Shown here one piece after another: positions 1-64,000 of a stretch of DNA of 64,000 nt (position 1 is its first letter; each line of letters begins with the position of its first letter). Below the pieces are notes generated by a model. The model saw only the letters and a program-made list of their open reading frames with translations, made no database searches and had not been told where the DNA came from. The position numbers and the translations under genes are program-made. This DNA is from Dimorphilus gyrociliatus (lineage: Eukaryota; Animalia; Annelida). Where the stretch lies: contig CAJFCJ010000002.1 of assembly GCA_904063045.1 (NCBI GenBank), forward strand, positions 4,149,891 to 4,213,890, read 5' to 3'.

Positions 1-337
1 ATTAACATTTAGACTATCTTGTTTATATTACCTTCAGAATGTGTATTAATAATCTACTAACTAAACTGAGTGCTACTAATCAGGAAGTCTTTTAAATTGT
101 AATCATTAAACAATTACATTATCGCTCAGTAAAAATAATGAATTTTTGTTAAAATTAACTCGGAAAAATATTGAAATATTTTTGTTGTTTTAATTATATA
201 ATTCTATAATTAATTACTTGAAAAGGAATAGGAAAGAGTTTATTTATTGTTATATAATATTAATAGTATTATTGTCTTGACTGAGGCGACACTGGTATCA
301 GAAAACTAGGAACTGACAGGTCATTTACAAGAGAAAC

Positions 338-1690
338 ATGGCTGAATGCGATTATGTCTGTACACTGGAAGATAAATATATTAAGAAAGCTAAGGATGAA
401 CTTAATGAAATACCCAGCGATAGATTATCAGCTGTTAAAGCTCTAAGGGAATGGGTTAATGAGCAGAAGCATCTTACATTCAACACAGGTTTGTACTTAT
501 TTTATCTTTCAAATGCTGCTAAATACTTTTTTTAATTTATGTTTATTAACAGACACGCTAAATTTGATTAGAATTTTGAGACACAGCAAGTTTAGTCAAG
601 CTAAAGCAAGAGAGACAATTGAGAATGTGGCAAAGTTTATTTCAAAGTCTAGAACCTATTTCTCCAACTTGGATGCCGAAGATGACAAATGTCAGTCAAT
701 GCTTAGACGAGGGTAACTTTTAATTATTGTTTTGCATTAAACATATCAAATATTGAAAATATATCTTTTTAAATAGTCAGCTTATGCTATTACCTGGATA
801 TGATGATGATGGAAGAAAAGTAATGCTATATAAACTAAGTATTCAAATTTTAAAGTAGATTTATCAGGCCAGCACTAACACTTTTTCCTACCTTACTTAG
901 ATATGATACCTTTCGACGAGTACAAGAGAGATTATAAGTTTTCCGTAATGGTAAAAGTCATGAATACTGTATTTATATCCCTGATGGACGATGAAATGTT
1001 TCAAGTCAATGGTGTTGTGATGTTTTTCGACATGACCGGCGTTACTTTGAAAATGATTTCAACATTTAATGACCCAGAGTCTATTAAATACCATAAAGAC
1101 AGTCAGGTATATACAGTATATACATTATATATAATACTTTTTTCTGTAATATTTTTTGGGACTACTAACAACAATGATTTATTATTTTACCTAGAACGCC
1201 CAAGTAGGTCGACTAAAAGGTTTTCATTACTACAATATTGGAGGTCTCTTTGAAGCTATGTTTTCCATGTACAAACCGTTCATGAAGCAGAAGCATAAGG
1301 AAAGGGTAAATTATCTTGAATATTTCTTGAAAGATGACTTCTATAATTTACAATTGGTCTCATATTTAATAGTTACGTGTACATGAAACACTGGAATCAA
1401 TTTATCGATACATTCCCAAGAGAATGCTGCCTAACGAATATTTACCGGATGACTATGACGGACCAAGAGCTGGATCTCTTGTAGAGATTGGAGGTAATGA
1501 ATACACTAGATCTCTTTACTTCGCAAAAGTCTCTAAGTTTAATTGTTTTTCAGCTCAAACAGCGGACGCAATACTTAAAAAGAGAGAGAAAATCCTAGAT
1601 TTTACTGATCCAAAGCACATATCCTATGATGAAAGTAAAAAACCATCAGCTGAACCCCTTCAACATTTTAGAAAACTCAATATTGATTAG
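338..1690 (+). CDS. CRAL-TRIO domain lipid-binding protein (alpha-tocopherol transfer protein/clavesin-like), tandem copy A, 315 aa
   Basis: 7 exons 338-488, 553-712, 777-838, 901-1106, 1195-1305, 1373-1493, 1554-1690, all GT-AG and phase-consistent (948 nt). Motifs: AKDELNE..., LIRILRHSKF (CRAL N-terminal), QVNGVVMFFDMTG, RLKGFHYYN, PKRMLPNEY and C-terminal FRKLNID, typical of the TTPA/clavesin family. Confidence 0.93.
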
Positions 1691-2197
1691 ATGTATAAGT
1701 AATACATAGTGCAATGATATATGTTCTTTTATTTACAAAAATTAAAATATATTTTAAAACTACTCTATTTTCTTTAACGTTTGAGAATGTTTAGTCATAG
1801 CCATCAATTCTTGACGTGTTCACTTCCAAAACTACAATTGTGACCATTAGTCACCTAATCTATATGGAGTTAGGAAATTTGCCATATTTTTTACGACCAT
1901 ATTTCACAATATGCTTGTGAAAATCGATAAGAAAAGCAGTTTATTTACCTGGGGATACCTAGGCTTAATTATCCTAAAGAAACAATTCATTCTATATTTC
2001 CTATATTATCGTTCAAGTAACTTTAATATTTTGTTTTTTAAATCAAACGAAAAATTCCATTACTATATTATAAATTTATGATATATTCATAACATTCAAG
2101 TAATTGAATTTCTTAACATTAACATAAATTTCGCAACATTACAAGATCAGCCTATCTTGCATAAATTACAAGAAACTTGGTGATTTGTGTCAGCAAA

Positions 2198-3510
2198 ATG
2201 GAGGACGACTATACGTGTTCGTTAGATGAGAAATCTATAAAAAAAGCTAAAGATGAGTTAAATGAAATACCTAGTGATAGATTGGCAGCTGTTCAAGCTT
2301 TAAGAGAATGGGTTAATGATCAAAAACATTTACGGATTGATACTAGTAGGATGTTAATATTAATACTCCATGATACTTTAAATAAATCCTTACCCTTTTT
2401 AGATACCGGTAATCTACTAAGGTTTCTAAGACATGCGAAATTTAGTCAAGCTAAAGCTAGAGAAACGATTGAAAATGTTTTAAAATTTTTTGGCAAAAAT
2501 TTACAGTTTATAGCAGACATTGATACTCACGACAAGAAATTACAAGAAGTATTGAAACTTGGGTAGGTTTGTCATAAACCTTTTCTTATATCACTACTTA
2601 TTTATCTATCTCTTGATCAGACAAATAGTCGTCTTACCAGGTTATGATGACGAAGGGAGAAGAATTATTCTCTACAGATTGAGTATGCATTTTACTTGAC
2701 TCTCTTTCAAGTTTCAATGTTTTATTTAACATATTTAATTTTAACCTTATAGCTGCTATCACACCCAGTGAAATAAAAAAAAAGTGGTCACCTGAGTTAC
2801 TCATTAGATCTTGGAATGCTACATTTTTATCAATGATGTCTGATGAAATATGTCAAGTTAACGGGATACTAATTTTTGCCGATATGACTGGCTTAAGCTT
2901 AAAATTAATTGCTGGACTGAGTGATCCTGTCATGATGAAGTATCATAAAGAGGCACAGGTGAGATTATTCGATGTTTGAATTTTTAGAATCTAAAAAACT
3001 TAGTATAAACTTTAAAACGCAGAATGCTCAAGTTGGAAGAATGAAGGGTTTTCATTACTACAATGTTGGTGGACTGTTTGAAGCTTTCTTCGCTCTATAC
3101 AAACCTTACATGAAACAGAAGCATAGAGAAAGAGTTAGTTTGTTTCCTTTTGACAGGAAAATATTTATTTCATGATTTTTACATAATCAGATCCGTGTCC
3201 ACGAGACTCTCGAGTCAGTTTATGAGGTAATTCCCAAGCGAATGCTACCTCTAGAATATTTACCCGACGATTACTCTGGTCCCAATGCTGGGACAATTGA
3301 AAAGATTATAGGTAAATGAAGAATTGGAATATACTGATGTTCATCAAATCTATAAACTTCTTTTCTTCAGATGATCAATTGAAAGTCTTAGTTTCAGAAA
3401 GAGATCAAATTCTTCAGAAAACGAATAGAAGAACCTTATTCTATGATGAAACTTTGAAACCTAAAACAGAAGAGCCTCTACAGCACTTTAGAAAATTAAA
3501 TGTTGACTAG
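2198..3510 (+). CDS. CRAL-TRIO domain lipid-binding protein, tandem copy B, 315 aa
   Basis: 7 exons 2198-2345, 2403-2562, 2621-2682, 2753-2958, 3023-3133, 3191-3311, 3371-3510 (948 nt). Internal exon sizes are identical to copy A. Motifs LLRFLRHAKF, QVNGILIFADMTG, FRKLNVD. Confidence 0.93.
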
Positions 3511-4442
3511 TCATTTCCTTCCATAGAAGTTACAACATATCTTGGATTTTCAGTAATTACTCTATCATTGTTACTACAATACTATAGAAAATATACATAT
3601 TTTTGCGATGCTTACTAAAAAAACAACTACTAAGGTTTTCAAAAGAAAAATAGAAATATGCTCTAATAGATCAAAACATCAATTTAGGACTTTGAACCGT
3701 GTATCACAGGTGTTAGATAAAGATATCATATTATTTACTATTGAAGTAATTTATGTATTCTCCAAACAATAGAATTTTGCTAATCTCTATCACTAGAAAA
3801 TTACAAATACAGAATTTTCAATCGCTTAATAATTAGACAAGAAGGAGAGAGACAGAAGGACAAAGGCGAAACTTTTTTTGAAGAAAAAAGTCTTGAGAAA
3901 CTTTTTTTTTTTTAATAAAAAAAAGATTTATAATAAATATGAATATAAAACTTATAAAACACTTTATTTTTATGTTTATAGTTTAAAAATAACGCAAAAA
4001 ATTCTTTTGATAAAATAATTAAATGTATTTCGTTTTATCACAAAAATTAAAAACTCTGTTAAGATATTTTCTAGAAAAAAAAAAGAAAAATCTATGAAAT
4101 GGATGAAGAAAATATTTACAATGAATTCTTTAAAATAAGAAGTTTTTGTCTTCGATATTGAAAAAAATTAATTGATTTAATTTTTGTTCATACTTTTTTC
4201 TTTTTTCGTTTCAGAGCTGTAAAAAAAAAAAGTCTTCTAAGCATCTTTAATTGAGGTCACTATTTAACTGCTAAAGGGGAAAAGATTGTAAGATAATCTA
4301 ATACTTAAATAATGGAATATAAAAAAAATAGCAAAAAAAACTGTCACAAGATAAAACAATGTAAAATTTTGGTAGTTTGAAGTTTTTGTAGAAAAAGAAT
4401 ATTTTTACAATTTACGCTTTAAAAACAGAGAGTTGAACACAG

Positions 4443-7400
4443 TTAAGAGTAAGCCATAACCTCGCACAAAACCGCTGAAAAAACTTTAGACCATCTATCC
4501 TCAGCTCCTTCAGCTTCGATGTACAAATATCTACCATTCATTGGTTTCATACATTCAATATGTATTCGTCGTTGGAAAAGGGCTTCATTAACGCTTGTAA
4601 CATAACCACATTTATTCGATTCCTTTGCAATTTTTTCTACCTTTTTCGATCTTCTCTTTTCTGAACTAACGTATACTGTTAACTTTCTTAAATTTCTCAT
4701 ATAATCGTAATAAGATGATTTAACTGGTGAATTTGTTTTCAAATTCTTTCCCTGCCAAGTTACAATTACAACACCTGAAATAGGTGTACTGTGTCCTAAA
4801 TCCACCATCCAAAAAGGTCTAGAAACGTAGAAATTATCTAATATTGTACAATGGTGTATAGACTGATTCTCATCACCGTCAACGGCTCTTTGAGCTTGAT
4901 TTGAACCACTCCATTCACCGACATGACGTTTAAAATGGCGTTTATTATTGACATACGATTTTCTTCCGTAAGCTATATTTTCGACGCATGGAGAATCTTC
5001 TGCTACTCGAAGATAACCTTTTTGACAAATTCCATTTTGTGGACAACCGAAAACTCCTGCTCTCATACAAGGTTGTTTTCCCTTCCATTTCGTAGGATAG
5101 AATCGAATGAATCTTGCCTTGAAAGGAGACGCAAAATAGTGACGTCTCTCTGTATATTTGTCTGTATTAGCCGTAAAGGAATAATCATTCCCACTCTCAG
5201 AATAGTTATACCACGGACCAGTCGTACTGTTTGCGTAAGAAATATTAAAATGTGTGACCCAGCGTTTCTTGCGAAACTCTCCTAATCCTTTAGTTGAGAC
5301 AGCGGTGAGTATTGTAGGCGGTCCAACATCAATTTGCAACCAGGGTTGTTCTTTAAAAGATATACAAAAGTTACTGTCATTCATTAAAACAAGAGATGGC
5401 GCCACGAAACCGAATGGCTATCCAACTTTTACAAAAGTTACTTTGTATACGTATGTAAGGATATTTAAGGCGGAAATGGGCGTAAATGTATATAAATATT
5501 AAAATATCCTTTAAAAAAAGAGTTTACGAAAATAGCCTATTATATCTATTAGAAATGAAAAATATTTGTCTAAATATAGGCCTACACATCTGTCGTACAG
5601 ATTCCCATAATTTTTTTCGGTTTCAATTATAGCCAAATATAGTAAAACTATTTAAAAAAGAATATTATTTACTGTCACTCTTTTGGGCGCACCAAGCTCC
5701 CTTCGTCAATAAATATGAATCCTGAGCAGTTCCACTAATGGAAGGTGAATTTCTTTTATTAGGTGAGGATTCCGAAGAAGCCGTCGTTTTGGCGTAAGGC
5801 GGCAACGCTAAAGGCTGTTTACAAGCTGTAAAAACACAAAGAAAATAAGATCTCTCTCTTATATATGAATTAAGCGCAATCTAAAAGTATTTTATTACTT
5901 CGACTAGCCGATTTTATGACATTTAAAAGTGAGAAAAAATTTTTAATAAATTTTTAATAAAAAAATATTGCAACCAGTTCAACCTTTTTTTTTGTCATTC
6001 AAGGCCATTTATATGCTCTCTCTCTCTCCAAAATAATATATATTACTGTATATATTATTTGATATTGGATCCTCTTTTGCTGGTTTCTTGTTAAACATCA
6101 AAAAGAAAAATAGAACTACTTAAGGAAACTGTTTCCTGTTTATATATAGAGTATTATTTCTCCTCTCTCCGTCTTCCTTCTCCTCTTCCCTTCCACCCAC
6201 CCCCCTTCGCCTCCTCATCATTACATACGCATAAAATAGGACAGAATTTATAAATAGTTTAATTTTGTCATGATCAGTTACAGTATAAGTTTCCGTTTAA
6301 ATATTTGCAACAAAATATTTGAAGCTCTTTCGCACGAATATTATTTGAGATTTGTTTGCATTTGATTCTTAAAAATTCTTTATTAGGCCTTTTTCCTTGT
6401 AACTTATTTAGTAGAGTATATAAATGGTCCTCTCAAGACGGATTTCTCTAACAAAAGAAACTTCTTTCGCAGCTGATCCTTAACCTTTATATATTTAAAT
6501 TTCTGCTTTAAATATGTAATAATGTAATGCAAAAAGAGCATCTCGTGTTTTTCTTTGAGTTTATTTTTTCTCTTTTGCATTAATATCGAAAGAAACGGAA
6601 GTAAGTTGTTTGTTATAAAATTAAATTTTGCATGTTTTACAAGTCGAATATGCTTAAAAGGTGTTCTTTAAGAATTGTTATTCATTTGTAGATAAATATC
6701 TCGCATAAGCTTTTAATCATACGTGATCAAAGTGGCATATCGACCGGCCGAAACAGGCCGCTATTTTTAGTGAAATATTTCCATCTAATAATAAAACAAA
6801 TCGACCATTTGATAGATAACAGTTATCAAGAGTTTGTTTACAAAGATATATCCTTTTTTCGCCCCCTTATAGTATATTATTTTGTACACAAAAGAATAAG
6901 AAAAAGAGAATATATTCCTTAAGAATGTTGTTTATCGCTTTATAAATTATTAATTCATTGGCCAATAAATTAGTTAATAACTAATATTAATTAATCATTA
7001 AGTCACTTGAAAGTTTTTCGAGCATACAAGATACTGTCATTAACGGACAGTCAACTGTGTATAAAAACTCTTGGCGAACGTCTTACGATTTATGTATGAT
7101 AAATGCCCTATTGACGGATTGAAAGCGCCTAAATGTTCTATAACGTATAAAAAAGGCGCTTAATAAAACTTCTATTAGTGACTGAAAACTGTTATACTTA
7201 CGTTGGCATCCTAATATTTCTACTCTCATACTCGGATGTCCCTTCCAACTGATAGTATGGAATCTTAAGAATCGCCCAATGACTGGTTTATCAATGTACG
7301 AGTGCCTGACTGAACATGAGTCGATATTGCCCTCGAAAAGCCGATGATTGTCGTATGCATCATTCACATACTTCCAGTGGAAAGCATCGTGACTATAGGA

Positions 7401-10400
7401 AATCTTAAAGGAAGTTACCCATTCTCTTCCGTCGCAACGACCCTGGGTCATGACACCTGAAAGAAATGAATGAATTTAAATGACAACGAAAATTAGAGGC
7501 CAAGTCAACAATTCAAAGCTTGAAGTGAACATTTTTGACAAGTGCGCATCGGATGAACGATATGTTAGAAAACTTTATAGAACGTTTTATTTATATGGGT
7601 TCTTTTCGTTTTTAACGACTCGCGAGCTTTTCGCTTTGAGATTGATTTCTTTAAATATCTTCACCCAACCTATTCTTCTCTCTTATCTATCATGCTCTTT
7701 TTACACATTATTTCTTTTCAATTTTCGTTTCATCCCATTATTTTTACTTACTCTACCACTTTACCTTGCGTGAAAAATCATACGGGTCTATTGAATCATA
7801 TAGAAAACCATTGTCACGTGATGTTGTTATATTTATTTTGGAACGGTTTGTAATTAAGTTTTTTGAATGAGTTTATAGTGAGAGCCTGTTCAATTTTTCT
7901 ATATACATAAGTATGATATATCAAACTTTAAATGTCAGCTATACGTATATAAATAGAGAGTGTATAAATATATATATACATATATATATATGTATATATA
8001 TATACTGTATAATGCACACACATACACACACATACATACACACACACAAGCACACATATACAAGTATGAACACAATATGATATTCGTTTTATAATATTAA
8101 ATCCTGTTGAACGTCACGTGACCGTCTAAAAATTTGATACTTTGAGGACATTTACCGCCTACCAATAGTTGTTTATTGGTAAAATATAGAGAAATTTTGA
8201 TCATTCATTCAAAGTTCTATTAGATTGGTAAAGATTTTCGCTTAAAACGTATTATAAACAGCTTTGAAGTTTGAAGCTATTCTCTACCTGTCAAAAGGAC
8301 GTTGATTTCAGCCCATAGTTAGTTTATATAACCTTCTCAAGTCTTGAGAAAATATTTCAACCTTTTTATAACTAATTCTGTACCTTTAACCTTTTACTTA
8401 CAATTAACTAATTTACTTGATTTCTATACCGTATATGATATAAGGTATTTGTAAATTTGACAGAAATACTGATCAACAATAGGAGATCAAATTATCAAGC
8501 ACAAAGTGTCAATTATAGTTTGCATCCATAAAAGAGCGGTAGGGACGTCGCTTTAGGGGGAAATAATTAAAAAAGACTACTCTTCATCCCTTATAAAAAT
8601 CAATTTTAAACAAGAACGTTTAAATGTTATTAGTTGAATGTTTTTTATCTATTGAATAATAAACTTTACTATTTGATGAGGAAAATTTTATGGATAGTCA
8701 CACACCCTAGACTGGGTTTTTATGCAGATAAAATGATACTAAATCGTTGCCTGGTATTGCTATTTCTGTCAATAAATATTTAAAAATGATATATAGGGTA
8801 TTTATATATATATATATATATAGCAGATATATCTTCCCTTTACCTTCCCTCATAGTCACTCTCTCTCTCTTTTTTTTTATCTCTCTATCTATTGCTCTCT
8901 TATAAATTGTGATTGCTTTTATGTTTATAAACAAATATCCTTTAAGCTGTATATATGCGCATTAAACGATACCTTAACCGATAATTTGCACAGTTTTTAA
9001 CCTATTCACCTATATTTTTATACGGTACTTAAAAAAATTAGGATTTTGTTAAGGGATTTATAAATTAATCAAAAATTCCTTTAAACTATTAACTATTTGA
9101 ATCTTATACGCTTTATTAAACTCTAAATGGCATGTGAAATTAAATTAGCATTAAAGAGGAAGTGCTTCTTTTCTTGCAAATTTCCATAACAATGCTTGAT
9201 TTATTACCAACAGACATGCTGTATATTTTGCAGTTGACAAAGGAAAAGACAACTTAAAATCTATGTCGCTTAAATAAACTATATTTATAAAGAAAAAAGA
9301 TCGCATTAATTATTCGCCTATATAAAAATGTTACAATTGAAACTTTGTCGCTTGAAAAGGAGAACTAGGCCTTAGTAGTAATTGCTCAAAATTCAATTTC
9401 ACCATTGTTCACCTTATCAAGAACGTCAAGACGAATGAAGAAGAAGCTTCAAAGGATTGAAAAGGATGTTAATGGAGATGATAGGGAGAGAAAGAAATTG
9501 TCTAGGCTGAAATATATATTTAAGAAATTCAAAAAAGTTTATTGTTTATATAATAAAATAACAAATAGAATATTTATTAATGACTTTGCTTAGTTTTTGC
9601 TAATACTTAATATAGTAGTAATAATAAGCAGTTTAATAGAGCGCATGACTCTCAATTCTGTATAAACACATTCGCTCTCTAAATACTTTTCGTTTTCACA
9701 CGCTTCAGCTTACTATTTGCATATTACGTTTTTCTAAGCTTTTAACTCTTTAATTTCTTCTTGTAAAAAGTTGAATAGTTGTAAAAAAAAAACATAAAAA
9801 AAGCTCAACTATTTCAAATATTTCCGGCTATTAACAAGTTTACACTATTTAAAAATAAACTACAAAAAGAAAGCTTACTTTTTATAAGATGTTTTTAAAG
9901 ATTTCATATAAATATGCATATATTATAAATATACAGTATATATATATATGTATTCAACACTTTCTGTCTTTCTCTCTTTCTCTTACTTTTTTCTCTTTGA
10001 ACAAATAAAAACATAGCTTGATTCCGTTTGTTCAAAAATATTTATATTAACCGTTTACTTATGTGTTTTCTACTCTTGTCTGAAAGGAACTACAGACTTT
10101 TTTCATTTAACAATATAACTTTGATTATTTTAAACAGTTCATTTTTAAAGTTTTGCTTTTATTATAAGATTTATTTACATAGAAAAAAAAGTTTTACTTC
10201 GCACTTATTCGATAATGATGACTTCAATATTTGCTTTTGAAAAAACAAGCAATCAACTAATTTTCTATTTGTTTGATGGATTTTTATAGATTCGATAGAA
10301 TAGGGAAGAAAAAGAAGAGGAATAGAGGGAGGGGGAGAGGTAAAAACAGATTGAAGAAGAGTAAAGTGGAAAAGAGAACAACATTTGTAAACTGATATTT

Positions 10401-10721
10401 ATGAATATAAATAATTTTGAAAAAAAGTAGTAATAATAAAATTCTTTTACCGCTTATACTTGCCGCCACACCCAAGTCTACTTGAATCCATTCGGAGGGA
10501 CTTTTTCTCTTGGCGCACCATGCCTTTGTTCCAGTTTCGTAAACTCTGGCATAGTTTGTTGAGCAGTATCTATCCCAGCGATTTGGGTATGAACTCGAAG
10601 CGGATATTTGCCAACTTCGTATATCTTCAGTGATCAATCCCAATGGTTCACTTCTTGAACAGTGCCATGCTTTTGACGATGAAAAAAGCATTAAAATTAA
10701 TGTTATCCTTGCACACGACAT
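4443..10721 (-). CDS. Secreted protein with two F5/8 type C (discoidin) domains and a C-terminal F-type-lectin-like domain, 528 aa
   Basis: Exons 10721-10451, 7456-7202, 5825-5673, 5350-4443, all phase 1 GT-AG (1587 nt). Signal peptide MSCARITLILMLFSSSKA. Discoidin motifs AWCAK...EWIQVDLG, GVMTQGR, RFLRFH...W...SMRVEILGC, then PWLQIDVG, AVSTKG, ARFIRFYP..W....CMRAGVFGC. Then NIAYGRKS...AQRAVDG...HCT...PFWMVDLG...LCEVMAY (fucolectin-like). Confidence 0.9.
7969..8058. repeat. Compound (TA)n/(CA)n microsatellite
   Basis: Directly visible dinucleotide tracts inside an intron of the discoidin gene. Confidence 0.9.
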
Positions 10722-13700
10722 TTTTTCCCTAGTATAAAGAGTTATGTATAAATATATTCAAACACTTCCTAGCACTGCTCTCAGCAGACGTTTGAAAAAT
10801 CCCTCTTTTCATAAAAGAGCGCCGCCCAACGAGAATTTTTATCGGAAGTCACGTGACCCAGATATAATTTTTAGGTATATACATGAAAATATTTTGAGGG
10901 TGGCATTTAGGTTAGATTGTTCAAGTTTTTCAAAGTTCTCATGGCATGGATTGTCCGCTTGAACGACTATTAATTATTCATAGCAGGGCCCGCTGTCAAG
11001 GCAGCTTATTGACATAACTGAAGAAATCTTAACGATTTGTTAATTCAGTTTTAGATATAATCTAAATGTTCTCATTAATCCGTTAATCCATAGAGGAGGT
11101 AAAATAAAAAACCAGCGATTTTTGAAAGTGATAAGAATAATGATTGAAGAGCTTATAAGTACTTTGTAAAGTATGAAATTATAAGTTGAAAAATGTAATG
11201 AAATAGATGACGCAGTTACAATTTAGGTAAAAGAATTTAATTGTATATTCAGTGGCTCTTAATCTTCTCTTTTATATAAATTGAAAACAGTTTTTTTTCC
11301 TTTAGATATTTACAATAATACGCATCTTTTAAAGTAAACACCGAAAAATTTAGTAAAACTTTTATAAAGTTTCCATGTTCATTCTACCATTTAAAAATCT
11401 ATTAGAAATGAATTAAAAACGCATAATAAAAAATGAAGTAAATGCATTATGATAAAAAAATAACAAAATAAAACAAAGAATGATAAAATGAAGGAAGAAG
11501 AGTAAATTGATTTAGTAAACGATTTTATAAATTCAATGCAGATGATGATAAATTCATGAATATTATTCTATCTTTCTATACTATACTAAAAACATTTTAT
11601 ATTCAATTAAAATAACGTTTCAGTCTCTTTTCTCTCTGTTTTGCCTTTCTCTATAAATAAATTGTACAAATATATAAAATAGAAAAAATAGGTAAACGTT
11701 TAGAATTAGCTATAAAAAAAGTTAAAACAAGTACCGTAAATGGTAATAAATTATACAAATAAGGAAATGTGCGTATTTTATTATACATAGTAAAAACATT
11801 TCATCCTCTTCGAAATACTGTTAAATTCAAGCAGTGAGCAGTTCCTTTGAAGGTTTGTAAATAATTTCTTATATTACCTGAATTCTAAACCCAATTTCAG
11901 GCATGAGTCGCTTGATTATTCAAGAGAGAGAGAGAGAGAGAGCAAAAGAAGAAGAAAATTCCCCTTTATGAAATCTCTATTTAGGAAAAAAATTATGTAG
12001 ACCCTAATCTATTTTACACTAGAGATAAGACAGTGATTCTCCTCCGTTAAAGTAGGAATAAACGTGTATTCTATGTTCTATATGTCCTCCAACTATTATT
12101 TATATACATAAAAGAATAAATTAAAAAAATGATGGAGGTAGAATTTTTTTCTTTTATTCTTTCTAACAAAGAGGGAGGATCAATAGGGAACTATTGGTTC
12201 TTTTCATAGAAGAGGGACGGAAAAGAAGAAGCTTGGAAAAAAAAATTTAGCCATTTAAAGGCTTAATTGGACGTATAGTGTTTGACAATCAGACAATGCA
12301 TTCAAGCATTGACAGCTAAATGACGGCATGAGAATCATAAGGAGTTTGTATACTGTTAATAATCCAATATAACCATTGTATTAATTCTTTTCTTTATATA
12401 GATATACTTGAATATATAATATAAATATAGCCAAATAAAACCTAGAATAACTTTAGCAACATATCGCAAATCGGTTCGTACCTTTAGTGAGCAAAGCCTA
12501 AAAAACTTTATCGGAATATCTGAATAGTATAGAGATTTTAAGAAGAGATAAATTGAATATTCTCAACACCCACATGCCAAATATTATTCACTTTTATTCA
12601 AACACAAGAAATATATATTTATATAAATATATAAATAAATATACTGTATATATATATTAGAAAATGCGCGCGTTCCCATGAGCTGTCTTTTGGGACGCCG
12701 TTTATGCTAATCCATTTTCATGGCTGACTGGATTTGATAGCCTATTTGTGTAATTGGAGAAAACAAGGGAAAAATTACTTTATAATATACTTTTAGACAC
12801 AATCAAATAAACGAATGCATGTATCCTGAGTATGTAATAAATAAACTTGGGAGTATGCTATTGCTGTAAACAGTAGTATACTTGCATACTTACTTAGTCG
12901 CTAGTAAAGACAGGGGGAAGATTGAATTTGAACAAAGGCTATATTATCTTGGACAGAGAAATTTACATACAAAGATAAAAACTAGCGTCTTGTGTCATAA
13001 AATGCTTGTATATCCTCCCAATGAAAACAAACCGCCGTTAATAAGGTATGCAAAAAGAGACAGGGAGAAACTGGGGAGGTGGAGAAGGAGGGGTGGGGGT
13101 TTAAAGCGCCGCGGGTGAAAACACGTGAAAAATAGGCCTGAATATCAATTTCAGACAATAATGCAAACAACTTGTAGAAAGTATTTGCTTGTTTGAAGTC
13201 AAATTTTATTGATTTGAAATTATATTGATTATGTTTTCACAGCTACTAAGTGCTTATTATTTGCACTGGAAGGACTTGAATATATATGCCTTCTGTGTAT
13301 TCCTTAGGCCGATATTCAAGACATGGGATTGGATTCATCGGGGCGGAAAATTTCCAAATTCTTTCGTCGTTTTAACGCTACTTAATTTTGTCTGTAGGTA
13401 ATGAAAAATCGCCTGAAAAAGTGTTCAAATTTCTTTTGCTCAAAATTTTAGCTTTCATTTTCTTTGACCTTTTTTTACAAAACAATGCAGGCGTGCCGAC
13501 AGGTGCTTGCCTTTTTCTATAGAATCAATCTTCACTCTTTGTCATCAATAGATGTCGTTTGTTAAGCCAAAAAAAATTCTTAAAAAAATTTTGCTTTATA
13601 GCAATGCTATGCTGCCATCTGCAGGGAATATTGTTTATTAATTTTAATATTATTTGTAACGAAGTCCATGTGGTTAAAAATCTAAATTACCGATGACTTA

Positions 13701-16199
13701 TCATAACATTTAATTACAAATTGCATGTTAGGCTAGCACTACAAAAGTTCTCTACTTTCCAACTAAGAATAAAGAAAGTAAGACTTGCTTTCAAAAATAT
13801 TTACATGTTGGGAGAAATGAAGAAGAGAGTAAAGGCTTTTGATAATATTTTATGCTATTTACATGAATATATTTCATTTATAAATGTATTATTTTCAAAA
13901 AGTAATCAAAAGTTGGATTATATTTTCCCTACGAAACTAGATTTATATATTTTTATTCTTTAATGAACCAATACCTACATTTGAATCAGAAAGGAAATTG
14001 CTACAAATTTATTAAAGTTTACTTTGAGCCTAAAGGAAAAAAATCCAATATTTTCAATAGTAAATTTAGAAATTAGCCAAGAAAGAGAAAGTCTTTTATT
14101 TCCCACTTTATTCTTTTAGGTAAAAAGAGAAAAAGATTGGCTTAGAAATAGATATATTCCTTCTAGAAAAGTCCCGTCAAAATGGAAGAAAGGAAAAAAA
14201 TTATGAAGTAAAAGCACATAAAAAAAGGCTATAACACAATGCTTTTAATAACATACGAATTGTAAAAATGTAAGTGTTAGTTCTATTTGGTTTGGTTTTT
14301 GGTTTTAGTTGCTGTATAAAAATCTTCTGAAGAAGAAAAAAAAGAATTTTTGGGTGCACCTCATACTAAATAATGCTCTATTCATGGTTAATACAAGCTG
14401 TTTACGATTCGTGACCTGAGTTGTAGTTGCTCTTAGAACGGGAACTAAGAATGAATAATCCTTTTTAAATGTGATTATATTGTAATATCTTCAATAAAAA
14501 CACAGTAATATACAGTATATATATATAATTAATTACAATATTGTATTAATATGCAATTATCTTCAAATTCTACTAGTTCAATTTGTTGATATGATTTGTG
14601 AATGATTCTATATAAATGATAGTGTTAAGGCGGCTACAAGCTACTAAAGTAAGATATGACTTTTTACTACGTATGAGAATAATAAAGTTCAAGAACTTTT
14701 TATCAATTCAAAGAGTAAATTAGAGAGAACGTGACAGCTAAATAGGGTAAAAACAGGGTGTGCTTGAAATAAAAAGTGTCTAACTTATCTTTGTTTCTAG
14801 AGAGCACAGGCGAAGGTGTGTTCATGGGTGTGTATGTGTGTGTGTGTGTTAACGTACAGTATAAATTTTAGAAGATGAACTGATAAAGCTTCCACGTGCC
14901 GGTATTAACTTATTTAGCCATTAGCGCAAATGGATGTACGACTTAAAGGGCACATTAGGGGCTTAACTATATATACAGTATCTATAAGTTTTTTCACCGG
15001 AAAATCTTTTAGCATTTCCTGCAACTCTCAGGAAGCCTTAAAGTTACAGTTTTGATTAAAGTTTCAAATGTATAAGAAGATTGCAATATCATTGATGAAG
15101 CTCGTAATTCTTCATAGAGAAATATCATTCCATAAATATCGTATTACAGGTTATTAATTAAGAAAAACCTATTAGTGACTAATTTAAAAACAAATATTGT
15201 TTCGGATTATTAATCTACTTATTAAGAACAATACCATGCCCTATATATTGTTATAAGGATAAGAAGTTTCTATATAAATAGATATATAATGCAGTTGTAT
15301 ATTATATAATGCTCCGTATACAGTAGATTTATATATTAATTCTCCTTCCTTCTATTATCATTCTTTATATTCTTTTAAGATATCTTTTTTTACCAATTTA
15401 AGACAATTCTACAGATAAATCTTTTAACATGTTTTACCATAAAAAACAATTCACTGTCGTCTCTCTATCTATTTCCGTTCGATCTCTCTACTTATAGACA
15501 TATTTATATATATATATTCCCATGCGATTTCTTTTAGTATTTCATTCATAAACGAACTTAGGGTATTGCACGAAAGTCAGGGAATTTTGCAGGCGCTATA
15601 TCTTTCTGAGGGAGTAATTATGCAAATAAAATTGAATATTTCTGCAGAGATGTGTTTGGACAGTAAATTTTTATAAAATTTCGTCAATTTGCTCATATGA
15701 AGTGAAAGTCATAGAGAAATCAATTAAGAAACGCTCCTTAATTAAATTCTGGGAAATTACTGTGGTTACGTGCTCCAGCTTTCTGTACAAATTATGTAAG
15801 GACAACGTACAAAGGTTATTTAATGTATAGTCGTTCATACGTCCAGGTAATTAATAATAATGTACTCTTAAGAAAATATTCATTTGTATTATAGGCCTAA
15901 ATTAGAATGATTATCGGACTATATATTTTTTCGCTACAGAATATTCCTTTTAAAGTTAGTTAATATGCCTGGACTGGCTCCGCATCGATGACTGCGCTAC
16001 CTCTCGGAAGATAATAAAAGTCTTCGGCCTCGGTCGAAGAAACGATACTTCTAATTACTGAACGTCAATGCTCCGAATATAAGGGGCGTCACTTGTTGCG
16101 TTTCTGATTAATTTTAACAAGAAAAGAAATTCCTAGTCTTATTTCAATTCTAATAGAAAATATCAACTTTTCTCCTAACCTTCTCTCACTCCCTATCTT

Positions 16200-16202
<3 letters not shown>

Positions 16203-16272
<70 letters not shown>

Positions 16273-16301
16273 ATATATATATACCTTATATATATATATA
16301 T
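16203..16301. repeat. Compound (CT)n(AT)n microsatellite with CCT interruptions
   Basis: Directly visible. Confidence 0.92.
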
Positions 16302-17440
16302 ATTCTACTTTAAATTCCTTTAGCTTTAGATTAGCCATAGAAAGAATTATTTAGATGTTTTCAATTAACAAAAAGACAATATTTAACATCACAAATTATG
16401 ACAAATTGAAAAAAAAATGGATGCCGAAATCGTTGTATCTTCTATCTATAAAGATTTTACAACATTTTTCTTCATTTTTTTAAATAATATAAACAGTGAC
16501 ATAAGATTTGTTGATCTTATTAATCATCATATCTTTTTTCCTGTTCCCTCTATTTTTCTTCGATTTAACCCTTATTCTTCTATTGATTTCCTGTTTTTTG
16601 TATCACAAAAGTGTTATAAAAAAAACATTGATGATACTATTATTTTTTCATATGAATTGTAAAAGTTATGTTAAGCTATTGGTAAATCTTTTTAGTATTA
16701 ATTTAATATGGCATAGTCTCTTTCATTAAACTCTTTTATTCTCTCTGGTTATTATTAAATTCAACAACTTTTTACCTTCCTTGTACTTATTTCTACTTCC
16801 GGGTTTATTATTTCCTTAATACAAACTGAAAATAAACAGAAGTTTTCCTTTAAAGATATTTAATTGGTGAACTACTTGAATATGTCAATCCTCTGAAGTT
16901 GAACAATTTAACCAATGTGTTAAATGACTAATAAAAAGAAATAGAAATCGTCATTCCTAGAAATTAATACGTTGTTTTCATGACTTTCGCTTTGGTATAT
17001 GATTGTACGCTTAAATATTATGAAATATTTGTTATATAACATTGTCTAAATGTGTTTTTTTTATATGTGTTATACATTCGAAGTTCTTTAAGTACAATTG
17101 GAACTATATTGTATTGAGCGGTATAATTTGTAATGTGTCTCATCGGCGTTCTATAATCCATTTTTTAGAATCAAATGACAGGAAACTTAAAAGATCATTG
17201 TATTTTTTTGTTATATATAATAAAATACCGTCAAAACTTTACGAATAAATTATAAACACGACTGAAGGGGTCTGATTGGTTAGATTCGCCAGCGCCACGT
17301 ATATTGCTAGCCAGTATTTAGTTAGACCGTACATCGACTGCATAAAATTGTTGTATAGGTACCACACCCAGCTTTATGCAATTTATCTCACGCTTTACCT
17401 ACATTTGAGATATTGATAACATCAATAGGAAAGCTTAGAA

Positions 17441-26577
<9,137 letters not shown>

Positions 26578-27337
26578 TCCGTTCAAAAAAAAAACCAGAA
26601 GTGATATTACCAGACTACCTAGGCTGTTTTCAATTGTTTATATTATATAATGTAATAACTGGACCCGTTTTTCTAATTAGGTGCTCGTTAATGCTTACTG
26701 TACATGTTGTAGAAAAAAAAATAATTTTTGAGCCATTGAAGCTGTTAAATATTCAGTTTATAATTTTTTGCTTGGGCGTTTTTTTTTTCCAGCTCTTGAT
26801 TTGTTCGATGTACAAACTTAAACTCAAGCAAAATACTCGAACATAACGTTCTAGTCATAAGCACTTTGGCATTCAAGTAAAAATTCACTGGAGCATTGTT
26901 CATGTGTAAGTGTGTTGTTGTGTACTTTTTACAGTACTAGTCATTTGTTGTGCGTCGATTTTACTCTGAAAATTATTTGTCATAAATTTAAGTGAATGAG
27001 TAGTCAAATAATGGCTTTTAATATACTTTTAAAGAAGATTGACTTTTTTTTTTTTGGTTTTCTCCTTTTTTCTTTATTTTTCCAATCTATGTAATTTAAA
27101 ATTAAAGGAAGAGAATAATTAATTAACAAGATAACTCTTAATAAATTATAAATAAAGAAAAAAGTCTTTTTTTTATTAGAAATATTTACCATCTTAAAGA
27201 TTCTTACTATTTTCTGGCTGCATATGTAAAATATACTTTTTCTGCATTTTTTTTTTATACGAGAGAAGAAGGAGCGATTTAAGATGGAGGTAGAGAATTA
27301 GTGAATGAGTGAAGTAATAAATGAGAGGAGAGTTTGT

Positions 27338-27338
27338 A

Positions 27339-27372
<34 letters not shown>
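27338..27372. repeat. (TG)n(AG)n microsatellite
   Basis: Directly visible between the convergent GRK and semaphorin 3' ends. Confidence 0.85.
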
Positions 27373-27373
<1 letters not shown>

Positions 27374-28218
27374 AGAAAAATATATATTCAGTAATTTAAA
27401 TGTCTGTTCGGATTTATAAGTATATTTATGTCCATGTGCTTATATGAATAAATGGAGAGATGTAGAGATGATTTAAGGATTAATTAATAAATAAACTACT
27501 AAATTATCGTGTATACTTTGCACGTGATTGTATAAAATAAACTGTTCTATGAAAATGAAACCAATATATAGACGGCCTTAATAAGCAAGAAAAGTAAAAA
27601 TAATCATTTTTTCTCCCTCACAACCTAATAATAACCTTTACTTTAAAGGTAGCAGAATAGGTTTTCTTTTTTTTGTTATACCTTACAAATGTTAAATATA
27701 TAAAAATGATAAAAATACTATTACAAAGAGAGTTTATCCATGTAGACCAATTATATTCATGCACATAAAACGTCTATTTATATCATAACTTATATAAAGA
27801 ACAGTGGTTTTTTTTTTGTTTATAGGATGAACTATGATTGTGACGTATCTCTTTCATTTTAAAAAAAAATCTATTAAATAATAAGTTATTGAATAAAAGA
27901 ATTTTATATAAGTTTTTTATGTTTTTCTTAATTATATCTCTAATAATACCATATACTGTATAATTAAAGTTGTTTAAATATTTTATTCGGAAATTTCCCA
28001 TATGTTGATTAAGTAAATACGTACTATATATTGTATTTATTATATTTTAATTATTAAGGACAGTGATATTTATTTGTAAATAAAGCAGTTTTTTTTTATC
28101 ACAGCTACGAAACACGTTATTGTAACAAAAAAGGAAGCACGCTTATTCTTTTTCTTATTAGTATATATACAAAATACAGAATATACAGTATATGCATATA
28201 TACATATACTCAGTCTTG

Positions 28219-31200
28219 TTACCTATTGTTTGAAACATCTGTATATTTTCTGTGTTTTTCTTCACAAACAACTCTCGCTTCTTTTGAATAACAAGTGTCC
28301 GCATCTGAGTTTTGGCAGGAATTCTACAATTTAAGAGTATTATTAAATAGAAAGACATAATAATTATTTCCAATTTTAACTTACTTCCATACACTTCCAT
28401 ATATTGAATGCCAGTGTATATTCATCAAACTTCTGACACCATTTATTAAATTCATCCCTCCAAATACATTCGGCATCATTTGGATTACAATCTGAGTGAC
28501 AATGATAAAATAATTAATTCAAAGAGAAAAAATTAATTACTAGCACCCAGTAATTCATCTATTTGCTTTTTAAATCTTTGTTAAAAGCTGAATTTAAAAC
28601 CACTTTTACATACGACAAAACTAATTAATTCTTTTTTGTCTCTTTAATCTTGTCTTGAAATCAGGGACATTGTTTTATTCTTATAATTGTTTATAATTTT
28701 AAAGACTAAAAGATCGTTTCAAATACGGTATAGTTAAATAGCTTTGTAAACGATCATTTTATTAGGCATAACTTGATTGAGATATGAAAAAATTCCTATT
28801 TTAAGCATAAATGGTAAATTTTTTTTATAATAAGTTGTACTTGAGGCGACTTTCGTGAAAAGCTAAAAAAGAAAAAAGAGAATTTCCTCTCACCTGCAGT
28901 AATGACTTCCCAGATTGAGAGAACTATATTGAGATTCCCTGTTACACAAGTAAAAAGACCCTTTTCCGCAGAGGTCACATTCCAAACAATCAGAGAAAAT
29001 TCTTTATTAATTGTATATTTTTTATCGTTAAACGTTAGCTCTTCTCCATTCTTAAACCAGCGAACTTTATCGTCTACCACGTTGCAGTAGGATTCGCAGG
29101 ACATTAAAATATCTGTATTAGTTCCTCTAACATATTTTTTTCTACTAAGTATATCTTTATTCTCCTTTATGCATGCATTAGATGATAATTTAATAGCTTG
29201 AATACTTCTAGCTTTGGACAAATCTTTTTGCATCATTCCATTTGAACATTGTACGTGAACAGGGGCTGAAAGTGAGCCGCCAGGGTATTTACAAGTATTC
29301 TTTATCGAATCCCATGAGCAGTCAGGATCAGATAAACAACTTGTACAAGTGGAGTAGCTTGCACAAAGCTCTTTTAAACTTAATTTACCGACATGCGCGT
29401 CTGTGGTAAAATAAATTGAATTTCCGTGCAATTCAAAAGTGTTATAGAAATCTTCTTCAAGGGATGAGTCGAAGGGATAGATTTCGCTTATATCATCAAC
29501 AGAACCATTGACCTTTAGCGCAATTTTGGATATTCCTCTTGTATTTGTTGTTAGGTAAAAGATCTTTTCATCTCTATTTGAAGTTTCATCCACAGCAATA
29601 TGATTCCAGATTATACCGGGTTTGGATAAGGTAAAAGGTGTTTTAATCAGAGTATCATGCTTTATTGTTGTTTTTGACAAATATTTACGAACTCTTTCCT
29701 CATCGACAATGGATTTTGATGAAGGTCTACATATGCCTGGTTTGTAAGGAATATCTTTAGGAACAGAAGAAGGAATAAGAAAAGATAATGAATTCTCTGT
29801 TCTTTTTTCGTAAAATGTATCAACATTAAGGGCGTTGTTGATTTCAGATAAAGAGTAAGAGCAAACGCCAGTTTGTGAGGATTTCTTTCTATTAAACGAT
29901 TAATTAAGTGATTTAGAATTTTAGAATAAGTTGTAAATAATTTATTTTACCCATTGTTCTTAAAAATTCCATAAAATCTCTCACCATCTTCGCTTATTGT
30001 TAGTGCTATTAGTTTATTATAGATGACAGTTTGGTCCGGAGAGAATTTTTCATCGCTTTGACAAACTAGTTGTACTTTTACAAGACTTGACCATCCACCT
30101 AAACTGGAATCTTTCTGCAAATTATAAAATTCTATTATGTTAATCTATTCTAGAGAATTTCATGAATAGTAAAGTTTTTCTATGTTTTTTTGGTTTCTAT
30201 TTTACCTTACAAACTCGAGCAACACGAGCTACCAATTGACTTGGTTCGGATTTTGGTGGCGTATATTCTAATGCTAATTCATTAAAAAAATAGAGTAAAT
30301 AATCTTGGTCTTTAACTTCAACCATCTTTATTACTGTTGTATGACCTGAAGGAGAAAAACAATGTTGTTTTAAAGTCCGATAGATGGCGCCATTTGTCAA
30401 CATATGGTATCTCATTACTTACTGGAAGGCTGAAACAGATTTTCATTACCCACATTAGAGCCAAGCTTAGATATCCTTTCTTCAGTTACGTCAAACTGGT
30501 AACGCCAAAGACGGTTGTAAAATTTAAAAGCCTCAATCTCCAACATTCTACCAGCTACATATACAGCCGGCTGATTTTTTGGTGTCCCTTTATCGGTCAC
30601 CACCATTGATCTTGTAAACTTCCTCTCGGGAGTTTCAAGACAAAATATTTTACCACTTGGCAATTGCTTTCCTTGTGGAACTTCCTTAATTCTTAGATTT
30701 CTTTTCTGTATTAAAAAAATTGATAGTGATTAAATAGGTCTATAATGGAAAGCGACCAATTGATTAACTGCCATTTCTCCTACTCTTATTCCGCCCTCCC
30801 TTCTTATAGAATACAGTATTATTAACAGCAAACCAAGTTTTACTGCCTTTCTTTAATGCGTGTAGCTAATTTATATGTACATGACTCGAGTGAAAATACT
30901 ATAAACCTATATAGAATTTTCCTTATCGACCTCTTTATTACATGGTATAAGGTTTATAATTACAGCCTAATTATTACTTGATAACAAAGAATCATAGAAA
31001 TCTATATAAAAAATACATATATATATATATATATACTTTTTAATTATACTTACGTTCAATACAAACAGCTCTGGACTGGCGTAATTTGTTCCGCAAGTTA
31101 TTATTTCCTCTTCATAATCTACTTTATAACCGTCTCTGACTAATTTCTCCACCGGTGTGTCAATACCAACAAAATTTATAAAATTCTGGCCACATATTTC

Positions 31201-31770
31201 GCTTGCACCTTTAGCATATTCTCGACATATTTTGGCTTTTGAAGCGCTTTCCCTTGTTAATTCTTCAGATTTAACGGGATTTTTATGTAGGTCTGATAAG
31301 GAAAATTTGTGCAAGAAGCTCCTGTAGTAAGAGAAAAGATAAAGAGTAAACCATTATTAATATGACTAAATGTCATTTCCTTCATGTTCGATAAATAACA
31401 AAAGTTCAATCTTAGAGTAAATTAATCTTATTTATTCTATTTCATTAATACTTTGGATAGTAAAAAAGTCAAATGTTTAGTAAACAAAAACTAAAGAGCT
31501 TGATAGAGAACAGAGGGTGTGATAATTCATTGTTCTCTTTCATCCTCTTCACCTCTCTTTTTTCTAAAGGTAATAGTGACATCTGTTTGCCATTTTTTTG
31601 TAAACTTATATCGTTCTATACTGAACAAGAGAAAGCGAGAATAGTAGGCTTATCTCTGTGCTAAATACTTTCTAAGTTTCCTGTTTTAGTACTTTTCCGA
31701 GTTCAGGAAGTAACGGAAGCATTTAATTAAACGTATTTTCTTCCAACACGAAAGATAAAGAAAAAAAGCA

Positions 31771-31815
<45 letters not shown>

Positions 31816-33247
31816 AAAAATAAAATTGGATTATAAAGAAAGTATAAACAATGTTACAACCAGTTAACAGTTTTAATGAAACAAGACGAAGAAAAATCAG
31901 CTTGGAAGATGATGAGCACAAATAGAATTAAGAAAATAGTAAATTATGTGAAATAATCTAGTTTGTTGACATACTAAGAGGCCATGGGCCTAAAAATAAA
32001 AAAATAAATTAAAATAAATGGAGCATAGTGTTATTTATTTTACCAAAGGGCATAAAAGAATAGCTATAAAAAAATACTCGTAATGTGTCCCTTATTCTTC
32101 TAAAGGAAGGTTAAATGGCAAGTCAATGAAAGTAAATTCAGTTTATTAAAAAGTGAAGGCGATGAATAATCAGTTATTCCCTTCAAGCCAGAAGGAAATG
32201 CTCGACTTGCTTATTTCCTTTAATTAAATTTTTTATCTTAATCATTAACAATTTATTAATTTCCTATTAATTTTTACGGGAAATGATTAATTAAAAGACA
32301 AAAAGTCTAAAACATTCATACTTTATTTTTTTAATAAAAAAAAATATCTTGTAAAACTTTAGTTATGAAATATTTTATTACTATTATTATTATTGCAAAA
32401 AATGTCACTAGATGGCGTACTATTGATAAAGATTTCTTTTTCGCTTTATATATATATATATAGATATATAAAGTAGATACATTTAACGATATTCAATAAT
32501 TTCTTTTTTTCGCTGTTCTCTACGATTTGTATTAAAGGAATCTATATTTAAAAGAATGCAAAGTCGATTCGATTTTTTTAAATAGAACATCTGTAATTCC
32601 TTCAACTATGATTATATAATCCCTTTTCCTCCTATTGTTATTATTATTACCATGAAAAATTTATAAAAAAAATGACTTATCCCTCTTTTTCACACGTTTT
32701 TGTTTAATAATAAGAAAAAACAAAGCAATACAAGATAATTATATTAAATAGGCCTATACTAAACATGAATAAGAAAAATATACTTACTTTGAGCCGACAT
32801 AAAATATTCCATCTTTTGGGACAATTTTCATATATCGAAAGTAGCTGAGCTCATTGTTTTCAGTGTAGATTTGCAAACCTATAATTAGATATTACTTAAT
32901 TAGAAACAAATTATAAGTAACATCTGTTGAATTAAAGATGTCCGATTGGGCGGCGCCACGAACAATACTAAGCCTATTACGAAGGATTAATTTGTTTTGA
33001 TGCTATGCAGACCTATTACGATTCCCCGGCGGTGAATATACAAAATGTGACAAACAAAAGCTCTTAAATAGAAATATTGTTACTAAAAGCATACAATTTA
33101 AGTACAAATTTATCAACCTATTGAAAAAGTATCGTAGCCACTTCAAAGAGATTAATTAGTCAGTCTATTCTCACCTTTAGCAAACGGGGGGTGGATTAGG
33201 CTAGAAAATTGGATGAAAATTATAAAAGGCGATTGATTGGTAGTCAT
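28219..33247 (-). CDS. sema2: Class-2-like secreted semaphorin (Sema-PSI-Ig, no TM), about 741 aa, divergent
   Basis: Exons 33247-33175 (putative signal exon, least certain), 32878-32788, 31321-31054, 30705-30423, 30345-30206, 30114-29951, 29888-28894, 28491-28385, 28323-28219, all phase-consistent (2226 nt). Motifs FYVGS, CGTNY, ARVARVCK, WSSLVKVQLVC, GVCSYS, KPGIC, PSI domain CASYSTCTSCLSDPDCSWD, Ig domain, and C-terminal WCQKFDEY resembling the Sema-2 WCHEFEKY tail. Confidence 0.85.
31774..31812. repeat. (GA)n microsatellite in a semaphorin intron
   Basis: Directly visible. Confidence 0.9.
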
Positions 33248-33704
33248 TTTTCAGTTCCTTTGGGATTTCTTTCTCAGAGTTCGACTTATAGACTTGCTCT
33301 CTTCTTCTCTCTTATAGTCGACAATATATCTACAGAACTATAAGTTTTCATCCAATATTATCGACTTATATCGTCGTATTTTTCATTATGTGGCCTTTTT
33401 TTTGTATAAAGAGAGACGATATATACAGTACATACAGTATATATATATATATATACTCTTAACTTTAATATCTAAAAAATAGAAATTAAATATGAATATT
33501 TCTGCTATCATCAAATATTCAAATTTATATTGTAATATATAACCAAAAGTTGCATAAGAAGAGAAATAAAAAAAATCTAATTCATTATGTAAAAAAAATT
33601 TGAGACAACTTGAAAGTCGGCGAGTTCAAGTACTTCTGCATCGTGCTGTTTACTGCACAAGTATACTTAAGAATTCTATGTTGATTTTTCCTTAAATTTA
33701 CTTT

Positions 33705-33816
33705 TTTATCACGTGACTCGAACTACAATCCCCATTGACGGGATGGTGACATTCGTCAATAGCTTGGAAACGTCAAAACTGCCATTATAATCACGTGTCA
33801 ATGTAAATAATGACGG
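33705..33816. promoter_or_regulatory. Dense E-box plus CRE-half-site cluster upstream of the semaphorin
   Basis: Within about 110 bp: TCACGTGAC (33709), TCACGTGTC (33791) and four TGACG/CGTCA half-sites (33736, 33754, 33771, 33811). About 460 nt 5' of the proposed semaphorin ATG. Confidence 0.45.
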
Positions 33817-35976
33817 TTTCTAGTTTTAGCGCCAGTGCACGAGCGCCTGGAGTGTTGAATGATTGTAAATGTATTGTATATATTACATACAGCCTATTTG
33901 TGTATAACACCGATGTAAAAGTGTTTGTAGTGGTTTTGTTCTGCCTTTTTTTTGTTCTAAGTACATCTATAAAGGATTCTCAAACCGGATGCAAGGTTTC
34001 AATATGTTACATAGTCTTCTAAAGACTATTTGTAAAAAAAAATGGCAAAATAGACAATAAACAGTATAATAAAAAAATAAACAAATACCGTGTATTTTAT
34101 AAAAATGATAGAAAAAGTTTACGTTTACGCATTTGCACTCTTTGATGTATTTAGGTGGGAAAAGGGTGTGAAGGAGAGGGGATAAAAGGCGGCATATCAT
34201 AGTCACGTTGATTGTTTGCTTTTTTGTCAAATTTTTCCCTTGAATACTTGCATAAGTAAATAATAAAAAAATCATTGATCGTTTGAAAATTTTTATAAGG
34301 GTCTTAAAAAATAACGTCCTTACAATTTAAACTTATTATCCCATTTTTAACAATAAACTACCCGGGGTTATAGTATTAAAAGGGACGAGCTTTCAAGTTT
34401 TGAGAAATGCGAAGAATTTAATTGGTTTCATTATTAGAGTACTTCAATGGAAACATGGCGTAAAGATTAAAGGAAAGTAAATAGTTATCCCTTGTGGCCA
34501 GGGGAAGTTTACCAGAGCTTCCGTTTTTTTTCCTCTTCCTCTTTTTCTTATTCAATGAACCCCCTAATAATAAACAATGGAGGAAGAATTTTCCTGTGGC
34601 AATTTCAATACCTTTATCAAATAAAGACTGGATTCTGGTTGTAGAAAAGAAACTAATAATTTTGAAACGTGAGCCGCGGGTCCAGCACGTGCGATGTATA
34701 CTATCTATTCGTCTATACATTGAAAATTTCACAAAAAAAAAACAGAGTTTGTCAGCTTTACTAATAGGATTCGTGTTCTGTATAAAAGATGAGACGAATC
34801 GATCGATTGACAATGAAGTAGTCGGTAGAAACTTGCATTAAATGCTCTACGCTCAGTCCGCCTGTGCTTAAGCTCTTTTTCATGGATAGGTCTATCTAAA
34901 TATCTATCTATCAATCTACCTATCTCGATCTTTCTATCATGCTTTACACATGGCATTTGCTATCCAGCTTATCCTACATAAATATATCTATATTGTCTGA
35001 AAAGCTTGCAAAGGTATAATACCCACTCTTTCGCCAAGAAGTTTGACAGGCGTCAGATTTCCGTTTGGTACAATAAAGTTGTGTAAGCAATATGTATTTA
35101 TTTATAATAAAATATACTACGATAGAAAACTGAATAGAGAGCATTTTTGAATAAATCATAGGATTATAGAATTTTTCTACTGAGTCAAAAGTAGACTTTG
35201 AACACTTAAAAAGGAACTTTCTAAAAGCTATTGTGTCGTTTTTCACGACAGCAGATGGAAGTTTAAAGAGGAATTCTAACAAATAAGCCTTCATAAACGG
35301 AACTTTTTATAAAGCTTATAGTCAACAACAATTACGTTATATGTATAGACCTAAATTTACTAAAAAATTTCGTATTTTATTGGTAAAAAAAAAATCAGCA
35401 CGACTAACTTTCTAATAAGGCCTACAAGTGAACGATTGAAATATATAAAAAATCGATAAAATTGGTAGGAACTGAACTGATCAATAGAACAATTTAAAGA
35501 TTGAGGAAAACCTTCCACTGTTATACCCTGTAGTATATTACCAATAATAATAAAAAATCCTAGTTCGTTATAGATATGGTATACAATAAAATGAAAATAA
35601 TTCTTAGGCCTAGGTTTTTATGTATAATAAAAATAACAATATAAAATATTTACTGAGTGAAAAAGAAATTAGAAAAACAATATCAATTAAATTATTAATC
35701 GAGAATTTTTATTGTTTAATTTAAATCTAACGGATCTATATAATCTATAACCTAAATATACATATATCTATATATTTCTCCTTTCTCTTTGAGGTAATTT
35801 TATAGATAAACTTTAAAACTAAACATATATTCATTATTAAAAAGTCTTACAGCAAGGAATTCAGTTTCTGACCTTCTTCACTCATAAATATTAATATAGA
35901 ATATAAGCAGTAAGAAACTTGTTTTTGATTTGTGGGGGTGCGTAGGTATATTGAAGAGTAGGGGACAGAGGAGTTA

Positions 35977-35992
35977 GGGGGGGGGGGGGGGG
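35977..35992. repeat. Poly-G tract (G16)
   Basis: Directly visible, flanked by further G4-G5 runs at 35934, 35961 and 36006. Confidence 0.85.
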
Positions 35993-38900
35993 CTAGGAGA
36001 GGAAAGGGGAGGTTTCCTTAGGTTTTAAATTCCAACAGAAATATGAATAAGCACAATAAAGTAATAATAAAGTTTTTCTTTACAAGAAAAAAAACCAAAT
36101 TATTCTTTATTATTTGAAAACAAACTGGATGCCTCTCCAAATAAGGTCATATTTTTAACCCTACAAAAAATAAACTATAACATCAGTAAATCTTTACCAT
36201 TTATCACGTGTTTACATATTTAAATTGAATGTAAACATTTCTTACAATTTACTATATATATTTTTTTATCTAAATCATTGAAAAAGGAATTGTAAGGAAG
36301 GAGAAAAACAAAGTTTAGATAAGGGAAAAGTTATATCTAACAATAAAGCTTTACGTTTACTTAAATCGGAAGAAGTATAAAAAAAATAAATAAAAAACCG
36401 GAAGAATCTACTATTTCACTGATTGTTCTAGCTATTGTTTTCTTAGTTAATTTTTTTTATTATAAATCGTTATTATTATTACTATTACTATTATTATTTT
36501 TATCAATCTTTACTATATCTAAATATGCAATCATTTCAGCTATTTGTAATTCCCTTTTCATACTTTTTAATTCGTCTATTCAGTAAATTGTCAGACTATT
36601 TTTAACTTAATAACTGAAGGAAAACCTAATTTTCTCTTCTTTTTCTAAGAATCGGGCTAAAACAGTTTTTTTGCCACTCTATACGGAATAGAAATGTCTA
36701 TCTATATTATGCAACTTTTAACCTTCTGGAATTAAAATTCATCATAAATATTAAAGCTCGAGTGAAATTAGCTTCACCAACCAATAGCTCGTGTGCAGTA
36801 TGCATTTGAAAGGTTTTTTGTTACGTAACAATGGGAGTGACCCGTTTTTTTTCTTATCGAATATCGAATAACGAAAGTAATTGTAATGGGTTATATTGGT
36901 AAATGTAGTCGTCTTTTACAACTTTTTTCTTCCACGTAAGAATATAAAGGATTGATTTATGAATGAAACTAATGGACGGTACAGGTATAAGCGACTACAA
37001 GGCCATTAATTAAATTGATAGCTAAAGGCCCATATCCGACCAAGTGTGAAATATTACTTAACAATGAGGGTGTCCTTATTAATTGGATAGATGAATGGAA
37101 AGGAAAAATACTATTAAACTATTAAAATTATAGGTCATAACCTCTCTTATTCCTTTTTCCTTATTCATTTCGCCAGCTACAGTTTTCTGCTAAATCATTA
37201 AAACTGGCAAGTAATTTTGCAGTTGGCCCCGTAGATTAGACAAGTCTTTCGTTTACATTTTGACAAACAACAACGAAACGTGCTACTGACTTGCAAAATG
37301 TGGTTTTTATTAAGTTAACGAGGCGAATACACGTAAATTTTCCAGTAGCTATCAATCCTTATCAGTAAGCTAGCTTTGTTCCGTATACGATCCACATACA
37401 TAAACACAGTTTATATACTGGAAACTAACCTATCTCCGGATTTGTAGATTTTACTATCTAAGATAAAATTCCATTCCCATCCCGCCCTTGCTTTTACCAA
37501 TCCTTTACGCTCTTTAAATGATAGGCCTAATCTAATAATTTCCAACTGATTCCCTATTTGAAATTAATTAATTATTGTAGTTGGGGAATACATTTTTTTT
37601 TTAATGAGATTTTATTGGCACGAGACGAGTTGGACAACTTGAAAACTGAACAGTCTAACTAATTTATAGTTGACGATAAAGATTCTCCGGTTTGCAGTCT
37701 TATATTATTTATATTCTTCGTCTTCCTCTTTTGAACGTTCTTTTTTTTGTCGTTGTTGCAGTGAATGGATTATAATTGTCAACGAATTTTTTTCTTAAAT
37801 ACACAGTCGATTGTAGTTATGATTGACGAGGGTAGAGGATTTCAATGACTGGTACTGATTACTCATCGAATAGGTCTGCTTTTCTTTACTTAATTTTAAT
37901 TACGCGAATTCTTTTATATCTTACGCTACTAGTCTATCATAAAGAATTCTCAGATAAATCCCTTTCTCCCTTTATGACCTAAGATATGTAATTATCTTAT
38001 ACCTCTTTTTTTTATTAATATAACTTAACAATAGAAATTTAAGGGAAAATATTAGGTTGAAAGCGGAAAATTCTCTATCGTTTTCCCCTCTTCTCTCATC
38101 AATATTGATTTGCTAAGGGAAGTAATAAAATTTGAAAATCTTTACTTCGAGTAGCAACTTTTCTAATATTTCCCCTATATCGATTTCTGATTGAATTTCA
38201 CATATCATTATCAATAACTGTTAAATACCCTACTTCTCCATTAGTTGTTATTGATTACTTATACTAGGATAAAAGAAATTATATAAATTTTTACCTTTTA
38301 AATCACTTTTCTCAATTTTCATAAAATGAGACAGGATAGGAAGTGTTATCAGTAACAATGCAGTTGTTACATGCATAATTTCCTCCAGGAATTTAAGAAC
38401 AGCTAAATGTTTATTTTTTACGTAGACATGAAGATATTGTTACCGGTTAGCAATATAGATGTTTTCCTTTAGTTTTTGCCGTAAGCCTTTGATTTTATAG
38501 TTGGTTTTTTTTGGAGTGTTTTGCCCGCTCGTTTTTCACTCTGTTTCTCTTTTTGTTAAACTAAACTTTTTCCTTCTCCTTTTCGGTTATAATAAATGAG
38601 TGATAAGATTCCAAAGATGAGATTTGAATTTACTTGGCACAAAAATTTTGTCAATTTATTTCCTTGAGAAGAGAATTAATCATTTAAATAAAAATCATAC
38701 CCTCCTCGACGTTCAACTCGGGCGATTTTTGAATGAATTTGACTAATGCCAAAGCGTGCAATGCCAGAGTCACGCACTACAGCGTTCGTAGCGCCACTAC
38801 TCGTCCTTATTATTAATACACTTTTCAATACGTTCTATTACCCAAGTCCTTCTTCAACAATATCCTTCTGAAGAGCTGCGGTTTGTTTGGAATGTTTGTC

Positions 38901-40648
38901 CAACAATGGCCGCGTGCTAACCGTATTGAACAGTGATCATTAATATTGCAATTATTCGCTTTGAAGCGTGACGACAATGCAGTATTATCGTATTTTATTT
39001 TTTTTTCTCTCTCTCTCTGCCTTGAAATATTGTAATATTACAGATTTTTTCTAATTCCTTATTTATATTAATTCATTCAAATAAGCAACAGAAGGCAGAT
39101 TGATAGGCATTGAAAAAGAAGAAAAAAGAAAGATATATGTATTTTTTATATTTTTGCATAAAAAGAGAAATAATTACCCCTTATAAATATGTATACGTTT
39201 ATACGAACTCCAGCTTTAATAAATGCATGGAATTTTAAGAAAGAATTCAATAAAGGGCTTTCAATTTCACAATGTCATTTACAAAATATTTGCTAACTTT
39301 CATATCACAATTCTTTAATAAAATTACCGGAGTTCGTAGGCTCAATTGCCTGGATGATTATCTGCTAAGTTTATGCATAATAAGTAAAAATATTTCTTTT
39401 TGAATAGAATCGAAATTTTCTATTGCTTCATTTGGCCATTTTGTAAACTGTTCTACTCATTATTCATCTGGTATCATTTCCGGAAACGTTTTAGAAACGT
39501 CTAAATTAGGTTTAATGAAAAAAAAAGATTAAAAAACGCCCTGTCTTTATATCATTCTTTTGGCTCTTCCTTACTTCCCCTTTGCAATTGAATCCTTGAT
39601 GGTTACGTGACAATGGGAAGTTTAATGTGAATATTATTGGGACTATTGAAAGAGGGAAGCCTATACCGATCCGGTCACGATTTAATTTTGTTAATTGCTC
39701 TTTTAACCGTTGGCTTCGGGTGGGAATTTTTCACCATCAAACACCTGCAGGCGTAGGAAAAATGCTTTTTAAATAGGAAAAGGGAAGTTAAGAAAGGGCG
39801 AGAAATAAAAAGAGAGATGCTATCTCCGAATAGAAAACGTGCCCATGTGAAATTATTGTACGTCTGCTCTTTTTTTCCTATTGAAAAAAGGGCACAAATC
39901 CTATACTTAGTACACTCTTGTTCGAAGGGCTTAACCGCTTTTTTTTTTACCTCTTTTCGCCACTTTCAATTTGGCTGTTTGACTAGGAACAAAAAATCGT
40001 TGAGGAAAACAACCTTGAAAGGCCTCCGAGTAACAGGTTCATTTTTATCTAAAACAAAAGAGTCATTTATGAGCACAAAGTGTTACTATTATGATAGCCT
40101 TTAAGGTATTTGGCAGTTTAAACAGAAACTTTTTAGGCCTATAATTACAGAGACCATGCGAGTGGCTACTTGCTAATTCCATTAACGGGGTATTATTTAG
40201 CAATCCCCGAAAGAGAACTTTTTTAATATGTATACAAGGGAACTCTTCGTCAAAGTCATAAATATTCATAAGAGAGCAGTTAATTTTCTTAAATATTTCA
40301 CAAAGAAATGATAGTAGAATACTCATTCAAAAAGCAGATTAACACGATCTAATGAATTTTAAGAAATAGTAAAAAAAAGAATTATTGTTCACTGATTGAG
40401 AGATTATCATATGATTTACTAAAATATATATAAGTTAAACATAATCTTTGTATAGAAATTTACTTGTAGAGTTGTTTAATATAGAAAAAGTTCAATATAT
40501 ATGTATATATGCAATTATTTCCACAAGTTTAGAACTAAATCACATTTTGACAGAGAGGAGGGCAGAGGGTAGGGGGGGTAAAGGAGAGAGAGTCGAAAGG
40601 AAAAAGATTGTGTTGTGTTGTATTGTATATTTATATATAAATACAGTG

Positions 40649-40680
<32 letters not shown>

Positions 40681-43600
40681 GGAGGGTAACAGAATGGAAT
40701 CGATAAAAAAAACCAATTTTAAAATGTATTGTTAAAATAAATAAAGTTTACATTAAAAAGAAAATCATTGCAATGTTGCTGGTGGGATACAAAAAACGTT
40801 TTATCAAAAATCTATGTCACTTCTTTTTTTTTAAAAAACAAAATTTATATAATTGATTAATATAATATCTATTTAATAAATAAAGTGTAATATTTATATT
40901 TTTGATGACTACACAATGATGAGTTTTTAAATGACAAATTTATAATCAAGTCAACAACTTGTCAAGCTGGCATTGATACATTAGTATGATAACGTATGTT
41001 TTGTTTTTGAAAAGGACAAGAGGGGAGCGAGGATGGGGGCTGAACAGGAAAGGGGAGGGGGCAAAGGGGTGGAACGAAAGAGGGTAGTTTCAACAGGCAA
41101 GTATGTTATTTACGTAATTATAAATGAATATTTTGTGAATAAACTTAATACTGAACAGCTGCAAAAATGGAATTGATTAGCCAACATTCATTACTTTCTA
41201 AAGATAATCAAAATAATGGAGTTAATGAAGAGTTTAATGATAGGAAAGAATTGTTGGTTTTTACAACTACAGGAAAAAGAAACATTGTTGCCAAAAGTTT
41301 ATTTACGAGAATACTGTTAATTGAACAAGGAGCTGATTCATTTAAAATGTTAATAATAGAACGTTTTTAGTAAGAGTATAGAAGTCGTGTTTGACAAATC
41401 CTTTCTTCTCTTCTTCCTGAATTAAATGTAAGGCGAAGATGAATAGAGAATTGAATGACAGTAATATAAGAATATTCCCATTTTAAACTTCATCCTCTTT
41501 TAGTGTAAAATTTGTTTGAACTTTATATAGAATACAATAAAAACGGGTAAAGAATTGATATATACAAATATAAATGTTAAGATAATACAAATAAAAAAAT
41601 GGGTGGTATGAGCAAAAGTTATACTTAAGCGGGAAGTGATAGAGTTAAATGTTAATCGGGGATAAATTGTCGGAGATTAAATTATGTATGTAAGTATACG
41701 CAGGGTACGCATTGAATATATGATAAACATTCAATATATTGTAAATGACTACATATGTGTATAGCATTATATTTTCATATATATAGATATAGATATATTA
41801 GCATACTGTATATTTATATATTAATAGCTACTTTAGATATAGAAATTGTTGACTGTCAAGCGAAACCACTTAGTTTTCAAACTGTATAGAAAGAAATAAA
41901 ATAAGGTTGAATAACTAATGGAGATTAAGTGATCATAAGCGAATATATGAGAATGAAAAGGAAGAATACAAGAGCAAAAATTCTTTTCATATAGCCCTAA
42001 CTAAATAAGTATGGAAATAAAACTCGGTATTGGGATGAGGTTAGATTGTTTATACACCCTTCATTATAGTGATATCCCTTATCATTCTCTCTCTCACACC
42101 CTCTCTATGCAATCGACACTAACACAACAGCAATCCAGTATAAACTATCCTGCAATTTCGATCGAATCCAAATGCTAACACGTTTTCCATAATGACTTTT
42201 ACAAACCACCCACAGTTTTTCAACTCATATTTTCGCAGTGTGTAAACGTAAATAACATAGCAACTTTAGCCCCAGGAATAATCAAACGTTGGATATTCAA
42301 CTTTCTACAATAGCGCCCTCTCTTTTAATTCATTCTTTCCTCACTCCTAGTGAATTAATCAAATAAACAAGACTGGGATAATTGCACAAACATATATATA
42401 CAAAAAGTCAAATTACGATCGTCAGAGGACGCTAGTTTAGTTGCCTTTCCTGTATAAAAAAGAATATTTCCGAAAGATAAATATATACACCATAAGCGAA
42501 AAACTCGTAATAGCTGCAGTAGCTTTCACCCCGGAAATAATCAAACTAACTGCAACTTTGGCAGTAGACTACAGCCTTTAGGCGACGAGAGGGGCGGCAT
42601 AGAGATAATGATAAGTGACGGTTTTCCGTTAACTCGTAAATAGACTAGAACTAAGAAAGAGAAAAAAAAGTGGAAAACTGACAACGATAAACGTCGTTCC
42701 TAAGTCAATTTACGACCATTTTAAACAGATGCGCATCTATAGATCTAGGAGAAAGTTAATGAAATTAGTAAAAACACTGTAAAAGAAGAGACGGAATAAT
42801 GGCAGATGCGCCAATTCAATTCAGCCCCAATCTTTTCCCGCCTTTACATGTGTTGCTATACATCAACCGCTTGCAAAATTATCTGTCCGACTAGGTTAAT
42901 ATTGGATTAATTGTCTGCTTTGTCGGTGATTTGTTAACGATTGCGTGAGAAAGAGGGAAATTGAATTGCTTCGTCCACGCCATCTACCTTCTACTCATCC
43001 TAAAATATCCCCAACCCCAATATCTGCGTCTCTTTATAGTCTAAATGAATATTTGTATCTACGGAAACCGGCATTCGAACCGTAAAGATAATTAAGTTTC
43101 CGCACGATTAGACCCAAATAGTACATCACGTGCTACAAATAGTCAACTGGTTTAAGATGCGGAAGTACTGTTTGAAAATTATTTCAAAGATGATTAAATA
43201 AGAAGAAAAGTGAATGAATATGGTTGGAATGATAAAAAATACACGCAATTTTTCTCTTTTTTCCTTATATTTCTTCTTTATCCATGTAACACCAGGTGAA
43301 ATTATATATATATATATATATACTGTATATAAGGAATTTCATTTCTATTAGTCTATTGATCTAAATCTTTTGATTTTCAATCGTTTAAAAAATTAATTAC
43401 TGCTCATCACGTGATTCTCCAGTACTTTATATATATAAATGTACTTTGCTATTAGAGATTTAAATAAAATATCTTTTGGCATTTAGCGATATTTATCACT
43501 GTTTTTATAAGCAATTCATGATAAAATGGCCTTTATTTAAATAATTATAGATATAATCTCGTAAACGCCAAAAGGAAAATACTAAAGAATGGAAAAATAA

Positions 43601-44064
43601 GCGAAGAAGAGAATGGAAAATATTCTGAATACAAAGAATAAAGGAAAATTCCTGATAATTGGGAATTCTATCATTCGAATAAATACGTCCAGGTGGAATA
43701 AATTCTTAAGCTTTGTCTTTCATATTGGTATTGTGCTGCCATCTTTAGACAGGTCTGATCGTTAAAGATGAGCAAAAACACTTTTTGTGTTTATCATATT
43801 GTTTTGTATTTTTGGGCAAAAAAAATACCCGATAAATAGGCTTAGATAAATATTTTTGTATTTGACTAAGTAAAATTATTCATTCTTTCCTATCTGCTTT
43901 GTAATAACAGTTTGAACTAAGCTAAGAAAATATCATAATTAAAATTCAAATCTTTGAAATAGGTCAATATATTTTCTTAATAAATACAATCCAGAAGCAT
44001 CTCGTTGCTTCTCTAAACATCTAAATGTGTTTATAAAGTAGTTAGAATAAAATAAAGTAGTTGA

Positions 44065-44499
44065 TTATTTGCCCGTTCTGGGAACTTTTGACTGAATATT
44101 ATCGCCTCGTTTAATTCCAAACAAAGATCTTCCAGTTCTTGGAATTTTGAAAAGTCTGTAACCAAATATATGCCTCTTTCCAGGTCTAGGAACCGTAAAA
44201 ATCGGATTGGTTCGCTTTGAAAGAGCATCATACCAATTTTCTTTTTCAGTATCAATTAGATCGTTCATAGCCGTTTCATAGTCGCTTAATTGAGCGGCAA
44301 AAGAAAATGCTGTGAAAATTAGTTAAATTAATTAACAAGTCAATAAATTCAATACTGAATTAATAAACTAGAAAGTGTTAATATAAACATTTACTAGAGA
44401 ATTAATACTATTATTCATTTATTCATTCAGGTTTCAATAATATTGTAGAAATGAAAAAGACTTACGTAAAATTGCCAACAATACCCAAGCTAACAGCAT
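44065..44499 (-). CDS. PRXamide neuropeptide precursor A (ETH/pleurin/NMU-like), 92 aa
   Basis: Exon 1 44499-44466 (MLLAWVLLAIL, donor C|GTAAGT) and exon 2 44309-44065. Sequence: MLLAWVLLAILPFSFA-AQLSDYETAMNDLIDTEKENWYDALS-KR-TNPIFTVPRPG-KR-HIFGYRLFKIPRTG-R-SLFGI-KR-GDNIQSKVPRTG-K*. It has a signal peptide, an acidic spacer and three Gly+basic amidation/cleavage sites. Confidence 0.88.
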
Positions 44500-44609
44500 C
44501 TTGCTGTATATTCCAGAAGAATAGAATTCAAAATGAACAAGATGAGTGTTATATACGAAAACTTAAATTCTATCCTATTGTGATAAACGACAGTGATTTG
44601 CTGTTGACG

Positions 44610-44630
44610 CACTTGGAATTAATTGTAGAA
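44610..44630 (-). promoter_or_regulatory. Conserved upstream module of precursor A (TTCTACAATTAATTCCAAGTG)
   Basis: 20/21 identical to 45447-45467. Lies 111 nt upstream of the A start codon. Contains a TAATT homeobox core and CAAGTG. Confidence 0.6.
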
Positions 44631-44886
44631 TGATGTTCAGAAGTAAGAATGAAAGAAAAATTATTCAACTGTGCATTTAGATTTTCTATTTTAGGATAAA
44701 TTAACTCTCTAAAGCTTTTGCAGTTACTTTACTGCAACGCAGTAAATCATTTAATTTCTTCATAAATTAATCTATATAAATACAGTCTTTTCTTTCTTTT
44801 ATACAATAGAGAAAATAAGACAAAACAATATATTTTTAATATTATCTTTGAAGCGATTTATTTTTAATTCAAACAGAAAAAAACTG

Positions 44887-45319
44887 TCACTTTCCTATCC
44901 TGGGAATTTTTGCTTGAATATTTGGATCATCCTCACGTTTGGTTACCATTAATGGATTCGTATGTTTCCTTTGAGTTTTAAGTCTAAAGTAATTCTTTTC
45001 ATCAGATACTAGATTACCAAACAGAAGAGATCTAGTGAATGAACGATTAAACAAAAGTAAGTATAGAATGAACAAAAAAAGTTCATATAAACTTACTGTA
45101 GAGAATTTCTTTCATTCACTACTTTTTGTATTGCCTGGAAAATTTTCTCTTCATCGCCATCCGGATAATAATTAAAATCATTATGAACATCAGCTATTTT
45201 AAATGTTAAGGACAAAGCTGCTTTAAAAACAAACTCAATTAACTTAACAATATCATACTATTAACTCTCTCGCTATTAGACTTACGTAAAATTGCTAGAC
45301 AGAACCAAATTCTCATCAT
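44887..45319 (-). CDS. PRXamide neuropeptide precursor B (tandem paralog), 100 aa
   Basis: Exons 45319-45286, 45220-45097, 45031-44887 (303 nt, phase-consistent). Sequence: MMRIWFCLAILPALS-LTFKIADVHNDFNYYPDGDEEKIFQAIQKVVNERNSLQSLLFGNLVSDEKNYFRLKTQRKHTNPLMVT-KR-EDDPNIQAKIPRIG-K*. Its 34-nt first exon ends GCAATTTTAC|GTAAGTC, exactly as in copy A. AATAAA lies at 44862-44857. Confidence 0.85.
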
Positions 45320-45446
45320 TTTGCCAGTTGTACGTTAAAATCAAAGAATAACTGATTAATTCCGTTTTCAGTTTTCTTATATATTATTGTTTTGGAAAAT
45401 AGTGATAAATAACCATAGTGATAAATAACAGTTATTTAGCGATTCT

Positions 45447-45467
45447 CACTTGGGATTAATTGTAGAA
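45447..45467 (-). promoter_or_regulatory. Conserved upstream module of precursor B (TTCTACAATTAATCCCAAGTG)
   Basis: Paralogous copy of 44610-44630, 128 nt upstream of the B start codon. The adjacent GTGATAAA..ACAGT.ATTT stretch is also shared. Confidence 0.6.
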
Positions 45468-47563
45468 CGTTGTTTGGTAAAGCTGTAAATTGCTTAATTC
45501 TATATTTAGTTGCTTTAGTTGCTTTTTACTTTCATTCAAAAAACCTAACTAAAAACTAATAAATTAGCTGTAAAAACTGTTCTCATATACACTTTACACT
45601 GTTTAAAAGGAAAGCATATGTGGTAAACTGTTATAAGTTATAAATGCCGTTTCATCAATGAATGGATACTAATAACAGCAAAATGTGAATGTTACTTTTA
45701 TGAAAAAGAAAAATCACTCTTTACAATCTGTTTATTTATCAAATAATTACATTTAGAGAATGGAGATTTATTGAAAATGTACTTGAACTTTTGAACCTAT
45801 TTAACCTCATAATTCTTTTTTCCTACTTGAAACATTTTACAATTACCTTGTCATTGTTAGGGAATTCTTGCCTTTCATGTATTATATATAGTATATAGAT
45901 ATTCATTCATTTATTTATTATTCTTGTTGTGATACGAGAAAAAAGTCCAACAATTCCTAATAGAAATTGTTTATTTGCAGAATATGACTATATGCATGGT
46001 GAAGTATTATTTTATGAAAATGTATAAAGTTTTTACGCAATATAACCGACTATTTAACTATTTTATAAGTAGATTTGATGAAAATTTCGTGTGATATCAT
46101 AGCTCAAATATTGTTGACAAAGCAACTTTTATGTTAACGGTTTAATGATTTCCATTAATTCTGAATAAACGCTTTAAACGTATTTTTAGCGAAGGTCGTT
46201 CCAAAATAGAGTCCGTTCTTTCCATTTCCCTCAATACAAATTCCTTAATTCAAAAGTACTATAACAGATGTTACTCTCTAAAGGAAAGAATTAAATGTTA
46301 CAATTTTTAAAGATTGATCTTTCCCTTTTTGCTATTATATGCCGTCTATTGATCGTATAGTATTTTTAGTTAATGCTTTTATAGCTATGCAATTATTTTT
46401 CCATTCATTCGTATATTCTATTATGAAAAGGAAAAAAATGACTATTATGTATTTAAAAAAGAAGAGAAATTAACCTAAAACTTTTTCGTTTTATCATTAA
46501 AAATTTCCGTCTTTGTTTCAATTTATTTTAGATGGGAAGAATTATTAAACTCTAATTAACTATTATAATAACATCCTTTAGAACTTTAATGAGCCCTCAG
46601 CTGGATGTAACATTTTAAATAACTACGAATAAAAACTTATTGAAAATCATAAACTGATTGACTTTTAATTATATATAATTGTTAATTAGAAAAAGTAAAT
46701 TGTAACAACTTATAAAGCTTATTTAAAAAGAATAAAGAACTTAATGAGGATTAAAAGCTATTTTGAAGGGTTAGAAACAAGATGATGATATATTAACCCT
46801 AATCCTGATTTAATAACTGGTTATACTAATTCTAAAACCTAGTATTGTATTTCTTATAAAGAATATATCATATTACTTTGTCTTTCTAATAAATAACTTT
46901 AACGTTTTAATAACGGCTTAATTATTTTATGAAGAATAAACACGTATTGCTTAAACAGTATTGTTTAATTGATCAGATTATTGATTATGATAAGCTTATA
47001 CAATACAATGATATTCCTTAGGGTATACATTTCTGAATAAAGTGACGTTTGTTCGAGGACAGTAGGGAATGAATGGGGAATATGTGCTGCTTATGTTCGA
47101 TTAAGAAAGAACAAATAGTGTTGTTAAAGTTGCATTTCGGCGAAGAATATACAATTGCATAGTAGACGCAGCGTTAAATTTATGCATCTTTTCTCCACGC
47201 AGAAGCGTCATTTATCAATTTGCTTTTCAATTGTTTACAAGAATAGAGAGTGGCCTCGTGTCTGCTATCTCTTAATGGCAATAAAACCTATTATCAGCAT
47301 CGCTAGATTAACTCTATAATGCTCATTAATCTCTATATTCACTTTCTCATCTTCACTAACGAGAAACAAAAAATAGGCTAAAAGAAATATTACGTTATCT
47401 GATGCTTTGTAAAAGAAGAATTTAACCAATGACGAGTGTCACCTGGTGAACGTCGCTATAGGAAAGCGCCCTCTGTATGATGAAATCATTAAAATAAGGA
47501 TAGGAAAGCGGTTGTTATATACTTTTTAGCATTTACGATAAATATCACTAAAAGTATTAATTT

Positions 47564-48299
47564 TCAAAAAAGCGAATAACTGGGGCACCTTGAGAGAATT
47601 TTATAACCAAAATATTGAAGATTTAAAAGGTTTCCATCTAACTAAAAAAATAATTCATCAAAAAAAACAGAGAAGAATCTATCATTTCCGTTGTAAAAAC
47701 TAGACCAAAAGATTACAAAGACAGAGAAAGAAAATGGATTAGTCTTGTACAAAATTTTTTTTAACAAAATGGCCTTTCGATTATTATAAATAGTAAGCCG
47801 ATTGCAACGTTTAGATGGGTCGTCTAAATCCGCTTTTAGAATTAAAATAAAGCCCAAATTATGAAATTTATTTCGCCTCTTAAGTTTTTTTTAGTGCTAA
47901 ATACAAATTTATTGTATTAGTTATTTGCAAAATATGTGACTGTATGCATAAAAGACCCTTGTCTATAATTTTATCTATCTTCTTCCGGTGTTGACGTGCT
48001 AATCCCGACCCATAGTTCATTAAATTATCAATGACAGATTGACGTCCAATGAGAAATCTATATGCAAATTCTAAAGCAACCACCTATAAAACTGTTGAGT
48101 AAATTATCTAATTAAATTAGAGAATTATGTATAGAGTATACAAATATTCATTGGTTAAATAGTAAAAGACGACTTTATTAGTTTGTCTAAGACACGAAAT
48201 ACAATTATTTACGTTTGGGTTTTTCTCAACCGAACATTCTTTTTGGGGATTAAAATCGCTTCTGAAAAACCTAGAAACTAATTTTTGTAAATGCCTCAT
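47564..48299 (-). CDS. Putative small multi-exon gene of unknown function
   Basis: Exon 48299-48213 (MRHLQKLVSRFFRSDFNPQKECSVEKNPN|GTAAAT, phase 0) joins 48083 (TTTATAG|VVALEFAYRFLIGRQSVIDNLMNYGSGLARQHRKKIDKIIDK). Further open segments lie at 47832-47720 and about 47645-47564, but their donors are weak and the 3' structure is uncertain. No family recognised. Confidence 0.4.
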
Positions 48300-48449
48300 T
48301 GGATTTAGAAGCAACAGACTTTTTCTTTTATTATTATGAATATTACAACTTTAACATGCAATTTATAGTCGAAACATTTTGAATTTATTATAAGGAAATA
48401 TTAGGAAATGCTTATTAATAAACGATAAATGTCTACTTAAATCAATTGA

Positions 48450-48600
48450 TCAGCAATGGCGCCCTCAATCGCATATAACAGCAACGACGGATTAGGGAAA
48501 TGCGAATAGTCCTCCACTGGAGCGCATGCGTAGAACATTGTATCACGTGCTCACTACAGTCTGTTGGCGCGTACAATGCGGAACGGATAAAAAATTACTT
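48450..48600. promoter_or_regulatory. GC-enriched putative bidirectional promoter
   Basis: Lies between divergent ATGs at 48299 (-) and 48643 (+). Contains AATGGCG (YY1-like, 48455), GCGCATGCG (NRF1-like, 48522-48530) and TCACGTG (E-box, 48543-48549). Confidence 0.55.
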
Positions 48601-48642
48601 CTATAATATATCAAAGACGTGCTTTAAAGATTTACTTTAAAA

Positions 48643-51600
48643 ATGGATACTAGCGACCCAGATGAGAACTTCGATTTGGAGCAACTTGAACAATCTCAAG
48701 ATTCGGAAGAAAGTCTTTCTGATAACTCTGGGAGTATACAATCAGTTGTACATGTAGGATCTTTCGAAAGTCCTCGTGTATCACCTTGTTGTAGTAATGG
48801 AAGCGACGTTGAGCGTCACATTTATGCTGAAGCGCGACATCCTGAAGATTCTTCCTCAGATGAATCGGAAGGGAAGAGACGCAACAGCGATTCATCATCT
48901 AGTTCGGAGAATACTCAAATGTAAAGAAATTTTTTACTTTTTCCTCTCTTTCTATCTTAATCAATCTAATAGGGATTGATCTAAGTGGTGAAAACTTTCG
49001 AAATCTGTCGATTAAGTTTACTTTTGACGCTAAAGTAAAACTTGTAGGATTGCTGAGATAATTAGTGTTCACGGACGCTACCTGTTGATCGATTCTACCC
49101 GGCGTCTTTTGTTCCGGTCCACAAAAACTGGAGCGATCAATTATGAAAACGTTTATTTGCTGTTGCAGTTTTAGCTGGTGGGCTTTGTTCCTGTTTTAGA
49201 TTTTGCTCTTATCTTTTCATTCTTCGTTCAAGCACCCATTCATATATGTATAACCCTCTCCGTAACATGTCCGCAGGCGTCTCTAAAAAGGCGTCTCTTT
49301 CTTTCCTTCTCCCTTTCTTCAAATATCAGCTTCCTAACAGCACTTTTATACTTATTTGCTCGAACACAAATATGAAAATGTTTTATACAACGCCTTCTTT
49401 TGATGCTGCGTGCGCTTGTGTAAGATGCACAGATTTTAACATGCGTCACACGCCCATATAAATTGGCGTTGGAATTTCATTCACAACAATTTCTTCAATG
49501 GTTAAATAATTATCTGTCACATTTTCTATCATAATTTTACTATGTTTTATTTTCATTATCCGTTTTATCCTAGTCAAAATATCCACCGCAAAGCATTTAA
49601 AAACATTCCGTATTTGCAGTGCTTTTTTCTTGACATTAGTCATGCTAATTCCGCACTATACGCGTGTTTTTTTGTGTATAATGGTGAAAATTTCCCTAGC
49701 TATCGCCACCGTACATACTCAATAAAATCTTTAGTAAGAATCTGATACGGCAATGGATTTATCGAACATTCCCTCATAATGCAGTATACCATTTTTTTGT
49801 ACTGCAAAATAATCCAGGTAGCTGGAATGTACCGTTCGTTATTTGCGAACTGAAATTAGTCATTGATGACAAATGAATGTTTTTAGATCTATTATTGTAT
49901 TTCACATCCTTGATAGGAGCGTGTAACAGATTTTCCATTAGGAATGGCTTAGTTAAGGCCTACTTAGCCATCAGACAAATCATCTTATTTAGAAAGTATA
50001 CAACTGTTACGAAGGACATTTTCGATTACGCAGTGAATTATATTTTATTGCTGTTTGTACTTTGCATGATTTGTTGTACGTTCAGTAAATTTGAGGTGGT
50101 AAGGCAGGAAATTATATAGAATACGTAATACCCTCAACAGTCTAGCCTATGCAATACTATATCCTAATTATATTACTAAAATGTGATAATATTTATTATT
50201 TGTTAAGCATTACGATAATTTTTTTGACCCTCACCAGAAAAGATATTCATTACGTATCCCTACCGCAATATCTACCGCAATTTTCACTCATTTATCACTC
50301 AGCCAGACATTTAGCGTCGGTCCGTAGAGACGGCGATCGACGCTCGCGCACGAGTTGCAAAAGGTCATTCGAATACGGATTAGACGCCGCATTGTTCGGA
50401 GCGACGCCGCGCGTGCGAATTTCTCCCTTTTTCTACTCTTTTATTTTCACCCCTGCGTTTCACACGCATCAACGCCTCTAATTTTGTCTGTGTGAAGGAC
50501 ATAAACCATTCTCTTTAGTAATTCTTTAACGATTAGTAATAACTAACTATCTTTTAATAATACTTTTATCTTCTTTCCCTTTCTCGAATCTCTATGTGTC
50601 CTTTATATGCAAATATTCACCACCGTATTTATGCTTTGCTTTAGGTTTATAGTAAAATAAATATATAGATATCTATATGTTTATATACAGTATATAGTTA
50701 TATATCAATAATGCTAATAAAGAAAGGAAAATTAACTACATTTTGAGGAAGGTTCTATATGATAGATTGAACAGTTTTTTCTTATTCTCCGTTATCTCTG
50801 AACAGTAGCTTAATACATGTACTTTGCATTTAACTTCTCTCTATATGTAGAGATAAACATGAGAACAATCTCTAGGATATTATTTCACATATTGCGTATA
50901 TACTCTTTTCTTTAGTATTTTTTGCAGTTGACTAATAATTCCTTTTGGAGCTTTTTCCTGCTCATATTGACATTAGGCAGTTAATCGCTATTGGAATTTA
51001 TTGATAGGTGATCGGGTGTGAGGAGCTTAGGCCTACGTGGCTTAAACGCAGACGGTAGAGAGTAAATCCTATAGAATATATGGGAACGCTTTTTTTAACG
51101 AAGCTTACGAGTTCCATTGTCGAAAAATTTTATGTAGAATCGAATTTTACGGTGTACATCTGTCGCTACTATTAATTACCATGTATTATTGGATATTTAT
51201 TGATTTTTACAGCTATTTTAGGGATAATAATATGGAGTATGACTTTCTCCATCTATTAATAGTAGCTAGTAACTTAAACACCATATATAAACTCTATGTA
51301 TTCTATGTAAATTATATACTATACATCTATAAATAGACATAGCGTATGAATACGATTAATTATCGTATTGTTTACAAAATATTATTTATCAATTTGATAA
51401 TTTGATCATTATAAATCATGTTGCTGATGAGAAATATAAGCTTTTTCTTCCTTATTTTTGCTCATTTGTTGAGGTTGAATATATTTGTTAAGAATGAATA
51501 AGCTCTCTATATAGACTCGAAGATTTATTCATGAATATGCAAATGTTTTTATAATAAATATTTATTATTATTACTATTTATCAACTCGAAATATGAACTT

Positions 51601-54600
51601 AGAGAGAAGAAAGAAAAAATTGCAATTAGTATTATTATGACCTTTATTGATTAGCATTAATAATTCTATTTGTACATTTAAATGACTTGAATAGTTGTTT
51701 TCCTCCCTTCTAAGCCTATTTTAATTTTAATTAAATCAAGAAAGGTCTAATAAATTCACTATGTATTTTATTAATGGAGTTATAATAAAAGTTGAATATT
51801 AGCTTTACACACTTGATTTGTACGAAAGAATGATAAAAGAAACACATTTTCGTATAAAATAGGAGAAAAATGTGTTTTATATATATATATATTTTTATAT
51901 GCATTTGTTATAATAAAAAAAAATGGTGAGAATTTTTATGGTTTACAATACGCTTATCTGGTTAATAAATCCACTTGAAATCAATAAAGAATTCTTTAAA
52001 GGTTTTAAGAACCTGCTTATTAATTTCACCTGAAATAATTACACTTATTATCGTCTAATTTCTATACATAATTCTGTACAAAAGAAAAAAGAAAGAAAAA
52101 AACCCAAGTGTCTATCTGTTTAGCTACTTTTAAGATTATTTTTTATTTGGGAAAAGACTTGCAACAGCAAAATACTGCAGTATTATCATGAAAGATATAA
52201 ACAATTGGATTTTCTAGCAAATACTTTTAGTAAAATATATATTTCTTTTTTATGTTTTGCAGTTGGATTTCTCAACAAAAGCAACTTCGATCTCACAACC
52301 AGTTAATGCAAAAATTTCAAAGGCATGCGTCTAATAACTTATCTACTAGCTCTGTTATGAGGAACAGCATGATATCATGCAATTCTAGCACAGGAAGAAT
52401 AGAAGTAACGCTGCACGAAGAACATGGAAATGGCGTCGATTCCGGTAAGTTTATTAATATAGTCGTAAATTATTTCACTTAGAATTTAACAAGTAATAGA
52501 CGCTTATCTTTTGTAAGAAATTAAGAATTATTAAAAAATAGGCCAAATGTATCTGGAAAAAAAATTGCGGGACAACAACTTACTAATTAATTACGCTTTA
52601 GAATCAAAGTTATAAAAGTTGCCTGGTAGGGTACTTTTTATGGATTTCGGTACAAATAAGAAAAACCATAAAAATGCTAGAAACGTAAAATTGCCATAAT
52701 ATCAAAGCCAAGCAGGTAACTCATATTGTTATTGTTTCATTTTTACGGTCATAAAGAGATTGCCTCTGCTCTAGAAAACGCCTAAATTAATATGTTCATT
52801 CGTCGAAAAACTACTATTGGAATCCTTATAAGTTCGAATTTTACTCGTAGAAAAGCTAAACTGTATTAAAATTCAAAACTCTCTCTTCGTTATAAACTTA
52901 GACCTAATTAGCGTACATATCAAATAAGTTCACTTGGCAAAGGAAATTCCCTTTGGAACGTCGATTCGACGCTTTTACAGTCTTTTTTGTAGAAGTAAAT
53001 GGAATTTTCTTCCTACTTTGATGCGTTTCTGTTAAGTATCATTTCATAGGTTTTTGACGGGCGTGGCTCTTCAAATTTATACTAATTTCTAATATATATC
53101 TTATTCATAGATTTTTTTCCACTCTTATCCCGATTCATCTAATTCAGTTTCTGATTAAAACTCAAACACGTAAGAGATCACGTGGAATAATACATATAAT
53201 TTATAGCTTTCTGACAAAAGTACACGCAATGAGCTCGTTTATGACTGCAAAAGTCTGTTTTTTTTCGCTTGTAGATGAGTTCCAATACTTTTGCGTAAGT
53301 GGCTTTTTTTAGTGCGATATTCAGGTAAAGATTACACGTCCTTAGTACTTTCACTAATGAAGGCCATAGTATAGATAATTTTTTAAATATTTTGGTCTTT
53401 CCAGACGGCTAAAAGGTTAAAAGCTTTTTAGGAACATCTATGGAAATTAATCTATTGATTCCTTAGCATCGAATTCTTTCTTTTGTATGCTAAGGTTCGA
53501 ATTACGAATTGTAAATATATTGTCCTTTATTGTATGACTAATATTTGATGAAAAAAAAACAATCAATGTACACTCTTCTTTGCAATCTGTGCGGATTGTT
53601 CTTGGACAAAGCATCTCTTATAGCTTACACGTACAAATTTCTGTACTAAGACATTGGAAAAGAGAGAACGTCTCGTAAAATTTTGTACATGAAATAGACC
53701 GTCTATTCAGAGTGTTTAATTATTAAGGAAAACCGGGAGAATTCCAAGGACATTAACAAAAGTGGTATCGGATTCGAAGAAAAAAGAAAGAAAATTTCAG
53801 ATGAATTTATGATGATTGCAGGTTCTGAAGGGGTATAAGCCTCTGGTAGACAGTTTCAACGAGCGTCTACATAATTTATGACACATATTAACTTTAGAGA
53901 GTAGAACATAAATGGGCAACGTTCCCTGATTTAAAAGAATTCCCTTGTGCTATTATGACATGAGTAAGAAACGAATGGGAGACGTACCTTGAAGAGACAA
54001 AAAAAAACATAAAAGACGCTAGTACAAGCTATATACATCATACAAAAATTAGAAAACGAATGATTTTCTTTTAATGAAAAGATTTAATTAGTAATCTATT
54101 ATTCATTATAAATTTCAATAGATAAATTCATCCTTCAACTTGTAAAATAACAAAAACAGGAAGTTCAAATCGTATTCAATTTTGCACTCGGAAATTGCAG
54201 TTCAGTAGAGAATATATAGCCACGTTTTGTAAACAATTTCAAGAACATCATCAAACTATTTGTACGCCGAAGAGCTCTGTCAAAATATATTTATACATTA
54301 ATTTTTGTATCAGAGAAGATGCTCAAGATAAAAGCCTTACAGAGATCAGTGCTATTAGTTTAGGAGACTTATTAAGACCTCTCGTATAGGCACGAATTGT
54401 CAACTAAAGTTAATTACGATCGTCAACAGGTGATGTGAAAATTTTAGATTATTAATGACGAAACTCTATATGCATCCCTCTAAGTTATCATTCTAGACAA
54501 TATATTTTCTCCTGTCAAAGAGTAAGGAAAAGTAATAAGCAAAATAAAGTTGAAGAGAATATCAAGGGGGTTTTAAGTGGGAGAGCAAAAAGACAAGACA

Positions 54601-57600
54601 ATAGTAGAGCATTATTTATATAAGAAAAGGGAGAAAGTCCATTATTCACGATTTATTGAGCAGAGTTAAAGAATGGTCAAGCTAATACAGATAAAACTTC
54701 TCTCTCTACTCTCCGTATGCGCAATGCTGTATTTTGTAATTGTTTATTGGTAGAAAACAATGCATTTTAGATATGAAATACACGTTTACGGGAGTAGTCG
54801 AAACATTTAGCTGTTTCAAACCTGACTAGATGAAATACAACCTCAAAAAAATTTCAATTATCTATGAGGCGAAAAAGACACGCGAAGGGAAAATCTCTCT
54901 TCCCTTTTACTTCTTCTATCTACTCAAAGTAAAAAAGTCATGCATCTTAGTTCATAACCGGCCTAGAAGCGCCTTGTTTTTTGGCAAACATTTACAAAAA
55001 CTCCTCATTTTATTTACATTAAGCGTCAACCTGCAACATATGCAGTAGCCTGAGCACTCGAGATAGAAATCTAAGCGGTATACTTAAACAGCATTGATCA
55101 AATGGTGCAATACAAAAAAAACTGGTAAATAAACGCCTCATAAAACATATTGCAGTTCATCCCACGCCATATAAGGCAATCAATCATCGCCTTAGCACAT
55201 GCTACTGCAAAAAAAAGTAATCGAGTATAGTCGACGGAGCAAACGCACCTGCCCACTAGTTCAAAGTGCAGATCAATAATAACGCCAGGCTGGTGACGCT
55301 CATCGGCGACGCTTCGAGACGCATGATTGCATTCTCATAGAAAGAGGTGATGGGGTAGTGCAATGAATAAATGATTATGGAGGAAGTGATAGCAGTGAAA
55401 TTTAGAAGAAATTTTTGTCTAGTCTTACAAAGTTCATAGTTGCTATTTAAATGGGGTCATATTTGTTACTTGTTACAGTGTTAATTATTTTAGGCGCCTC
55501 CTGTTTCTTCTGGTAAATGTTAGGCATTATTTTACAAGTTTCAAGTCTTACCGTAACGTTATTAACCAATCGATAGATTTCTTAGAAAGAAAAGGAGGGA
55601 AGATTTTATATAGCACGTTTTCTGTTAAGAAATTACTTTGTGTTTTCATTCTCTTGTATATTCTTCTGTGTACTTAAAAAATTTACATTCTTTATCACCG
55701 ATTTATTAAAATTCTCCATAAAAACTTTGGTGCAAACGGATAATAGAAGAGATTATAATTAGAAAGAGAAGCTTCATAAGGCTTATTATTGTGAATCCAC
55801 GAGCGTCATTCTCAAGCAATGAGAAAAAGTCTACAATACCCTTTCCCTCTCCCCCTGTAGTCCATTCTAATTAGTATCAATCATTCTGGGGCCTTGGAAA
55901 AAGTAGGGTATAAAAAAACCTTGAAAATGTATATCTTTTCCCTGTTTTTACCAATAACATTTGCATACGCCTTATTTGTTCTATGTAAATAGAGTAAGTT
56001 ATAAATTGGTCGATCTGTTATTGTTTATCTCGTTTGCTATGTGAACACAAAAAGAAAAAATAGAAGAAAGAGAGTAATAGACAGGAAGAAAAGAAAGAAA
56101 GAGAGAGAGAGAGATAAAGGAAAAGGTAGGAATGAGAGAGTAAATTCATAAAATTCTTACCTAAAAAGCTTTTAATGATAAACAAAAGATTCCATAAAAG
56201 ATTAATGCTGAATAATACATTTTAAAACACTGAACATATACAAAAGGTGTCAGATATCACTTGAAAAAATTCCCACAACGATTCATATTCGAATCGCGTG
56301 TATCCTATTACGTAATAATTCGCGCGGCAGATGTTGGCGCTTTTATCGGAAAAAGCCTCTATTTACCGGGGCGTCTCTTTTTCGACGCCAATTGCATGGC
56401 CTAATCGCTTTTCGACATTCGAGATGACCGTCTGACCTCGTGCTTAATGGAACTGCTTGATTGATAGCTTAATCTTATCTTGTGTTTTTGTTACTTGTTT
56501 ACCAGGTTATCAGGAAAAATCAGTTGTGATAGGAAATGTTCTCACTATTATTTCATGGACGAGGCTTTATTAACGTAATTACTATGGTAATCTCTATGAC
56601 GATGAAACAGAAAACTAGAGACATAAGGTTCTCGAATTTATACTTTTATACTAAGGCAAGAAGATATCCAAGAATTAATTTTCTACTTGCTTTTTCTCAT
56701 TAATGGACGTAAAATCATAGTTTCTTTTACCATTAGAAAATTTAAGCCTCTGGTACTGCTTTCTCCGTTTATAACTAGCCAATTTCATTGGTGAATTATC
56801 AACTCTTTTACGAAGACAAAAAGAAACGCTGGAAGCTTTCTTTTTCATTAGTTGTCCATCCTGTAGCTACTCTTATTTTCTTCCAAAGATGTTTTCTTTT
56901 CCCCTTAATTAACATTACTAATTAACTTAATGATTTAGTCGGCACATTTTACGATCGGTTTATCTAGTAATTAGTCACGCGACCCTCGCCTAGAAATATC
57001 GATATCTCACCGTATTCAAGCCATTAATTATATTAGTAAAATCTCTCTTACTAGCTGATTAGAGTGCCTTCCACCGTAGATCGCTCCAGCTCTTCACTCT
57101 CAAGATCTTCAAACGTATTTAGTAATTGATCATGTGATCAGTCTTTGTTCAAATATTACGGGAAATAACTTTGAAGTTTGTAATATGAGCTAAATCAGCC
57201 GCTATTATCTTATGGGAATTTTGAAATCGGTTATACAATAAATTGCAGTTGAAGATAATAGTGGAACTCTTCAAACAAAGCTTGTTATATATATATCTTA
57301 TGAATTTCATGTATTTTTTATAGTATATATATTATGCGTCTCTATGTATTTTCTTTCACAATTGATTCTCACCAAACAAAACGTAAGCGACAAACAATTG
57401 TAGCTACAAAGAATAAAAGTGTTATGACTATGCACATAGATAAAATAGTAATACATTTCTGGTCTTCTCATATAATTAGTTCTCTTTGATTTCCACTGTT
57501 AGTTAAGATATAATTGCATATTTAATGTAATTTACCTTCTCCCCCTCTTTTTTACAGGGATTAGCGGTGAAAGCCACGGTGATGGCGGGTCTTCTGGGCA

Positions 57601-60474
57601 AGGTGATCCCAGCCTCCTTCCAAATACCCAGATGCCACCTCCCAGTCCTCCCATGATGTCCATACTAAAGAATAACGAAGCTCAAAGTCAGTGTACTCAG
57701 AGTTGTGCAGTAATGGAGGCTCATTTACGGTAACATTTGTCTTAGTTCTACTCAATTTCTAAGTCAAATAAACTTAGTCTAATATTTTTGGCATCCCGCC
57801 AACTAATCGTTAATAGACGCTTTTATTAATTAGTTAGATTAAACGTCTCTAGCCTGTGTCTCTTATTTTTAACAGAAACAGCTTACTCAACGTTACCAGT
57901 GGTAGTTACGCCCTTTTCATTATTGTGCTTGGATTGGTTCTATCTCTAGCAGAAACGTCGGATTGGAATTCCCCAGGAAATTACGAGGTGGATAAACAAG
58001 GGGATTAAGGGTAGGGAGTGACTGGAAATTGCCCAGATAATCCTAGTAATTTAGTTTGAAAACACTATTTTTTCGCAAATTACCAAATATTCTTGGTACA
58101 ATGATATATTCATTATTCTTTGCTAAATTATTATTTGAAGTTATCTATTTGTTAAGGAATGTAAGATAATCGTAATTTCTCCAGTCCTCTCATCCATCTT
58201 ATCTCATTGGCGCATAAATAAATAAACACGATTATTCAATTCTTCTATAATTAACGCCTACCACCCGCAGGGATTCTACATTTTCCTTTATGTCGTCGCC
58301 ATCGTATTTCTTGGATACGCATTTGGCATCTTGCTGAGAGCTCGAGCCGAGAGGAAAAGACGCCGGAAGTGGGCACACGATGATGAGGCGACGCTCGATT
58401 CGGCATTACTCACCAAAGTAAAAAATGCGACTGTTGGTGGTGTTATCGTTCGAACGGGTAGCTTTTATTTACGGCTTGGTGCCGTTGGTAAGTAATATAT
58501 TTCAAAATAAAGTACAGATAAAGTACTAAGTAGACGTTTAACTTCCGTATCACCATTAGACGCCTAATGCTGTTGTAAACAGCTTTACGCCTAATTTCAT
58601 AGTTTGTATATAATGCGGGGGAAATAAACTCACACGTTTTGCGTTTAATAAACTGTAATCGATGAGAAATTTCCCACTTTTTCACATAAATAAACGTGCT
58701 GCATGCATAATAGAGACTGTAATCATAAATTCACCTTTATATAAATAAGCGGCACCGTATTTCGATTGAAGTAATTTTTTGTACAAAAAAAATATTTATA
58801 AATACATTTATATCTTAGGATTTGGTATTGGTGCTATGATCCACGAAGGCCTTAAATTTGGTGAAATGTTTCAAGTTGACGTTTTCTCTCCTTGTTTCAG
58901 GTAGTAAATTAGCTCCGAAAAGCTCATTAATTTAATGTTATTAATTATTATTATTATTTATAGTTCTGCTCAAGCCGTTAGTCCGATAATTCATCTAATA
59001 TTCATTTTTGCACAACTCTACTTCATATTCTTAAATTCAAAGGTAATATTTTATGATTTTTATTTTTTAAATTGTCCTGCCAATTTGGCTCATTAAGATA
59101 ATCTATGTGTCCTGTTTCAGATGTATTTACATAATTATACCACATTAGCAAGATTCGGTTTGATGCACATGATCGCGACAAACGTTTGCATTTGGATTCG
59201 TACGGTATCCAACCAAGTTTTAAGGGATTTCGACAAATTTCACGCTCATCTAGTTCGTAATCGTGACGCTTTCTATCTATTTTTGCCTTAGTTGTAAATG
59301 ATTTCATCGCTTTTTTTATATTACTATTCAATATCTAAACTCAAATCGAATTGTAATAAGAAATCATCTTTCAGAGAGAACAGTCCACAACCGATTCGAC
59401 AATTTTATTTTCGCCGACCAGCCAAAACTCAACTCGCTTCGCTGCTCATTCACTAGAAAATGGTAAATTTTAGACCTAAGAAATTACATACGATGTCATA
59501 GGCCTATAATTTTGCAGACACTAATCGTTCTACAACGGTAAATTGCACGCGTCATGACATAATCAGTCACGTCGTAGCCCGAGCAAGCCCATTTCTCTAT
59601 CCCTGCACAGTTCAATATTGCTTTATTGCCGGGGGTAAGGGTTTAAATTCTTCTAGTTCATTTAAATTATTCATGGTATTTTACTACTGTCCTTTAAACC
59701 CTCATATAATACCTAATTGCAGCAATTCTGATTGTACTGTGGAAGAATATCGGTAAACGCCTGGAAGTTACGAGACCGTCAACGCCATCTACTAGCTCCA
59801 GTCGTCGAATAGGAGTAGATTGTGGCGGAGCAACTCGAGGCCTATTTTTAGGGGTTTTAATTCTTGTTCTTACTATTATATCAACAATCGTTCACGTCGT
59901 AATGTCGGCCAAATCAGAATTTCAAAATATCGGAGATTGCTTATCCTACGGAACGGAAGTAGTACTACAAATTTTTTGCAGCTTAGCTATATGCTTTGCC
60001 TGGTTTAGAATGAGGGATATGAAGTTTGATCACAGATTGGACAATAGTTTGGATGAAGGTCTTCTTCTTGTTTCCCTATCTTTTGTATATATATTGTCAG
60101 TTTTTGGTATTGTTACCGGACAAGCGAGGTCATCTAGTCTCCTAGTGGCCTCCTCAACTCTCTCAGCCATAGAATCTTCCCTACAGACGGCTTTCATCTT
60201 TCATGCTCTGAGGCGGTCGTCCTTAAAACCTTATCACGAAACGAAAAAACCTGGAAGACAATACGTGACTTTTCTACTTATTGCAAACGTTGCTGCTTGC
60301 GTACTGTGCGGCGTTCAAGGCATAAGGACGTCGATAGAGAACACAGCGTTCGACCTATTACCGTCTATTATCGTTAGAAGGTGCTCCTTACCCTTCGTTA
60401 TCTTTTATCGATTACATTCCGCTATTTGTTTGGCGAATGTTTGGAAAAATGCTTACAAACTAAAAAGAGACTGA
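48643..60474 (+). CDS. Otop: Otopetrin family proton channel with long acidic/Ser-rich N-terminal extension
   Basis: Exons 48643-48920, 52263-52444, 57558-57729, 57876-57987, 58271-58487, 58819-58900, 58964-59042, 59121-59252, 59375-59462, 59518-59634, 59723-60474, with phases matching throughout. Motifs GSFYLRLGAVGFGIG, FGLMHMIATNVCIW, ASPFLYPC, WKNIG, VDCGGATRGLFLG, LQTAFI, KPGRQYVTFLLIAN, IFYRLHS. The core from 57876 onward is certain. Linkage of the first two exons rests on splice phase only. Confidence 0.9.
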
Positions 60475-60740
60475 TCTCTTAGAGCAGTATTGATATATAT
60501 TTTCTAGTCATTGCTGTATTATAAATGTACCATAATTACTATTTTCTAATTCTCCCGTTTAACACATGTTCTTAAAATAATCTTTAAGGAAAACAAATGG
60601 AAAAAAAAAAGCAAATACAGTATTTAAATCAATTATGTTTTAATAATTTAAATAAGAAAATACTATCTTTTCTTTGTTTATTAATATTTTTGTTTATTTA
60701 TATCTCTTTTCTCTTTAATATACTAATCCCTTATTACACA

Positions 60741-63700
60741 TTAATCAATTTCAAGTGGAGGCCAATTAGTATCCATTTTTAGGTCTAATTCAATAGTTTT
60801 ATAAATATTCTTTTTGCCATGCTTTCGTCCACATTTCAAAAATCTCTTAATGCAGCAGCTAGTTATTAAAAACTCTTCTACAAAAAGTGCCATCAAAAAA
60901 TATATTCCTATTATTCCCATTAATGTTAATTTGAATGTCATTCCAGGGAGATTTGTTATCTAATTAATTAAAACTTATTATTAGCTTATAATATAATTTA
61001 ATATTTATAATATTCCGATTAACCTGAAGGAATTTTGCCAAAAACTTTGGAGGATATATTAATAAAAAAGTTGATAGACTAGTTAAGAGTATAAGTGCGA
61101 TAGTGAATGGAAGATTTGTCCAAATTGGTAGTCTATAAGGCCTCCCTTTGGAAAAGATAAACGCCAAAATTAAATATTGAAATGAAGTTGTTAAAAATAT
61201 CAATGAGGTTTCTGAGCAAGTTGTTACATTTGCAGAAGGGGAAGGCTTCACCCGGACGTACCTATAAAATTGCAGTTTTTAGATACATTATCTTCAAAAA
61301 CAACAAAACAAACCATGGCTGAGCTTGTAAGAAAAGTAAAACAGTTACTTGAAAAGCAATTACAAGTATAATATGAAGAAAAACGGAAAGGAGGTTAACA
61401 GATGAAAAGAGACTGCCAAGAGGCCTCTTCTGAACTAAAGCTCTATACGCTCCAGTGTGACCCACTGCGAAAAAAAGTATTTTATGAATTCTATTAAATA
61501 GATTTGTAATATAATTAAACTCACTTAGAATAGCAACAACCGTCGTAATTAATAGGTCGATGTAAAGAAATTGAAAATCTCCCATATTTGTACTGAACTA
61601 TTAAGAAAATAAGAAAAAATTCGTATCATTGACATTCGTAAATATTTCATTATCTTTCAAGTTAAAACTTACAGAGTATAATATGATAACCGATACAAAT
61701 TGCACAATACTATACAGGGCCATATATTTAAAAGTTCCAAACGACGTTACCAAAGCTGCTCTCCCCTCTCTTATTACAGTTGGGACACATTCGATATTAG
61801 GCGTTTTCGACGTAAAAGGAGCAGCAACAGATGCTTCTGCGTCTGATAATGATATTCCCGCATTTGCCATTTTTAGAGCAGAACAATCGTTTGCACCATC
61901 ACCACAAAATCCCACAGTATACCTACAGTATGCTTTATTCGTGATGAATACAATCTTTCTTTGGATAATTTAATACAAACCCTAAACTTTGAAAATTTTC
62001 TACTAGTTGACTCTTTTGCTCAGGTGACATTCTTGCGAAAACAGCTCCTCTAGTAATAATTCGAGATAACAATTCAGAATAATTTTCTCGTAATATTGCG
62101 TAAGTTTTCCCTGATAGGGCGAATAAATATTTTCTATCGGAACATTTTGCCTCTTCAAGATGGTAAAAAGGTTCCATATCTGATTCAAATATTGAACTAC
62201 CATCTTCGGACTCTTCGTTGCTTACGTTTTCGTGGAATTTATAAGTTAAATTTGGCGGATTTAATTGGCCATTTACAATAATAACTGGTCGTTTTCCCGG
62301 TGCGATACCACATTGTCTTGCAACACTTAAAGCTGTTAAAATATTATCACCTGAATAGGAAAATAACTTGTAAGTATTGAATAATAATTAAAATTCTATA
62401 TTTACCTGTAACCATAACAGTTTTAATATCAGCCTTATTAAGTTTTGTAATAACAGGTGTAGTTTGAGGCTTAAGTCTATTTTCCATTATTAATAGACCC
62501 AGAAACTTCATACCGTATTCCAATTTTTCCCTAGACATCTTTTGAACATGATGCCAAGTTACCTTTTTATCTAATGCTTTCCAAGCTATCGCTAGAACTC
62601 GAAAACCTTTCTTTGTATATTGTTGTAAACGTGCCTGGAAATCCTCGGGAACTAAAAAAAAATATTTCCTATTAGCAAGTCCACATTTTGATTTAAAAAA
62701 GAGTAGCGTTTCATTAAATCCTACCAGTTGCTGGATCACATAGAGAAGCGATTTTTTCCGGTGCTCCTTTACAATACAAGTCCATATGACTAGCTCGTAA
62801 AGTTCTTGTAACTACCGACATCCTCTGGAGAGATGACGAAAAGGCGAATTGTTTTATAATTCCAACTTCAAATGGTAGCTGAAGAAAGATTTAAAATGGC
62901 GATTCAATAATAATAAAAAATTGAATTTCTTTATTTGTTAAACTAATAACTGGTAGAAAAAGAAAGGATAAGTAGGTAAAGAACCACAACCACTTACATT
63001 AAAGTCTAGAAAATTAAATTCATTAAGGTTAAGGTGCGGCGAGTCAAGTCTCTGTAGAAAAATATACTATTATCGCTCGATAAACTTGGGACTTTTTAAT
63101 TGATACAATAGTCTATAAGCGCGAAGTAAATCAGACTATTCACTGAAACATAGCTAGTTTCGAGAAAATCATATTTTTCTGCGAACATACAGTTTTTAGC
63201 ACAACTAAGATGTAGCAAGCACGAAGCATCCAATGGTGAAATATTCCCAAAAGATTAATACTCCATTTTCTTATCTATAATACTTTGACTACTGCTGAAT
63301 AATAACAATACAAATGTAATAAAGGGAAAGTAAGCCTCTATAGGATTAGAAGATACATGATGTCACTGGACTATTACAAATATACAATATTCATATTGGA
63401 TTGAATAGCAATATAAATAGTATAGCATATAGATTAAATTCCCACAGAGTTCCACTAAAAATGCTAGCAAACAATTAGAAAAAATATTATATACTTTTGC
63501 TTGTGCTTCGTAATAAACATCACGAGATGTTGGCCTAACTACAGTTGGAGCAAGAGTTTCAAACTTTGATGAATCAGCTCCTGCTTCTTCAAGAACCTGT
63601 TGAAGCAATTTCGTTAACATCTTAAAAGCACAATACATAAAGTAAATATAAAATTACCCAATTAGTAGAATTAAACATGTTTAAATCAAGTGGATCTCCA

Positions 63701-64000
63701 GTTAATTTACCATCAATAATGGTAAGGGAATGGCAAGTAGCCATGGCTATTACAAAAGGTCCTAGAGAAGGTAAATCAGTTGGCTGCATAACGGACAGGG
63801 CAAGGCATTTTCCCTGTAGTGGAAGTACACCAAACAAGTCAAGACCATCTTCGGTTAATGTACCAGTCTAATAAAAAAGAATATAAATAAACCTATGAAC
63901 AGGGAAATGAAATTTACTAAGTTAATTACTTTATCAAAGCATATTAATTTCAATTTTCCGCAGATATTAATTCTTGCTGGACTAATGCAAAATATATTTT
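60741..64000 (-). CDS. ATP13A3: P5B-type ATPase (ATP13A2/3/4/5-like polyamine/cation transporter), 3' part; 5' end lies beyond the window
   Basis: CFDK|[10 protein letters not shown] phosphorylation motif split by an intron at about 63930/63868, then MATCHSLT...[58 protein letters not shown], ending [10 protein letters not shown] at 60741. Confidence 0.96.

Follow-up and report, generated by a model that had tools for sequence, protein, structure and literature searches.

A tandem pair of predicted PRX-amide prepropeptide genes in the annelid Dimorphilus gyrociliatus

Do two short, intron-split reading frames in the genome of Dimorphilus gyrociliatus, a meiofaunal, non-moulting annelid (PMC7854359), encode precursors of amidated signalling peptides, and to which of the known PRXamide systems, if any, might they belong? 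In the 64-kb stretch of DNA analysed here (the window), the two genes, A and B, occupy the minus strand in head-to-tail order, and the locus agrees with GenBank contig CAJFCJ010000002.1 in every letter. Their spliced frames are open and identical to GenBank models, A being DgyrCDS1864 (CAD5112649.1) and B DgyrCDS1865 (CAD5112650.1). A sequence-only reading of the window had found both genes, with the same model of A as in the annotation, and had supposed that they were likely missed by annotation. In fact the annotation had both; what was overlooked is their neuropeptide identity. Neither gene is in the published neuropeptide list for D. gyrociliatus, which holds two myomodulins (PLPRL/PLPRI-amides) and one sCAP and has no entry for ETH, pleurin or pyrokinin, and a literature search for the two accessions found no paper that names them.

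Gene structure and predicted peptides

Gene A encodes 92 amino acids (aa) in two exons (44499-44466 and 44309-44065), and gene B 99 aa in three (45319-45286, 45217-45097 and 45031-44887). As had been claimed, each has a 34-nt coding exon 1 (44499-44466 and 45319-45286) with an identical 17-nt exon/donor sequence at its 3' end; intron 1 of both is a phase-1 GT-AG intron at codon 12, within the signal peptide. The extra intron described for B is also there, 65 nt long and of phase 2 (45096-45032), without counterpart in A and giving an immediate stop if retained. One junction probably needs correcting. It had been placed at 45286/45220, but acceptor 1 of B is a NAGNAG of which the annotation takes the second AG (CAG), so that in the annotated model exon 2 starts 3 nt downstream, at 45217, and the protein has 99 aa rather than the 100 aa (with a 65-nt intron 1) given by the acceptor AAG at 45220. 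With the annotated acceptor, a one-residue gap relative to A disappears. The introns of B, at 65-68 nt, are close to the genome median of 66 bp (PMC7854359).

An orthologue of A was found in a Logan contig from a second, diverged lineage (run SRR23372231, locus L001). The features of the pair, with what the second lineage adds, are these:

45410-45474, minus strand: B upstream block common with A; followed downstream by TATATA (45383) and the Inr-like TCAGTT (45355)
45286-45319, minus strand: B exon 1, signal peptide start
45218-45285, minus strand: B intron 1, 68 nt, phase 1, NAGNAG acceptor
45097-45217, minus strand: B exon 2, acidic spacer
45032-45096, minus strand: B intron 2, 65 nt, phase 2
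44887-45031, minus strand: B exon 3; carries the terminal peptide and HTNPLMVT (44964-44941), which is not amidated
44896-44934, minus strand: B predicted terminal peptide EDDPNIQAKIPRI-amide, between KR and GK-stop; paralogous to A peptide 3
44857-44862, minus strand: AATAAA, likely polyadenylation signal of B, 25 nt past the B stop
44571-44637, minus strand: A upstream block common with B; a TATA-like box just downstream, from 44555
44466-44499, minus strand: A exon 1, first 11 residues of the ~16-residue signal peptide; 91% identical in the second lineage
44310-44465, minus strand: A intron, 156 nt, phase 1, GT-AG; 106 nt and 48% identical in L001, both splice sites kept
44065-44309, minus strand: A exon 2, with the signal peptide end, acidic spacer, three predicted amidated peptides and stop
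44182-44211, minus strand: A predicted peptide 1, TNPIFTVPRP-amide, KR before and GKR after; invariant in the second lineage
44134-44172, minus strand: A predicted peptide 2, HIFGYRLFKIPRT-amide, with a GR monobasic site and Arg at -4; invariant in the second lineage
44113-44127, minus strand: A spacer pentapeptide SLFGI, non-amidated; invariant in the second lineage
44074-44106, minus strand: A predicted peptide 3, GDNIQSKVPRT-amide, followed by GK-stop; invariant in the second lineage

By sequence, residues 1-16 of both precursors have the hydrophobic core of a signal peptide. An acidic spacer of at least 27 residues separates it from the peptides, and a stop follows directly after the terminal peptide and its GK. 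All four Gly-extended peptides with their basic sites are present as the sequence-only reading had claimed, and each would end in P-R-X-amide: A has three (PRP, PRT and PRT ends) and B, as had also been noticed, just one (PRI end). Peptides with basic flanks and a Gly amide donor thus occur in both genes, and their selective conservation is seen for A. Across all six frames, the 64-kb window contains five PRxG[KR] motifs, and four of them sit in these two genes, within 830 bases.

Two statements about these ends have to be narrowed. Non-canonical ends had been ascribed to both copies; this is right for A (PRT/PRP) and wrong for B, whose PRI-amide is canonical, so that only A is non-canonical. 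Nor are Thr and Pro ends a novelty in themselves, as a mantophasmatodean periviscerokinin ends in FPRT-amide (PMC3272637), PRP-amide is known in hydrozoans (PMC8638164), and a brachiopod myomodulin precursor contains a PPPRT-G-K stretch. The HTNPLMVT of B, which had been taken for a remnant of the TNP peptide, does not rise above chance: the DNA match has p = 0.46, and the two 3-mers common to this region and A (P(>=1) = 0.29, P(>=2) = 0.06) are not colinear, the motif order differing from that in A.

Paralogy, selection and flanking sequence

A and B are old paralogues from a tandem duplication. Compared at full length through database records P0041 and P0042, they show 30% protein identity (BLASTP E = 5e-11); the DNA match between their terminal peptides exceeds all 1000 codon shuffles, and intron 1, the upstream block and the terminal peptide occur in both. 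A is under purifying selection. Between A and L001 the exons are 89-91% identical, and the intron is 48% identical and 50 nt shorter in L001; of the coding differences, 23 are synonymous and 6 non-synonymous (dN/dS 0.056; Fisher p = 5e-12). Over codons 44-92 the counts are 13 and 0, every amino-acid change falling in the acidic spacer, which as far as sequence can tell is the pattern of a propeptide with constrained mature peptides. As the peptides of A are kept in the second lineage, their Thr and Pro ends are neither sequencing errors nor recent decay. The claim of a duplicated PRXamide-type precursor pair in a non-moulting lophotrochozoan is supported.

The 65-nt block upstream of A and B scores 67, against a maximum of 49 among 2044 control windows, and its 21-nt core occurs within the window only at the two genes (0.02 expected). 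That it has been retained despite 30% protein identity suggests shared regulation, or overlapping expression, of the pair. In B, the TATATA lies 30 nt from the A of the Inr-like TCAGTT. The 220 nt upstream of A (44720-44500) are 92% identical in the second lineage, and its 3' flank (44064-43910) is 87% identical; no AATAAA or ATTAAA occurs within 300 nt past the A stop.

Logan runs SRR233722xx (L001, L004 and L005) carry a lineage of Dimorphilus that has moved far from the reference in sequence, with dS ~1.9 at a discoidin gene (L004) and ~0.5 at gene A (L001, another run); these Dimorphilus are probably one or more cryptic species. The discoidin-domain reading frame in the window is DgyrCDS1858 (100% identity). 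Window positions 350-479, 1370-1461, 2203-2358 and 3160-3303 give repeat matches to the same L004 stretches, which suggests a tandem array of related genes, and a reading frame at 2177-2566 resembles, as judged by eye, a CRAL-TRIO N-terminus. Upstream of the pair, two otopetrin-family genes lie close together (48643-54499 and 59902-60474, both plus strand), one annotated (736 aa) and the other seen as a reading frame. Elsewhere in the window are a semaphorin-like PSI+Ig exon (28796-29680, minus strand) and a P-type ATPase fragment (62347-62739, minus strand). The entry "DgyrG1864" in a published expression table was considered as evidence for A and set aside: DgyrCDS numbers count isoforms (1858 and 1859 are apparently isoforms of one gene), so this number need not denote the same gene.

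Searches for relatives and a candidate receptor

Each exon served as a separate query for homologues. Outside Dimorphilus, neither word-based nor exhaustive protein searches gave a homologue, except for one repeat-driven match, P0040. This four-repeat RPRP-amide precursor, the sole other phmmer match (E = 1.7e-7), resembles the X1PRX2-amide precursors of cnidarians and owes its score to the summed repeats of one short motif. Pfam gave nothing meaningful for A or B, two metagenome scans were empty, and motif searches of parts of the Platynereis and the nemertean/brachiopod/phoronid supplements yielded no matching precursor. In the ESM Atlas, structural matches of A and B were meaningless; the feature neighbours of both are mostly small neuropeptide precursors, without family consensus. 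Conotoxin-related DREP families were rejected because they are disulfide-bonded. Short precursors diverge fast, so blank searches do not show that orthologues are absent. Judged on the tests run here, the pair fits no named family. In ENA ERZ25072490 (L002), positions 3001-3771 encode a precursor of 256 aa that has a signal peptide and repeats the RPRP-amide unit four times, like cnidarian X1PRX2-amide precursors; a second repeat-rich reading frame lies at the start of L002.

We favour, at a probability of roughly 55%, the reading that A and B, as a prepropeptide pair from an old tandem duplication, give rise to secreted PRX-amides acting most plausibly through a neuromedin-U (NMU)/PRXamide-type G-protein-coupled receptor (GPCR). 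Convertase cleavage, trimming of basic residues and Gly amidation are established prohormone biology. Each gene would produce a small secreted precursor composed of signal peptide, acidic spacer and C-terminal peptides, from which the signal peptide would be removed after about residue 16. Prohormone convertases would then cut at KR, GKR and GR, a carboxypeptidase would trim the basic residues, and PAM would convert Gly to the amide, leaving three PRX-amides from A and one from B. We infer that release is most likely from neurons and that the target would be a GPCR of the rhodopsin-beta group, recognising the PRX-amide at the C-terminus.

The choice of receptor leans on spiralian relatives, in which the deorphanised PRXamide receptors are NMU-type (PMC7749107; bioRxiv 2026.07.28.741146). 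The slug NMU receptor has natural ligands from myomodulin-2/-3, loses activity when Ala replaces P, R or X, and is not activated by insect PRXamides (PMC7749107); PRXa-R1 of Aplysia answers to a wide range of PRXamide classes (bioRxiv 2026.07.28.741146). NMU/PRXamide receptors have the PRX-amide end as their pharmacophore, and these data make a receptor of that type the most likely target of A and B. Given the same slug results, with Ala at X and the insect PRXamides both inactive, peptides ending in Thr or Pro may depend on another receptor. The sequence-only reading had suggested that these residues might change receptor selectivity or make partial agonists; at the slug receptor, what stands at the last position does affect activity. 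Two further points tell against the favoured reading: PLPRL/PLPRI-amides from the worm's own myomodulins are already available to an NMU-type receptor, and no homologue outside Dimorphilus backs any family or receptor.

Rival readings and known PRXamide systems

That B is a decaying duplicate, leaving A alone functional, we consider very improbable. It has one amidated peptide, and no B orthologue was recovered from the second lineage; yet its frame is open across all three exons, with a protein 30% identical to that of A, and the annotation, typical intron sizes, intact TATA/Inr-like spacing, AATAAA and conserved upstream block speak for a working gene. The products might also be non-neural secreted peptides (gland, pheromone or antimicrobial) with a convergent PRX-amide end. 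Defence peptides, too, may be laid out as cationic amidated peptides behind an acidic propiece, and the family is apparently lineage-restricted, but the fully conserved peptide half of A and the repeated PRX-G motif fit receptor ligands better, and the ESM Atlas feature neighbours are neuropeptides; we think this unlikely. Somewhat less unlikely, though still doubtful, is derivation from a myomodulin gene whose LRM-amide repeats were lost, leaving only PRX-amides. Slug myomodulin-3, which encodes only PRX-amides (X = Y or G), and the PRX-amides of lophotrochozoan myomodulin precursors, among them the brachiopod one with PPPRT-G-K, speak for it. Against it, A and B have no P-L-P-R core and no LRM/LRL-amide repeats (absent also in slug myomodulin-3), no similarity was detected in the searches, and two true, separate myomodulin genes lie elsewhere in the D. 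gyrociliatus genome.

The sequence-only reading had placed the pair with ETH and pleurin, and here the doubt is about as great as for a myomodulin origin, or slightly greater. On this proposal, A and B form an annelid ETH/pleurin-type system that supplies the orphan lophotrochozoan ETH-receptor orthologue. Such receptors are present and orphan in lophotrochozoans (PMC8557429, PMC6660194), De Oliveira et al. found no ETH ligand outside panarthropods (PMC6660194), and ETH and pleurin are missing from the published D. gyrociliatus list. Pleurin was possibly lost in annelids (PMC8557429); Capitella and Alvinella pleurin-like sequences are cited in PMC8398477. In favour, the last five residues of Daphnia ETH1 (QKIPRI-amide) and of B (AKIPRI-amide) are equal, and multi-copy gastropod pleurins have, like A, three PRX-amides in the C-terminal half, one of them beginning GIF where A peptide 2 has HIF. 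However, K-[IV]-P-R, which had been given as the ETH signature, holds for Daphnia ETH1, and the other ETHs compared have K-x-[VI]-P-R. The ETH consensus is FFLKASK[NS]VPRI-amide (PMC9853942). Set by eye against FFLK-x-x-K-x-[VI]-P-R-[IML]-amide, A and B lack the FFLK head and have Lys at -5, not -6; they equally lack the pleurin 14-15-mer [FY][FY]T...[YF]-P-R-[IV]-amide. In the reference ETHs the peptides come right after the signal peptide and before a long C-terminal tail, whereas those of A and B are terminal, with no tail behind them. Their phase-1 intron is at codon 12, inside the signal peptide, unlike the single conserved phase-1 intron in the pleurin tail (PMC8557429), and exhaustive phmmer with A exon 2 matched no ETH or pleurin. 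The ETH/pleurin placement fails in precursor layout, in the position of the intron and in the N-terminal motif; what stands is the PRXamide type, and any tie to ETH, the hormone of insect moulting, is weak. That the annelid ETH-receptor orthologue, an orphan, has its endogenous ligands in the peptides of A and B, with PRT/PRP and PRI peptides differing in receptor preference, would seem similarly doubtful.

The pair enlarges the known neuropeptide complement of this miniature model annelid by two overlooked precursors, of which A is conserved, and shows that the published list has gaps. As candidates for tests on annelid PRXamide-type receptors, including the ETH-receptor orthologue, the four peptides are inexpensive. 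Were they to activate the latter, they would give ETH-type signalling its first ligand in an animal that does not moult and would bear on its role before moulting; if not, the pair would represent an ordinary lineage-specific PRXamide expansion.

Among known systems, ETHs share with A and B a hydrophobic-P-R-X-amide end, a nearby Lys, and Gly with basic processing sites, and differ in peptide position, in the FFLK head and from A in its T/P ends. Pleurins of molluscs, nemerteans and brachiopods are 14-15-mers with an F/Y-F/Y-T start and Y/F-P-R-I/V end, the single-copy type placing its peptide right after the signal peptide, unlike A and B. Insect CAPA-periviscerokinins and pyrokinins have the PRX-amide end, but A and B carry no F-P-R-V/I-, F-x-P-R-L- or WFGPRL- (tryptopyrokinin) amide. 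Cnidarian X1PRX2-amides (RPRP-amide, maturation-inducing hormones) end in PRP-amide, as does A peptide 1, but come from repetitive precursors unlike A and B, and there is no evidence of orthology. Compared with myomodulins, A and B lack the LRM-amide repeats and a P-x-P-R core and are much shorter precursors; the myomodulin-2/-3 peptides of Aplysia and the slug are, like theirs, spiralian PRX-amides with a variable X (Y, G or I; T in the brachiopod precursor), and slug myomodulin-3 provides the precedent for a precursor that encodes PRX-amides only.
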